Positions 1 to 54,988 of a stretch of DNA of 54,988 nucleotides are shown here, piece after piece. Origin of the DNA: a phage; the NCBI GenBank assembly GCA_021081985.1, contig GCA_021081985.1_3639.2. One strand, written 5' to 3'. The notes under the pieces are model-generated. The model was not told the DNA's origin, ran no database searches, and worked only from the letters and a program-made list of their open reading frames with translations. Both the position numbers and the translations under genes were made by a program. How positions within the stretch are numbered: the stretch's first letter is position 1; each line of letters starts with the position of its first letter.

Positions 1-1686
1 ATTTAACAACCCTGTATCCGTCTTATCCTCATCCATTGGGTCTAAAACAGATCGCCTGTTACGAAGTGATAGCCACTTAACAATCTGTTTTGCCATATGC
101 ACATCAATTTTCTCCAGATTTGGACACAGATGCCCAAAATTATCTTTTAGTTGAGGAGATGTCGGTAACTGGCGTGCCTTACGCCGAAATTTCTTAAATA
201 TCTCTGAATAACCCCTTTCAGATGCATGGCGATGGTCAAACTTACGCTCTGAAATGTTGAATTTCTCATCTGAATCATTAAGGTAGTCAAGAATAAGAGA
301 TTTATACTCAGACTCTGCCAACTCTTCTATGTACTTCTTAACTAGTACATCAATTTCAGAATCTTCACGAGTCTTTTTAAATTGATCCTTAGTAACATCT
401 TTTACACGCCACAGTGTAGGTTTCCAACCAGCATCTTTGATCAAATATTTTTTAATATCATCTTGATTAGAGATTTTCATTGGAACCATTAAATCTGGCA
501 TTTTTCTGTTTCGAAGGTCTTCTTTAGCCTTCTCTAGAAGATCTGGCGGTAAAGGTTCGAGTGTGTTCTCTTTGGCTCGCTGGGAACGAATGAAATCACC
601 GTATAAAGCCGGATCTTCAATGCCATTCTGGATGCAATATCTCTCCCCTGCTGCACTTACATCCCCATTACTCTTAAAAGCTGTTTTTGGTGGAGCTTTA
701 AAATCCAGAGCTTCTCTGTTAACAGGATAACCAAGTTTATATTCCAACCAATTCCACCCATGATGAGATATATTACCCGCTGTGTCAAAAGGGTTGGCTG
801 GGAATTTTGGTTGTTGGGATTTCGTCATCTCTTTCTTTGGAAGAAGTGGTTCTACCTCTTCTTCAATTTCCCGCATCATCTTATCTATGCGATCTCTTAA
901 TTTTTCTGCCTCCTCCCGATTAAAGTATACGCCTTGTATTTCTTGCTCTATCATCAAATAGTCTGTGAGCATTCTCCTACGTAATGCATTTTTCCAATTA
1001 ATCTGGTGCATCCCGTGAGGTTTATCAGTGTACATAAACTGCTTGTCATCAGGCCATCGCGTACCATTTGACTCATCAATAAGAGCTTTCCACACAAGTT
1101 CGTTAATGATAACGTCTTCCCACACACGGTTTACATATTCCCACAATGGCTGATTACGCCAATCATCAATCTGCACTTTCTTGTTTGCTACACGATAACC
1201 CCATGCCAATAAGCCGTGTGGCCCAACCCTGTCACGTTTTCCTGTTACAGGGTTCAATACAGAATCTGGGCAGCCATTAGGCAATGGGCGATCTGGGTAA
1301 AGAACACGACTCATTGAAAGAGTGTCGTAAAGATTTACCTGTTTATTACCTATCGTCCCCATACATTTTGGGTCTTTGAACATGTCATATTCAATCCCAG
1401 AAAGTTTTTTCCACAGACGTAAATCATAGCCGAACAGGTTATGTATTGCTATCCCTCTTGGCTCGGTCTGCAACCAAGAGTAAAAATCATCATAAGAAAG
1501 GATACGTAAATTAACACCTTCTTTGCTGCGTGCAAAATTAACTGCACTCTGGTATTCCTTGTGAGCAGGATCGAGAAACAATACCCAGTTATTTACAGCA
1601 TATTCTTTAAAAAGTGTGCAGTGATATTTAGTTGCCTCTTCTAATAATCCGTCAGCTTCGTTATCTCCGACAAAAAGCCCTTTCAT
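1..1686 (-). CDS. DNA polymerase, family A (T7 gp5-like), N-terminal exonuclease and part of polymerase domain; 3' end of gene lies beyond window start
   Basis: Continuous minus-strand frame from ATG at 1686 (AGGAGG RBS just upstream) to the window edge. N-terminus MKGLFVGDNEADGLLEEATKYHC and HGLLAWGYRV resemble T7 DNA polymerase exonuclease motifs (recalled, not searched). Confidence 0.75.
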   Translation of the reverse strand, partial: MKGLFVGDNEADGLLEEATKYHCTLFKEYAVNNWVLFLDPAHKEYQSAVNFARSKEGVNLRILSYDDFYSWLQTEPRGIAIHNLFGYDLRLWKKLSGIEYDMFKDPKCMGTIGNKQVNLYDTLSMSRVLYPDRPLPNGCPDSVLNPVTGKRDRVGPHGLLAWGYRVANKKVQIDDWRNQPLWEYVNRVWEDVIINELVWKALIDESNGTRWPDDKQFMYTDKPHGMHQINWKNALRRRMLTDYLMIEQEIQGVYFNREEAEKLRDRIDKMMREIEEEVEPLLPKKEMTKSQQPKFPANPFDTAGNISHHGWNWLEYKLGYPVNREALDFKAPPKTAFKSNGDVSAAGERYCIQNGIEDPALYGDFIRSQRAKENTLEPLPPDLLEKAKEDLRNRKMPDLMVPMKISNQDDIKKYLIKDAGWKPTLWRVKDVTKDQFKKTREDSEIDVLVKKYIEELAESEYKSLILDYLNDSDEKFNISERKFDHRHASERGYSEIFKKFRRKARQLPTSPQLKDNFGHLCPNLEKIDVHMAKQIVKWLSLRNRRSVLDPMDEDKTDTGLLN

Positions 1687-1880
1687 ACTCCTCCTATTCA
1701 AGATGGGCTTGACTGTATCGTCGCCCATCTCTTAGTTGGTTATAGATTATGTGGAAAACTACCTATTTTTGATTTATGTTTCTTTGCCAAAGGGCTTCTC
1801 TTGGCGGGAATGTACCCCTCAAGCCCCTTGGCAACACGAATAGCTAACTCATCATATTTTACACGTATCCTCTTTTTCTC

Positions 1881-3881
1881 TCAAAATGGTGTGTCGTTGT
1901 CCAAATCTTCAGGTTGCTCAATAACAACAGCAGGTTCTTGTTGAGGAACAGAAACAGCAATTTTACCCACAGGTGTTTCAAGCTCTAAACTTTGAACCAT
2001 TGATTTAGGTCTTAGCATTACCTCCCCGTTGAGTTTAAACATATTGTCTTCCCACACCCATCCTGACGCATCAGAAAACTGACCATTATCATCCATAATC
2101 AGGGTATCCGCTATGCCTAATTTTTTGTGTGGACGGTTTTTCAAAACAACACTACGAATACGCCCACGAGATCGGTCAGGGAGTTCTTCAGGCTCGACAC
2201 CTAAGACAACCCACGATAACTGTTCGAGTGCTGCACTTCCCCTTAAAGATTCTTTTCTCACCGGATACCAGAAAGGTAACAAATTACCTTCTTTATCTTT
2301 CGGAATTTGTATATCAACACGCTTCATATGACTGATACTGAGGATAAACACGTCATATTTTTTGCAGAAGGCAGCCAATTCCGTCATGATGTTATCTAAA
2401 TCTCTTCGCTCGTTATCGGATTTTAATCCTGATATCACCATCGATAAGTGATCTAAGATAATCCATCTACACCCATCAAGGAAAACCATCTGTTTCAATT
2501 TTTGTAGTAATTGGTCAGTTGGTATTGAACCAAAGTGATCGAAAATTTTAACCTTATCTTCGGCAATCCATCGTTGGTGTATAGCTAAGTGCTGCTCATC
2601 GGTAAGGAATTGTTCTGGGTCTGCAACAAATGCTTTCGGGTCAATCTTTAGCTCCTCAGCATATAAGCTGTTTACAGACTCCTCCTCATCCTCCTCTAGA
2701 CGAATAATTGCAATTTTCTCGTTCTCTTTCCAACCGTCTAATCGGGGAATATCCATGTTACGGAGGTACTCGATAATTGCATACTCAATCTTTCTTGAGA
2801 AAGTTGATTTCCCAGCTCCAGATGGGCCTGTCAGTGTCCACAATTCTCCTGTTCGTGGGCCTCTTGTTAGTTCATACAAACGAGGAAAGCACGGCAACGG
2901 AACGCCATCTTTTTTCTTTTTACGGAGATTCTCAATAGATATTCTCTCCAACCCAATCAATTTATCAGGAACATATTTGTCCTGCGCTTTAGCAAACATA
3001 TTCCAGATATCCATCCATTTACCTTTTTTGTAAATATCTCGGATATCTTTAACACCATTTGGGTCATTGCGTTCATTTGGGTATCGTGCAACATAGATGT
3101 TGTCAGACAGCAAAAAACTAGCAACATCATCTGTGGCTTCCTTACCTTTCTTAATTCTGTGTTCTTTTTCCCTTGCTGTGGCTTCATCATTGTCTAAACC
3201 AAGGACTATCTTTTCATATTCCCTGATAAACTTTTCGTTGTGGGCAAATGTATCCACAGCATTGGCTGTACCACAGTTCAACCCGATAAAAGGTAATGTC
3301 GGGCAATTAGAAACCTCTTCCCCATCCTGAATTGCTTTGATGCCTTTTAAAGCATTGTTTGCCCACTCACGTACTGAACGTGACGTATTAGGATTACTAT
3401 GAAGAAATTTAATATACTCAAACCCAGCTTGCCAGCCAGCCGTTACATCGCCTTCCCCCTCAACAATAAAGATCTGTTTTTTACCAGATCCCATAGCAGC
3501 TTCATGTTGCCCAAAAAATTGAGAGGAAGCCTTCACTGTGCCAACAACAGAGAAATGCCCCTTTTTCTCTTTCGGGACGGTCCAGTCTCGTTTCTTGTAT
3601 CCTGTCAATTTCCCATATTTATCATAATATGGAAGATATGTTGCCACTACTGTAGTACCGTCTTTCAAATCTGTTGCAGATCTGATCTTGAAGTACTTAG
3701 CTGCATCTAAGCTAATATCCATTTGGGGGACAGCCAAGATCCTTGTACTATCCAAGACAGACTCTACAGTTTCTTCTTCTTTTTTCTGATAATTCACTTT
3801 ACCACCACTTTTTGTAGGCCGGAATGCTTTTGGGTTCTCACCTTCAAAGTATGCACCAGCCCCCCATTTTGTCATCTTCAT
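1881..3881 (-). CDS. Primase-helicase (T7 gp4-like, DnaB-family helicase domain)
   Basis: 666-aa ORF. Walker A LTGPSGAGKST, IILDHLSMV and LRGSAALEQLS motifs parallel T7 gp4 helicase motifs. N-terminal half is consistent with a primase domain. Confidence 0.75.
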   Translation of the reverse strand: MKMTKWGAGAYFEGENPKAFRPTKSGGKVNYQKKEEETVESVLDSTRILAVPQMDISLDAAKYFKIRSATDLKDGTTVVATYLPYYDKYGKLTGYKKRDWTVPKEKKGHFSVVGTVKASSQFFGQHEAAMGSGKKQIFIVEGEGDVTAGWQAGFEYIKFLHSNPNTSRSVREWANNALKGIKAIQDGEEVSNCPTLPFIGLNCGTANAVDTFAHNEKFIREYEKIVLGLDNDEATAREKEHRIKKGKEATDDVASFLLSDNIYVARYPNERNDPNGVKDIRDIYKKGKWMDIWNMFAKAQDKYVPDKLIGLERISIENLRKKKKDGVPLPCFPRLYELTRGPRTGELWTLTGPSGAGKSTFSRKIEYAIIEYLRNMDIPRLDGWKENEKIAIIRLEEDEEESVNSLYAEELKIDPKAFVADPEQFLTDEQHLAIHQRWIAEDKVKIFDHFGSIPTDQLLQKLKQMVFLDGCRWIILDHLSMVISGLKSDNERRDLDNIMTELAAFCKKYDVFILSISHMKRVDIQIPKDKEGNLLPFWYPVRKESLRGSAALEQLSWVVLGVEPEELPDRSRGRIRSVVLKNRPHKKLGIADTLIMDDNGQFSDASGWVWEDNMFKLNGEVMLRPKSMVQSLELETPVGKIAVSVPQQEPAVVIEQPEDLDNDTPF

Positions 3882-3890
3882 CTCTTCTCC

Positions 3891-4082
3891 TTAGAAGGGT
3901 TTGGTAACTACAGCCATATACCAGCCATTACACACAGATATGCCACCTGAAATACAGTAGCCTTTTCTAAACCAAGTGTTTAGTTTTAATTCTAATTCTG
4001 AAATACTAGTTCCTGTGAGAATCTTGACATTTTTATCCACCAACCCTCCTAAAATCATTATATAGGAATACAGCTTTGGCAA
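3891..4082 (-). CDS. Hypothetical small protein
   Basis: 63-aa ORF in the same-strand gene chain; no recognisable motif. Confidence 0.3.
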   Translation of the reverse strand: MPKLYSYIMILGGLVDKNVKILTGTSISELELKLNTWFRKGYCISGGISVCNGWYMAVVTKPF

Positions 4083-4773
4083 ATCCTCTTGGGGTTAACG
4101 ATCTTATAACCTTTGTCTTTTTTGATTTACCACCCAATTTTAGGTGCTGCTCAGAATACCCGCTTACCACGGGAACAGGTAATTTCTCAGGCATCCTAAA
4201 ACCATTTCCTGTCCACAAACAAGTCTTTTTAGGGTAGGCATCTCTGGGTTTTATGTATTCTGGAAAAAATGGATGAACATCATTCTCTGTTAAATATCCA
4301 CCGTACTCATAAGGATGAAATGAATGATCTGGTTTACGCCACAGAGAAGATAGAACACTAACTGGATTTTCTATCATGTAAGGGCAGCCGTATTCATCTG
4401 CCAACCTTGCTGCCACTTTTGCTGTATTTACAGCCTTTATCTGGAATAAAGGGTCTTTTGCAGCTTTTCTTGCGAAATGCGCTGCACCACTAACAGCCAT
4501 ATCTGTGCATGGTGGGAATGCGAATATAATACTTGGCTTACAAATCCCTACCTCTGCTGGGTTAAATTGGTCATCTATCCAAACATTAATGTATTCTATA
4601 TTTTTGTGTTTTATTCTGATACTTTCATAACCGCCGTGATCAGCGCCATCATAATTAAGGCATATTACTTTGTACCCATTTTTTGCCCATTCGTAACCCA
4701 TGATACCTGATCCGTCAAACATGCACAAAACTGTATCACTCAACACACCTCCTATACCAGAAAACAGGCCCAT
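4033..4773 (-). CDS. DNA (cytosine-5)-methyltransferase-like protein
   Basis: N-terminal MGLFSGIGG (motif I FxGxGG), FPPCTDMAVSG (PC motif IV) and MIENPVS (ENV-like motif VI) in canonical order. Confidence 0.55.
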   Translation of the reverse strand: MGLFSGIGGVLSDTVLCMFDGSGIMGYEWAKNGYKVICLNYDGADHGGYESIRIKHKNIEYINVWIDDQFNPAEVGICKPSIIFAFPPCTDMAVSGAAHFARKAAKDPLFQIKAVNTAKVAARLADEYGCPYMIENPVSVLSSLWRKPDHSFHPYEYGGYLTENDVHPFFPEYIKPRDAYPKKTCLWTGNGFRMPEKLPVPVVSGYSEQHLKLGGKSKKTKVIRSLTPRGFAKAVFLYNDFRRVGG

Positions 4774-4801
4774 AGTGTGGGCCTTTTAAGTTACGCTAAA
4801 A

Positions 4802-5023
4802 TCAGTGCAACACTGCATGAACGGGGCTTCCATCAGCACCGTAAGGAATGTCTTGTACCTGGGCCACCCTTTTCACTAAAGTATACACCAGCCAACCTTC
4901 AGCTTCATGTTGTCCTGCAATATCATAACCATCATCAAGAAGTTCAGCCAGTTTGTTCTCTACTTCTTCTCTTTTTGTTTTGCTAATTTTGAACTCAATG
5001 AGTTTAACAGTGTTTTTAACCAT
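4802..5023 (-). CDS. Hypothetical protein
   Basis: 73-aa ORF tiling the minus-strand chain. Confidence 0.3.
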   Translation of the reverse strand: MVKNTVKLIEFKISKTKREEVENKLAELLDDGYDIAGQHEAEGWLVYTLVKRVAQVQDIPYGADGSPVHAVLH

Positions 5024-5027
5024 AATT

Positions 5028-5312
5028 CTAGAAACCTTCTTCTCTATTGTAACACCCGTTTATCTCTAGATCTCTCAGGTATTCTCTTAAATGATGGTAT
5101 AGCACATCATCTGGAATGTCAAGATAGATTTGCTTACCGTTTTTGAATACAGCGCAATATTCCAGTTCCTGAAAGCCGTTGTAATCCCAGTCGCTTTCTT
5201 TACTGAAGAAGTCAGGTTTTTGAACAGAAAATAGAGCTTCGACAACCACCAATCCGCAATCCTCATGGTCGTATTCGAACTCAATGTCTACCATAGGGGA
5301 TTTGCTATTCAT
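5028..5312 (-). CDS. Hypothetical protein
   Basis: 94-aa ORF; stop adjoins the next gene start. Confidence 0.35.
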   Translation of the reverse strand: MNSKSPMVDIEFEYDHEDCGLVVVEALFSVQKPDFFSKESDWDYNGFQELEYCAVFKNGKQIYLDIPDDVLYHHLREYLRDLEINGCYNREEGF

Positions 5313-5778
5313 ACTCCCCCAACTCTTGTTTTAACTCAATATTTTCTTTTAACAGGGCATTCACAAAAGCTAATATGTGAACAAGGGAACTCTGACAACC
5401 ATTAGCATATAGTTCAGCTTCTACACGCTTTTTCAATTCTGCGCCATAGCCGTCTAAGCTGTCGAGATGCTCTTTAATTTTATCATAAGCATCTCGTTTT
5501 CCTCTTAGCTCATTAATAATGTACAGAACATTATCTGGGCTTGCGGTGGCAATGTAACTGGCATCGTAGTCATTTTGCCAGTGAGATAAATTCCCTGTTC
5601 CCTCATGTCTCTTTGCCGGACCCATTTTAGGATCTGTGATGAAAACAGTTTCTATTTTATTATCATTTTGGAATGCTACCATTGCATGTCCATGGCTATC
5701 TATCCACCAGTGCCCTCTGGTGGCTTTCTTTGCCAGTTTCTCAATATCTCCGATTAAGATATCAGCTTTTGTCTGCAT
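5305..5778 (-). CDS. Hypothetical protein
   Basis: 157-aa ORF with protein-like composition; no confident motif. Confidence 0.4.
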   Translation of the reverse strand: MQTKADILIGDIEKLAKKATRGHWWIDSHGHAMVAFQNDNKIETVFITDPKMGPAKRHEGTGNLSHWQNDYDASYIATASPDNVLYIINELRGKRDAYDKIKEHLDSLDGYGAELKKRVEAELYANGCQSSLVHILAFVNALLKENIELKQELGEYE

Positions 5779-6088
5779 TGATATCCTCCTTCTTCAAGAC
5801 TAAACTTGCTCTTGAGATCTCAGAAGAAACATACTCTATGTGACTAATCACATATGTCGTCACTCCGCTTCCATCGCCAAAAATATTATCAAGATCTACG
5901 ATAACAAGATCACCATCTTCCGGTTTTTCTACATCATCGGATAAGATAATCACAGCTTCTGCAACCTCCCCAGATTGGTTGAGACGCAGTGTAATATCAT
6001 GACCATTACCCCTATACTCAGTAAAATCAAAAACTTTTTCTGCTTTTTGGTGTGGTGGGAAAAACCACTTAAAGAGCTTCTTCAACAT
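5762..6088 (-). CDS. Hypothetical protein
   Basis: 108-aa ORF, tightly packed with neighbours. Confidence 0.35.
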   Translation of the reverse strand: MLKKLFKWFFPPHQKAEKVFDFTEYRGNGHDITLRLNQSGEVAEAVIILSDDVEKPEDGDLVIVDLDNIFGDGSGVTTYVISHIEYVSSEISRASLVLKKEDINADKS

Positions 6089-6251
6089 TCATTCGCTCCT
6101 TAATTTCATTTAGGATGTCTTCGTATCGCTGCCACGACTCTTCGGCAGACAACTTTGCTTCAAGAAAGTTGTCTCGTGCAACATCTCGTAATTTCAACAA
6201 TTTTTCAGTTGAAACTTGACTCAAATCTGTAAAGTCTTCGACTTTAAACAT
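6069..6251 (-). CDS. Hypothetical small protein (start trimmed to internal Met MFKVEDF)
   Basis: The upstream part of the 132-aa ORF overlaps the 6244..6615 gene in another frame and looks non-coding; the C-terminal 60 aa look genuine. Confidence 0.3.
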   Translation of the reverse strand: MFKVEDFTDLSQVSTEKLLKLRDVARDNFLEAKLSAEESWQRYEDILNEIKERMNVEEAL

Positions 6252-6615
6252 CTTTATTTTCCTTGAAGTAATTAAACAGATCAGTGATTTTCTCTTCCAC
6301 ACCTTTATAGAAGAGATACTTTGTGTCTGCCATACGAGAATTATATGCGTCCTGACCTTTTTCCTGCAACCAGAAGAACGCTTGTGCAAACTCACCCTCT
6401 TTGAGGGTCGGGTCATATTCAAAACCAATTCTTTTACAGGCTTGCAAAGACTGATGGATAAGAACATCCAAGGAGTTTATTACATGTGCAGCATTCTCAA
6501 CATCGCACGCCATACGATGCTCACCTTTTGCAGAGAGTTCTTTAGAAATCTCCATAAGTCGACGGAAAGTTTCTTCTGCCACTGTTCTTGTACCTTTACT
6601 TGTAGATATTTTCAT
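6244..6615 (-). CDS. Hypothetical protein
   Basis: 123-aa ORF with balanced composition. Confidence 0.4.
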   Translation of the reverse strand: MKISTSKGTRTVAEETFRRLMEISKELSAKGEHRMACDVENAAHVINSLDVLIHQSLQACKRIGFEYDPTLKEGEFAQAFFWLQEKGQDAYNSRMADTKYLFYKGVEEKITDLFNYFKENKDV

Positions 6616-6617
6616 AA

Positions 6618-7043
6618 TCAGTCCTCGAATTTAATCCAACGCTTCTGGGATTTGATCTGACCTTTCTCACCTTTACCTTTCAAACGCTGGACAGCCACCT
6701 GTTGTACAATTTTACTCCGTAAAGCAAAGCTGATAGCGTCAGGAGCTAAAACACGAGCTTTACAAACACAATTATTATGAAGTGATACAGCATCTTCAAA
6801 AGACAGGTTTAAAGGGTGTTTTTCAGAACCCCAAACACGATAATATCCAAAACGCCCATCCTTAACATCTGGGTAGTTAGGCAGTAAACGAGGTGCATAT
6901 CCTAATGCAGCCATCATTTCATCAACCGATGCCATCTGGATATGTGTGGTGTCTTTACCATGATGAGATTCTTTATTATCCCACCAACCCTTTAATTCAG
7001 CTTTAAATTTCTTTAAAAGTTCACTTTTTGAATATGAGGTCAT
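6618..7043 (-). CDS. Hypothetical protein
   Basis: 141-aa ORF abutting the helicase gene. Confidence 0.4.
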   Translation of the reverse strand: MTSYSKSELLKKFKAELKGWWDNKESHHGKDTTHIQMASVDEMMAALGYAPRLLPNYPDVKDGRFGYYRVWGSEKHPLNLSFEDAVSLHNNCVCKARVLAPDAISFALRSKIVQQVAVQRLKGKGEKGQIKSQKRWIKFED

Positions 7044-7053
7044 CAGCTATCTC

Positions 7054-8358
7054 CTACTTACCAGGGAAAGTCTCTTCATAAAACTTAACAAGACGTTGAT
7101 CAACGATAATATCTTTATCCCTGATCCTACGTAATAACCTTAATCCTTTTGCACTTGTTGCTCTGCTAAAAGCCACGTATGCCATGCCTGGTGCAAAAGT
7201 CCCATTGCCAAAGTCAACATTAACTTCCGGTAATGTTAATCCTTGTGCTTTGTGTATTGTAACAGCCCACCCAAGACGAATCGGCAAAGCCCTGTACTCA
7301 CCAATGATAATCTTCTCAATTTCTTCAGTTATTGTACCATCTGGGTTTTTCACCTTTATGGGGTTATACTCAACATTTTCCCACACATAAGGTTCTACGT
7401 CAACAATATCCCCATTTTCAAGACGGACTCTAACACTGTATCTACGTAGTTCAACAATCTCTCCACGGGAACCATTCACATAACTTGGTTCCTCCAGTCC
7501 TTTAGGGTCATTGACAGTAATCATCACCTGCGCCCCCTCTTTCAGGTACAACTCTTCCGGCACAGGTGTCTGGTTAAATTGCCCTGTCTTTTTTGCCTTG
7601 TAAACTGTTGGGATTCCAGGTATTGCATCAAAACGTTTTTTGTTTATTTTGTCTGCTGCTGCGTTTGTTGAGGTTATTGTTATAGCATCCAATGGTTTTC
7701 CCATGTTGTAGCAATAAGTATTCATAAACTCAACAATCTCTGGAATACGCTCTCCCTTGCGAAGGCAATTAAGAAGTGTTGAAAAATGAACACTACTTTG
7801 CCTGTAGATTTTATCAAGAAATACAGGATATGGGTTCAATTCTTTCCATGTTTTAGAAAAGCAACAAAGTTCTGTGTCGTGGAACTGGTAGTATATCTCT
7901 TTTTCTTCACTTTTTAAAACAGGTGGATTCTGTAAGAAATCCCCGAACATACACACCTGCAAACCACCGAAAGGCTCTTTGGGTTTTTTACGTGCCAGAC
8001 GACATTTCATGTCCATTTCCCAGAGTTTGTCTGCCCTGAACATACTTATCTCTTCAATAATAAGAATCTTCAGTGCTTTACTTTTAAGCAACTTCTTAGC
8101 CTTTGCCTTTATTTCCTCTGCATCTTTTTTAGTGGACACGCCTAATGAAAGTCCGAAAGCTCTGTGTGCTGTCATACCATCCACATTAATGGCAGCAGCC
8201 CCTGTAGGGGCCACTGTCAAAACTGAGCCTGCGTATAAGGATTGGATAGTTTTTATAGTATGACTCTTTCCAGCACCTGCATAACCACTGATAAACACAT
8301 TCTCACCTGACATTATAGCGCCGAGAGCATCTTCAACGCCAACCCCGTATTGAGACAT
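7054..8358 (-). CDS. dda: Dda-like SF1B DNA helicase (RecD/Pif1 family)
   Basis: 434 aa; Walker A GYAGAGKSH near the N-terminus, Walker-B-like LIIEEISM, C-terminal GWAVTIHKAQGLT and AYVAFSRAT motifs typical of Dda/RecD helicases. Confidence 0.7.
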   Translation of the reverse strand: MSQYGVGVEDALGAIMSGENVFISGYAGAGKSHTIKTIQSLYAGSVLTVAPTGAAAINVDGMTAHRAFGLSLGVSTKKDAEEIKAKAKKLLKSKALKILIIEEISMFRADKLWEMDMKCRLARKKPKEPFGGLQVCMFGDFLQNPPVLKSEEKEIYYQFHDTELCCFSKTWKELNPYPVFLDKIYRQSSVHFSTLLNCLRKGERIPEIVEFMNTYCYNMGKPLDAITITSTNAAADKINKKRFDAIPGIPTVYKAKKTGQFNQTPVPEELYLKEGAQVMITVNDPKGLEEPSYVNGSRGEIVELRRYSVRVRLENGDIVDVEPYVWENVEYNPIKVKNPDGTITEEIEKIIIGEYRALPIRLGWAVTIHKAQGLTLPEVNVDFGNGTFAPGMAYVAFSRATSAKGLRLLRRIRDKDIIVDQRLVKFYEETFPGK

Positions 8359-9371
8359 CAGTCCTCCTTAGATTCTTGTAGATAAATCTCTTCAAGAATT
8401 TTACCCTGTACCCCAATGACAATAATATCTGGTGCACCTGCTGGTTTTGGTGTTCCTGTCAGAACTTCATAACGACAGCAACGGCATTTTTTCTGGTTAT
8501 AGTCATAAGGGACACTGACAATATCTGCCGGATCCACAGATACTTCTATAAGTACCCTTGAAGTCTTCTCAAAGGTAGCGGCATAGTCAATAGATGCAAC
8601 ATGCAAACCTTGGCTACATGTTCTATTGGGATTATCCTCAACCATATTACGTGGCATGGAAATAACTTGCCCTTTATAATTAGGAACTTTACCTGTATGG
8701 CAATCTCGTGGACCATCTACAGTTATCTTAATTTTCTTGTATGCCTTAATATTTCCGTTTTCAAGGATCTCAAGATCATTATGTTTTACAAAATCATAAA
8801 GCATTTTAACAGAAGCATACGACGGGTTGTGTAGCAACTTCTGCATGAATTTGACATATCGTTCGTCAAAGCAATCATTCTCAATATCTTTAATGATTCG
8901 TTTAGCAATACTGCTTTCCTGTTTTTGACCGTGCCAATACAAAACACTATCTATCAATACTAAATTATCACCAAAATCAATGGTCTTTTTCTTTTCTGCT
9001 TCTTTCTCTTCTAAAATACGTTGTACAGCAGCATCTATTCCTCCTGTCCAAAGGATAACACCAACTTCTTTGAAGATGGGGCTGCTACTATTTAGAGTAT
9101 ATTGTTCACCATTTAACAAAGTGATATGGATATTATCTTGGGTAACAAGGACAATTGGTTGTGCAAGAGTATGCACGGGCTTCATAATATCTACAGGATC
9201 TTCCTTAGCCTTTTTGGTTGTCGGCATTCCTTTTTTGGGTGCAACTGTCCAGCGTTTAAGAACATTTAGACCACGATCAACAACCACCATATTATTTTTC
9301 TTAGCGTATTCACGAGCTTCACGACGTGACATGAATAAAGGATTACTCACCTTTTTCTCCTTTGTTGTCAA
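8358..9371 (-). CDS. rIIB: rIIB-like protein
   Basis: 337-aa ORF immediately downstream of and overlapping the rIIA-like gene, the conserved rIIA-rIIB order. Assignment is by synteny and size, not a verified alignment. Confidence 0.45.
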   Translation of the reverse strand: MTTKEKKVSNPLFMSRREAREYAKKNNMVVVDRGLNVLKRWTVAPKKGMPTTKKAKEDPVDIMKPVHTLAQPIVLVTQDNIHITLLNGEQYTLNSSSPIFKEVGVILWTGGIDAAVQRILEEKEAEKKKTIDFGDNLVLIDSVLYWHGQKQESSIAKRIIKDIENDCFDERYVKFMQKLLHNPSYASVKMLYDFVKHNDLEILENGNIKAYKKIKITVDGPRDCHTGKVPNYKGQVISMPRNMVEDNPNRTCSQGLHVASIDYAATFEKTSRVLIEVSVDPADIVSVPYDYNQKKCRCCRYEVLTGTPKPAGAPDIIVIGVQGKILEEIYLQESKED

Positions 9372-11343
9372 TAAATTTACGATACTCTAGCATCTCTGGA
9401 GTATTGAAATGCCTAATATTAATGTATTTTAACAATGGGTAGCGATCTTTCTTAATTTGTAGCAGCTTTTTACCAATTCTCTTCTTGGCCTCTATCATCC
9501 ATAATGCTTTCTCACGGCTATCTTCGTAGCCAGGAACTGAACAATAACTGGGCATGTTTACCTTCATCTCCCATTTTGGGAAACTGGCTACCATCACGCC
9601 GAAGTAGCTAAGTTCTTTAACAATGTTATGATACTCATGGTCTTTCCCTACTTCTTGGTATAAATGATATTCAAGAAGGTTAGTTTTTGCAAGAGCATGA
9701 ATATCCTCCTCAGTTATAACCCGTGCCTCATCTGGCAGCCAACTTGATCTGTTTAAAGGCACAATATATAACTTACCAACCACACCGAGATTCTTGAGAA
9801 ATGTTGGTGGTTGCTTTCTCCAAGATGTTCTAAGATTGGAAACGTATCCTAACGGGCATAATCCTTTCACCTGCCCACCCCAGTATACCATAGCCGCCTC
9901 AATATCTTCAAATTGAGCACGGGAAATACGGGTTACATCTACGGAGCCATCTTGGTTGATTATCCAAACTTTATGACCTGGTTCGTAATAACCATAGCCA
10001 CCATACTTTTTATCTGCTTTTTGCACTGGTCGTTTTTCAAGTTCAGATAACTTGAAAATCATCCCTTCAAAGAATTTATCACTGTATAAGGACAGAGCGT
10101 AATCAGCATCGGTTATAAATGATCTCTTACCAAACTTCTCTGCGAGCCAGTTACATTTAGAGCGCACATACTTGTGATCATCATTGTAAACCAGTGGATG
10201 ACCATTCATCAACTCTGCGTATGAATATCTCTCATCCTTACCACGGCGTGAGCCTTCGCCACCATATGTTTCACAGTAATCTATGTAAGAACCATCAGTA
10301 TAATTCTTGAACTTATTTGCAATAAAAGCAGCACCATATTTTGTAGCGAAATAACCACCAACATATTTCATATGTTCAAGAACTGCTTTTAAAGTTGGCA
10401 GATCGCTTAATTCTTTTGTAATTTCTTCTCCACGAAGTCGGATAGCTTTCGTCACAAAACTTTCAAGTTTATCACGGAATCCTCCGTCATTCTTTCCTTC
10501 TACTGTCCATTCTCGGCCTGGGTCTACATTACAATCCCCAATAGGGATAGATACCGTCATCATGGGCAGTTCTTTACGAGTCGAGAGATAATCAGAGAGA
10601 TATGGTTGTTGCCCCATGATGACAACACTATCAGCGTTTCTCGACATGCTACTATACATCTCAAGAACCCAGCCAGTCTCCTCATCCTCATAACGATACT
10701 GAACAGGATAAGTACGATCTTCAATCTGCGTTTTAACAAAAGGATCATTAATGATATATGGAAATTTAGCATAGCGAAGGCATTTTACAATAGCCAGACG
10801 ATAAGCTCCTGTTTCCCAAGTGTTTACGTTAAATTTAACCTCTACACCATTCTCCTCTGTTGTTTCACAAGAAAATAAAGGCACAACCTCTGGTATTCCG
10901 CTGTTTTTGTGAACAGAGTATGTTGTTTTCACTCCATCTTTAACAGAAACAACTGTGAACATATCTGTTACTGCAAGAGGTGCTTTTGACCCAATACCTT
11001 TCGCGCCAATCAGATCATTACTGTTTCTTTTTGTGGACTCACCAATCATCATGAATGTACGTGTTACCATCTCATGATCCATACCTAACCCTGTATCCTT
11101 AACAGAATACCAAGGTTCCAAGTCTGTTGGTGAGTGGATGATGATGGGTTTATCAGAACACCCTGCCTCTGTATGAGCATCTACAGCGTTGAAGAGAGGC
11201 TCTCGTACTGCTGCTAAAGTTTTATCTTTATAAATTCCATCGATAAGAATACTGAAAGTCTCAGGATTCATTGCAATTGATGCTTGGTATCTTTCTACGT
11301 TCCCAGTTACCTGGACTTTGTTGTCAGATCTTTGAATAATCAT
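9343..11343 (-). CDS. rIIA: rIIA-like protein with GHKL/HATPase_c ATP-binding domain
   Basis: 666 aa; N-box REPLFNAVDA, G1 box DTGLGMD and G2 box GAKGIGSKA of the GHKL ATPase fold, as in phage rIIA; followed by the rIIB-like gene. Confidence 0.6.
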   Translation of the reverse strand: MIIQRSDNKVQVTGNVERYQASIAMNPETFSILIDGIYKDKTLAAVREPLFNAVDAHTEAGCSDKPIIIHSPTDLEPWYSVKDTGLGMDHEMVTRTFMMIGESTKRNSNDLIGAKGIGSKAPLAVTDMFTVVSVKDGVKTTYSVHKNSGIPEVVPLFSCETTEENGVEVKFNVNTWETGAYRLAIVKCLRYAKFPYIINDPFVKTQIEDRTYPVQYRYEDEETGWVLEMYSSMSRNADSVVIMGQQPYLSDYLSTRKELPMMTVSIPIGDCNVDPGREWTVEGKNDGGFRDKLESFVTKAIRLRGEEITKELSDLPTLKAVLEHMKYVGGYFATKYGAAFIANKFKNYTDGSYIDYCETYGGEGSRRGKDERYSYAELMNGHPLVYNDDHKYVRSKCNWLAEKFGKRSFITDADYALSLYSDKFFEGMIFKLSELEKRPVQKADKKYGGYGYYEPGHKVWIINQDGSVDVTRISRAQFEDIEAAMVYWGGQVKGLCPLGYVSNLRTSWRKQPPTFLKNLGVVGKLYIVPLNRSSWLPDEARVITEEDIHALAKTNLLEYHLYQEVGKDHEYHNIVKELSYFGVMVASFPKWEMKVNMPSYCSVPGYEDSREKALWMIEAKKRIGKKLLQIKKDRYPLLKYINIRHFNTPEMLEYRKFIDNKGEKGE

Positions 11344-11363
11344 TCAATACCTCTATGAACTAA

Positions 11364-11882
11364 TTATGCGTCAGGATGCTTGTAAAAAATATGATTCCCA
11401 ACCTTCACTGTTTTCACCATAACTTTTGCCCAAGATGGCCTAACAGTAGTTGCATGATAGTACGTTGCTGATTTTGTGTAGTCAAGAGCTTTGTATAAAC
11501 TTTTGTGGTCTTTATGCAATCTTATCAATATTTTAGCATAAAATTTAGCTCTTAACCATCTATCCTTTTCATAGACTTTAAAGGATTGCCCACCGAATGT
11601 CCAAGAGAATTGCCCTCGCTGATAAACTATTTTCTTGATAGTATGCGGGAAATTCTTGTCATCTTTTCTATTCAATGTGACAAAAGCGACACCCATCATT
11701 CCATAATCACCTTCTCCTCTTCCCTCTTTATACAAGTTACAGGCAAGAATATTAAGCTCTGTATCATTCTTCTTGCAAATGTGAAGAACTTGGGGCTTCT
11801 TTGCACTTTCTTTGGCTAGAACAGGGGTAATAGACAGAGAAAGTGCACAGCAAACTGCAAATAATAAAGATCTTATTTTCAA
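11364..11882 (-). CDS. Cell wall hydrolase, SleB/CwlJ (Hydrolase_2) family, with N-terminal signal peptide; proposed TTG start
   Basis: LYKEGRGEG, GVAFVTLNR and RGQFSW motifs match the SleB-family signature. With a TTG start the N-terminus is MKIRSLLFAVCCALSLSITPVLA, preceded by GGAG; the ORF-track start at 11987 would run through the upstream intergenic hairpin. Confidence 0.6.
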   Translation of the reverse strand: MKIRSLLFAVCCALSLSITPVLAKESAKKPQVLHICKKNDTELNILACNLYKEGRGEGDYGMMGVAFVTLNRKDDKNFPHTIKKIVYQRGQFSWTFGGQSFKVYEKDRWLRAKFYAKILIRLHKDHKSLYKALDYTKSATYYHATTVRPSWAKVMVKTVKVGNHIFYKHPDA

Positions 11883-11923
11883 AACTAACTCCAGACAAAT
11901 AAGCCCCATAAAGGGGCTTTCTG

Positions 11924-12268
11924 TTAGCGATGGAAACGAATATCTCCAGACACTGTGTTTACACTTCCATGGATTGTATTTGCGCAAACATCACCAGACA
12001 CCGAAGATACATTGCCTAAGATATCTTTCTCAACATTAATATCCCCAGATGTTGAGATCACACCATTAGAGACATTTCCATAAACATTGATACCACCTGA
12101 TGTTGTACGTACCTCTTTAGCATCACCTTTGATAATAACTGTAATGTTTTTATCGTTTGTGGTATGAACTAAATCACCATTGATATAGACATTATCACCC
12201 TTAGTGGTGATAGAGATACTACCATTGGTATAGTTTCCAGAAATTGTATTACCATTAATCGTAATCAT
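11924..12268 (-). CDS. Beta-solenoid repeat protein (bactofilin-like), start trimmed to MITINGNT
   Basis: Repeating G-x-V/I-S-G-D-I/V units (GNVSNGVISTSGDINV, GNVSSVSGDV, GSVNTVSGDI); the N-terminal 36 aa of the ORF-track call look like out-of-frame readthrough. Confidence 0.4.
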   Translation of the reverse strand: MITINGNTISGNYTNGSISITTKGDNVYINGDLVHTTNDKNITVIIKGDAKEVRTTSGGINVYGNVSNGVISTSGDINVEKDILGNVSSVSGDVCANTIHGSVNTVSGDIRFHR

Positions 12269-12443
12269 TGTTTTGTTTCTCTTTAACAATAGGTGCTTTC
12301 TGAACAGAGTATACAAATGTTTTATTGTCTTCAATAAACTTTCTGCCCTGTTCTTCATCTTCAAAAATAATTGTGTCACACTTTGCCTTTAACATACCAC
12401 GTTCTACAGTTGTGTGTGTCGTAGAAACAATTAAAGCCATCAA
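12255..12443 (-). CDS. Hypothetical small protein
   Basis: 62-aa ORF between the RNA ligase and repeat-protein genes. Confidence 0.3.
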   Translation of the reverse strand: MMALIVSTTHTTVERGMLKAKCDTIIFEDEEQGRKFIEDNKTFVYSVQKAPIVKEKQNNDYD

Positions 12444-13474
12444 AACACCTCGTTAAGTTGTTCCATGTACCAACTACGGGCTTTATTTGTTGTAAATTTT
12501 GCCACGTCTTTCATAGAAAGAGAATTGGCTTCTAACACATCTGCTTCTTCTTTGTTGATATCGCGGTTAACCCATGCGATAAATGCCCCCAGAGATGCGA
12601 TGTCCAATCCAATTTCTTGCAACCCTTGTCGTAAACGGTTCTCAGTAACTGCATACTCCACAAAATCTTTGATAGATTGCAGTTTCACAGGATCAACGGC
12701 AGCCAGTGTTTTCACTTTAGAGACAGAATGTTTTTGCCCTTTCACTTTAAACCAAAGTGCAGAAACATGTGCCAAGTGGCGATCTTTAGGTGTCCATACC
12801 ACACCCTCACCAACACCAGATACGCCAAAATATTTACCTACTGGGCACTCTTTTTCTACACCTTCGGTAATCTGTGCAATTTCTGATTGCACTGTCTCTG
12901 GCATGTTAAAAGGAATATCCAGTTCCCACTTACCAAAAGTTAAAATATTATAAATACGTTGTTCTGGTAATCCAATGCCAAGAATATCGTCTAAGGCTAA
13001 CCATTTTCGATGGTCATTCTCTTTTCCTACTGCCACACGGAAAATAGTAAAGAAAGGCATGATTTCAGATACCGCAACACCTTTCTGGATACCTTTTCCT
13101 GAAAATTCCCCAGCAATTTCTACTGGGAACTTAAATTCAATACCCCGATCTTCGCAGATCTGCTTGACTTGCTCCAACAGGGGTTTATGGTCTTTTTCAA
13201 CCATAAAGGCCATAAACCCATAATTATCTTCTTCCAAAGACAAAACGCGTTCTTTGGACTGGTACACAACCTCATCTTCAGAATTAAAGACTACACGGCA
13301 ATTAGTCCCGTGAATTTTAACTGTTCCTACATAAGAAATGAGATATTGATCTGGAGAGGCAACCTTACGCTTTATATTGCCATTCTCATCACGACCATCA
13401 TAAGTCAGACGGTCATTAACCGCTCGGATAACGTTGCGAAATTGACTAGTGCTTGGGTACTTAGTTGCTTGCAT
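12440..13474 (-). CDS. RNA ligase, Rnl2-like (ATP-dependent nucleotidyltransferase)
   Basis: 344 aa; motif I lysine in VKIHGTN (the KxHGxN adenylylation motif of T4 Rnl2); size matches the Rnl2 family. Confidence 0.65.
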   Translation of the reverse strand: MQATKYPSTSQFRNVIRAVNDRLTYDGRDENGNIKRKVASPDQYLISYVGTVKIHGTNCRVVFNSEDEVVYQSKERVLSLEEDNYGFMAFMVEKDHKPLLEQVKQICEDRGIEFKFPVEIAGEFSGKGIQKGVAVSEIMPFFTIFRVAVGKENDHRKWLALDDILGIGLPEQRIYNILTFGKWELDIPFNMPETVQSEIAQITEGVEKECPVGKYFGVSGVGEGVVWTPKDRHLAHVSALWFKVKGQKHSVSKVKTLAAVDPVKLQSIKDFVEYAVTENRLRQGLQEIGLDIASLGAFIAWVNRDINKEEADVLEANSLSMKDVAKFTTNKARSWYMEQLNEVF

Positions 13475-13847
13475 TACTATCTTCCTTATTAATAAAGGTC
13501 ACACCAAGAGTGGCCTGGGCAAGAAGTTTCGTGATCTCCTGGCTCCATACAGGACTGGAGATAAAATGTTGTAATTGGAGGCTACCTAAGCGATAGGCGC
13601 TGTTCATCGTAATAGCATAGATTTCTCCATCGTGCATAATCATGCTTTCGACAACAGAAGTCCTGATATTAGAACCACTAAATCCACGCTTTTTGAGGTC
13701 ATCTGCTAAGTATCCGCAGATACAACGCACATCTTTTGTATAACCAAAACCGAAATAGGGTTCAGCACCAAACAGGATACCAGCGTATCTCTTCCCACAG
13801 ACATAGGTATCTTTAGATACGCCTGTTACAGATTTACTTTCCATCAT
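13461..13847 (-). CDS. Hypothetical protein
   Basis: 128-aa ORF; no motif recognised. Confidence 0.35.
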   Translation of the reverse strand: MMESKSVTGVSKDTYVCGKRYAGILFGAEPYFGFGYTKDVRCICGYLADDLKKRGFSGSNIRTSVVESMIMHDGEIYAITMNSAYRLGSLQLQHFISSPVWSQEITKLLAQATLGVTFINKEDSNASN

Positions 13848-14029
13848 TGTCCCTCCACATCGTCAATATCTTCCATACCATCTTGCCACAGAACTTCATA
13901 GCAAGCGTCATAAATTGCGCTCATAGCATCTTTACGATCTAACACATCTACAATTTTTGGATCAATACTTTTAATTGCTTCCGCAATTTTATCGTAAGCA
14001 ATATCAGGATGCATGTTCTTTTTTGCCAT
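13844..14029 (-). CDS. Hypothetical small protein
   Basis: 61-aa acidic ORF, translationally coupled to neighbours. Confidence 0.3.
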   Translation of the reverse strand: MAKKNMHPDIAYDKIAEAIKSIDPKIVDVLDRKDAMSAIYDACYEVLWQDGMEDIDDVEGQ

Positions 14030-14525
14030 CTGGGATCTCCTCTTCGTTTAAGACATAAATTGTCACATCACAATCATGGAGAACAGATTCTATCATAGTT
14101 TCTATGATTTTCCAATCCCCACCTGCTAGTCCAGCACCTATTTTTGGCAGCCCGATCTTATAATCAGACATAAAGCCATCTGTGTGCCTTTGCAAACAAT
14201 CTCGCATTGCTGCTAAAGAATCGTAAAGGGCGTTATAATTCAGATCCCTCACACCCATTCTACGCCCATTATAGCCGTATTGTGTGTACAGATTAAAACC
14301 CGCCAGCTTACCTTCGTTCATGACAGCCCAAGTATAACTGCCCAGTTTTGTTCGATCACCTTTCTCTGTCTTTAAATCTTCAGCATACATTTTTGGGAAT
14401 GTATTCTTTATTTCTTTAGCAATTCCAGACCCCATGGTGCAAAATGTATTACAACCATGAGCTATCACATTAACATCCCTTTTAAGTGCTGCCTCTATTA
14501 AGCAACCAACTTTATACTTAAGCAT
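14004..14525 (-). CDS. Macro-domain protein (ADP-ribose binding/processing), start trimmed to MLKYKV
   Basis: VIAHGCNTFCTMGSGIAKEIK glycine-rich ADP-ribose-binding signature and C-terminal GLPKIGAGLAGGDW match macro-domain proteins. Confidence 0.55.
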   Translation of the reverse strand: MLKYKVGCLIEAALKRDVNVIAHGCNTFCTMGSGIAKEIKNTFPKMYAEDLKTEKGDRTKLGSYTWAVMNEGKLAGFNLYTQYGYNGRRMGVRDLNYNALYDSLAAMRDCLQRHTDGFMSDYKIGLPKIGAGLAGGDWKIIETMIESVLHDCDVTIYVLNEEEIPDGKKEHAS

Positions 14526-14700
14526 TGTCTGATACCTCTTCGCATTCGTATGGATAGATATCCAGTCTTTTCCCATTCCATTCGCAAGAGTAACACTCAA
14601 GAAAACTACCATTAAATATTTCTTCTCTTACTTCAAGAATATCTCCTGTTTTTGGATATCCATCAACATCCGAAAAATCAGAAATCATTTTAACCTTCAT
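14518..14700 (-). CDS. Hypothetical small protein
   Basis: 60-aa ORF; its ATG overlaps the upstream stop as ATGA. Confidence 0.3.
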   Translation of the reverse strand: MKVKMISDFSDVDGYPKTGDILEVREEIFNGSFLECYSCEWNGKRLDIYPYECEEVSDNA

Positions 14701-14873
14701 TCACAACTCCTTTCAAGGAAGGCATTCATACTTTCCAATGCCTCGCTTTTATTTTTAGCACAAACAACAAACACACGCTTATTTTTATAGGTGTACCCAG
14801 CCATAACCATATCGGATCTTTCAATCCACCATTTCTCATGTAGCTGGTCTTTCTTAAATTTATGTTTTGCCAT
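14697..14873 (-). CDS. Hypothetical small protein (58 aa, not in the ORF track)
   Basis: Translated by hand as MAKHKFKKDQLHEKWWIERSDMVMAGYTYKNKRVFVVCAKNKSEALESMNAFLERSCE; ATGA overlaps at both ends. Confidence 0.3.
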   Translation of the reverse strand: MAKHKFKKDQLHEKWWIERSDMVMAGYTYKNKRVFVVCAKNKSEALESMNAFLERSCE

Positions 14874-15289
14874 CAACGATTATACCATACCACATGTGTG
14901 GCCCAGTCTGGCTTTTTATCCCATACTGAAACGTCAGATTCATAGCTATCGTTAGGACACCAGTATCCATTCCCATCTTCAGGGCTAAAAATCGCCGCTT
15001 GGACACCGAAATTCCAATCATCAAGATCCATCACCTTAGCTCCAGCGGTCTTAAAATTAGCATCTGTTTTAAAATGCTCTTTCAGAAGATTACTGACAGA
15101 TGGCATAGGCATATAAGCAATGACAGGCTCACAATCAAAGTAGAAAGACCCATTGATAACATGAACAATACTGTTAAATCCTTGATAGGATTCACAAATA
15201 CCGATCTCACCATCTGCCAAAACGACAAGCCATCTACCAACATCAAGATCTTTAACACCATTTGGTGTTTTTATCCACATATCATTCAT
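14873..15289 (-). CDS. Hypothetical protein, possibly DUF551-like
   Basis: 138 aa; W-I-K-T-P and VIAYMPMPS resemble the DUF551 pattern. Weak. Confidence 0.35.
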   Translation of the reverse strand: MNDMWIKTPNGVKDLDVGRWLVVLADGEIGICESYQGFNSIVHVINGSFYFDCEPVIAYMPMPSVSNLLKEHFKTDANFKTAGAKVMDLDDWNFGVQAAIFSPEDGNGYWCPNDSYESDVSVWDKKPDWATHVVWYNR

Positions 15290-15329
15290 TCAGGTATTCC
15301 TGGGAAAAGCAGCCATTAGGCTGCTGCTA

Positions 15330-16538
15330 TTAATTTAAAATTGCATCTACATCTTTTGCAAAGTTCTTGTGATATTCAGTAATAATCTGCATGACGACAG
15401 GATACTTCTTAAGTAACTTCGCTGGCAGTCTGTCACGAAGGCCATCTAACAAAATACCCTTCCCTGTGGAACTGTCATTAATAAACGTCATGAAGACAGA
15501 TGATACAAAATCGCGGTTGGAATGAGCATCATCTTTACCAAAGTTATCATACAGATATTGCAAGAAATTGGCTGAGAAGTCAATAACCTGATCATCTGTG
15601 TAGTTGGTATTCTTCATAGCCTTACGTAGCCAGATGCAACCTTGTGATCCTAGCGTCCACAATACATCAGAGCTATCAGAGCCAGTGTGTTCCTTAATTG
15701 AACCATCCATTACTTTCTCAATGGGGACCATATCAGCAACGCGAGTATGGTAATACCATAACTCTTTCATTAACGGCCCACCAATACACCCTTGCAAAGC
15801 AGCCATTGCAAGACGGGAAGTAAGATCACCATCCTCATACGCATACAGAATATCACTTGCAGTAACCCAAGTTCGTGGTGTGGCATATGCAGGACTGTTA
15901 ATCTCATACATGGCCTCGAAGTTTTCCAGTTTATCGGGATTGGCTTGGATAAAACCAATTACTGATGGATGCACATTTTTACGCAACGCATAATCCTGCA
16001 TCCACACAGAGGCATCGTAATCAAGTTCCACAACAATAAAACGGTTAGCCAAAGGAGCTTCCATCATGGTAACTGCTGTACCATCACCAGGACGGTTCCC
16101 TGCCGCTGCAAAAACTGCACCTTTTGGAAAGGTGTACTTACCAATTTTATGATCCAAAACAATCTGGAAAGCTACTTTCTGTAAGTAGTTATCAGCATGT
16201 AAAAGTTCATCAAGGAAAATAATACCTTCCCAATCTGGGTCTTCTGGCCAGAAATCTGGTAGCGCATAGACTGTACGTGTTTTTCCATTGTCGTCTGTTA
16301 CAGGAATCTGTACACCTACTACGTCTGTCGGATCTTTATCCGCAAGACGAAAATCAACGAGATTATCATCTCGTTCACCAAACATCTCATTGGCAACTTG
16401 CTTCATGACTTGACTCTTACCAAGCCCAGCACCACCAAACATCATAAGTGCTTTGTTTGCCTTCTTACAAAATTTCATGAGGCTTGGAATATCACGAAGT
16501 GTAACACGATGATCTTCAAAAATATTTCTACTAGACAT
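15330..16538 (-). CDS. AAA+ ATPase, MoxR/AAA_5-like
   Basis: 402 aa; Walker A GGAGLGKS, Walker B IIFLDELLHA, sensor AAAGNRPGDG; the architecture usually partnered with VWA proteins. Confidence 0.7.
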   Translation of the reverse strand: MSSRNIFEDHRVTLRDIPSLMKFCKKANKALMMFGGAGLGKSQVMKQVANEMFGERDDNLVDFRLADKDPTDVVGVQIPVTDDNGKTRTVYALPDFWPEDPDWEGIIFLDELLHADNYLQKVAFQIVLDHKIGKYTFPKGAVFAAAGNRPGDGTAVTMMEAPLANRFIVVELDYDASVWMQDYALRKNVHPSVIGFIQANPDKLENFEAMYEINSPAYATPRTWVTASDILYAYEDGDLTSRLAMAALQGCIGGPLMKELWYYHTRVADMVPIEKVMDGSIKEHTGSDSSDVLWTLGSQGCIWLRKAMKNTNYTDDQVIDFSANFLQYLYDNFGKDDAHSNRDFVSSVFMTFINDSSTGKGILLDGLRDRLPAKLLKKYPVVMQIITEYHKNFAKDVDAILN

Positions 16539-16773
16539 TCGTCTCGTTCCTTAAATCGTTCTTCTGCTCAAGATAACTTTCAATGATACTGTCTATATCT
16601 GCTGATTCAATATCAGCATACAGATTTGTAATACTTGATGCAAGGTCTTTGGCAGAAAAATTGTCTACTCTTTCTGCACCAAAAACTAAAAACCATTGTC
16701 GTCGTGTCATCCTCGCTCTAACAACGGTTTTTAAATACTCCGCTCTCTCTGAAAAATCAAGAGGTTTTACCAC
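16531..16773 (-). CDS. Hypothetical protein
   Basis: 80-aa ORF. Confidence 0.3.
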   Translation of the reverse strand: MVKPLDFSERAEYLKTVVRARMTRRQWFLVFGAERVDNFSAKDLASSITNLYADIESADIDSIIESYLEQKNDLRNETNV

Positions 16774-17123
16774 TTATCCACCCAAACTCTGTTCTCATCA
16801 CACCAGTCGTAGAACTCGTTCAAAGCTAGATTGAACTGCTGTAGAGGACTCACGATAAGGTTGGGGTTATCTTCTTTGCTACAGATTTCCAAGTATTCTT
16901 CATATGTGAGAATATGCTGCATTTCTTCAAGAATATCATACAACCACCCATCGAAGTCAGCATTCTCTTCATCAGTTTGCTTTGGTAAAAGTCGTTTTAC
17001 TCTTTTTACAAGCATGTCCACAAACAGGTGAATATTATCATCTGCCCAAGGCTCTACCTTACCTTCTACGGGATTACCTTTCCAGATATCACGTAAATCA
17101 AGTCGATGTTTCCACTGTGCCAT
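16767..17123 (-). CDS. Hypothetical protein
   Basis: 118-aa ORF, Trp-rich. Confidence 0.35.
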   Translation of the reverse strand: MAQWKHRLDLRDIWKGNPVEGKVEPWADDNIHLFVDMLVKRVKRLLPKQTDEENADFDGWLYDILEEMQHILTYEEYLEICSKEDNPNLIVSPLQQFNLALNEFYDWCDENRVWVDKW

Positions 17124-17124
17124 T

Positions 17125-17319
17125 TTATAACTCCTTAACAGATTCTAAATCAAGATATTCATCACCACCCACTCGTTTACCGTCTTTCTTACGGTATTTT
17201 GCCTTGCTTTCAAATGCTACCCAATAAGCACCTTCATCTTTTAACTTGTCTTCCCATACCCAACCGAACTGCTTTTTCCTAATGGTTCCTTTGTGGGTAT
17301 ATTGTTGTTTACAATACAT
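17125..17319 (-). CDS. Hypothetical small protein
   Basis: 64-aa basic ORF. Confidence 0.3.
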   Translation of the reverse strand: MYCKQQYTHKGTIRKKQFGWVWEDKLKDEGAYWVAFESKAKYRKKDGKRVGGDEYLDLESVKEL

Positions 17320-17320
17320 C

Positions 17321-17536
17321 CTAATCCTCCCATTTTATCCATAAAGGGTATTCTGCAACATGCACTTTCTTACCCTTTTTGTTAATAAAAGTATACTCAA
17401 CAAACTTTGCTATGTAAAACCTATTGTAATCCTCTGTACCTTTAACAGGACAGTCTGTTTTCCTTATCTCCACCCATTCTCTGTGGATCACCGCTTTGTT
17501 CTTTGGATCAAATGGATGTGGTTGATAAACATTCAT
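17321..17536 (-). CDS. Hypothetical small protein
   Basis: 71-aa ORF. Confidence 0.3.
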   Translation of the reverse strand: MNVYQPHPFDPKNKAVIHREWVEIRKTDCPVKGTEDYNRFYIAKFVEYTFINKKGKKVHVAEYPLWIKWED

Positions 17537-18033
17537 TATTTCCCCTCGAATCTTTTTCTTGCATCAGCAAGTTTAAGATGCATTTCATGGTATTTCTTTA
17601 ACCTTGCCAAATCCTTATCTGATAAGGATTTAAGACGTTTTACGTCCATATTGTCTTTTAAATCAGCGAGTTTTACACGAATCGCATCATAATTAGTACA
17701 GATGCCCTCAATGTACTCTTCTTCAGTCAGGCTCTGTTTCTTTGTTAGCAGAAGAACTGCATCTTTTACTCTGTTAGTGAACCCTAACATTACCAAATCG
17801 TAAGCTGTAACTTTAGTATCCTCAAGGATATCGTGAAGGACACCGATTGCCATTAGCTGTAAGTCATCATTACCAAGTTCATGCATCACCCTTAATGGGT
17901 GAAGAATGTAGGGCATTCCACCACGATCTTTTTGCTTAAGATGGTTTTCAGAGGCCAATTTTATAGCTAAAGCCAACTCCTGATGGGGTCTTAAATCTTG
18001 CATGTTACTGGGGACAGACTTCGATTGTGCCAT
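17536..18033 (-). CDS. HD-domain hydrolase, Mesh1/SpoT-like small alarmone hydrolase
   Basis: 165 aa; PYILHPLRV, VLHDILEDT and VKLADLKDN are arranged like the His/Asp metal ligands of the RelA/SpoT hydrolase domain. Confidence 0.65.
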   Translation of the reverse strand: MAQSKSVPSNMQDLRPHQELALAIKLASENHLKQKDRGGMPYILHPLRVMHELGNDDLQLMAIGVLHDILEDTKVTAYDLVMLGFTNRVKDAVLLLTKKQSLTEEEYIEGICTNYDAIRVKLADLKDNMDVKRLKSLSDKDLARLKKYHEMHLKLADARKRFEGK

Positions 18034-18851
18034 TCATATGCCTCTTGCATGTTAAAGGGTTTTATACCAATATTATCAAAATCTACAAGAGAATCAAGAA
18101 AAAATTCTCCTTTGTACCCAGCCATTTCTATCATTAAGCGTTCCTCTTGGGTAGGGATCTCCCCCAAAATAAGCTCTTTTAGCTCTTTTTCTACAACACG
18201 ATGATACATTACTTCCTGGGTATTACACACCAAGTAGTAGTGCGACTTCTTATTCTCTGCGTTTGGCGTGTTGGTTATCTTAATTCCAGCATGGTCTACA
18301 TAATCATACATCTTTGTTTGGTAACGCATTCCATAACAACCTACCAGGGAAAAGGGTCCACAACTGGAATTAATCTCCCTGATGTGGAGAATATCTGGGT
18401 TTGTTCTGACATAGGAAGCCTTTATGGAAAACATATTACCATCCCAATGCCCCAATTGGGACAAAACAGACAGGAATTTTTGTGTTCGTGCAGACAATGA
18501 TCTTGCTAAACACATTCCATAATTAAAGCCTTGGAAAGAGATTGTTATTTGCCCACAAGTAATATCATAGCTTGAAAACTCATGCGTTAAGTTTACGCTT
18601 GCCATGTAAGCACGCTCGTCAGCTTCAACATAATATTTCCAGTAGCATTTCCTATCCCGAGTATCAAAACACATAAGCACAGCATGTTTTATGAGTTCTA
18701 TTAAAGGGTTTGGTTCATGGTGGCGACTTTCAACTTCCCTTATAATGGCTTCACGGAGTACATTAAAATCTATTTTCATAGATTTTGTGTGATGCAGGTA
18801 GGCATCAAAGTAAGAAGAAATGTTTTCGTCAGGTATCTTTGCCATGGTCAA
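17991..18851 (-). CDS. Hypothetical protein
   Basis: 286-aa ORF upstream of the HD hydrolase; no motif recognised. Confidence 0.4.
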   Translation of the reverse strand: MTMAKIPDENISSYFDAYLHHTKSMKIDFNVLREAIIREVESRHHEPNPLIELIKHAVLMCFDTRDRKCYWKYYVEADERAYMASVNLTHEFSSYDITCGQITISFQGFNYGMCLARSLSARTQKFLSVLSQLGHWDGNMFSIKASYVRTNPDILHIREINSSCGPFSLVGCYGMRYQTKMYDYVDHAGIKITNTPNAENKKSHYYLVCNTQEVMYHRVVEKELKELILGEIPTQEERLMIEMAGYKGEFFLDSLVDFDNIGIKPFNMQEAYEWHNRSLSPVTCKI

Positions 18852-18917
18852 ACTCCAAAAATATTTTCATTGGTTATGAGGAATGTACAGAACTAAAAAA
18901 CAAAAGTCAACACTTGA

Positions 18918-18947
18918 CAAACTGAAAATTTGTGAGATACTACGAAT
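18918..18947 (+). promoter_or_regulatory. Putative promoter TTGACA-17-GATACT in the divergent intergenic region
   Basis: Lies between the minus-strand block ending at 18851 and the plus-strand gene starting at 18975. Confidence 0.35.
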
Positions 18948-18974
18948 ACAAGTTAAGCGACAGAGATATTCTGT

Positions 18975-19772
18975 ATGGACTGGAATAAAGAGTTTACAAC
19001 CAAAGAGATAAGGTATCTCAAAACACGACTCTTTTTCAAAAAGAGGAATACCAAAGCGAGAGGTATAGAGTTCAATCTGACAGAAGATGACTGGTTTATG
19101 ATGGGCAACGGATTACTTGGGAAAGGTGTTTGTGATTACACAGGCCTACCTTTTTCTGCGACACCTAATGACCCCCTCTACCCGTCTGTTGAACGAATAG
19201 ATGACAAAAAAGGGTATGTTCGTGGAAACGTTTGTGTAGTCGGTAAGAGAGCAAACCAGTTAAAAGATTTTCTTGTAGACAAAAAGAAAGCTCTAACGAT
19301 TGTAGATCCACTCGACATGGATATCGTCCAAGGAATGATGTTAAATATGTCAAAGGATCACTTGGAAAAGTTAAAACTTAAATACATACCTACGGAAACA
19401 GATATGAAAGAGACAGAGAACGTAATTATTGATGAGCAGGTTGAAGAGATGAAAGAAAAATCTCTTCCTGACGATGTTGAAATTGCACTTGCATACGCAA
19501 ACTACTGTAAAACATTTGCGGAAGCAGGTATGAATGTTAGCGTTACGTATGCACAATTTAAGGCTAAATATTCAAGAAACACCTGTTCTCTAACAGGGGA
19601 GAAGTTAACAAAAACACCAAAACCTATTCTCATTATGGATTTAGATCTTGGGTTCGCAAAAGACAACTTTATTATTGTTTCTGAAAAGATGGAAACAGCA
19701 TTAACACAACTCATGATCAATACGAAAATGAGTTTACCAAAAATCACAGCTATGCTGAATAAGGTGGTTTAA
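18975..19772 (+). CDS. HNH/AP2-like putative homing endonuclease with a duplicated module
   Basis: 265 aa; two copies of a C-x2-TG ... ID ... G-Y/F ... N module (CDYTGLPF...ERIDDKKGYVRGNV and CSLTGEKL...MDLDLGFAKDNF). Residues are degenerate relative to canonical HNH. Confidence 0.4.
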   Translation: MDWNKEFTTKEIRYLKTRLFFKKRNTKARGIEFNLTEDDWFMMGNGLLGKGVCDYTGLPFSATPNDPLYPSVERIDDKKGYVRGNVCVVGKRANQLKDFLVDKKKALTIVDPLDMDIVQGMMLNMSKDHLEKLKLKYIPTETDMKETENVIIDEQVEEMKEKSLPDDVEIALAYANYCKTFAEAGMNVSVTYAQFKAKYSRNTCSLTGEKLTKTPKPILIMDLDLGFAKDNFIIVSEKMETALTQLMINTKMSLPKITAMLNKVV

Positions 19773-19960
19773 TGAAAGATTTTCTACCAAAACCGTGTCC
19801 ATTTTGTAAAAATGATGCACTTTTGCTTAAACAGAAACGCTCTGGGCAAACAATATTTCACTACATTTACTGCCAGAAATGTGGAACATCTGGGCCACAG
19901 GCTCTGAGTGAGCCTACTGCTGTAAGTTGGTGGAATGTCGGTAATAAAGAGGTAAAATAA
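19772..19960 (+). CDS. Lar-family restriction alleviation protein (zinc ribbon)
   Basis: 62 aa; PCPFCKND ... CQKCG zinc ribbon and C-terminal AVSWWN fit the Lar family pattern. Confidence 0.55.
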   Translation: MKDFLPKPCPFCKNDALLLKQKRSGQTIFHYIYCQKCGTSGPQALSEPTAVSWWNVGNKEVK

Positions 19961-19961
19961 T

Positions 19962-20141
19962 ATGTTTGAAGAGATTCTTGGAAGGCCAGCTACCGATCAA
20001 GAAGCCCAGATGATTGAATCTGGAAAGAAACCAAATTTTAAAGTTGGTGATAGGGTTCGTTATAAAAATGCCAGAAACGTTATAACTTCTGTAGAGGCTA
20101 TAGTATTATTTATGTTCCCACACCAACCAACTGGAGGATAA
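19962..20141 (+). CDS. Hypothetical small protein (59 aa, not in the ORF track)
   Basis: ATG at 19962 preceded by AAAGAGGTAAAATAAT; translated as MFEEILGRPATDQEAQMIESGKKPNFKVGDRVRYKNARN... Confidence 0.3.
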   Translation: MFEEILGRPATDQEAQMIESGKKPNFKVGDRVRYKNARNVITSVEAIVLFMFPHQPTGG

Positions 20142-20276
20142 GTTCCGGTATGGGGAGCCAGATTAACTGGCGGTAATAATTTTATGCCGCTTGATACCAT
20201 AGAATTATTTACAAGTAAAAAATAACAAGTATAATAGGTTGTCGAAAGATAGCCTATTTTTGTATGGAGCATAATT

Positions 20277-21713
20277 ATGCAAAAAGACGAATATGAAATG
20301 ATTGCCAAGTTAGAGAAGGATGCTGTAAAAGTTATCCAATCGGCACGAATAGCTCTTTTAAAGTACAGACCATTTTACGGGACTTTGTTAAGTTCTCTAC
20401 CCTTAGTTGCTAACTGGAAATGGTTGCCAACAGCAGCGACTGATCACAAAAACCTCTACTTCAACCCTGAGTTTATTATGGGTATGCCTGAAGAAAGGAA
20501 GAAGAAGGTTTTTGAGCGTGTGGATAATCACCCCACAATGACACAACAAGAAAAAGATGACTATAAAGACTATGTGAACGTATTTTATCGTAAGAAAACA
20601 CCCAAAGAGGTTGTTGTTATTCTTATGCACGAGCTACGTCATATTACTAACGATCATTTATCCCGTGGAAAAGCATTTGATTCTAAAACCTACAACACAG
20701 CAGCAGATCATTATATTAACACGGATTTAGTGGTGTCTGATCTTGGGCCACGCTCCAGCCAGATGTGTTTCTTCCCAATGGGGAAACAGACAACCTTTGA
20801 CAAAGGTAAAGAGTTTGGGTTTATGGCTTATTGCTACTGTGATTTTAATTTCCACGGTAAGACAGCGGAGGAGATTTACAGTCTCATAAACAAAGGCCAA
20901 CCGTCTGTTGGTAAACCTATGGGCACACACATAGGTGATTATGATCAAGACAGCAATATCCTAGGATATGAAGATCCTCACCCAGTGCCAAGCCAAGCAG
21001 AAAAAGATGATAATATGTCGTGGTCATCTGGTCTTATCGAGGCAGCGATGGAAGCAGCGGGAGGAGAGGGGCCGAAAGAGGTGCGTGACGTTATTGCAAG
21101 AATGCGTAAACCACACATAAATTATCTTCAGATAATCAAACAGCGTATGCTTTCTCGGATCAAGTCTAACCTGACATACAGGAAACCATCTCGTAGGTCT
21201 GGATCTATGACACAGGCACTTCGGCAGTATGGAGCTATTGAAAAAAAACAGCATATTGTTTTACCAGGAAGGGAGTACGATAATACTATAGATATAGTTA
21301 TTGGCTTCGATGTGTCTGGATCAATTTCGAAGGCGAATTTAGACAAAATCTTCGGAGAAATTGTAGGATTATGCCAGCTTTACCGCGTTTTTCGCGTGAC
21401 ATTGTTCTGTTGGTCAACAAAAGTCGGAGAGGTTAAAGTTTATACACATGATAATATCAAGGAAATGCTTGATTATAAAGTAAATTCTACGGGTGGGACA
21501 CTTGCAGCATCGGCTTTTGAGTATATTGAAAATAACATTTTTGATGCAAAAGACGTTATTATTTTTACAGACGGGTATATAGAGGATTTAAGCCACAAGA
21601 AAAAAGATTGGGGACGCAAGTGGGATATTCTTTGGGTTATTTGTGGTCGCGGAAATAATAAATTTGTACCACCTTTCGGAAGGGCTGTAAATTTAGATGA
21701 ACACGCAAAATAA
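20277..21713 (+). CDS. VWA-domain protein with N-terminal putative HExxH metallopeptidase domain (DUF2201-like)
   Basis: 478 aa; HELRH zinc-binding-like motif in the N-terminal half; MIDAS motif D-x-S-G-S in VIGFDVSGSIS in the C-terminal half. Confidence 0.65.
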   Translation: MQKDEYEMIAKLEKDAVKVIQSARIALLKYRPFYGTLLSSLPLVANWKWLPTAATDHKNLYFNPEFIMGMPEERKKKVFERVDNHPTMTQQEKDDYKDYVNVFYRKKTPKEVVVILMHELRHITNDHLSRGKAFDSKTYNTAADHYINTDLVVSDLGPRSSQMCFFPMGKQTTFDKGKEFGFMAYCYCDFNFHGKTAEEIYSLINKGQPSVGKPMGTHIGDYDQDSNILGYEDPHPVPSQAEKDDNMSWSSGLIEAAMEAAGGEGPKEVRDVIARMRKPHINYLQIIKQRMLSRIKSNLTYRKPSRRSGSMTQALRQYGAIEKKQHIVLPGREYDNTIDIVIGFDVSGSISKANLDKIFGEIVGLCQLYRVFRVTLFCWSTKVGEVKVYTHDNIKEMLDYKVNSTGGTLAASAFEYIENNIFDAKDVIIFTDGYIEDLSHKKKDWGRKWDILWVICGRGNNKFVPPFGRAVNLDEHAK

Positions 21714-22131
21714 ATTAAAAGTTTTCGACATGTTAGTGGATATTCACTTTCTATCTTTAGGGTGTGCAATAGATATATCATGGAAGAGTTGGAACGGTGG
21801 CAAATTTATTTTTGGATCGCTTAGACAAGATACCACAAAATATTTTGTAAGTTGCACAAGGAAATCTCTTGAAATACAGAAATTTTCTGGGTCTGGTTGG
21901 AAAACATTAATTGACCCCAGCATGACACTTGACCCACAAAATATATCAGAGAGTGAAAAACTCTTGGTAAATATTCTCCCAGGACTCACAGATTTTGAGA
22001 GGGAACTCTACGAAGTGGCTGGGAATGTGGCTAAAATGTGGGCAGATGACCACACACAAGAAACGGATGCAAGGGAGTACGTGAGGAAGTTTCTCCATAG
22101 TCATCTCGATTGGGATACACCAGAAGAGTAA
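21697..22131 (+). CDS. Hypothetical protein
   Basis: 144-aa ORF overlapping the VWA gene end by 17 nt. Confidence 0.4.
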   Translation: MNTQNKLKVFDMLVDIHFLSLGCAIDISWKSWNGGKFIFGSLRQDTTKYFVSCTRKSLEIQKFSGSGWKTLIDPSMTLDPQNISESEKLLVNILPGLTDFERELYEVAGNVAKMWADDHTQETDAREYVRKFLHSHLDWDTPEE

Positions 22132-22239
22132 AATTTAACCACACAGGGAGGCTAACGCACGTAGTCTCCCATATGTCCCCATTTCAGGGACATGGGTATG
22201 TCCCCGTTTTGGGGACACAATACTAACTGATCAAATTAA

Positions 22240-22440
22240 ACTAACTTATAAGATCTATTAAATATAATACTACGTATTATAATACTATGATCTATTTAAT
22301 ATGATCTAATATAATATAAATTATATAATATAATATAATTTAATATAATACTACGTATTATATATAATATATATATATATATATATTATATAAAATTTAT
22401 TTAAAATACATTAAGTCTTGAAGAATGTCAAGACTTGATT
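22240..22440. repeat. A/T-rich low-complexity tract with TATAATA-type repeats and a (TA)n run
   Basis: Repeated TATAATACTACGTATTATA, AATATAATATAAT and ATATATATATATATAT in a non-coding interval. Confidence 0.6.
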
Positions 22441-22625
22441 TTAAATATTTTTGTTGATATGATTCGATTGAGTCGAATCGTATGGTTCGATGATTTCGAA
22501 TCATAGAGTTCATAGTGTTTTGCCTGAAAGCATGAGTCGATGAGACTCTTCAGGCAATACGTGAGTGTGTAAGATGCTCACTGCGCTGATAGCTTGTGAT
22601 CATCTAACCCTCATGAGCCATTCTG

Positions 22626-22678
22626 AGATAAACACACAGAGACAAACCCTACAGGTTTGTCTCTGTGTGTTTATCTCA
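22626..22678. repeat. Perfect 24-bp inverted repeat with 5-nt loop
   Basis: GAGATAAACACACAGAGACAAACC - CTACA - GGTTTGTCTCTGTGTGTTTATCTC; no flanking T-run. Confidence 0.7.
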
Positions 22679-22843
22679 ATCATGGATTCGGGTTGTCACA
22701 AGTCACTATGTGACTCTGTGTGGGGATCTTGAATGTGTACCGGAGCATGGCGCACAGGACTGGTTCATCTGTCCGTCTCAACTGGGGCGCGGTGGGTGTC
22801 AAGGTTTAGTTTTACGTTTTGTGTGGGTGTGGAGGAGAGTCTT

Positions 22844-23155
22844 ATGGCCTACGATGAAAATTCTATCCGTGTGCTGTCACCTGATGATATCAAACAGCGA
22901 TTTGACTGGGTACGCATCGGGGATTTGGTTCACGAATATAACTTACCTGTGGATTGGGTCAGACGTGGCTTTGAAGCGTGCTGGAGGTTAGGCATCGAGC
23001 CTGATTATTTTATCAACAAGTACATCCTCAAGCATGGTGTTGATCCTGTACCTGATTTCGAGGCTGTTTTTAAAGAGATTATTATGGAATCTCGATTCAG
23101 GGATCAGGTATGCACTCGGCAGTCTCAAAAACGCATCTGCGAATCAGATTTGTAA
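22844..23155 (+). CDS. Hypothetical protein (start trimmed to ATG after GGAGGAGAG)
   Basis: The ORF-track start at 22733 lies inside the structured intergenic region; the ATG at 22844 has a strong RBS. Confidence 0.4.
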   Translation: MAYDENSIRVLSPDDIKQRFDWVRIGDLVHEYNLPVDWVRRGFEACWRLGIEPDYFINKYILKHGVDPVPDFEAVFKEIIMESRFRDQVCTRQSQKRICESDL

Positions 23156-23241
23156 ATGTGGTCCACAGATAGGTAAAAACATCAACGCGCAAACGATCGC
23201 GCGTGGCATCTGTAGAGCAAATTTTCAATTTTAGGAGAAAA

Positions 23242-23604
23242 ATGATGAATCGTACCATTACAGAAAAAGATCGTGAAATTGCTAAACAAAAACGAGAGCA
23301 ACAAAAGCGAGAATGGACTGCCTTGGCAGAAGCGGGAAAAATACGCCAACATTTCGCTGACGCTAATCACTGGGCAAGGCTCCGTAGTCAATACGGGATT
23401 ACATCCCCGAATAAGCTAGCACCAGCCGAAAGTAAGTATGGTTTGAAAATCCTTCGAAAGACGGTTAAGCTAACCGGAGGGTTCGAGTGGTTCAATGAGT
23501 CTTTCGGTATGGACATCAAGCAGTTTGTCAGAATGAACCCTTCATGGCCTGCATACGCTATTCAAGGGATCATCCTTGAAGAGTGGGATGATTATCAGAA
23601 TTGA
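23242..23604 (+). CDS. Hypothetical protein
   Basis: RBS TAGGAGAAAA then ATG at 23242; charged N-terminal helix. Confidence 0.4.
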   Translation: MMNRTITEKDREIAKQKREQQKREWTALAEAGKIRQHFADANHWARLRSQYGITSPNKLAPAESKYGLKILRKTVKLTGGFEWFNESFGMDIKQFVRMNPSWPAYAIQGIILEEWDDYQN

Positions 23605-23697
23605 TTTTTGTTGTGTTTCTGATAGCCAACTGGTATGTTTATTACAGGGAGTGATAACCACCCCTGTGTTACTTGTTTTATACAGGAGAGTTGATAT

Positions 23698-24321
23698 ATG
23701 TCTTGGCCTTTTTTGATTTATCTTATTGATGTTCTTAGTACTGATGGGAAGTATGATGGCTGGGGATTCTTGTTGTTTCTGTGTGTTATTGTATACATGC
23801 TGATGCGTCTTCTTCCAAAGATCCTCGAAGAACCTAAGCTGGATATCTATCCAGGACAAAATCTTGTTTTAGCACAAGATTGGTCACGATTTAAAGCCGG
23901 AGATGTTCTTGTTGTGAAGGATACTGCTGGTGGTGATGTTCTTCTTCGCCACGGGGAGGAATCCCTTGGTTCTTGGGTGAGCAAGAGCATTTTACGAAAA
24001 GTGTGCAAACTTGATGAAAAACAAGGATATATCCCACAGCAAGATGCGATGGAAACACCGCGAAAGTTAACTGTGATTGCTATGGTTGTCTGTGTGATGG
24101 GTATTCTATATGCCAACTTCATGCCGCAGAAAGAGACTTCTTACAAGATGCTTGCTGCGTATGTGGGTCAAAACATTGTTGAATCTCCAAGGACTCAACA
24201 ACTTGCGGATAGCACAATCAAGTATCTAGATGCCCAAATCAAGAAGTACACTCAAGAATTAGGTGACTCTTCAGAAGTGGCGAGTAAGGATTCTAAGCCT
24301 GGTGAGAAGGTGAAAGAGTGA
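23698..24321 (+). CDS. Putative membrane protein
   Basis: 207 aa with two hydrophobic stretches (GFLLFLCVIVYMLMRLL and LTVIAMVVCVMGILYANF). Confidence 0.4.
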   Translation: MSWPFLIYLIDVLSTDGKYDGWGFLLFLCVIVYMLMRLLPKILEEPKLDIYPGQNLVLAQDWSRFKAGDVLVVKDTAGGDVLLRHGEESLGSWVSKSILRKVCKLDEKQGYIPQQDAMETPRKLTVIAMVVCVMGILYANFMPQKETSYKMLAAYVGQNIVESPRTQQLADSTIKYLDAQIKKYTQELGDSSEVASKDSKPGEKVKE

Positions 24322-24683
24322 TGGGAAAGCCATTTGAAACAAAACGCATAGCGTTGGACTTTGATGATACTTTCACGCTAGAGCCTGAGAGATGGTCACA
24401 ATTTGTTTCTCTATTTGCAGCAAAGGGTTCAGGTTGGTGTGTTAAATTTGTTACTTATCGCTTCGATTCAGATGATAACTCTGATATCCAGTTTTGGGCT
24501 GAAAAACTAGGTATCGAAATAATTTATTGCAATGGTATCCAGAAAGCACAAGTTTGTGCAGAACTTGGTTGGATCCCAGATGTGTGGATAGACGATTTTC
24601 CTGTTCTCATTCCTGTGAAACAACAACTACAGGGTATGCTTTTAGGAATAGAAAATAACGAAGAAAAACATAATGCTAAGTAG
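24318..24683 (+). CDS. Hypothetical protein, possibly HAD-like phosphatase
   Basis: 121 aa; IALDFDDTF resembles HAD motif I DxDxT. Weak. Confidence 0.3.
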   Translation: MMGKPFETKRIALDFDDTFTLEPERWSQFVSLFAAKGSGWCVKFVTYRFDSDDNSDIQFWAEKLGIEIIYCNGIQKAQVCAELGWIPDVWIDDFPVLIPVKQQLQGMLLGIENNEEKHNAK

Positions 24684-24920
24684 TTTAAGGGGGAGTGTTG
24701 AGAAGCATTGCGTATTACAAATTCAAATGTTGGGAGAAACTCTATGATTTGAGCTACCTTATTTTTGGGAATCTCCCTGTCACTGAAGACATTAAACACA
24801 AAATGTATCTTGCATACATGAAATACCGTCTCCACGAAAGAAAGAGTGGTTGATGAGAATGTTATGATGCCCTGTAGATACTCTCTACAGGGCTTGAATG
24901 CTTAATCACAGGACTTACCA

Positions 24921-25745
24921 ATGACAAGTATTTTACACACGACAGGTATTTTACCACACTATCAGAAGGACTATTCTTTCCCTGATTTATCTGGGGATAT
25001 GTTGCAAATATACGACAAAGTGCAAGGCGAAGTGTCGGAGCTACAGTTTAGTTCAGACCCTGATGATGAGCAAGAGTTTGATAAACAGATTTGTCGTGTA
25101 GAAAACGAGCTTATAGAGCTACAATCATTAGCCAAATCAACAGATATCGAAGACTTAAGGCGATACGTTGAGAATCTTGAAAATTTAGTGTTCGGGCTTT
25201 CGCAAGCTATTATAAACATTGGTGAAATTGCTAAAATTGCCTCTGACAAGTTGCCAGACAACGCAGAAGATATTGAAGAAGCGTTGCAGAATATCTGCTA
25301 TGAAGGAAGTTCTGCTCTCGGTTGTGAATGTAATCTAGGAAATGCTCTTGAAGAACGTGGGTGGAGCCTGTTCCAAAAAACTTTTGTTTATCGTGTTATT
25401 GGTGGTGAGTTCCCACGACTCTTACAACTTAATACCCTTTTTGGAAACAGTCAGAGTGATAATATTGCATTAGGTATTGATGGCTGGTTCTGCTTAAGAG
25501 GTAAAGAATTAACATTTTGTCGTGGCGATGATGTGTTAATTCTCAATGCTTCTAAACCTGGTGTTGGAATAACAGTGAGACTTAATGGTAAGTCCGCTAA
25601 TTTCCACACCACAGAATTGGCAGATATTTTTATGGACATATTAGATCCTACAGAAGACGAAATTCTTATGTATGAAATGACCAGTGGAAAAAGATATGAT
25701 ATTTTGTCGTGGAGAAATATTTTCGGTAAGAAGAAAAGTTTATAG
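24921..25745 (+). CDS. Hypothetical protein
   Basis: 274-aa acidic ORF followed by a hairpin at 25776-25798. Confidence 0.45.
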   Translation: MTSILHTTGILPHYQKDYSFPDLSGDMLQIYDKVQGEVSELQFSSDPDDEQEFDKQICRVENELIELQSLAKSTDIEDLRRYVENLENLVFGLSQAIINIGEIAKIASDKLPDNAEDIEEALQNICYEGSSALGCECNLGNALEERGWSLFQKTFVYRVIGGEFPRLLQLNTLFGNSQSDNIALGIDGWFCLRGKELTFCRGDDVLILNASKPGVGITVRLNGKSANFHTTELADIFMDILDPTEDEILMYEMTSGKRYDILSWRNIFGKKKSL

Positions 25746-26010
25746 TATGATATTTTATCGCTGATATTTGTTTTCCCTGTGATATTTTGTCACAGGGAGA
25801 AGTTTCAACAACAGATATTTTCTTGATACTTTAAAATTCTACCAGAATTTTAAATTCTGTAAATTTAGAAAACTATTACTTATAAGCGTTTCGACACAAT
25901 TTTGTTATGAAAGCCTTGTTTTTATATAAAAACCTGTTTTAGCATGAGTGGTAGGATCACACTCCATACTACCTTTATTCCTACAGATGAGCACCTCCAT
26001 GTCCGAAAAC

Positions 26011-26200
26011 TCGGTTCTCGATCGAAAATTCATTTTCTAAATCGTATTTGCTCCTTACGGAGAAAATTTTTTAGGGCTACAAATTTCAGTTCTCGATCGG
26101 TTTTTCGATTTCAAAATCGTATTTGTTTTTTCTTGCGAAATTTTTCGCACGCTCAGTTCTCGATCGAGTTTTCAAAATCGAAATCGTATTTGCTCTATAG
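26011..26200. repeat. Three imperfect direct repeats (GTTCTCGATCG ... AAATCGTATTTG), 67-75 bp period, with flanking A/T palindromes
   Basis: GTTCTCGATCG at 26014, 26089 and 26156; AAATCGTATTTG at 26039, 26114 and 26181. Confidence 0.6.
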
Positions 26201-26601
26201 CGCGAAAAAATTTTTATGGGTATCATAATTCTATCACACACTTAAACGCAAAGCAACATAAAAATTTTTGTTGAATGATAATCATTCTCATTTGCAGAAT
26301 GACAGGTAGGATTGGTGTCTTATCCTCCCCCGTTGACCATCGTCGCCGTAGTTTGAAGTTTATAGCCGTTCTCGGCTTATCTCTTTGTTAGATAGAGATT
26401 AACATAGTTGCCAAAGGAATCAAGCGTTAATTGTAATCTTTACGTTTCTTTACAAATTTATTTTGGACGAGTTACCGGCGATCGACCTTACAACCAGCGC
26501 CATGGTATGTTAGCCCCGCCTTTACGCCGTGGGGATGGCGTTTCCTCTTTTGTATGTTAGTCATAATAAGCCCAATCCCTGGGCTTGTCAAACATTTTTA
26601 T

Positions 26602-26865
26602 CTATTTATTTTCTTGCCAGGTTAGGACACCTAACCAGAAATGGCAATCACCTTTCGCCCATTGTGGTATATTGCTTTCTTTCCCACCTTCTCGCGCCCA
26701 GGAATAACCGCCCGTGTAACTTTGCAATTGATAACTATCCTCGACCTTATAATCTGACAGGTTGAGAACTGTTTCTACCTTTAAGCCCGTTGCGCTCGCT
26801 ACCTGGTGGATAGTTCCCCCTTGCCAGCCTAACGCGTACATAAGGTGCATTGTGGTAGTGGTCAT
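26602..26865 (-). CDS. Hypothetical protein, divergent from the early cluster
   Basis: 87-aa ORF; GAGGAA upstream of ATG on the minus strand. Confidence 0.35.
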   Translation of the reverse strand: MTTTTMHLMYALGWQGGTIHQVASATGLKVETVLNLSDYKVEDSYQLQSYTGGYSWAREGGKESNIPQWAKGDCHFWLGVLTWQENK

Positions 26866-26950
26866 TTTTCCTATTCCTCTGTTAGTTGGTTAGTTGTTAA
26901 AATTGTATCTATAATCAGCCAGGTTTGCAAGGCAAATAAAAGAGAAAAAT

Positions 26951-26996
26951 TTTTTAAAAATAGTATTGACAGCGGGGGGTAGTATAGATCTACTAT
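26951..26996 (+). promoter_or_regulatory. Putative sigma70-type early promoter with A/T-rich upstream element
   Basis: AAAAATAGTATTGACA with TTGACA at 26966-26971; the -10 is ambiguous (TATAGAT or TACTAT). The same AAAAATAGTATTGACA element recurs at 32021-32037. Confidence 0.4.
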
Positions 26997-27050
26997 GTGC
27001 ACATCAAGGCGATACACCGCCACCAACCAACCTAAAAGGGGTAAATTAAT

Positions 27051-27674
27051 ATGAAAACCATCGTTAACGCTGAGAATGTATCTTTCGATAAGTTGAACGA
27101 CGAACAAAAAGAAAAAGCCATTGATCTTATTCGTGAGCGTGAAAGAGAAAGCGCCGATAATTTCTTTGCGGATAGTGTCATTGAAGACTATAAGAATGAC
27201 ATTTTACCAGAGTACGGGATCGATGACGCGGTTATCTATTGGTCAGGATTCTGGTCGCAAGGCGACGGCGCATCAATCAGCACTGACAGCGTGGATATTG
27301 AAAAATTTTTAAGAAAAGTTAAATCTTTAACAAAATTTAGAGGTATCCGCAAACTATTTGATCTCGGTGAATATAGCCAGTTATATGCAAGCATTGAGCG
27401 GGATAACTACAGCCGTTACCATCATGAAAATACTGTATCAGGTTACGTTGAGACTATGTATTGCGGTGATTTAACGGCAAAACAGGAAGATCTGATCAAT
27501 CAGCTTGAAAACTTGTTAACTGAAACGATCCGCGATCTGTCTTGTAAACTTTACAGAGATTTAGAATCAGCCTACGATGACCAGTTTACAGATGAAGCCA
27601 TCACCGAGTCAATTGAAGCCAATGATTATCGTTTTGATATTGATGAAGATGGAAAAGTTTACGCTATCGCTTAA
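27051..27674 (+). CDS. Acidic hypothetical protein (first gene of the early cluster)
   Basis: 207 aa, Asp/Glu-rich; RBS AAAAGGGGTAAATTAAT before ATG. Confidence 0.5.
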   Translation: MKTIVNAENVSFDKLNDEQKEKAIDLIRERERESADNFFADSVIEDYKNDILPEYGIDDAVIYWSGFWSQGDGASISTDSVDIEKFLRKVKSLTKFRGIRKLFDLGEYSQLYASIERDNYSRYHHENTVSGYVETMYCGDLTAKQEDLINQLENLLTETIRDLSCKLYRDLESAYDDQFTDEAITESIEANDYRFDIDEDGKVYAIA

Positions 27675-27680
27675 AAGTAC

Positions 27681-27710
27681 TTGCATTCAGTTTTAAAATA
27701 GTATTATACT
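27681..27710 (+). promoter_or_regulatory. Putative promoter TTGCAT-17-TTATAC
   Basis: Precedes the 5' stem-loop at 27721-27740 and the gene at 27762. Confidence 0.35.
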
Positions 27711-27761
27711 ACTATCACAAAGCGGGGAATCTCTCCCCGCGACATTCAGGAGATCATCAAA

Positions 27762-27974
27762 ATGGCTAATATCCGCACCTTGTTAAAAAATGCAAAGCAA
27801 GTTTTATTTTCCGATCACGATTATTTAAATAAAGACATTACAGGCGTAAAGAATATCAAAGACGTAAAAAATGTCATGGGTATCTATTGCAATATGAAGC
27901 GAGTAGGCACATTTGGTAATAAAGTATTATATCAGGCAGGTGACTACAATTTTACTTTGACAATTATTTCATAA
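27762..27974 (+). CDS. Hypothetical small protein
   Basis: 70 aa; RBS CAGGAGATCATCAAA before ATG. Confidence 0.45.
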   Translation: MANIRTLLKNAKQVLFSDHDYLNKDITGVKNIKDVKNVMGIYCNMKRVGTFGNKVLYQAGDYNFTLTIIS

Positions 27975-27980
27975 AACCAC

Positions 27981-28008
27981 TTGCAAAGTTATATAGTCCT
28001 GTTATACT
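27981..28008 (+). promoter_or_regulatory. Putative promoter TTGCAA-16-TATACT
   Basis: Hexamers at 27981-27986 and 28003-28008. Confidence 0.45.
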
Positions 28009-28041
28009 ACCAACATTGACAAACGAGAGGTAAATAAAAAA

Positions 28042-28398
28042 ATGGCAATCCAGGCAATCCTGTTAGAACTTACAGACTTCCGTAATACTGTAAAAAATTT
28101 AACCAAAAAACAGGTTGATAATATTATCAACGGATACCGTAGCAAGATTAAAGATCTTCCGCTTAAACGCGATCAACATGCGGCTAATATGATGCTTGAC
28201 GCTATGATCAAAAAGATGATTCAGTGCGATCTTACTCTGGCTTATGAATACGCTGGCGATCTCTTTGTAACGTATAATAAGCCAGTGCCAGGCATGTGCA
28301 CCACGGAAGAATTGCACGCCCTGAATCTAAAACAAGATGCATGGGATAATATGCGCCGCGTTATGGTGTGGGCAGAAAGCGGTAAAATTTATCAATAA
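28042..28398 (+). CDS. Hypothetical protein
   Basis: 118 aa; RBS GAGAGGTAAATAAAAAA before ATG. Confidence 0.45.
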   Translation: MAIQAILLELTDFRNTVKNLTKKQVDNIINGYRSKIKDLPLKRDQHAANMMLDAMIKKMIQCDLTLAYEYAGDLFVTYNKPVPGMCTTEELHALNLKQDAWDNMRRVMVWAESGKIYQ

Positions 28399-28404
28399 AG
28401 ATAG

Positions 28405-28442
28405 TTGTCTTTTAGTTATGCCGTGGTAGAATACACGGCATA
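28405..28442 (+). promoter_or_regulatory. Promoter TTGTCT-16-TAGAAT with a 9-bp inverted repeat (TATGCCGTG / CACGGCATA) bracketing the -10
   Basis: Arms at 28417-28425 and 28434-28442; near-identical copy at 32649-32686. Confidence 0.5.
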
Positions 28443-28474
28443 GATAAGAGAAACTACTTATCAGAGTTTAAAAG

Positions 28475-28693
28475 ATGAAAAATATTACTGGTAAAACCGA
28501 GCTATTAAAGGCGCTTTCTGTCGGTGAGTCAGCTTTATGGGTATGTGAAAAAGATCGCCTACCGTCGCGTGAGATGGCCTTGTTTAAGGCTTTATCTCTG
28601 AAGCTGAAAATTAAATTATCCCAAAAATTAGCGGTTGTTGCCGCACCTGGGGAAACTGCTTTCAGTGTTGTAATGGTTAAAAGGTTGGAGTAG
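28475..28693 (+). CDS. Hypothetical small protein
   Basis: 72-aa ORF. Confidence 0.4.
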   Translation: MKNITGKTELLKALSVGESALWVCEKDRLPSREMALFKALSLKLKIKLSQKLAVVAAPGETAFSVVMVKRLE

Positions 28694-28713
28694 AAAAAAA
28701 ATTAAAAATTATA

Positions 28714-28742
28714 TTGACAAGCAAAACAGCAAAAATTAAACT
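28714..28742 (+). promoter_or_regulatory. Putative promoter TTGACA-17-TAAACT
   Basis: A-rich upstream tract; precedes the gene at 28781. Confidence 0.35.
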
Positions 28743-28780
28743 TACACACAGTTAAACAAATAATATTAACGAGGTAAATC

Positions 28781-29152
28781 ATGAAACAGTTAACCGCTTC
28801 CCAAAAAGCAATGATCCGCAAGTATGTTTTAAACTCTCTTTCTTTCGATATTGAATCGGGTAGCGAGCAAGATCAGATCAAAGAATTAAAAAACCGATTT
28901 GAATCTGAATACTGGTACGATAGCAACAAGAAACGCTATCAAAATGATAAAGTACAAGGCCTCAAAAATTGGTTGCAAGGTTTGCCGAGTGGTGTTAATA
29001 TCGATTTCACTTATTACGATATTGAGCAACGCCTTAAAGATCTTGGAATCATTACCGAGACGACCAGAGAAAGCACTATTGAAAAATATGTATCTGAGTG
29101 GTGGGATCTGATAGCGCCGTTTTATGCTGGGCTAATCGTCAACTTAAAATAA
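28781..29152 (+). CDS. Hypothetical protein
   Basis: 123 aa; RBS ACGAGGTAAATC before ATG. Confidence 0.45.
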   Translation: MKQLTASQKAMIRKYVLNSLSFDIESGSEQDQIKELKNRFESEYWYDSNKKRYQNDKVQGLKNWLQGLPSGVNIDFTYYDIEQRLKDLGIITETTRESTIEKYVSEWWDLIAPFYAGLIVNLK

Positions 29153-29230
29153 TTATTGTAAACTGTCTGAAACTGGTTTAAATTAAAGGGAGTGAGTTTA
29201 ATCACTCCCAACATGAAAGAGGTTAATCAA

Positions 29231-29542
29231 ATGAATACTTATTTTTCTACTCGTTCACTTGCACGCATTGCAGCGAAAGAAACAGGCGGTAAAGTTTTAG
29301 ATAATGGAAAAGATGCGCCGATCGGTAAACGTTGGCAAGTTATCCCTGGCTATGTTATTGAAGCCGTCCAGGATACAGCGAAACAACGCGCTGAGATGGA
29401 AAATAAACCAGTAGTCACCTTGTCCATTGGTAAGCGTAGCAATGTAGCGAATCAAGCCCGTAAGGCGCTTTATTACGCCATCAATTACGCAAAAAATAAT
29501 AAAACTGTTCCGGTTTATCATAAGCGTTCATTTAAAAAATAA
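29231..29542 (+). CDS. Hypothetical protein (start trimmed to MNTYFST)
   Basis: RBS AAAGAGGTTAATCAA before ATG at 29231; basic C-terminus. Confidence 0.4.
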   Translation: MNTYFSTRSLARIAAKETGGKVLDNGKDAPIGKRWQVIPGYVIEAVQDTAKQRAEMENKPVVTLSIGKRSNVANQARKALYYAINYAKNNKTVPVYHKRSFKK

Positions 29543-29559
29543 TTTTTAATTAGATAAAA

Positions 29560-29583
29560 AAGCGCCCATCTCTTAGGGCGCTT
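29560..29583 (-). terminator. Stem-loop AAGCGCCC/GGGCGCTT with the T-run on the minus strand
   Basis: On the plus strand an A-run precedes the hairpin, so it is oriented to terminate minus-strand transcription inside a plus-strand gene block. Confidence 0.35.
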
Positions 29584-29620
29584 AACCAAAACACCAAAAC
29601 ACTTAAAGAGGTAAATTATT

Positions 29621-29971
29621 ATGAATAATATTGTAGAAGTTTTCAAAAAAGCCGTAGAAAATAAAAACGCTGAATTGTCTTTAGTATCTCTAGATTTCAC
29701 TGATGTTTACGGTAACACTTATTTTGTTTATGAGCTTAGTTTTACTTGTCCTGAGTTAAAAACATGGGAGACGTTGCATAAATCTCGCGATCTGCAATAT
29801 GGATATGGTGATCACGTTTTAACTGTTGCAATGAAAGACCTTTCAACTATCACCGGGGTAAAATCTGAGGCCGCATATATTACCCGTTGGGCGCATGACA
29901 ACGGTTTAAAAATTAGTGTCAACAAGCGCACCAATTGCCGGAAAAAAGATTTAAAACAGTTTATCGCTTGA
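29621..29971 (+). CDS. Hypothetical protein
   Basis: 116 aa; RBS AAAGAGGTAAATTATT before ATG. Confidence 0.45.
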
Positions 29972-29996
29972 TCCTGTTAATCATCTTGGTGGTTGT

Positions 29997-30347
29997 ATGA
30001 TTCAGTTTTATATAATCATCGCGGCGCTTGCAATTTACTTAGGATTGCACAAAAAAGTATTCAGGGTGATTATCTGGTTTTATTACGAGTACAGGATCAA
30101 AATGGTTTTCCATTATATTGAATACTCTTTCCACGGTGAGAGATACCACACAAGAAGATCCGGCCCATTAAATGATCTTGAGGGCAACGGTTTAATCTGT
30201 GAGATTAAAAAGCGTGGCGGTAAAATTCTTTACCACAAAGAGGGTACTTTTGATTATATTGATGAGGTGATTAATTTTAGGCAACAAGCCGTAAAAGATC
30301 ACGCCAGCAAAATAATCAACGGCAGCTATAAACGCAAAGCGGGGTAA
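29997..30347 (+). CDS. Hypothetical protein with N-terminal transmembrane segment
   Basis: 116 aa; N-terminus MIQFYIIIAALAIYLGL is hydrophobic. Confidence 0.4.
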   Translation: MIQFYIIIAALAIYLGLHKKVFRVIIWFYYEYRIKMVFHYIEYSFHGERYHTRRSGPLNDLEGNGLICEIKKRGGKILYHKEGTFDYIDEVINFRQQAVKDHASKIINGSYKRKAG

Positions 30348-30348
30348 T

Positions 30349-30531
30349 ATGCGGAATTTTGAAAAAATTGTTAAAGCTAATCGCCTGGAATACGGGGAAA
30401 CAGACGAAAAACGGGAACGGGTAGGCAAACGCCACAAACCTAAAAAGGTTCCTAAGTTGTGGTGTCCTGATAAATACGATCACAAATTAAAACAGCGTAT
30501 CGCTGAAAAACAGCGACTTAATGCAAGATAA
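30349..30531 (+). CDS. Hypothetical small basic protein
   Basis: 60 aa, Lys/Arg-rich; followed by a terminator. Confidence 0.4.
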   Translation: MRNFEKIVKANRLEYGETDEKRERVGKRHKPKKVPKLWCPDKYDHKLKQRIAEKQRLNAR

Positions 30532-30536
30532 CAGAC

Positions 30537-30561
30537 AAGGCCGGATAGTTCCGGCCTTTTT
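30537..30561 (+). terminator. Rho-independent terminator
   Basis: AAGGCCGGA-TAGT-TCCGGCCTT followed by TTTTT. Confidence 0.6.
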
Positions 30562-30749
30562 AATGCCTGGTGGCGTTCAGAACGATTAAAACTCTTAAAG
30601 ATGGTCCAATGTACCACAAAATAAAATAGCTCGTTAGAGAGTGTTTTAGAGGCCTTAAAATCGATCCGAAAATATCTATAAAAATGCTTGCAATGCTTTC
30701 CCGCTATCGTTATAGTGTTCCCAACAAGCAAGCAAACGAGGTAACGGCA

Positions 30750-30887
30750 ATGATTGAGATTCTTAAAAATCCTATTTTGTGTGGTATGGTTGTTTCTGTG
30801 TCACTTCCGATCGTGCTGTTAGTCGTTGGCGAGATAGATGATCTTATTTTCAATAAAAGACTTGCCAACAAGTCAAAAACAAATTAA
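30750..30887 (+). CDS. Small membrane protein (start trimmed to MIEILKNPIL)
   Basis: RBS ACGAGGTAACGGCA before ATG at 30750; hydrophobic core CGMVVSVSLPIVLLVVG. Confidence 0.35.
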   Translation: MIEILKNPILCGMVVSVSLPIVLLVVGEIDDLIFNKRLANKSKTN

Positions 30888-30924
30888 CATAGTATCAACA
30901 TACTAACTGACGAGGTGATTTAAT

Positions 30925-31143
30925 ATGTTTGGTTTTATTGTTCTATCTTGTTCTCTTTCTGTCACTGCTGCAAAGGTAGAATGTAACTACACTGTAAAAG
31001 AGACTTTTAATGATGAAAATTCTTGCAATGTATACGAAAATAATTATAAACTAGGAGACGGGGAGCAGTTCGGGATCTGTGATGAATTAAAGGACGGTAT
31101 CAAGAAAGGCGATAAGCGCCCGATCCTGGTCCTGAAAAAATAA
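30925..31143 (+). CDS. Small secreted protein (signal peptide-like N-terminus)
   Basis: 72 aa; N-terminus MFGFIVLSCSLSVTAAKV; RBS GACGAGGTGATTTAAT. Confidence 0.4.
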   Translation: MFGFIVLSCSLSVTAAKVECNYTVKETFNDENSCNVYENNYKLGDGEQFGICDELKDGIKKGDKRPILVLKK

Positions 31144-31175
31144 TTTTTCTAATCATGTTGATCAATTTTTAAGAG

Positions 31176-31472
31176 GTGAATAAAATGTTTGAAGTTTTCG
31201 CGGGTATGTGCTTTTATACAGCTTTGGCAGTTCGCCAGTGTGATGATTATATCGTTGAATCATACGATGATCAGTTGACTTGCGAAATAGTCGCTAATGA
31301 CTACGGCAAAAAAGATCGCTGGATTAATCCGGCTTGCATACCATCCCCAGAGGTTGAAGCCATGCCGGAAGGGGAAGAGGTATCAGATCCAGTTGTAGCA
31401 GTATCCTCCTTTTTCGTTGACAACCTGGACGCCCAAGAATTGATCAACATGTATGTAAAAAATCAAAAATAA
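31176..31472 (+). CDS. Hypothetical protein
   Basis: 98 aa; RBS TAAGAGGTGAATAAA before ATG. Confidence 0.45.
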   Translation: MNKMFEVFAGMCFYTALAVRQCDDYIVESYDDQLTCEIVANDYGKKDRWINPACIPSPEVEAMPEGEEVSDPVVAVSSFFVDNLDAQELINMYVKNQK

Positions 31473-31475
31473 CGC

Positions 31476-31510
31476 TTGACGTTGATTTGTGCCACCTTAT
31501 AATAGGTGGC
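31476..31510 (+). promoter_or_regulatory. Promoter TTGACG-16-TATAAT with the -10 inside the inverted repeat GCCACCT/AGGTGGC
   Basis: TTGACG at 31476-31481, TATAAT at 31498-31503; palindrome arms at 31491-31497 and 31504-31510. Confidence 0.5.
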
Positions 31511-31562
31511 ATAGGTAAGCGAAAGCGGATCTAAGTCTTAAACAAGTTAAGAGAGGTAAATC

Positions 31563-31697
31563 ATGGAACAAGCTAATAAATTTTTCTTTCTGGCTGGGAT
31601 CGTGGATAATGTGAAATATGATTTCAAGCGTGAAAATGATAAGACGTTACTCACTTTCTGCGATATGCTTGATCATGAGAATGCCGACAAGTTATGA
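31563..31697 (+). CDS. Hypothetical small protein (44 aa, not in the ORF track)
   Basis: RBS AAGAGAGGTAAATC before ATG; translated MEQANKFFFLAGIVDNVKYDFKRENDKTLLTFCDMLDHENADKL. Confidence 0.3.
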   Translation: MEQANKFFFLAGIVDNVKYDFKRENDKTLLTFCDMLDHENADKL

Positions 31698-32031
31698 ATC
31701 GAGATCCGCACGATAACCAATATCGACAATTCAAGCCGTTTAATTTATAAATCTCATTCGATAGCTTACAGCTTGGAAACATCAACAAGCTGCATACAAC
31801 AAGGTGAGAGCTTGCCCATTCTAAATAGTGCCGATGTATTTGGCGCGGTTGTTGCAATTGTAAATGATGTTTTTTCTCGTTGATTGGTGTTAATATTATG
31901 TTAGAGAATATCGTGTTTTGGTGTGGTGTCGTTATCGCTGTTATGGTTGGCATCCTGGCGACGATGGCGAACATTGTGATCTCAAACAACCTGGCAGGGT
32001 AAAAATTTTTTAAAAATAGTATTGACATACT

Positions 32032-32059
32032 GGCGGCATATGGTATCATTTACCACATG
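32032..32059 (+). promoter_or_regulatory. Promoter TTGACA-16-TATCAT with extended -10 TG and upstream AAAAATAGTA element
   Basis: TTGACA at 32032-32037; TGGTATCAT at 32051-32059. Confidence 0.45.
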
Positions 32060-32100
32060 AAGGGGCGAGATTGACTTGCCTCACTAACGAAAGGTAAATA

Positions 32101-32370
32101 ATGATGAACATTTCTAAAACTACTTTTAACTTTGCTAAAAAGCGTGGAATTGAGCTTGAGCTAGTCGAAGCAGATGATCGCTTGCTCCTGGCTTTTTATG
32201 AAGCTAAAAACGAATGTGAGTGGATGTTCTCTTATAATGTTAATCATGATTGCCTAACCTGGCGCGGAAATATCTATCTTTCAAACGAAGTGAAAGAGGA
32301 ATTACCCGCCACGATCACGACTGAGAAAAAACTACGTGAGGTTATTGACTTCATCTCTAAAAGTATCTAA
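32101..32370 (+). CDS. Hypothetical protein
   Basis: 89 aa; RBS ACGAAAGGTAAATA before ATG. Confidence 0.45.
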   Translation: MMNISKTTFNFAKKRGIELELVEADDRLLLAFYEAKNECEWMFSYNVNHDCLTWRGNIYLSNEVKEELPATITTEKKLREVIDFISKSI

Positions 32371-32417
32371 GATTACAGGGAAAGGGGCAAAAGCCCCCTA
32401 CCGCAGAAGGTATAAAA

Positions 32418-32642
32418 ATGGATAAATTAACAAAGATTGAACATGAAGTTATGGATCTTGCACGGGCTAATAAGCCATTTGACAAGATTTACTCTAAGGA
32501 GAATAAAGAGATCTTGAAAGATCTAACGCAAGGCCAAAAAGACGGCTTGCGCCGCTTATATCGTGAGGCGTATGACTATTTTCGCTGGTGGGAAATAGAA
32601 GAGGCTAACGCGAAAATAGAAGGCTTAGAAAATTTAGTATAA
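32418..32642 (+). CDS. Hypothetical small protein
   Basis: 74 aa; RBS CAGAAGGTATAAAA before ATG. Confidence 0.4.
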   Translation: MDKLTKIEHEVMDLARANKPFDKIYSKENKEILKDLTQGQKDGLRRLYREAYDYFRWWEIEEANAKIEGLENLV

Positions 32643-32648
32643 AAGTAG

Positions 32649-32686
32649 TTGACTTTTAGTTATGCCGTGATAGAATGCACGGCATA
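32649..32686 (+). promoter_or_regulatory. Promoter TTGACT-16-TAGAAT with the same 9-bp inverted repeat (TATGCCGTG / CACGGCATA) as at 28405-28442
   Basis: The two copies share about 40 nt including both palindrome arms. Confidence 0.5.
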
Positions 32687-32737
32687 GATAAGAGAGACGG
32701 CATAAGCCATTAATTAAACTTAAAGAGGTGAATTATC

Positions 32738-33139
32738 ATGAATACTTATGGTACTGTTTTTAATTTCGACAACTTCAAAGCTATCTGTGACGATCAGATC
32801 GGTAAGTGCCGTAAAGAAAAAGGATTCTATAAATCTTATAAATTGATTGCGGTTGTTGATGAAGAGATCACCGAAGTGGCGACGCTCAACCTGTACCACA
32901 CCAACGCTACTAATTACGCTTGCTTATGGATGCACTGGACCAATATTAAAGGTTGGGATCATGGCTATGTTGGCGGGAAAGCAAGCGGATACGGTTACAA
33001 CAGGGAAGAGGCCGCGATCCATGTTGCAGCTAATAAACTCGGTATTACCGGCAACTGGTTTAACGGTGAACAATTGTTAGATGCAATGGCACGTCATTTT
33101 GATATGAAAGGCGCGAAGGTTATCTGCTGCAACGCGTGA
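32738..33139 (+). CDS. Hypothetical protein
   Basis: 133 aa; RBS AAAGAGGTGAATTATC before ATG. Confidence 0.45.
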   Translation: MNTYGTVFNFDNFKAICDDQIGKCRKEKGFYKSYKLIAVVDEEITEVATLNLYHTNATNYACLWMHWTNIKGWDHGYVGGKASGYGYNREEAAIHVAANKLGITGNWFNGEQLLDAMARHFDMKGAKVICCNA

Positions 33140-33186
33140 TCACTCAATAGCGGGGAATATTCCCCGCTTATAGATAGGGCATAATC

Positions 33187-33570
33187 ATGATTTACGATCT
33201 TAAATATTACGACGAATTGAGCATTGCAGCACAATTAACCGCCCGTGTCAATATTATAGCAGACCTGGAGAATCACCACAGAAAGCGCATAGCTCAGACT
33301 ATCGCCAGTTTTAAAAATGATCCCCATAAAGTGATTAATGACACGAAGCACATTCAACGCCTGATAAACGGCGCAAAGGCGCTTTATAGTGTACGCCATT
33401 ACGTGGATGATTACCTTATAAAGTTTATTCGTGATAATCGTTTGATCTTTACCCCTGGGGGCAGCTATATAACCTATAGCGACGGCTTTATGATGATTAT
33501 TGGAGGTAAGGAATACACCCCCCACGGCCTCACAACAAAAAGCATTGAGGGAGCTTTACATAGCCATTAA
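33187..33570 (+). CDS. Hypothetical protein
   Basis: 127-aa ORF preceded by the stem-loop at 33149-33168. Confidence 0.4.
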   Translation: MIYDLKYYDELSIAAQLTARVNIIADLENHHRKRIAQTIASFKNDPHKVINDTKHIQRLINGAKALYSVRHYVDDYLIKFIRDNRLIFTPGGSYITYSDGFMMIIGGKEYTPHGLTTKSIEGALHSH

Positions 33571-33642
33571 TGAACGCGGTCCGTCATATCATGATTGGTT
33601 ATATAGAATACACCACAAGATAAAAATTTTTATGATTCCCGC

Positions 33643-33671
33643 TTGACACCCTCATAAAAACGCCTTATTAT
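33643..33671 (+). promoter_or_regulatory. Promoter TTGACA-17-TATTAT
   Basis: Followed by the 5' stem-loop GGCGGGGAGCGGTTCCCCGCC (33683-33703) and the gene at 33725. Confidence 0.45.
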
Positions 33672-33724
33672 CTATCTCATAAGGCGGGGAGCGGTTCCCC
33701 GCCACACTTAAGAGGTAAATAATC

Positions 33725-34090
33725 ATGCGTAACCTGGTTCATGTTTCCAACGTTGAAAAATTCCAATCTTTACAGGCTATCGTAAACGATACAGCGCTTT
33801 TTATCGTTAAAGGCTTGATCGCAAGAATGCAACAGAAAAAACCTGAAATCTGGGCTAATTATTGCCTTGATAATGATGATCAGGCCGCCGCTTTCATGGT
33901 TGGCGAACTGCTGGGAAGTGTAGGGAACATGTTACCGGAAAACATCGCAGAAGAGATCGCCTACCGTTACAATATGGCGATAACTTATCAGGAAGTCGCA
34001 CAATTTAACCTGATGGATGACGACGAACAACAGGACAGGAAATTTTCTGGGAGTATGCCGACCGCCAAGCCGTTTTTGATGAGCGGTTAG
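33725..34090 (+). CDS. Hypothetical protein
   Basis: 121 aa; RBS TAAGAGGTAAATAATC before ATG. Confidence 0.45.
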   Translation: MRNLVHVSNVEKFQSLQAIVNDTALFIVKGLIARMQQKKPEIWANYCLDNDDQAAAFMVGELLGSVGNMLPENIAEEIAYRYNMAITYQEVAQFNLMDDDEQQDRKFSGSMPTAKPFLMSG

Positions 34091-34118
34091 AGATGTACTA
34101 TAATGAATGGTAATGAAC

Positions 34119-34147
34119 AGGCCGCATATTAGCGGCCTTTAATTTTT
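34119..34147 (+). terminator. Putative rho-independent terminator
   Basis: AGGCCGC-ATATTA-GCGGCCT followed by TTTAATTTTT. Confidence 0.5.
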
Positions 34148-34150
34148 CTA

Positions 34151-34178
34151 TTGACAATATTACACTAACCTTTAAAAT
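34151..34178 (+). promoter_or_regulatory. Putative promoter TTGACA-16-TAAAAT
   Basis: Precedes the small gene at 34210. Confidence 0.4.
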
Positions 34179-34209
34179 GTTCTCTGTTAAGTATCTTTAA
34201 AGGTGTAAC

Positions 34210-34389
34210 ATGTTTCAATCAATCATTGATGTTCTATCAGTCGCTAACAACGTGATGAATGTAATTACAATGATTAAACTTGTTGCGTGGTTTGTTTCTG
34301 GGGATTATCGCTATATCAAATGGCGCAAGCCAACCATAAAAGACGTAGCGAAGATCTCATTTGAAGCAATGACAGAATATTATCTATAA
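34210..34389 (+). CDS. Hypothetical small protein (59 aa, not in the ORF track)
   Basis: RBS AAAGGTGTAAC before ATG; translated MFQSIIDVLSVANNVMNVITMIKLVAWFVSGDYRYIKWRK... Confidence 0.3.
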   Translation: MFQSIIDVLSVANNVMNVITMIKLVAWFVSGDYRYIKWRKPTIKDVAKISFEAMTEYYL

Positions 34390-34401
34390 CGATTATTTTT
34401 G

Positions 34402-34430
34402 TTGACATCCTGGGATTACTCTTTTACTAT
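34402..34430 (+). promoter_or_regulatory. Putative promoter TTGACA-17-TACTAT
   Basis: Precedes the gene at 34485. Confidence 0.4.
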
Positions 34431-34484
34431 TAACGTGACTGGAAGGCCGTAACTGGTACGACCTGATTTGAAAGGTGAATTAAT

Positions 34485-34685
34485 ATGAAACGTTTTACTT
34501 ATGGTGTTGTCGGTGGTTCTGTTTCTAATCGGTTTTACAATACCGAGCGTGGTGCTAAAAATGCGGCTACCCGTGAACATGGCAATAGTGTGAATTTACA
34601 AGTTGGCTATATTAGCAAAATTAGCGGCATGTTTATTCCGGTTGCTCAACGCGGCATGTATTGCATAAACTGGATGCCAATGTAA
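34485..34685 (+). CDS. Hypothetical small protein
   Basis: 66 aa; RBS AAAGGTGAATTAAT before ATG. Confidence 0.45.
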   Translation: MKRFTYGVVGGSVSNRFYNTERGAKNAATREHGNSVNLQVGYISKISGMFIPVAQRGMYCINWMPM

Positions 34686-34700
34686 AAAGGAGTAATAAAA

Positions 34701-34892
34701 ATGGATGTACCACAAGTTAGAAAGGTATTAGCAGCGTTACGCTATCACAATTATAGCAAGGTGAAGAATGATCCTGATTATGTTGATTCAAGCCTGGAGG
34801 AAGACACATTGCAAGCTATAAGCCATATGCAGAAATTGCTTAAACGTATGACAGAGAAGAACAGATCTGATTATATAGGTGAAGAGATTTAA
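34701..34892 (+). CDS. Hypothetical small protein
   Basis: 63 aa; RBS AAAAGGAGTAATAAAA before ATG; last gene before the gene-poor region. Confidence 0.45.
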   Translation: MDVPQVRKVLAALRYHNYSKVKNDPDYVDSSLEEDTLQAISHMQKLLKRMTEKNRSDYIGEEI

Positions 34893-34923
34893 TCTCTTAC
34901 AACCGCACAAAGTAAAATTGTAC

Positions 34924-34952
34924 AAAGGGCGCTTAATGCGCCCTTTCTTTTT
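34924..34952 (+). terminator. Rho-independent terminator ending the plus-strand early cluster
   Basis: GGGCGC-TTAAT-GCGCCC followed by TTTCTTTTT. Confidence 0.6.
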
Positions 34953-35429
34953 GCTCTAATAAACATGATAAGTTTTATCTATCAAAACACCACACAGAAC
35001 AAAAATGAATAAAACGCGGTATCGAGCTAAACGAGGATAGGCAATACAACGGCAAGGCTAAACACTTAAGGCCGTTACAACGCGATTTAGGCCGCTTAAA
35101 ATCGATCCCCACCACAAACAACCCCCACAAAATGACCAAAACGACACAACATTACTTAAATGATAACCATTATCAATAACATAAGCATTTTTATGCGTTT
35201 TTAGTGAATATCTATTTAAATGATAATGACTCTCAACAACAAAATAACACGACCGAAGCGATTTAATCGCCTATCACAAAATAAATCAATTGTAAAGAAC
35301 AATTTAAAAGCTGCATAGGTGGCGCGACCGTAGGGAGCGACACAATAACGCAGTAGTAACCCCTCCCCCTCACTCCTTACAGTCGCCCGGTATCGGGCTA
35401 GCGTTATTATGTCGCTACGCGCCAACGCG

Positions 35430-35720
35430 TTAACAATTTTGCAAAGAAGCCTGCTTTGCAGGTTAAGCGCAATGCGCTTAATCGCGTAGCGACTATGTGA
35501 AATTATAACAGTTAAATTATTAATAAAATCTTGCAAAATTGTTAACCTCCTGCGTTATTGTGTCCATGAATGGATGAGGAATAATATTCCTCCCAGCTAC
35601 CGCTGCAAAATTGTGTCCTGTACGGATTAGTTACGTATGTAACTAACAACTAACGTTGCAAAATTGTGTCACGTAGTGATTAGCTGAGAATCAGCTAACC
35701 CGTAAAACGGGCTAAATTAT
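35430..35720. repeat. Cluster of TTGCAAAATTGT-type repeats, each followed by a short palindrome
   Basis: TTGCAAAG/TTGCAAAATTGT occurs near 35444, 35531, 35609 and 35661; palindromes include GTTACGTATGTAAC, TAGCTGAGAATCAGCTA and AAGCGCAATGCGCTT. Confidence 0.5.
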
Positions 35721-37482
35721 TCCCATTAATCCCCCGATTATTACGCAGTAAATCACTTGCTTATTACGTTTAATTAGCCTGTTAAACAGGCTAGTAATGT
35801 GATGACCATTAACCACGATTATTGTTTGGATTATCCAGCCTAAACCGCTTATCATGCTGTTAAATTCTGTTAAGTGCCTGAAATGCCAGATCAATTTGGT
35901 CACTGCGTGATTATGATTGCGACAATAATTTGCTTATGATTGTTTATGTGCTGTTTATAATTGCTTATGTTTTGTTATAGTTTGCTATTTATTTGTTATG
36001 TTTTGTTTGTGATTTGTTAAACACCCTTTTATCTTTCCTCTTACATTTTCGTTATATTTGATTTGTTATCGTTTTCCCTCATTTCGCTTCGTTATTGAAA
36101 ACAAGAATTATTATCATTGATACGCCTTAACAGGCTGGCAGGTCTGTTAGTGGTCTGGTTCTCTGTGTGGTCATGTGATGGTTGGTTGTAGTAGCCTGGT
36201 TTTATGGTCTGGCCTGTTATTGTTAGCTTGCTTATTGTTGTGTGGTGTATGTATCAGTTAGCTAGTGCATTAGCTGGTGCGCATAACGTGTATTATGTTA
36301 AATCACTAAGCCCACAAATAAGGTGGCTTGTCAATAACAATAAGTGCTGTGTGCGGTAGTCTGGCCCATCAGTGTGCCCTTTTGTTGTGTGGTGTCCGAT
36401 GACAAGGCGGGACTATCCACCCGACATCGTGAAAACTCGATGGATTCTCGATCACAATAGCTGTAAGATATTTTGTAAAGATTCGTAGTTTTTCTTGACA
36501 CCCACAATCATCCGTCTAACCCTTCAGAGATAAATACATGACAAATTCGCACAAATTCACCACCTGCCGTGCCACGTCACTAATCTCGCAAGGATATTTC
36601 TGGAAGTGAACCTGCACGCAATGCAGCACGCGTCTTGTTGTGTGGGGAGGGTGGGGTAACAATCAGGAAGTGGTGTGGCTGTGATAACGTATTGGATAAA
36701 AACTCTGGCTGGCTTGTCGATGATATTTGTGTGGGGAAATGCTGATGGGTAAGAGATAAGACACTTGTCTCCGGCAGGGGTGGGGTGTGGAAAAGAAATG
36801 GGTCGGACAGACCCATTGTGATATAGAAATGAAATGGCCATCTCACCATTGACCAGGTAAGCCAATATCAAGGCCAAATTCGTGGCACTCATCCCAGTCA
36901 AGACTTTGATTCCAGTTTGTAACTGTCCTCTCTGTGTGGTGGGTGTATGATGCTCTCTGTGACTGCTTTGGCATCTTTTTTGTCTGAGATTTCCCGAAAA
37001 GAGGTGTGTTGTCATTGAGTCTTCCGGCAGCCTTTTCACCCTTTTTGACTTGTCTCCCACGGGCATTCCACTGCTCCAGTGTCCTGTAACACATAAAATC
37101 ATTCTCCTGTAATATCTGGTGTGGGGAATGGTAGTGGAGAATATCAACCGTGTCAAGTAGGTTTGCTTAGAGGCGTTATTATAAAAATTTTTTGGTGGGC
37201 TTTCTGGGGCTGGCTGTCGGGCTGTAAACAAGCTGTGAAGCCAGATGTGACGGGGCTTTCAGCTATGTTGTGTGTTGATCGCAAATAAGGATAAAATAAT
37301 CAATATAAATGCAGATAAATGTTGTTTTATTGAGTTTGTGTAATAGGTGTGTCATGTCTTGATAGGTTATGACCTGTACATATTTTGTACAATTGTGTGG
37401 TGTGCAGAGTTTGGGTGGCAATTCCCCAGACGGGGCAGGGTAGGTTATGGTGGAGAGCAGGGGCATGGTTAGCCCCATATGA

Positions 37483-37806
37483 TCAGGGTTGTGCGTCTGT
37501 TTGTTTGAACTGGTCTTTTGAACGTATTACATAACCACAACCATATTTTCTCAGCCAGACCAGTTCCCATGGACTATCACTCAGGTTTTTCCTGTTTATC
37601 TCTTTTAGCTGGGCAACCGCATCGTCCCATGATGTGACTTCGAGATAACCGATGAGACTGTCCTCTCCAAAATCTCCGTAATCAAATGTGCATCTGACCT
37701 TGGCGATAAACTCTGTCTGTGGATTTTCGGGTTTTACAAAAGCCCAGTGAAAGATTTGTTCTGTGCAATGCTCATTAACCCACCTTATTTGTGTGGTCAT
37801 AATCAC
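37483..37806 (-). CDS. Hypothetical protein
   Basis: 107 aa; first gene of the minus-strand block after the gene-poor region. Confidence 0.4.
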   Translation of the reverse strand: MIMTTQIRWVNEHCTEQIFHWAFVKPENPQTEFIAKVRCTFDYGDFGEDSLIGYLEVTSWDDAVAQLKEINRKNLSDSPWELVWLRKYGCGYVIRSKDQFKQTDAQP

Positions 37807-37809
37807 CTC

Positions 37810-38433
37810 TTATCGTATAATCTCGCCTCGGAAAACTGTCTCTTGCTCCTGAAGATGCCTTGTTATGTAGTCTTTAATCCGATCATCAACCCATTTAATA
37901 CGTTCTGGGTTGGTGTGACATTTATCATTGAGGCTTTCCAACCAGTAAGCCGCTTGGTCAGCGGTGAATGGAAAATTCAATGGGCGACCCGCAGCTACGA
38001 ATTGTGCTTGCATCTCCCGAAGTAAGTTATCCCTTTCTCGCCATGACCAGCGCCATTCTGCATAAGCCTTCAGATTGTTTTTCAGACCTGTTTGTTTTGA
38101 AAATTTATACCCTAAATATTTGTCAGGGTCATTAAGCCATTTCTGGTAAGCCGTGTAAAACTCATATAGTTTTTCACTTGAAACTTTTACCTTTGTTGTC
38201 TGCATTGGTGGCAGAGGCAGATATGCCCAGTGTGTTGGTTCACACACAATACGTGTATCATCGTGGTAAGCATACTGGAATACACCTTGCCCAATATGAG
38301 CACCAACAAACATTTCTTTAGTGTCTGAGCAGAACACCAGAACATCTACAAAATCTGGTGGTAACTTATCGGAGCACATTACCCATGTATCTGTGTGATT
38401 GGTTTTTAATTCCGCAAAAAATTTATTGTTCAT
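37810..38433 (-). CDS. DUF551-domain protein (start trimmed to MNNKFFAELK)
   Basis: WVMCSDKLPPDFVDVLVF ... THWAYLPLPP matches the DUF551 signature; RBS AAGGGTG before the internal ATG. Confidence 0.5.
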   Translation of the reverse strand: MNNKFFAELKTNHTDTWVMCSDKLPPDFVDVLVFCSDTKEMFVGAHIGQGVFQYAYHDDTRIVCEPTHWAYLPLPPMQTTKVKVSSEKLYEFYTAYQKWLNDPDKYLGYKFSKQTGLKNNLKAYAEWRWSWRERDNLLREMQAQFVAAGRPLNFPFTADQAAYWLESLNDKCHTNPERIKWVDDRIKDYITRHLQEQETVFRGEIIR

Positions 38434-38626
38434 ACTTACACCCTTAAAAATAAGGAAAACAGACAGGCGACCCCACCAAATACATTGACACAACTTAGAA
38501 GAATACTCCACAATCTTTTCCAGCCTTTAACAGCAGCACTTTCCGAGAATCCGCAGAGTGCCAATATGAAATTGGAAATTCCAAGAAAGGCCAGTAGTAA
38601 ATTTAATAGTATATCTATCATCGGCA

Positions 38627-38983
38627 TCACCCAAACCACATTACTATCCCTAATACTACGAAAAGAAACCCAAGTAGGCAAAAGGAGGTTATTCTCTCTT
38701 TCTTTTTAAACTCTTTTGTTGGGTTGTAATTTTCCTGTTTTAATACAAGGTTCTCATCATACCAAGTAATCCGTTGCCCGTTCAGGTTATGATACCGCTT
38801 ATGAAGCTGCACAGCTTTTTTGGCAATATCTCCTGTTGGGTATGGGTTTGAGTACATGGCCTCGCCATCATCTGAAACTACTGTTTGGTTTATCGCATTA
38901 CCATCGTAGTACACTTCCCAGCAGGATTTAGTTATAACCCCATCAACCATGTCTTCTATGTGGTATATATTGTACTTGCTCAT
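38627..38983 (-). CDS. Hypothetical protein with C-terminal hydrophobic segment
   Basis: 118-aa ORF. Confidence 0.35.
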   Translation of the reverse strand: MSKYNIYHIEDMVDGVITKSCWEVYYDGNAINQTVVSDDGEAMYSNPYPTGDIAKKAVQLHKRYHNLNGQRITWYDENLVLKQENYNPTKEFKKKERITSFCLLGFLFVVLGIVMWFG

Positions 38984-39351
38984 GCGTACTCTTTTATCTC
39001 CTGGATTGCATCTTTCGATAGCCAGCTATCAACAGGAATACTACTGAAATCTTTGTGCCAACGATGCGGTTTGTGTCCCTCCCTATGATCAAGGGTACAT
39101 ATATCCTCTGGCACTTTAAAGTGAATGCCTTCGATATCGTAATAGTTTCCGTCTATAAGGGTATAGACGTGCCCTTGTATCCTGCTATAGCATATCTGCG
39201 CCTGTGGGAAAATGTGTTTAAGTACTAATGCCACTTGGTAGCACTTTCCATTCTGACCAATCCACACACTATCTACTTGTGGTGGGAAAATATCTCTGAT
39301 TTTTCTTATCAGAGATGTTATATGGTTCTCTACACAACCTGCCATACTCAT
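38980..39351 (-). CDS. Hypothetical protein
   Basis: 123 aa; ATGA overlap with the downstream gene. Confidence 0.4.
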   Translation of the reverse strand: MSMAGCVENHITSLIRKIRDIFPPQVDSVWIGQNGKCYQVALVLKHIFPQAQICYSRIQGHVYTLIDGNYYDIEGIHFKVPEDICTLDHREGHKPHRWHKDFSSIPVDSWLSKDAIQEIKEYA

Positions 39352-39626
39352 CGCCTTGTTTTTAGCAGTGCCTTGAAAAATTTTCTCGCTGCTTTTTCTG
39401 CTTGCCCCTTACGAGAAAACTCGTTCTCTCTGAATCTCCATTTCCCAGTGTCTTCGTCCTTCCAGACTTCTGTACTAAGGAAATCAAGAATATTATCTGT
39501 AATCAATTCAATATCCTCATCTGTAAACCAATATTTTATGGCCCCGCTATAGACCTCTCGGAGGTACTCTCTACGGTCATCACCAGAAATCATATTTTTC
39601 CCTGATGGCTGCTCCCAACCCAACAC
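39348..39626 (-). CDS. Hypothetical protein
   Basis: 92-aa ORF. Confidence 0.35.
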   Translation of the reverse strand: MLGWEQPSGKNMISGDDRREYLREVYSGAIKYWFTDEDIELITDNILDFLSTEVWKDEDTGKWRFRENEFSRKGQAEKAARKFFKALLKTRR

Positions 39627-39767
39627 CTATAACTAGTAGTACTGCCACGAATACCAACCAAAAGAGATAAGCATTGCCAAAAATGGTTGTTGGAAACACA
39701 ACAATAAACAAAACAATCAGTACGACAGGAACCCCGATACACAAATTCTTCAGCACTTCCTTCATAA

Positions 39768-40088
39768 TTACAAACTGACCTCTTTCTTTGGTAAAGGTTT
39801 AAAGCATGGCGGTAATTCACCACCTAGCGACCAACGTAGAAGATAATTATACCCTGGGAGTCTCTTGATACCGCCTTCTCCTTTATACATCCACGGAACA
39901 AGCGTAGATTCAAATTTTCTCTTGCCTGTCTTTGACTCGTACAATAGCCACATACCTTGGGTATTGGTTCCTGTATCCTTCCAGTTTATCTGCCAATCTG
40001 ATGTTCCCACTAATTCGAAATTGTCTGTTTCTTTCTTTTTCTTAAACCATCCAAACATTACTCTATCCTCACTGATACGTAGCGCCAT
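39768..40088 (-). CDS. Hypothetical protein
   Basis: 106-aa ORF. Confidence 0.35.
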   Translation of the reverse strand: MALRISEDRVMFGWFKKKKETDNFELVGTSDWQINWKDTGTNTQGMWLLYESKTGKRKFESTLVPWMYKGEGGIKRLPGYNYLLRWSLGGELPPCFKPLPKKEVSL

Positions 40089-40215
40089 GTTCTTTTGTAA
40101 TATTCCACAGTTTCCTCCAGTTTGTCAAGAGGAACTCTAGTTTTCAATACCCACCAGTTCCCTAGATATTCGGCAGAACATGCACTCATCCTGCCACATA
40201 TGGTATACGTTGCCA

Positions 40216-40416
40216 CTACATCCTCCACGTTAGTTTCTGAGCGATCTCCAACAAGGCATCTATCTTATGCATATACTCTTTCCTTTTCTCACTGCCAGGA
40301 GGGAATTGGTCTCTCGTTTGCATCAAGGTTTTTATCTCTTCGGACAGATGATTAAGGATTTCAACGCGCTCTCGTTTCCGACCTAGTTGTTCAATTTCTT
40401 TGTCACGACAATTCAT
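40216..40416 (-). CDS. Hypothetical small protein
   Basis: 66-aa helical, charged ORF. Confidence 0.3.
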   Translation of the reverse strand: MNCRDKEIEQLGRKRERVEILNHLSEEIKTLMQTRDQFPPGSEKRKEYMHKIDALLEIAQKLTWRM

Positions 40417-40496
40417 AATGTACCTTACAGTGTTGTCAAACTATGAGAGTATGATAATATACGGTACAACTATTTACAATAGTAGGAGACGATCTA

Positions 40497-40777
40497 TGAC
40501 TGTAAAAATCCCAAGAGGCGGTAAACCAGACAGAAATGAATGTGATAAGCGTGTAAGGGTAGGGAGAATGTGTCTGATTTATGGAATAACCTATCCACCA
40601 ATGGTGCGACTTAATGGTAAAATATGTAAGGTCATCGACATACCAAAAGATAACACAACACGCTTCTTGTGCAAGGTCAAAGGTGAAGAGAAGGTTTTTA
40701 ACATCCCACACAAAAACCTAACAGTTTTGGATCTTAATGACAACATTGTTATCTCCAAATACCGTTGTATAAACTAA
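40497..40777 (+). CDS. Hypothetical protein (plus-strand gene inside the minus block; start trimmed to MTVKIPRGG)
   Basis: Promoter-like TTGTCA ... TGATAATAT upstream, RBS TAGGAGACG, and a bidirectional terminator just downstream. Confidence 0.4.
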
Positions 40778-40782
40778 AATAA

Positions 40783-40810
40783 AAGCCCCACATGGGGCTT
40801 TTATTTTTAT
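40783..40810. terminator. Bidirectional rho-independent terminator between convergent genes
   Basis: AAGCCCC-ACAT-GGGGCTT flanked by an A-run upstream and a T-run downstream. Confidence 0.6.
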
Positions 40811-41547
40811 TCAAAATCATCAACACCGCTATCGGTAAGGTTTTCTCTGCTCGAAGGTTTTGTCGAAAGAACTTGCTCAAGCAGAGAGGAAAATTTCTGC
40901 AAATTACTTACAGAAGAAGCCCCTGCTGCCATGGCAAGCATATCCACTTCTTTTTCGGTAGGTTGCGTCCAGTCTAGAAACATCTCTTTCATGTACAACG
41001 TTGATGTCCCTATTGGTGTGGCGTGGTCAACCCTATCAGCATAGACCCAGAAAAGAACTTCTTTCTCTATACATACACACAAAGCAGCACCCAACGAGTA
41101 TCCTGCAACGAGGGATGGATATCTTGCAACGAGGATCTCGACATTCAGGTCATCCCAGTGAAATACAACACCCAAACACTTCATATCCACAATGTCTTCC
41201 ACTGCGGGTCTTAGCTCCTCATGGGAAGAAAAGGAGTCATAGTTGATATTCTTTATGAATTTAAGAACGTCTTGGCGGTTGTAGGCACAATCGTTATCAC
41301 CTTGCTTCCAGTAACCCCAAAATGAAGTCGATAAATTCAACCAAAAACTTGCAGTTGTCCCTAATGTCTCAGCCAGTTTTTCAGCCACATCCTCTGATAC
41401 CTCTTCCATGTTATAAAGGATGGTTCTCAACTTATTTACCGGTATACCAGATCTGTCAGCAAGATCATCCACACACCAACCTAATGGATCCAGATATTCG
41501 TGGATAATAACCTCCCCTGGTGACACTGGTGCTCTTTCTTTCTGCAT
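40807..41547 (-). CDS. HTH (XRE/HigA-like) DNA-binding protein with a C-terminal domain of unknown function
   Basis: N-terminus after the internal Met: PVSPGEVIIHEYLDPLGWCVDDLADRSGIPVNKLRTIL ... ASFWLNL resembles HigA-type HTH antitoxins; RBS AAAGGAGAA precedes that ATG. Confidence 0.5.
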   Translation of the reverse strand: MQKERAPVSPGEVIIHEYLDPLGWCVDDLADRSGIPVNKLRTILYNMEEVSEDVAEKLAETLGTTASFWLNLSTSFWGYWKQGDNDCAYNRQDVLKFIKNINYDSFSSHEELRPAVEDIVDMKCLGVVFHWDDLNVEILVARYPSLVAGYSLGAALCVCIEKEVLFWVYADRVDHATPIGTSTLYMKEMFLDWTQPTEKEVDMLAMAAGASSVSNLQKFSSLLEQVLSTKPSSRENLTDSGVDDFE

Positions 41548-41600
41548 TCTTTCTCCTTTCTCTCTACCAGAAAACCCTGCTTTGCAGGGTTTTGTTACTA

Positions 41601-41804
41601 TCAGCATTTAGGCGAGCATTTATCGCACGGGCATGAAATTCCGTGGAAACACAAACCTGTTCCGTCTTTCTTGACCCCTGTTCCACCACATTGGGGACAA
41701 CTATCGTGTAAGCATTTTGTTTTTGTTGTCTCCTCTTTATCTTTATTAAAGAAGTTTTTCATAATCATTTTCTGTTGTTCAATCGTAAACATTTGCGTCC
41801 CCAA
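41601..41804 (-). CDS. Small Cys-rich zinc-binding protein
   Basis: 67 aa with C-x2-C and C-x-C clusters (CPQCGGTG, CPCDKCSPKC). Confidence 0.35.
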   Translation of the reverse strand: MGTQMFTIEQQKMIMKNFFNKDKEETTKTKCLHDSCPQCGGTGVKKDGTGLCFHGISCPCDKCSPKC

Positions 41805-42085
41805 AATCTTTCAAGTGCTTCTACCTCTTCCATGTTTGGGAAGATACCATAGAAACAGAACTTACCTTTAGAGAAGTACGGAATAAATACCCGTCCATCA
41901 GATGTTTGAAACATCTTGTCAAAATTTGGTAGCTTCAGGTGGGATTTTATAGCCTCTTTAATACTTTTATCCCATTGATGCTGCCATTTACAGGCTTTTA
42001 GGTACTCACTAATATTGTAAGAACCTACTCTCCCCAAGATACTGGTGAGAAACTTTTTGTTTTTACTAATAATCTTCTTTTTCAC
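41765..42085 (-). CDS. Hypothetical protein
   Basis: 106-aa ORF. Confidence 0.35.
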   Translation of the reverse strand: MKKKIISKNKKFLTSILGRVGSYNISEYLKACKWQHQWDKSIKEAIKSHLKLPNFDKMFQTSDGRVFIPYFSKGKFCFYGIFPNMEEVEALERFWGRKCLRLNNRK

Positions 42086-42314
42086 TCAAAAACCTCGTTT
42101 CTTCAAACTGCTCTGGTGTCAATAAACTTGTTCCTACACGACTGCCATTGCCACACATAATGGGCACGGCAATCATGTGGCTATCCTTTTCTGCATTACC
42201 TAAATCAAGGTACTGCCCATAACGTTTGATAAGTCGGATACTCATTTTTGAATTAGCTAAAGCCCTTGTATTATAGAGATAATCCTCAAGGTACAAATGT
42301 AGAGCGTTTGCCAC
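42066..42314 (-). CDS. Hypothetical protein
   Basis: 82-aa ORF. Confidence 0.3.
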   Translation of the reverse strand: MANALHLYLEDYLYNTRALANSKMSIRLIKRYGQYLDLGNAEKDSHMIAVPIMCGNGSRVGTSLLTPEQFEETRFLSEKEDY

Positions 42315-42316
42315 CT

Positions 42317-42565
42317 TTAAAGATTTTGATAAGAATAATTTATTACGCCGGACCAGTTTTTTTTTTCTTCATGCAACCCTCGCTTGTGCCTGTACATTGC
42401 TAAAGGCCATACAGAACTCACTATAAAGCATTTCCATGCCCAACCCCATGGAGTCTTTGGTGCATAAGCTCGTTCAAGCCATTTACTCTTTTCCATCTCT
42501 GCCGTATGTACAAACCATACGGCAATATACAGTGCAACTATAATGTAGATAAAGCCATTAATCAT
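42317..42565 (-). CDS. Small membrane protein
   Basis: 82 aa; hydrophobic N-terminus MINGFIYIIVALYIAVWFV. Confidence 0.3.
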   Translation of the reverse strand: MINGFIYIIVALYIAVWFVHTAEMEKSKWLERAYAPKTPWGWAWKCFIVSSVWPLAMYRHKRGLHEEKKNWSGVINYSYQNL

Positions 42566-43619
42566 TCATCTTATCCCAACACATTTGTTGTGCTGTCATC
42601 AAAACATCGGCAGCAAAGTTAAGATCTGTTGTCTTCGGTAAATGCGTGTTCTTGTACAGAGTGTTACGAATATAATCATCCTTCTCTTCTGCCCAAGCCA
42701 AGAGCTTCTCCAAAGACCATGCACCATTTCTGATTGCAAGAAGCTCCTGAGCATCAGGTCTTTTTACAAGAACTTTCCCTTCCGTCAGGATTTCTTCTGC
42801 TTGTCGCATCAACCTAACCAAGTGCATACCATGCTTTGAATCGAAGCCATACTTTTCTTCTAACTCATGACGTGCTGGGTTTCTGTTTTCAACCCATGTC
42901 CAGTAGTTCTTATGCTTTTCCTTTGCTTGTTTATGGTCATCTGCTAGATACTTAACGATTAAAATTGGTTTACGTTTCTTATCCTCGCCAGAGAACTGTT
43001 CGTATGGGACTTTACGAATAGAGCCGTCAGAGTTAAACAAGCCAGCATTGTCGTGTGTTCCGATCACGCCATAGATATTATCACCCATTGGTAAAAAGAC
43101 ACACAACTTGTTAAGGTCATCCAGCATTTTCTGGAAGTCTTTGTGTTTTGTAAGATTATCATCCATCCACGAGTGTGTCAAGCGCATGAACTCTTTTTGT
43201 GTTGGTTGCTCTTTAGGCTGCGGGTTATTAATCCATTTATTATGGCCTTTGATACGCTTCAGTTGCGCCATCGCGTACCCAGAAAATGTAAAAGCAACTT
43301 TGCTGGATAGGAGTTTTGGCGCTTGCTCGCGTAGGTACTCGTAAACATCTGAAGTTTGCAGAATGTCACCTCTATCAACAAACATAAGCTCGATGATGTT
43401 TGGGTTCATATCAACGAACAACTTCATGTAGTTTGTTAGCTCATACAGCTTACCATCCTCTTCATCAATAAGAGTCATTTCTCTGTCAACGAAAAATGGG
43501 GTAAGAATGCTTTTAGGCTCTGCACAATAAATTCCGCGAATATCCACATCGGATGTTGGTAAGTTAGTTCCATAGGCAATACTACCGGAGTAACAACGCA
43601 TTAGTTCTAGTTTCTTCAT
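42558..43619 (-). CDS. Pol-beta superfamily nucleotidyltransferase
   Basis: 353 aa; N-terminal G-S-x4-G-T-x4-S-D-V-D-I (GSIAYGTNLPTSDVDI), the minimal NTase signature shared by OAS/CD-NTase-like and RNA-modifying NTases. Confidence 0.55.
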   Translation of the reverse strand: MKKLELMRCYSGSIAYGTNLPTSDVDIRGIYCAEPKSILTPFFVDREMTLIDEEDGKLYELTNYMKLFVDMNPNIIELMFVDRGDILQTSDVYEYLREQAPKLLSSKVAFTFSGYAMAQLKRIKGHNKWINNPQPKEQPTQKEFMRLTHSWMDDNLTKHKDFQKMLDDLNKLCVFLPMGDNIYGVIGTHDNAGLFNSDGSIRKVPYEQFSGEDKKRKPILIVKYLADDHKQAKEKHKNYWTWVENRNPARHELEEKYGFDSKHGMHLVRLMRQAEEILTEGKVLVKRPDAQELLAIRNGAWSLEKLLAWAEEKDDYIRNTLYKNTHLPKTTDLNFAADVLMTAQQMCWDKMND

Positions 43620-43996
43620 TGTTGTACCTTTTTGTCTTTTCTTGCATTATCCCAAAAATTAAGGATATTTTGGTATCGGATCTTGTCTTCCATATATTCA
43701 GCTTCATCCCGAAGATCGCATACATGATCTATTAAGGCACATACCTCATTATGGTATTCTGTATTACTGGTGATGTGCTTAATCATACAAGATCCTGCTT
43801 TCCATTTCGAGAGGGAGTATCTCAGATTATCATCTTTTTCTGTGGGGGAAGCATCAACTAGCACCTTTGCCCTGTTCCCTTGTATCGTTTGTATTGTTCC
43901 TTGGCGCAGTTCGTTATTACCCCAATAGATAAATACTGTATCGCCAACAAATAATCTTGTTCCGCTTGCATCCCTCATTTTATGCCCCCAACACAA
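43616..43996 (-). CDS. Hypothetical protein
   Basis: 126-aa ORF. Confidence 0.35.
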   Translation of the reverse strand: MCWGHKMRDASGTRLFVGDTVFIYWGNNELRQGTIQTIQGNRAKVLVDASPTEKDDNLRYSLSKWKAGSCMIKHITSNTEYHNEVCALIDHVCDLRDEAEYMEDKIRYQNILNFWDNARKDKKVQQ

Positions 43997-44363
43997 AGAA
44001 ATAGTGAACTGTTACCGCTGCGAAGTAAAGCGTTTTGTAAATCAATTGTAACCAGCAATCTCTGTTTGTATACACTTTTCCTGCTAAGATATAGCTACCT
44101 GTTACGAAATGCTCACACACCCAGATCCCCATCAGGAAACCACTAAGCAAGCCTCCTGTTGGTGGTGTTAGTGTGGTAATCATTGCAATTCCTTCGAGGA
44201 AAGTGAATATGAAGAAATATGAGAATCCTTCTCTTGCACATTTTATTCCTCTGCCAGTAACACAGGTATGAACTAAACCTATGAGACAAAAGATCGTCCA
44301 AAGTACATACAATGTATAAACCATAAACCACTTAACCCAAAAAAAAAATGTTAACCTCTCCAA
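43980..44363 (-). CDS. Putative membrane protein
   Basis: 127 aa with several hydrophobic stretches. Confidence 0.35.
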   Translation of the reverse strand: MERLTFFFWVKWFMVYTLYVLWTIFCLIGLVHTCVTGRGIKCAREGFSYFFIFTFLEGIAMITTLTPPTGGLLSGFLMGIWVCEHFVTGSYILAGKVYTNRDCWLQLIYKTLYFAAVTVHYFFVLGA

Positions 44364-44393
44364 CCCTATCAGAGAGGTTTCAGAAATGATTTG

Positions 44394-44891
44394 TTACTCA
44401 CCTTTCAGCTTAAAACTTTTCAATGTTTTGATAAAGTTTTTCTCTGCTGGTGTGTAAGTGTGAACGAAACCTGTTTCTTCACAGGTGTAGGTATCATTAA
44501 TCTCCATCGCATGTTGAGGGATAAATGCACCTTCAGGAGCAGGTTTATATTCTGGGTTGTAGATAAACTCCGGCAGCACAACAGCTACAGCAGTCATTGC
44601 TCCGTTCAAGGCTTTCTTTTCTTCACGCCACCACGCTACTGGGTAAGTCTCTAAAGACATTGCCTGGTCAAGAAAATCTTCAAGCACGGACTGATAACCG
44701 CCATTCAAAACAATAATGGTCTTATCTTCTTCTTTCCAGCATTTCAGCCAATAGTGTGCAGTGATCTGCTCTGGTGTATATGCTTCACCACTATGCAAAA
44801 CCATAAGCTCTGCAATGGCGTGTGCTGATTGGATACCAGCATGGATACCGGAGATATACTGATTAACAATACAATACATTCTTGTTTTCAT
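44394..44891 (-). CDS. Hypothetical protein, possibly PTH2-like peptidyl-tRNA hydrolase fold
   Basis: 165 aa; spacing of AGIQSAHAIAEL, a conserved W, IVLNGG and MTAVAVVLP resembles the PTH2 core. Tentative. Confidence 0.3.
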   Translation of the reverse strand: MKTRMYCIVNQYISGIHAGIQSAHAIAELMVLHSGEAYTPEQITAHYWLKCWKEEDKTIIVLNGGYQSVLEDFLDQAMSLETYPVAWWREEKKALNGAMTAVAVVLPEFIYNPEYKPAPEGAFIPQHAMEINDTYTCEETGFVHTYTPAEKNFIKTLKSFKLKGE

Positions 44892-45106
44892 TTTTGTTTT
44901 TTCCTCAGAATTATTCTATCTTCACTAAAAATTTCCTGTAACCCAGCAGCTATCAGTGCAAATATTGCTACCCACCATACAACTAACAGGAGTACCCCAA
45001 CAAGCAAATCTCTACCTGTGATCTGTTGCTCAATCCTGTAGGTAAAAATAAAGAAAGCTACGGATACTAAAGCACCAACAAAGAAGTAGATAAACACTTC
45101 AGTCAT
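44888..45106 (-). CDS. Small membrane protein
   Basis: 72 aa, two hydrophobic helices. Confidence 0.3.
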   Translation of the reverse strand: MTEVFIYFFVGALVSVAFFIFTYRIEQQITGRDLLVGVLLLVVWWVAIFALIAAGLQEIFSEDRIILRKKQK

Positions 45107-45434
45107 TATCTCTTTTCTCCAAATCCCGTTTCTCCAAGTATCCTTTTACCATAAGTGCTACAGCGTAAATTCCCACAAGACAAATACAAAATGTAAAAAT
45201 AATAGGTAAAACCATTACCGCAAACATCATAAATAGCGGTCCCGCAACAGTAATGAATGCTGTTCCAAGCAACAATAGAAATACTACATATTTATCTGCC
45301 GTCTCATCCACCTTCTTAAGATACACACCTAAACACACAGAAGACAATAGGAATGATAGAATGGACAGCAACAGATACCAATTATCAATAAAGATGATAA
45401 TTGGACCAGCAACATTTTCTAACCACCACATCAT
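45099..45434 (-). CDS. Membrane protein
   Basis: 111 aa, three hydrophobic segments. Confidence 0.35.
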   Translation of the reverse strand: MMWWLENVAGPIIIFIDNWYLLLSILSFLLSSVCLGVYLKKVDETADKYVVFLLLLGTAFITVAGPLFMMFAVMVLPIIFTFCICLVGIYAVALMVKGYLEKRDLEKRDND

Positions 45435-45448
45435 ATATACTTACCTCT

Positions 45449-46693
45449 TTAGAATAACATATCCCTGCTGATTGCTTTACGAATAGCATCAATACGGGCT
45501 ACTCGCACAGCTTCACCAATCTCTTTACCATTCTTACCCTTTTCCAGAAGGGGTTTTGTTATAGCTTTAGAATCAACTTTTGTCATAGCGTCGTAGGCTT
45601 CCAGCAAAATATGACCTTGAAGATAAGGCTTATGCCTAAAATCACCACCTCTTCCTTTAGCATCACAATAACACGCATCTGCAAGTGTGTAAACCTTCAT
45701 TTTCTGATCCGCTTGTCCAGCAGCTTCAAATATTTTCATGATGCTTTTTGGTTTCAAACCGTTGTTACCATCTCTGGGAGAGATGGCGTGCACTTTTGTG
45801 TGATTTTCTGCAACATATTTTGCCGTGTCACGATAGATATTATAAATCTTCAACCTTTCACACAAGGATTGGATAACATCTACACCAGCTTTCTCATGAC
45901 CATGAAGATTACCATTGTCCTTGTAAGTTATAGCTTTGCCAAAATCATGGCACAGCACAGCAAACTTGGTCAGTGGATCAGCTTCTAATTCATCAGCAAC
46001 CCTTAACGCTAGAATTGTATGGGTGTAAGCATCCCCTTCTGGGTGATGTTCTTTAGGTTGTTGCACACCACGTAGGGCTTCCAGTTCAGGAAGTTCGCCA
46101 ATACGTCCCATATTGACAGCAAAAGATCTGAAATAACTACTCTTTAAGGCTTTCAACATTTCCTTCCATTTACGCTCGGCGCTTATTTCTGCCAAAGAGT
46201 GTCGGTTGTCATAAGCCAGTTTAAAAGTTTCTGGATGGATATGCCATTCTTCCCCAAGCTGGGCTTTAAATCTAAACAGGCGTAGAATACGTAATGGATC
46301 TTCAATAAACGCCTCTGATGTATGACGTAATGTTTTAAGTCCTAAGTCAACCTGACCGCCAAAAGGATCAATAATCTCACCACTATCAACATCCATCGCC
46401 ATGGAGTTGATGGTAAGATCTCTACGTGCCAAATCCTCTTCCAGTGTTACATCTGGACTAAAGCATACCTCAAATCCTTTATGGCCTTCGCCTGTTTTTC
46501 TTTCTGTGCGTGCAAGAGCGTACTCTTCTCTTGTTTCTGGGTGAAGATAAACTGGAAAAGATGCGCCAACTTGTGTGAACCCTCTTTTCAGCATCTCTTC
46601 ATGCGTAGCACCAACAACCACATAATCACGGTCTGATATTTCACGACCTAACAATTTATCTCTTACTGCGCCACCTACCAAGTATACCTTCAT
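45449..46693 (-). CDS. cca: CCA-adding enzyme (tRNA nucleotidyltransferase) with C-terminal HD domain
   Basis: MKVYLVGGAVRDKLLG, RDYVVVG, EEYALARTERK, RRDLTINS, GEIIDPFGG and EDPLRILRLFRF closely parallel the E. coli Cca head domain (recalled); C-terminal HDFGKA ... HGHEKAG gives the HD motif. Confidence 0.8.
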   Translation of the reverse strand: MKVYLVGGAVRDKLLGREISDRDYVVVGATHEEMLKRGFTQVGASFPVYLHPETREEYALARTERKTGEGHKGFEVCFSPDVTLEEDLARRDLTINSMAMDVDSGEIIDPFGGQVDLGLKTLRHTSEAFIEDPLRILRLFRFKAQLGEEWHIHPETFKLAYDNRHSLAEISAERKWKEMLKALKSSYFRSFAVNMGRIGELPELEALRGVQQPKEHHPEGDAYTHTILALRVADELEADPLTKFAVLCHDFGKAITYKDNGNLHGHEKAGVDVIQSLCERLKIYNIYRDTAKYVAENHTKVHAISPRDGNNGLKPKSIMKIFEAAGQADQKMKVYTLADACYCDAKGRGGDFRHKPYLQGHILLEAYDAMTKVDSKAITKPLLEKGKNGKEIGEAVRVARIDAIRKAISRDMLF

Positions 46694-47016
46694 TTCTTCG
46701 CCCACGTATTCATATAATTAACAATATCTTTTACGGTTCTCTTTCCGTCCAGTGGATAAACCATGTCATCGCTCATCCCACCGTGTTTTAGCATTGCTAC
46801 CAGTCTAGTATATACCTCTTTTGGTCTTTTGCAAGTTCTTTTCTTCCATTTATGACCGTCTGGGGAGTACTCCTTATCTTCAAGAGAGATATGAAGGATG
46901 TCTCCTATAAACTCTTTTGCCTGTGTGCTGTAAAGCGGACGGTGGAATATATAGAATTTCATTGCTTGCTCCTTTATTGTAATAACAATATCAGTGCAAG
47001 CTACATGTGTCAACAC
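46690..47016 (-). CDS. Hypothetical protein
   Basis: 108-aa ORF. Confidence 0.35.
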   Translation of the reverse strand: MLTHVACTDIVITIKEQAMKFYIFHRPLYSTQAKEFIGDILHISLEDKEYSPDGHKWKKRTCKRPKEVYTRLVAMLKHGGMSDDMVYPLDGKRTVKDIVNYMNTWAKK

Positions 47017-47044
47017 ATAAAGAAAAACCCGCTAAAAAGCGGGT
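47017..47044 (-). terminator. Putative rho-independent terminator (minus strand)
   Basis: On the minus strand AACCCGC-TTTTTA-GCGGGTT is followed by TTTCTTT. Confidence 0.45.
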
Positions 47045-47052
47045 TATCTCTC

Positions 47053-47334
47053 TTACCATGTTACAAATATGTTTATAGATGTGCCTTGTTTTGTTGGCTG
47101 ATAGCTAATAATATCTACCGTGAAACCACCACCACGAAGATCGCCAACAATATGAGGCAGGTAATCACCCATTTCCTCCGGGAACTGTAGTGACATACCC
47201 ATTCCAAATAGACCTTTCTTTGCACATTGGCTGATCCCGTTTACTATCTGGTCGTACAGTTCCACCAGAGATTTTGGGGTGTCCTTTTTCGACTTGTTCG
47301 CTATCTCTCTCATTTTGCTGGCGACATTTGCCAT
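47053..47334 (-). CDS. Hypothetical protein; overlaps the 3' end of the Dam-like gene in another frame
   Basis: 93-aa ORF with protein-like composition; about 170 nt overlap with 47165..47845. Confidence 0.35.
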   Translation of the reverse strand: MANVASKMREIANKSKKDTPKSLVELYDQIVNGISQCAKKGLFGMGMSLQFPEEMGDYLPHIVGDLRGGGFTVDIISYQPTKQGTSINIFVTW

Positions 47335-47845
47335 CTTTACCTCTTAAAAAATAGAAAGGCTTCAAATTAAGGGTGTTCTTTTTGTCCCACACATACCATG
47401 CATACCCGCTTCCATCTGTCTTACCATCCTCTGTAAAAGATGGTCTTTGAGAAAGTACAAGCAGAGATGTTGGGGGATTATCTTGCCACCACTCCCACCT
47501 TTTCATACTTTCAAGAAAACCAAGACGTAGAAGCATGATAACGACATCAGCGTCACGCAGAGCTTTCTCAACAAATTCTTGAGCCAGTGAGTATGGAGGA
47601 TTAGAGATTATGATGTCTGTGTGATTATACTCTGTTGCCAGATAATCAACACCTTGACGTATTTCTCCCCAAGCACTTCCGATTGGTAGAAAATTATAAA
47701 TCCTACCGGAAGCTCTGCACGGCTCCATATATTTCTTTTTCATATCTATGGGGATGACTTCCAACAGGGCTTCAACAGCCCATACTGGGGTTTCATACGT
47801 GTCGTATTCTCTCCGATCACCCTTCCTTTTCAGGGGTGCTACCAT
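47165..47845 (-). CDS. DNA N6-adenine methyltransferase, phage Dam-like (true 3' end uncertain)
   Basis: YETPVWAVEALL near the N-terminus, DIIISNPPYS (NPPY catalytic motif), VVIMLLRLGFLES and YAWYVWDKK; the last 55 aa of the ORF look like readthrough. Confidence 0.6.
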   Translation of the reverse strand: MVAPLKRKGDRREYDTYETPVWAVEALLEVIPIDMKKKYMEPCRASGRIYNFLPIGSAWGEIRQGVDYLATEYNHTDIIISNPPYSLAQEFVEKALRDADVVIMLLRLGFLESMKRWEWWQDNPPTSLLVLSQRPSFTEDGKTDGSGYAWYVWDKKNTLNLKPFYFLRGKDGKCRQQNERDSEQVEKGHPKISGGTVRPDSKRDQPMCKERSIWNGYVTTVPGGNG

Positions 47846-48792
47846 CAGTTACCAACCTTTTCGATAGTTTCTTTCAGAATATCTTCGGAAACACTAAGAA
47901 TTTGATTCAGTAGAATGTCTCTTTTGTGTGGTATTACTCTGGCTTCATTCTCACCATATTGCATGTTGTTTAATTGTACAAGAATTTCTTTTAGCTCGTC
48001 AACATTAAAACCATCAAAATCACGTTCGTTCAAAGTTGACATATTGAAACTAAAATTCTCGCCACCAACCGCAATGTTCATAAGCATTTCTTGTACCTCA
48101 CCTTTAGGAACAGCATCTATGTTTTGGGGTGTGACATTCTTAACCACTGTTGTTTTTGTGGTTTTTGAGCCTGTTACATACTTCAGCCCTTGTTGCTCTC
48201 TTCGGATATTCTCTTTATCCAGTAAAGCGGCTTCTGTGCGTGCCAAAATATCTTCTTCTGTCAACCAAACTTCCCCACCACCTTTAATGGTTTCCATTTC
48301 TTCAGGTGTTAGCACATCTTTATAGAAATAATCGAAGACACGATCAAAGTAGTCTTTTTGGAACACAGCTTGGCGGTAAATGTTGGATCCGTCTCCACCT
48401 ATCCAACCCTGATAGTTATGGAACATAAAAATTGTCAATGGTGAAACAGTTCTACGCTCACATGCCAACCATAATACTGTTCCTGCTGAACACACTTGGC
48501 CTTCTGCATGAACAATAACCATGGCCTGACTTTCTCGGATGGCGCTAACGTATGCCATAGCAATAGCAACATCTCCACCCAATGTATTTATAATAATGCG
48601 TACCGTATCCTCTGGATTGGCTGCACGAATTGTTTGTAACCGCTCTTGGTGATCTTCCAACCAATGCATCTCATTAACGTAAATGACATGATTATTAGCA
48701 TGAGCACGATATGTAAAAACATTAGCAGTCTCTACACGGTTAACGTTAAAATCATTACTCAGTTTTTGCATTACAACCTTCTCCGTTTTCAA
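47845..48792 (-). CDS. ClpP-like serine peptidase (S14 family)
   Basis: INTLGGDVAIAMAYVSAI ... VHAEGQVCSAGTVLWLAC parallels the ClpP active-site region INSPGG ... GQAASMG. Confidence 0.55.
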   Translation of the reverse strand: MKTEKVVMQKLSNDFNVNRVETANVFTYRAHANNHVIYVNEMHWLEDHQERLQTIRAANPEDTVRIIINTLGGDVAIAMAYVSAIRESQAMVIVHAEGQVCSAGTVLWLACERRTVSPLTIFMFHNYQGWIGGDGSNIYRQAVFQKDYFDRVFDYFYKDVLTPEEMETIKGGGEVWLTEEDILARTEAALLDKENIRREQQGLKYVTGSKTTKTTVVKNVTPQNIDAVPKGEVQEMLMNIAVGGENFSFNMSTLNERDFDGFNVDELKEILVQLNNMQYGENEARVIPHKRDILLNQILSVSEDILKETIEKVGN

Positions 48793-49252
48793 TGAGGATA
48801 CCCATCAAAATATGGCTATTACTCAAAAGCCAATCTATGTTTATGCCGCACTCCTCATCAACAATAACTTTGTCGCTATATCTGGAGCACCGGATAACTC
48901 TACGAGCATATTCAGCCGCTATAGCTGCTTGGTGTATAATTGTAAACCTATCAAGTTCATCTTTAGTAAGATGAATGAACTTAGATTTACCATTCATACA
49001 GATGAGATGCTCCAGCAACTCAATTCTGTTAGAGAACATCAATTCAGCATCCTTCTTAGCAGCACTTTCAGAATAAAACATACTAGCTAAGAGGCTTTTA
49101 TTAACAATTCTTAAAGAATTAGCCACCGTGGTCATATATCTGTTATAAAGCTCAGTAGCCATCTCTTCAAACACGTCAGGCTCTACAACACCACAATTCT
49201 GTAACTTTACCAAGGTATCGTTTGTTAAGACACTACAGACAGTATTTTTCAT
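48755..49252 (-). CDS. Hypothetical protein
   Basis: 165-aa ORF. Confidence 0.4.
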   Translation of the reverse strand: MKNTVCSVLTNDTLVKLQNCGVVEPDVFEEMATELYNRYMTTVANSLRIVNKSLLASMFYSESAAKKDAELMFSNRIELLEHLICMNGKSKFIHLTKDELDRFTIIHQAAIAAEYARRVIRCSRYSDKVIVDEECGINIDWLLSNSHILMGILIENGEGCNAKTE

Positions 49253-49258
49253 TGTCCC

Positions 49259-49567
49259 CTACCTAGCAATTAGATATTGTATCTTTCCGTCATCTTCCTG
49301 ATACCCAACATCTACAACATAGTATTCTCCAACATCAGGAATCAACAACTTATCCCCAACCTCGTACTCTTTTGGGGTATGGTATACCATTGATTCTGTA
49401 AAATATTTGTACTTATCCGTATCGTTAATGTTGCATGAAATTTCCATTTCTCCGTTGTTGTTGGGTATGAGAATATCCTCACCATTCTTTTTCCCAACCA
49501 CATAACCACCTACCAATGTTTTAACTAAGCACAGTGTTTTATTGAGTTTGTCTTGGAACTTTGGCAA
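49259..49567 (-). CDS. Hypothetical protein
   Basis: 102-aa ORF. Confidence 0.35.
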   Translation of the reverse strand: MPKFQDKLNKTLCLVKTLVGGYVVGKKNGEDILIPNNNGEMEISCNINDTDKYKYFTESMVYHTPKEYEVGDKLLIPDVGEYYVVDVGYQEDDGKIQYLIAR

Positions 49568-50183
49568 AAGAATCCTCCATTTTGTCCAGGAATGTTTCCA
49601 GGAGTTTTATTCTTTCTGGTGTGTTAAGATTAAGTGTTTTAATCCCTTTCATCTTAGCAAGATTGACAGCAGTAGCCGTGCCGCCTCTTGGATTACCATT
49701 CTTATCTTCTTTTGCGAAGTAGAGCACAAAGGAAGATGGCTTTGGGTTGTTAATATTCACTCCCAACACTTGATGCACATTCCTAGAATGTAACGCAAAT
49801 GCTGCTCTGTTTCTCAACAATGCTTGTGGGTTTGGATGCACCTTTTGCACCAACTCATCTCGGTATTCTATTTGATCGATATATAGATGGTTAATATATT
49901 GTAAGCCATAATCCCAGTTATCGTACAAATCCACTTCTTTATCGCCAAAACCTTTCCATGGTATGTAAATTTCTGCGAGTCTGTTACCATACAATATTTT
50001 GGTTTTATCGTCAAGGCTATCGAAATATCGCTGCATCCCTCTCTGGAACGCCGCATCAGCCCCTTCTGCCTTACCGCTCCGCAATGTAAACCCTAACCCA
50101 GCCAGTCTAAAAGCAGCGTCTTCCATGACGCTGATAACTTCTGGGGGTGTTTCACGAGAACCTACCCCAGTATAATAACGCAT
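49539..50183 (-). CDS. Hypothetical protein, possibly SLOG/DprA-like Rossmann fold
   Basis: 214 aa; N-terminal YTGVGSRETP and C-terminal GGTATAV are reminiscent of SLOG-family nucleotide-binding proteins. Weak. Confidence 0.3.
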   Translation of the reverse strand: MRYYTGVGSRETPPEVISVMEDAAFRLAGLGFTLRSGKAEGADAAFQRGMQRYFDSLDDKTKILYGNRLAEIYIPWKGFGDKEVDLYDNWDYGLQYINHLYIDQIEYRDELVQKVHPNPQALLRNRAAFALHSRNVHQVLGVNINNPKPSSFVLYFAKEDKNGNPRGGTATAVNLAKMKGIKTLNLNTPERIKLLETFLDKMEDSFAKVPRQTQ

Positions 50184-50191
50184 AAACCCCC

Positions 50192-50980
50192 TTATGATGC
50201 CATTGGTGTGTAAATACCTTTATCTCTGTCTTTCAACAATCCCTTGGCGATTTCCTTGACAACACCACCACGGACTACATCCTGTAGTTGATTAAATTGA
50301 ACAATACCCACACCAGAAATATTATGTCTGTGGAGAAAATCTTCAACCCATTCCAAACCAGAGACACCACGTATATCTTTTTGACTTTCATCCCCCATGA
50401 TGACAAGAGTGCAATTATCTGAAATACGAGTTACAATACTCAGCATTTCTTCTGGAGTGCTTTGTTGTGCCTCGTCAATCAGTAGAAAGCTGTTTTCATC
50501 AAACGATCTTCCTCTAATACTCTCCAACTCTTGCACCTCGATACGTCCATGCAGTCCATCTTTCAATGAATTATAATACGCCCCATCACCCATTCTTTTA
50601 CGAATTGTATCGAGCATATTCCTTACGTAAGGATATAGTTTCTCCAGAGTAGAACCAGGTTTGAATCCAGAGGTCTTTCCCGTTTGCACATATGGCCTTG
50701 CTACAATGATTTTATCTATCTCATTTTTCCTGAGAAGATCAGCAGCATATGCAGAGGCGAGATATGTCTTTCCTGTTCCAAAGATCCCTTTTGCTATAAT
50801 GATGTTACAGGTCTTAAGTTTTTGGAGGTAATCTTGTTGCTTTCTATTCATGGCAACAAGTGTTGGGGCACTATTTCTCTCTTCCTCAAACTTAGGCTTG
50901 TATTTCATCTTTCTTTCATCGCGTGCTTTCTTCCTTGCAGCAAGTTTCAAAGCACGCGTCTCTTTACTTCTTCCCATCAA
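50192..50980 (-). CDS. phoH: PhoH-like ATPase
   Basis: 262 aa; Walker A GIFGTGKTYLA, then RGRSFDENSFLLIDEAQ and the VIMGD region, typical of PhoH. Confidence 0.75.
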   Translation of the reverse strand: MMGRSKETRALKLAARKKARDERKMKYKPKFEEERNSAPTLVAMNRKQQDYLQKLKTCNIIIAKGIFGTGKTYLASAYAADLLRKNEIDKIIVARPYVQTGKTSGFKPGSTLEKLYPYVRNMLDTIRKRMGDGAYYNSLKDGLHGRIEVQELESIRGRSFDENSFLLIDEAQQSTPEEMLSIVTRISDNCTLVIMGDESQKDIRGVSGLEWVEDFLHRHNISGVGIVQFNQLQDVVRGGVVKEIAKGLLKDRDKGIYTPMAS

Positions 50981-50989
50981 AGGATCTCC

Positions 50990-51694
50990 TTAAGAGTTCA
51001 GAACAGATTTGGCTTTATTATAGTATGCAGTTCTTTCAGACAGATGATTTGTCCCACCATTCACAAGTTTTGTTATTTTTACAATATCGTCAGCATCACA
51101 GGCTGCATTAATATCCCGAGATTGCCAGTACCAACCAGCACTTAACACAGCATACTCCGGCTGCTCAAGAAGCTCTGGGTGATTAATCAAATCTATACCT
51201 AGAGCTTTGCCACAATCTCTATAATTGGCATAACCTGTAATCTGGATAAGGCCTCTTCCTTTATACTTTGCCCCATCACCATCTTTTTCCGGTGTATTGC
51301 CGAGTTTTTTTGCTAGGCTACCTGTGTCATACTTATCAAAGTATGCATCATTACCAAGCTCTCTGACATATTTAAACTCAGCAGACTCAACACCTATCTG
51401 GGATAGAAAACCAGCTATCCTGTTTGTGGTGTTAATATCTGTTTTCAAGAAAAGATTGTTTAGGGGTTCAAGGAATTTAGAATTTCTGTTTGCTTTTGCT
51501 CCGATAGGAAATATCTTGTCCAATTGCGCTTGTGTAAGTAGTGTATTCCCCCCGTTTGTCGAGTTAGCTTTTTGTATGCATTTTTCCAATGCGGATTTAG
51601 TGGCGGGGCCATAGATACCATCAGCCCCAGATTTTCCTACACTAAAACCACCATTTATCAGCATACGTTGAATTTCGGCTATCGCAGAGTTCAT
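50990..51694 (-). CDS. Endolysin: N-terminal peptidoglycan-binding domain plus glycoside hydrolase family 19 catalytic domain
   Basis: N-terminal GADGIYGPATKSALE (PG_binding_1-like); catalytic AGFLSQIGVESAEF, KYKGRGLIQITGYANY and SAGWYWQ are GH19 hallmarks. Confidence 0.7.
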   Translation of the reverse strand: MNSAIAEIQRMLINGGFSVGKSGADGIYGPATKSALEKCIQKANSTNGGNTLLTQAQLDKIFPIGAKANRNSKFLEPLNNLFLKTDINTTNRIAGFLSQIGVESAEFKYVRELGNDAYFDKYDTGSLAKKLGNTPEKDGDGAKYKGRGLIQITGYANYRDCGKALGIDLINHPELLEQPEYAVLSAGWYWQSRDINAACDADDIVKITKLVNGGTNHLSERTAYYNKAKSVLNS

Positions 51695-51709
51695 TTTCCC
51701 TCTTCTGTG

Positions 51710-52168
51710 TTAGCCCTCTCCAATTGCCTCACTAAAAGCTGTTTGAAAACTGGAAGCGACCCCAGCAAGTTTAATCGTAATTCTTTCTTGGTAAATTGCA
51801 TACGCTAGCTCATCTGGTGAAAGAGCTTCTTTCAGATGACCAGCCATTACACCCATCACTTTCTCAAGTGTGTCTTCAGATAACATCTTCTTGAGCCGTT
51901 TCTGGGCTGTGTTTAACTCTTTCTCAAGGGTTGGGTTAGAGTCTTTCTTGGCTTGCGCTTTCATCCTCTTCATGGAATCAATCATTAACTGAGTATCCTC
52001 AGTCACCTGATTAATCAATCTTGGAAAGATCAATTCTGCAAAAATATAGGCCAACTCTTCATGAGTTTTAAGAAGTAAGCTATCAATCGTTAATTTTGGT
52101 GCGTACAAGTTTTCTTCATTAATGATATCTGCCATGATATTATCCTCTACGGGTTGCCCGTGCTGCAT
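51710..52168 (-). CDS. Hypothetical protein
   Basis: 152-aa helical, charged ORF. Confidence 0.4.
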   Translation of the reverse strand: MQHGQPVEDNIMADIINEENLYAPKLTIDSLLLKTHEELAYIFAELIFPRLINQVTEDTQLMIDSMKRMKAQAKKDSNPTLEKELNTAQKRLKKMLSEDTLEKVMGVMAGHLKEALSPDELAYAIYQERITIKLAGVASSFQTAFSEAIGEG

Positions 52169-52286
52169 TATCTGCCATTACCTGAAACAATTCCTCTTCG
52201 GTAATCTTTCTTTTCTTGCGTTTTCCACTACGCAGTGCCAGCGCAAGCTCTTTTTCATATGCCTTTCGTAGAGTTTTCTTACTCAT

Positions 52287-52760
52287 TTAAATCCCCTCTT
52301 TCCACAAACCATCTTTTTTAACCCACATTTTTTGGTTATCAGAACCCCTGAACCTTTTGGTTGTAGGCTTAGTCATATCATACTTACCATCTATAACAAT
52401 GTCAACAAGATTCTTAATTCTTTCAGGTATTTCTTCAAATAAATACCCTGTCCACAGCCAAATGTTTTTATCATCTCCGTAAACTGACCGTACCTTTAAA
52501 ATAATCTTTATAACACCATCAATATTTTGCGGATCAAGTGGTTCCCCACCTAAAATTGAGAGTCCTTTTATTTGCTTACGTGCCAAATCCTTTATGATTC
52601 TATCTAAATGTTCATCTGTAAACACTTCGCCATAACTGTATGACCAAGCTCTTTGGTTAAAACAGCCGCGACAACCATGACCACAACCGCTAACCCAGAG
52701 GGAGCATCGCACTCCCTCCCCGTTGATCATATCTGTTGGTTCATAACCGCAGAAATTCAT
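52287..52760 (-). CDS. nrdG: Anaerobic ribonucleotide reductase activating protein NrdG (radical SAM)
   Basis: 157 aa; GVRCSLWVSGCGHGCRGCFN carries the CxxxCxxC radical-SAM cluster motif; sits directly downstream of the NrdD C-terminal exon. Confidence 0.8.
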   Translation of the reverse strand: MNFCGYEPTDMINGEGVRCSLWVSGCGHGCRGCFNQRAWSYSYGEVFTDEHLDRIIKDLARKQIKGLSILGGEPLDPQNIDGVIKIILKVRSVYGDDKNIWLWTGYLFEEIPERIKNLVDIVIDGKYDMTKPTTKRFRGSDNQKMWVKKDGLWKEGI

Positions 52761-53241
52761 GTATGTTTCACTCTCTCAATAACCTCTTGCATCTTACCTT
52801 TGTTGTAAGGACGGCTGTTTGGAGCAGACAAATATCCAGACACACGTCTAATCACACTTATTGTTTCTTCATCATGATTGCCACAAGAAGGACACTCGAA
52901 CCCCTTGGCTGTGGCCTTAAACTCACCAGAGAAGCCACACTCGTGACATCTATCTACAGGTTGATTTATACCAAAATAAGGGATGTATTCATATCCATAA
53001 TCCACTAAGGCTTCCAATGCTTGCATGTTGTTTTTTAGATTAGGAACTTCCACATAACCTATGTTGCCACCATTACTTATCTCAGCAAACCCACATTCAT
53101 AATCCCATTTGAAGAATGGATCAGACGTTTTCCACACTGGTTGATGGAACGAGTTTGTCAAATAATCTCTTTCAATTAACCCAGGATATGCTTCTTTAAG
53201 TTTTGTGGCAAATTTATAACACAGAGATTCTGCCGATGTAC
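52757..53241 (-). CDS. nrdD: NrdD (anaerobic ribonucleoside-triphosphate reductase) 3'-terminal exon; upstream boundary approximate
   Basis: C-terminal zinc ribbon CHECGF ... CPSCGN followed by glycyl-radical motif RRVSGYL and ERVKH tail. The frame stays open upstream of the annotated TTG start (...SAESLCYKFATKLKEAYPGLIERDYLTNSFH) up to an in-frame TAA inside the intron. Confidence 0.75.
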
Positions 53242-53514
53242 CGCTGCTTTCGCAGTATTTTTACGGACTAGACTATATCACGATCTTGTGACCACTCACA
53301 AGACCCTCCACATTTCGCCATTCAAGGCTACTCTACTCGCTTCTTCACATCAGGTGAGGCTGATGCTATGCTTTCGATAGTCGTTAGAGACAATTTCTTG
53401 CCTACGGGGTTAGCTCTGCCCCCAGCGGGGTTTAGCCTTTCTTACCAGCTTATTGTTTATTCAGCTATGCCCGTTTAGTGGAGTTATTCGACAACCATCA
53501 CTGGTTGAAGGCCC
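53242..53514 (-). other. Group I intron (ORF-less, about 270 nt) within nrdD; boundaries approximate (about +/-20 nt)
   Basis: Minus strand carries CUAAACGGG, R-like AACGACUAUC, S-like GAUAUAGUC (P7 pairing GACUA/UAGUC), a GNRA-capped hairpin CUGCGAAAGCAG before the 3' junction, and a possible P1 between exon ACAACU and internal guide GGUUGU. Confidence 0.65.
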
Positions 53515-54019
53515 AGTTGTGTCTAGGCGTGCCATATAAGCTAAATGCTAAACCACTTCGCTCTTTAAAATCAGCACAAATATCCTTCATATATTTCAGG
53601 ATATTCATTGCCATCTCTTTACGAACTGGCTCACCATGCAAAATTTCAACTGCTTCATAAAGACCTACATAACCAATACTGATTGATGCGTAGCCATTAA
53701 AGAAGAGTTTACTAATCTTCTCATCAGGTCCGAGCCGTGCAATAGCCCCCTCCATAAACATTGTAGGGTTCTGGGATGCTTTTACATCCATCAATCTACC
53801 GACTCTAACCATATGCGCTTTATATGCCATTTCCATGTGCTTTTCAAGCAATTCGGTAAACAGAGTTTTCTTAGATTTTGCTTCTGCTGCAATCATAGGT
53901 AAGTTTAGAGAGACAACACCAAGATTGAATCTACCATCATATTTCTCACCATGCTCTGTTGCATAATAAGATAAGAAACTTCTACACATTATGTTCGAAG
54001 TGGTTCGCAAGGTCACTCC
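53515..54019 (-). CDS. nrdD: NrdD internal exon; boundaries approximate
   Basis: Open frame (ORF 53498..54016 plus upstream codons) with NLGVVSLNLP, IMCRSFL and GYASISIGYVGLYEAV; ends near ...SLYGTP before the intron. Confidence 0.6.
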
Positions 54020-54238
54020 CGCACCATTACGTGCTGCTGCATGTCACCATGCAGATCAGACCATATCTTCATGCTTAAAGCATGTCTGCCGTTTGGGGTG
54101 TCATCAGCTTACACTCTACATCCTTACATTCATCAGGATTGGTCGTTAGGCATTTACGGTTGATACCGATTTAGCACGGGATTCCCTCCATAGAGGATTC
54201 CCCCGTTTAGGCAGATTTTACATGAGCAGTTATAGTTT
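54020..54238 (-). other. Group I intron (ORF-less, about 220 nt) within nrdD; boundaries approximate
   Basis: Minus strand CUAAACGGGGGAAUCCUCUAUGGAGGGAAUCCCGUGCUAAAUCGG closely resembles the T4 td intron core as recalled; R-like AACGACCA and S-like GAUAUGGUC show a compensatory P7 change (GACCA/UGGUC); GNRA hairpin CUGCAUG-GUGA-CAUGCAG near the 3' end; P1 candidate exon CAUGGGU with guide GCUCAUG. Confidence 0.7.
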
Positions 54239-54544
54239 ACCCATGCTTGTAACACGCCCGTCTGAAGAACCTGTTACCTTTTTATTCAACGGTACAGATA
54301 TGAAATCTGGATAAATCCTTTCAACACAACACTCCATGGCTAATTGCTTTAAGTCGTAGTTTGGATCGCCAGGCTTCATGTTTACACCATCTTCCAAGAA
54401 GAAGATAACTTTTGGAAAAACAGGTGTGACTTTATCTTTGCCAAGTCCGTTTTTGTGAACAAGAAAATAATTCTTTGTAATCATTCTCCCAAAATAGGAA
54501 GTATCAAGCCCAAGGCTCAAGGTGATAAATGGGCATTGCATTGC
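54239..54544 (-). CDS. nrdD: NrdD internal exon; boundaries approximate
   Basis: ORF 54230..54541 (MQCPFITLSLGLDTS ... RVTSMG); the in-frame stop lies just inside the following intron. Confidence 0.55.
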
Positions 54545-54817
54545 CCACTTTATGTTTCCATAAAGACAGACTATCTCTTAGCATCTCCTAGATGCTCTCT
54601 CCGTTTCGGAGTTGGTATTTCAACCAACCACTACACTACTGGGTTGTGCTTCACAAAATCCATTTCGCACCTTTTCGTTAGTCGTTACAACCGCCAAGCC
54701 AGATGCCTGACTGGTCACGGGATTAGCATAGCTCTATGCCTTAGCGTTCCCCGTTAGCCAGAATATATCTGACCCCACTTGTGTGGTTAGGAGAGTTTTA
54801 TAACGGCCATTGTGTTA
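54545..54817 (-). other. Group I intron (ORF-less, about 270 nt) within nrdD; boundaries approximate
   Basis: Begins UAACACAAUGGCC (compare the td intron start UAAUUGAGGCC, recalled) right after exon codon GGU; contains CUAACGGGGAACG, AAUCCCGUG, R-like AACGACUAACG, S-like GAUAGUC and a GNRA hairpin CUUUAUG-GAAA-CAUAAAG before the 3' junction. Confidence 0.6.
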
Positions 54818-54988
54818 ACCGTTAGCACTCATCAAGGTATTTACCTGATAAAGCAATGTCTGCATGGCATCGTAAACATCTTTTTCCGTCATCTGCATAG
54901 CTACACCTTCTGGATCTGGCAGCCATTGCTCCTGACAAAATTTTAGATTTTTATCGTAACTTGCCTTGGCATATTGTTTTAATCCTTC
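54818..54988 (-). CDS. nrdD: NrdD upstream exon, partial (gene continues beyond window end)
   Basis: Minus-strand frame from the window edge reads EGLKQYAKASYDKNLKFCQEQWLPDPEGVAMQMTEKDVYDAMQTLLYQVNTLMSANG, then a stop at the proposed intron start. Confidence 0.45.

Follow-up and report, generated by a model that had tools for sequence, protein, structure and literature searches.

The intron in the nrdD gene of bacteriophage T4 (sunY) self-splices, by a chemistry that is established for the group I family. It interrupts codon 180 (phase 1) and extends over 1033 nt, with the ORF for I-TevII, a GIY-YIG endonuclease, lying downstream of P9. Several introns can also share one phage gene: two or three introns per gene have been described in the Bastillevirinae (PMC11878797), orf142 of phage Twort contains three group I introns and undergoes exon skipping (Landthaler and Shub 1999, as summarized in PMC11878797), and nrdE of Brochothrix phage A9 has three introns plus an intein (PMC3653736). 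Interrupted genes for ribonucleotide reductase (RNR) may moreover be split and still active, as in Aeromonas phage Aeh1, whose NrdA is split by mobE (PMC3653736, PMC7344957). For nrdD of rV5-like phages, we found no description of introns in the literature, the rV5 paper treating terminase introns only; in phi92, a spliced nrdD variant is annotated.

Here, we analyze the nrdD region of a 54,988-nt stretch of phage DNA (GenBank assembly GCA_021081985.1, contig GCA_021081985.1_3639.2), referred to in its entirety as the window. Comparative analysis makes it very probable that this nrdD gene, from a Vequintavirinae (rV5-like) coliphage, contains three endonuclease-free group I introns, each folding as a ribozyme and spliced to yield an intact NrdD.

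Results

The nrdD gene lies on the minus strand, its 5′ portion extending past the right end of the window, within which four exons and three introns (A, B and C, in the direction of transcription) are found; this number of introns is a minimum because the N-terminal part of the gene is outside the window. An original prediction, made from the letters alone, had described nrdD as four open-frame segments, and indeed four minus-strand segments match successive positions of the Pfam NRDD profile: a partial exon 1 (54818–54988; profile positions 115-152), collinear with the 97% identical phage TH18 up to the junction and ending in ...AACGGU, exon 2 (54239–54538, 100 codons; 155-263), exon 3 (53525–53986, 154 codons; 263-415) and exon 4 (52757–53233; 440-562 and Gly_radical), which contains the glycyl-radical motif RVSGYL as well as the cysteines of the Zn ribbon and closes with the stop codon. 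The latter overlaps (ATGA) the start codon of the activase gene nrdG (52287–52760, minus strand), identified by its Pfam Fer4_12 and Radical_SAM matches. When introns A, B and C are cut out exactly, the exons join into a single 469-codon ORF that aligns to residues 136-604 of T4 NrdD (E 4e-125) with zero gaps at all three junctions, so that the alignment suggested as a check came out contiguous. Between the window and TH18, the spliced frame differs by 37 synonymous and 7 non-synonymous changes (dN/dS 0.045, dS 0.14), which are distributed across every exon, including the one downstream of intron C. The earlier reading of the segments as adjoining stretches of a single NrdD, and of all three gaps as group I introns, is supported. 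In the nearest public genomes, nrdD is currently annotated in three or four pieces, each entered on its own as a "large subunit" fragment.

The limits of intron A were set by its precise absence in TH18, which lacks it exactly to the nucleotide, and those of introns B and C by the reading frame and the alignment to T4 NrdD. Intron A (54539–54817, minus strand, 279 nt) begins with UAA, ends with AUG and lies between a Gly and a Gln codon (SANG/QCPF; G190/Q191 in T4 numbering); intron B (53987–54238, minus strand, 252 nt) separates Gly and Cys codons (SMG/CRSF; T4 G289/C290, the catalytic cysteine); and intron C (53234–53524, minus strand, 291 nt) separates Pro and Ala codons (YGTP/AESL; T4 P444/A445), its removal restoring the conserved YGTPAES motif. 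The gaps are non-coding, as proposed, and the earlier estimate of 220–270 nt was slightly low because the exact boundaries give 252–291 nt. All three insertions obey one splice-site rule, in which the 5′ exon ends in U and the intron in G, in phase 0, with the 3′ termini (omega-G) being ...CAAUG in A, ...UAAUG in B and ...CAUCG in C. A P1 helix between exon and guide, with a U·G wobble at the exon-terminal U, can be drawn for each intron (AACGGU/GCCGUU in A, AUGGGU/GCUCAU in B and GCCU/GGGC in C, the last being just 4 bp long), and no convincing P10 pairing was found for intron A or C. Translation past the 5′ junction would soon terminate, the first in-frame stop being the immediate UAA in A and coming after 2 codons in B and 8 in C, in agreement with the anticipated stops at or just after the junctions. 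None of the ORFs of at least 30 aa that overlap the introns has a Pfam match, which fits their earlier description as free of homing endonuclease genes.

All three introns carry the hallmarks of a group I core. The core motifs read CUAACGGGG...AAUCCCGUG in intron A, CUAAACGGGGG...AAUCCCGUG in intron B and CUAAACGGGC...AACCCCGU in intron C; AACGACUA occurs in A and C and AACGACCA in B, and the UAGUC of A and C corresponds to UGGUC in B. These are the motifs quoted previously, save that the bases before UAGUC in intron A are GAGA, not GAUA. A GNRA-capped P9 hairpin is present in each (GAAA in A, GUGA in B, GAAA in C), as had been noted, even though in B it lies ~50 nt before the 3′ junction and not just before it. 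In the proposed search with covariance models, the Rfam model RF00028 scored intron B at 80.9 bits, intron A at 41.8 bits (E 1e-8) and intron C at 15.4 bits (E 0.86), the last not significant on its own and backed instead by its core and by covariation with Herelleviridae introns. At the gathering score of 50 bits, which is a detection threshold and not a defining property, B alone was found, while A and C were recovered by a permissive search that returned no further group I match in the window. Below this score lie not only A and C, but also the Herelleviridae relatives of C and several ORF-containing relatives. Covariation supports a predicted P3-P9 core, i.e. the P4/P6 and P3/P8 domains and the P3-P7 pseudoknot, in all three introns. 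Hairpins of the type seen in subgroup IA are found between the P7 5′ strand and the P3 3′ strand, where the 75-nt and 66-nt inserts of introns A and C, respectively, fold into hairpins, some of them covarying. In the Michel and Westhof classification, subgroup IA (the phage type) is reportedly defined by P7.1/P7.2.

Intron B belongs to the lineage of the T4 sunY intron, which interrupts the same host gene and shares with it 78% identity over 193 nt of the ribozyme core (E 5e-38); the two use the same guide sequence, GCUCAU, both possess the P7.1/P7.2 extension, and their 3′ tails are homologous. The core had previously been likened to that of the T4 td intron, a comparison that gives way to this specific homology. 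Unlike its T4 relative, intron B is ORF-less and lies between codons 289 and 290 (phase 0). A first tblastn alignment had placed the T4 intron at site A, yet it ran into the intron, and the true junction at codon 180 is 32 nt upstream of A. Introns of the B family occupy the same site in TH18, phi92, nepoznato, JEP1, navn, L012 (an IMG/VR locus) and SUT_S820, and at least four phage groups have an intron of the sunY type adjoining the codon for the catalytic cysteine. In an eight-sequence alignment of this family, 94.7% of cells are paired and 33 of the 70 pairs are changed on both sides, a value reached by none of 500 shuffles, with slid controls at 30-47%. P1 and P7 are 100% paired, four of the five P7.1 pairs are double-changed and P7.2 is conserved; in P9.2, an A·C mismatch of the window faces a G-C pair in TH18. 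Within P7, the 5′ strand GACCA (54140–54144, minus strand) pairs with UGGUC (54059-54063), and the pair that sets it apart is C-G in the window and TH18 and U-A in the other six sequences of the family.

For intron A, same-site relatives were found in FV3, JEP1, navn and L012, to any of which the window copy is only 77% identical. Its P7 5′ strand GACUA (54679–54683, minus strand), which pairs with UAGUC (54569-54573), is invariant in the A family, and the evidence for covariation in the core comes from P3, P6, P8 and P9. The P3 proposed by the Rfam alignment (CUGG 57-60 / CCAG 176-179) is broken in FV3 and JEP1 and was discarded, also given that the change U58C is compensated within a local hairpin. 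We therefore reassigned P3 to intron nt 23-28 / 216-221, where navn and L012 show a compensatory change (CUCUCC/GGAGAG versus CUCUGC/GCAGAG) and with which unguided RNAalifold agrees; P8 and P9 covary too. This leaves two hairpins (intron nt 32-61; 54757–54786, minus strand) in the segment leading from the P3 5′ strand (nt 23-28) to P4. All five sequences of the A family retain them and show compensatory changes there; the sole example of an insertion between P3 and P4 that we found in the literature is yeast aI5beta. An exact 24-mer search of IMG/VR and a search of the phage collection gave no record of the window variant, and a conserved A-family 22-mer retrieved one IMG/VR contig, which carries A and B and is without C. 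Intron A is an ORF-less relative of an HNH-carrying Vequintavirus nrdD intron.

Outside the TH18 group, intron C was found in none of the nrdD relatives examined. It resembles, as judged from its sequence and predicted fold, introns of Herelleviridae phages, namely those in the DNA polymerase and terminase genes of Bastillevirinae and in the terminase gene of Enterococcus phage iF6, with which it shares a near-identical P4-P5 extension, including a two-hairpin P5 extension, and a matching core, with covariation in P2, P3, P5b, P8 and P9. These introns differ from C in residing in other host genes of phages of Gram-positive bacteria, C being in the nrdD of a coliphage, and in that two of the three examined contain HNH or VSR endonuclease ORFs. 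Across the C family, 91.8% of cells are paired and 29 of 60 pairs are double-changed (0/500 shuffles), counts that are biased toward the structure because it was predicted by an unguided fold of the very alignment on which it was then tested. The P7 5′ strand GACUA (53378–53382, minus strand) pairs with UAGUC (53271-53275), and the minimum free energy of the intron has a z-score of -3.06. Relative to its copy in TH18, intron C is 97.6% identical, with 2.7% of positions differing. Both here and in B, all differences from TH18 are compatible with the structure, and the introns have diverged far less than synonymous sites (1.6% for intron B versus a dS of 0.14).

Recent duplication of one intron into the others can be ruled out, as just 7-15-nt core motifs are common to the three; A and C likewise share only 7-15-nt motifs with the T4 sunY intron. 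The three introns belong to three separate lineages, probably acquired independently. This bears on the P7 difference (GACCA/UGGUC versus GACUA/UAGUC) that the original prediction had taken as a compensatory change arguing for functional ribozymes: the change is real and also splits the B copies of the window and TH18 from the other six members of their family, but between introns that are not mutual copies it shows which family each belongs to and not a recent compensatory event. Better indications of function come from the covariation within families and from the dN/dS over the spliced frame.

Discussion

We propose that all three introns are removed by splicing, which for these particular copies is inferred from conserved features. 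In each, the guide near the intron 5′ end would form P1 by pairing with the final nucleotides of the preceding exon, with the U·G wobble marking the cleavage site. Free guanosine bound in P7 would attack the 5′ site, and the released exon would in turn attack just past the terminal G of the intron, joining the exons; the ligated junctions are expected to read AACGGU/CAAUGC at site A, AUGGGU/UGUAGA at site B and ACGCCU/GCAGAA at site C. Once all three introns are spliced, a single mRNA would encode an intact NrdD with its catalytic Cys, glycyl-radical Gly and zinc ribbon, co-expressed with NrdG, while the stop codons at or after the 5′ junctions might serve to keep translation from running into the ribozyme core. 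Exon skipping in nrdD seems less likely because the introns are of three dissimilar lineages with different guide sequences. Loss of exon 2 (300 nt) or exon 3 (462 nt) would preserve the reading frame.

Could the inserts instead stay in the RNA, with NrdD assembling from four separate polypeptides in the manner of Aeh1 NrdA? Split yet active phage RNR genes provide a precedent (PMC3653736, PMC7344957), and introns A and B end with an AUG in frame with the next exon. However, the AUG of intron A is not conserved in its A-family relatives, in exon 4 the first in-frame start codon comes only 24 codons in, with none close to where the exon begins, and a break at site B would separate Gly289 from the catalytic Cys290. 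A simple spacer, moreover, has no cause to retain complete, covarying ribozyme folds, nor does it sit well with divergence much slower than that of synonymous sites. We consider an assembly of four polypeptides very improbable.

Little more credence is due to the idea that at least one intron (C and A being the likeliest candidates) has decayed and lost the ability to splice, which would make nrdD a pseudogene. It can draw on the scores of A and C below the Rfam threshold, on the lack of ORFs, which marks a late stage of the homing cycle, and on the A·C mismatch in P9.2 of B. Yet the dN/dS over the four exons speaks for constraint in a pair of phages that both have B and C, with differences in every exon; the catalytic and radical motifs are intact, and nrdG is kept and translationally coupled. 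The low score of C reflects the model and not decay, since the Herelleviridae relatives of C fail it as well. As to intron A, its absence from the nearest genomes and, as an exact variant, from the phage collection and IMG/VR might suggest an artefact of assembly or a chimera, but the insertion is nucleotide-exact, follows the U/G rule, lies between the same two codons as the A-family introns of FV3, JEP1, navn and L012 and, at its level of identity, represents a distinct family member and no pasted copy, leaving an artefact with a negligible probability.

Splicing of three introns from separate sources remains our preferred reading, with B descending from the sunY intron lineage of T4, A from a lineage of Vequintavirus nrdD introns that in other phages has an HNH endonuclease, and C from one otherwise seen in phages of Gram-positive bacteria. 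Lacking endonuclease genes, these introns are presumably incapable of autonomous homing. Vertical inheritance together with recombination is the probable means of their persistence, and their presence may make the occupied sites resistant to endonucleases from related phages. A bolder version, which we regard as unlikely though worth stating, would have B and T4 sunY as one lineage relocated by guide-directed reverse splicing and not by homing, with nrdD acting as an intron sink; the upstream exon sequences AUGAGU (T4 site) and AUGGGU (site B) can both pair with the guide GCUCAU. Introns of T4-like, rV5-like and Gram-positive phages would then accumulate in the gene and be kept there without endonucleases of their own, because an occupied site is shielded against those that co-infecting relatives bring in.

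Recognizing the introns yields one correct protein annotation in place of fragments. The locus is an example of intron accumulation, within a well-known class of phage elements whose known working it leaves unchanged. Within 2.2 kb it brings together three ribozyme lineages that are unrelated to one another; intron A is present or absent between 97% identical phages, and relatives have introns with and without an endonuclease at sites A and B. The locus thus forms a natural comparison set and a convenient place to study the homing cycle and the ways in which introns are lost, transpose to ectopic sites and pass between phages whose hosts are distant.

Among the records searched, no other nrdD gene has three introns. 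Many of the nrdD introns of Vequintavirus, Stephanstirmvirinae and Felixounavirus contain an HNH ORF (in the P8 loop in A, in the P6 loop in B), and the relatives examined in these groups have at most two nrdD introns each, compared with three in the window. To call three introns in one gene unusual, as had been done, is nevertheless an overstatement, with relatives carrying one or two at the same sites and three per phage gene on record (PMC11878797, PMC3653736). Twort orf142 and A9 nrdE are other genes in phages of Gram-positive hosts, but, like the nrdD of the window, they have three introns each.

Removal of three inserts restores an uninterrupted nrdD frame

The genes nrdD and nrdG lie at the right end of the window on the minus strand, with the gene after nrdD identified by Pfam as the radical-SAM activase nrdG. 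Their stop and start codons overlap as ATGA (52757-52760, minus strand), implying that translation of reductase and activase would be coupled. Three non-coding inserts on the same strand, intron A (54817-54539; 279 nt), intron B (54238-53987; 252 nt) and intron C (53524-53234; 291 nt), separate four open nrdD segments; these lengths correct the gaps of about 220-270 nt originally proposed. The segments match consecutive parts of the Pfam NRDD profile (115-152, 155-263, 263-415 and 440-562), and excision of all three inserts yields one 469-codon frame plus stop, which aligned to residues 136-604 of T4 NrdD (E 4e-125) with every junction gap-free. With a slash marking the exon junction, SANG/QCPF lies opposite T4 SSNGQTPF at junction A, SMG/CRSFL opposite PMGCRSFL at junction B and YGTP/AESLCY opposite STPAENLCY at junction C. 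The four segments are thus contiguous parts of a single NrdD, as the original prediction held.

All three introns are in phase 0, i.e., between codons, and each is preceded by U and has G as its last base. An in-frame stop follows the 5′ junction at once in intron A, two codons on in B and eight codons on in C, in agreement with the predicted stops at or near each junction. ORFs of at least 30 aa overlapping the introns gave no Pfam match, in line with their description as HEG-less. Since the window ends (54988) within exon 1, and about 230 N-terminal codons lie outside it by comparison with Escherichia phage vB_EcoM_TH18, three is a minimum intron count.

Group I folds are backed by covariation

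A covariance-model search with Rfam RF00028 (gathering score, 50 bits) placed intron B above the gathering score (80.9 bits, E 5e-19), and introns A (41.8 bits, E 1e-8) and C (15.4 bits, E 0.86) below it. A sub-threshold Rfam match to mir-3149 elsewhere in the window (22624-22678, minus strand; 37.7 bits against a gathering score of 100, E 0.0012) is a phage-genome hairpin that almost certainly resembles the model by chance. Because RF00028 was weak for A and C, each intron was tested against its own relatives. For intron B, eight sequences (window, TH18, phi92, nepoznato, JEP1, navn, Felixounavirus SUT_S820 and T4 sunY, the T4 nrdD intron) were aligned after removal of endonuclease ORFs, and P1-P10, including the P3/P7 pseudoknot, were mapped by hand. 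In this family 94.7% of cells were paired and both sides had changed in 33 of 70 pairs, covariation reached by 0 of 500 shuffles; controls with partners slid by 1-3 columns were 30-47% paired. For intron A (window, navn, FV3, JEP1 and the IMG/VR locus L012), unguided RNAalifold recovered P1, P3, P4, P5, P6 and P9, with a compensatory change in P3 (CUCUCC/GGAGAG versus CUCUGC/GCAGAG) and a P8 that is wholly different in sequence among members yet paired in all. For intron C (window, TH18 and three Herelleviridae introns; unguided RNAalifold with P7 added), 91.8% were paired with double changes in 29 of 60 pairs (0 of 500 shuffles; slid controls, 32-44%), the structure having been predicted on the same alignment.

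Most core helices were already present in the single-sequence minimum-free-energy folds (z-scores of -3.25, -1.71 and -3.06 for A, B and C). All three introns carry extra hairpins between P7 and the P3 3′ strand, a mark of the phage-type IA subgroup. The split of nrdD is confirmed, and the joined frame, the U and G boundary rule, the folds and the covariation support the reading of the inserts as three ORF-less group I introns.

Two features of intron A stand apart. Canonical group I introns have ~3 nt between the P3 5′ strand and P4; here, intron nt 32-61 (window 54757-54786, minus strand) form two hairpins, flanked by UAA on both sides and conserved with compensatory changes in FV3, JEP1, navn and L012. 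Yeast mitochondrial aI5beta has a "noncanonical insertion between P3 and P4" (PMC2396411), and our literature search found no other precedent. Moreover, at the 3′ splice site (54531-54546, minus strand) intron positions -8 to -5 pair with downstream exon positions +5 to +8, covarying with the exon codons (GGGC/GCCC in the window, GGGG/CCCC in navn and L012, GGAG/CUCC in FV3 and JEP1); this hairpin across the splice site is not among the canonical elements of group I introns.

TH18 comparison and alternative readings

The closest records are TH18 (Vequintavirinae; 96.9% identity) and three marmot isolates near-identical to it. TH18 has introns B (4 differences in 252 nt, 1.6%) and C (8 in 291 nt, 2.7%), all changes being fold-compatible, and lacks intron A to the nucleotide, which fixes the boundaries of A barring a 3-nt repeat settled by the U and G rule. 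That intron A is an assembly artefact is hardly credible: the insert conforms to the splice-site rules, its ends are exact, and introns of the same family occupy that site in other phages.

Comparison of the spliced frame with that of TH18 shows 37 synonymous and 7 non-synonymous changes, with every one of the four exons contributing (dN/dS 0.045, dS 0.14). Therefore, purifying selection acts on nrdD as a spliced unit, and introns B and C are themselves constrained. The same dN/dS opposes a pseudogene with decayed introns, which we consider very unlikely. Less plausible still is that the inserts stay unspliced and NrdD is made as four polypeptides, as no start codon lies near the beginning of exon 4, the cut at site B would adjoin the catalytic cysteine, and plain spacer would have no reason to retain conserved ribozyme folds.

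Three intron lineages

Judged by sequence, introns A, B and C are three lineages rather than one, with only 7-15-nt core motifs in common. The td kinship first proposed for the core gives way to sunY: over 193 nt intron B is 78% identical to it, and the guide GCUCAU is common to both. T4 nrdD does contain an intron, as the original prediction noted, but at a different site, sunY lying inside codon 180 and intron B following codon 289, so that the catalytic cysteine codon, 290, comes right after it. The upstream exon reads AUGAGU at the T4 site and AUGGGU at site B (54239-54244, minus strand), and the pairing of each with the shared guide would fit movement between sites by guide pairing. The uninterrupted site B of T4 likewise reads AUGGGU/UGC.

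B-type introns occupy exactly site B in seven relatives examined, in four of which the P6 loop contains an HNH ORF; SUT_S820, with such an intron, has an NrdD just 35% identical to that of the window. The ORF-less phi92 intron keeps a long P6a stem (3330-3370 of its locus, L002), whereas P6a is short in the window, as in T4 sunY. It apparently retains the leader and a Shine-Dalgarno-like run of nepoznato's HNH ORF and appears to be a deletion derivative. Relatives of intron A, 77% identical, sit at exactly site A in Vequintavirus phages; in FV3 and JEP1 their P8 loop contains an HNH ORF, and the navn and L012 copies are ORF-less. Intron C was restricted to the TH18 group in a search of the phage collection; its next-nearest matches (E 1e-9 to 1e-13) come from Bacillus and Enterococcus phages, where the introns interrupt virion, DNA polymerase and terminase genes and have a near-identical P4-P5 extension.

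Proposed splicing and persistence

Sequence, fold, covariation, selection and presence/absence polymorphism of the introns being observed, splicing would follow established group I chemistry. Through P1 pairing the U·G would be set at the 5′ splice site, P7 would bind an exogenous guanosine that attacks there, and the freed exon would then attack past the terminal G of the intron. A P10 of five base pairs joins intron B to its downstream exon; no clear P10 was found for A or C. In T4 introns, early in-frame stops keep ribosomes from the core, and the stops here plausibly do likewise. PMC3653736 cites its reference 66 for such shielding.

Introns A and B end in AUG, in frame with the next exon (54539-54541 and 53987-53989, minus strand), in the window copy only for A and in most relatives for B (AUAAUG). 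These codons are probably coincidental, but could let ribosomes start on the downstream exons in unspliced RNA. Being endonuclease-free, the three introns would be unable to home unaided. Since relatives have endonuclease-bearing introns at sites A and B, an intron at either site should protect it from cleavage, a possible reason for intron retention.

Distribution and precedents

Of 2,900 phage records with an NrdD homologue, most are uninterrupted. The best 60 have at most two introns each, A-type introns (42 phage records) and C (4) share no record, and one IMG/VR contig has A and B without C; the three-intron nrdD was thus not found elsewhere in the phage collection (best 60 NrdD matches) or IMG/VR. 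Several records labelled as Campylobacter jejuni phages (MG065639-MG065690) match the nrdD loci of rV5-like and phi92-like coliphages together with their introns, which suggests mislabelled or contaminant genomes.

The original prediction called three HEG-less introns in one gene unusual, which overstates the rarity; introns in phage genes, several per gene, are already known. The phi92 record annotates a spliced nrdD, and introns are documented throughout Vequintavirinae (PMC7344957). Ribonucleotide reductase genes are the most often interrupted phage genes, Brochothrix A9 nrdE having three introns and one intein (PMC3653736). Polymerase and terminase genes of Bastillevirinae contain two or three introns, and Twort orf142 has three with exon skipping (PMC11878797).
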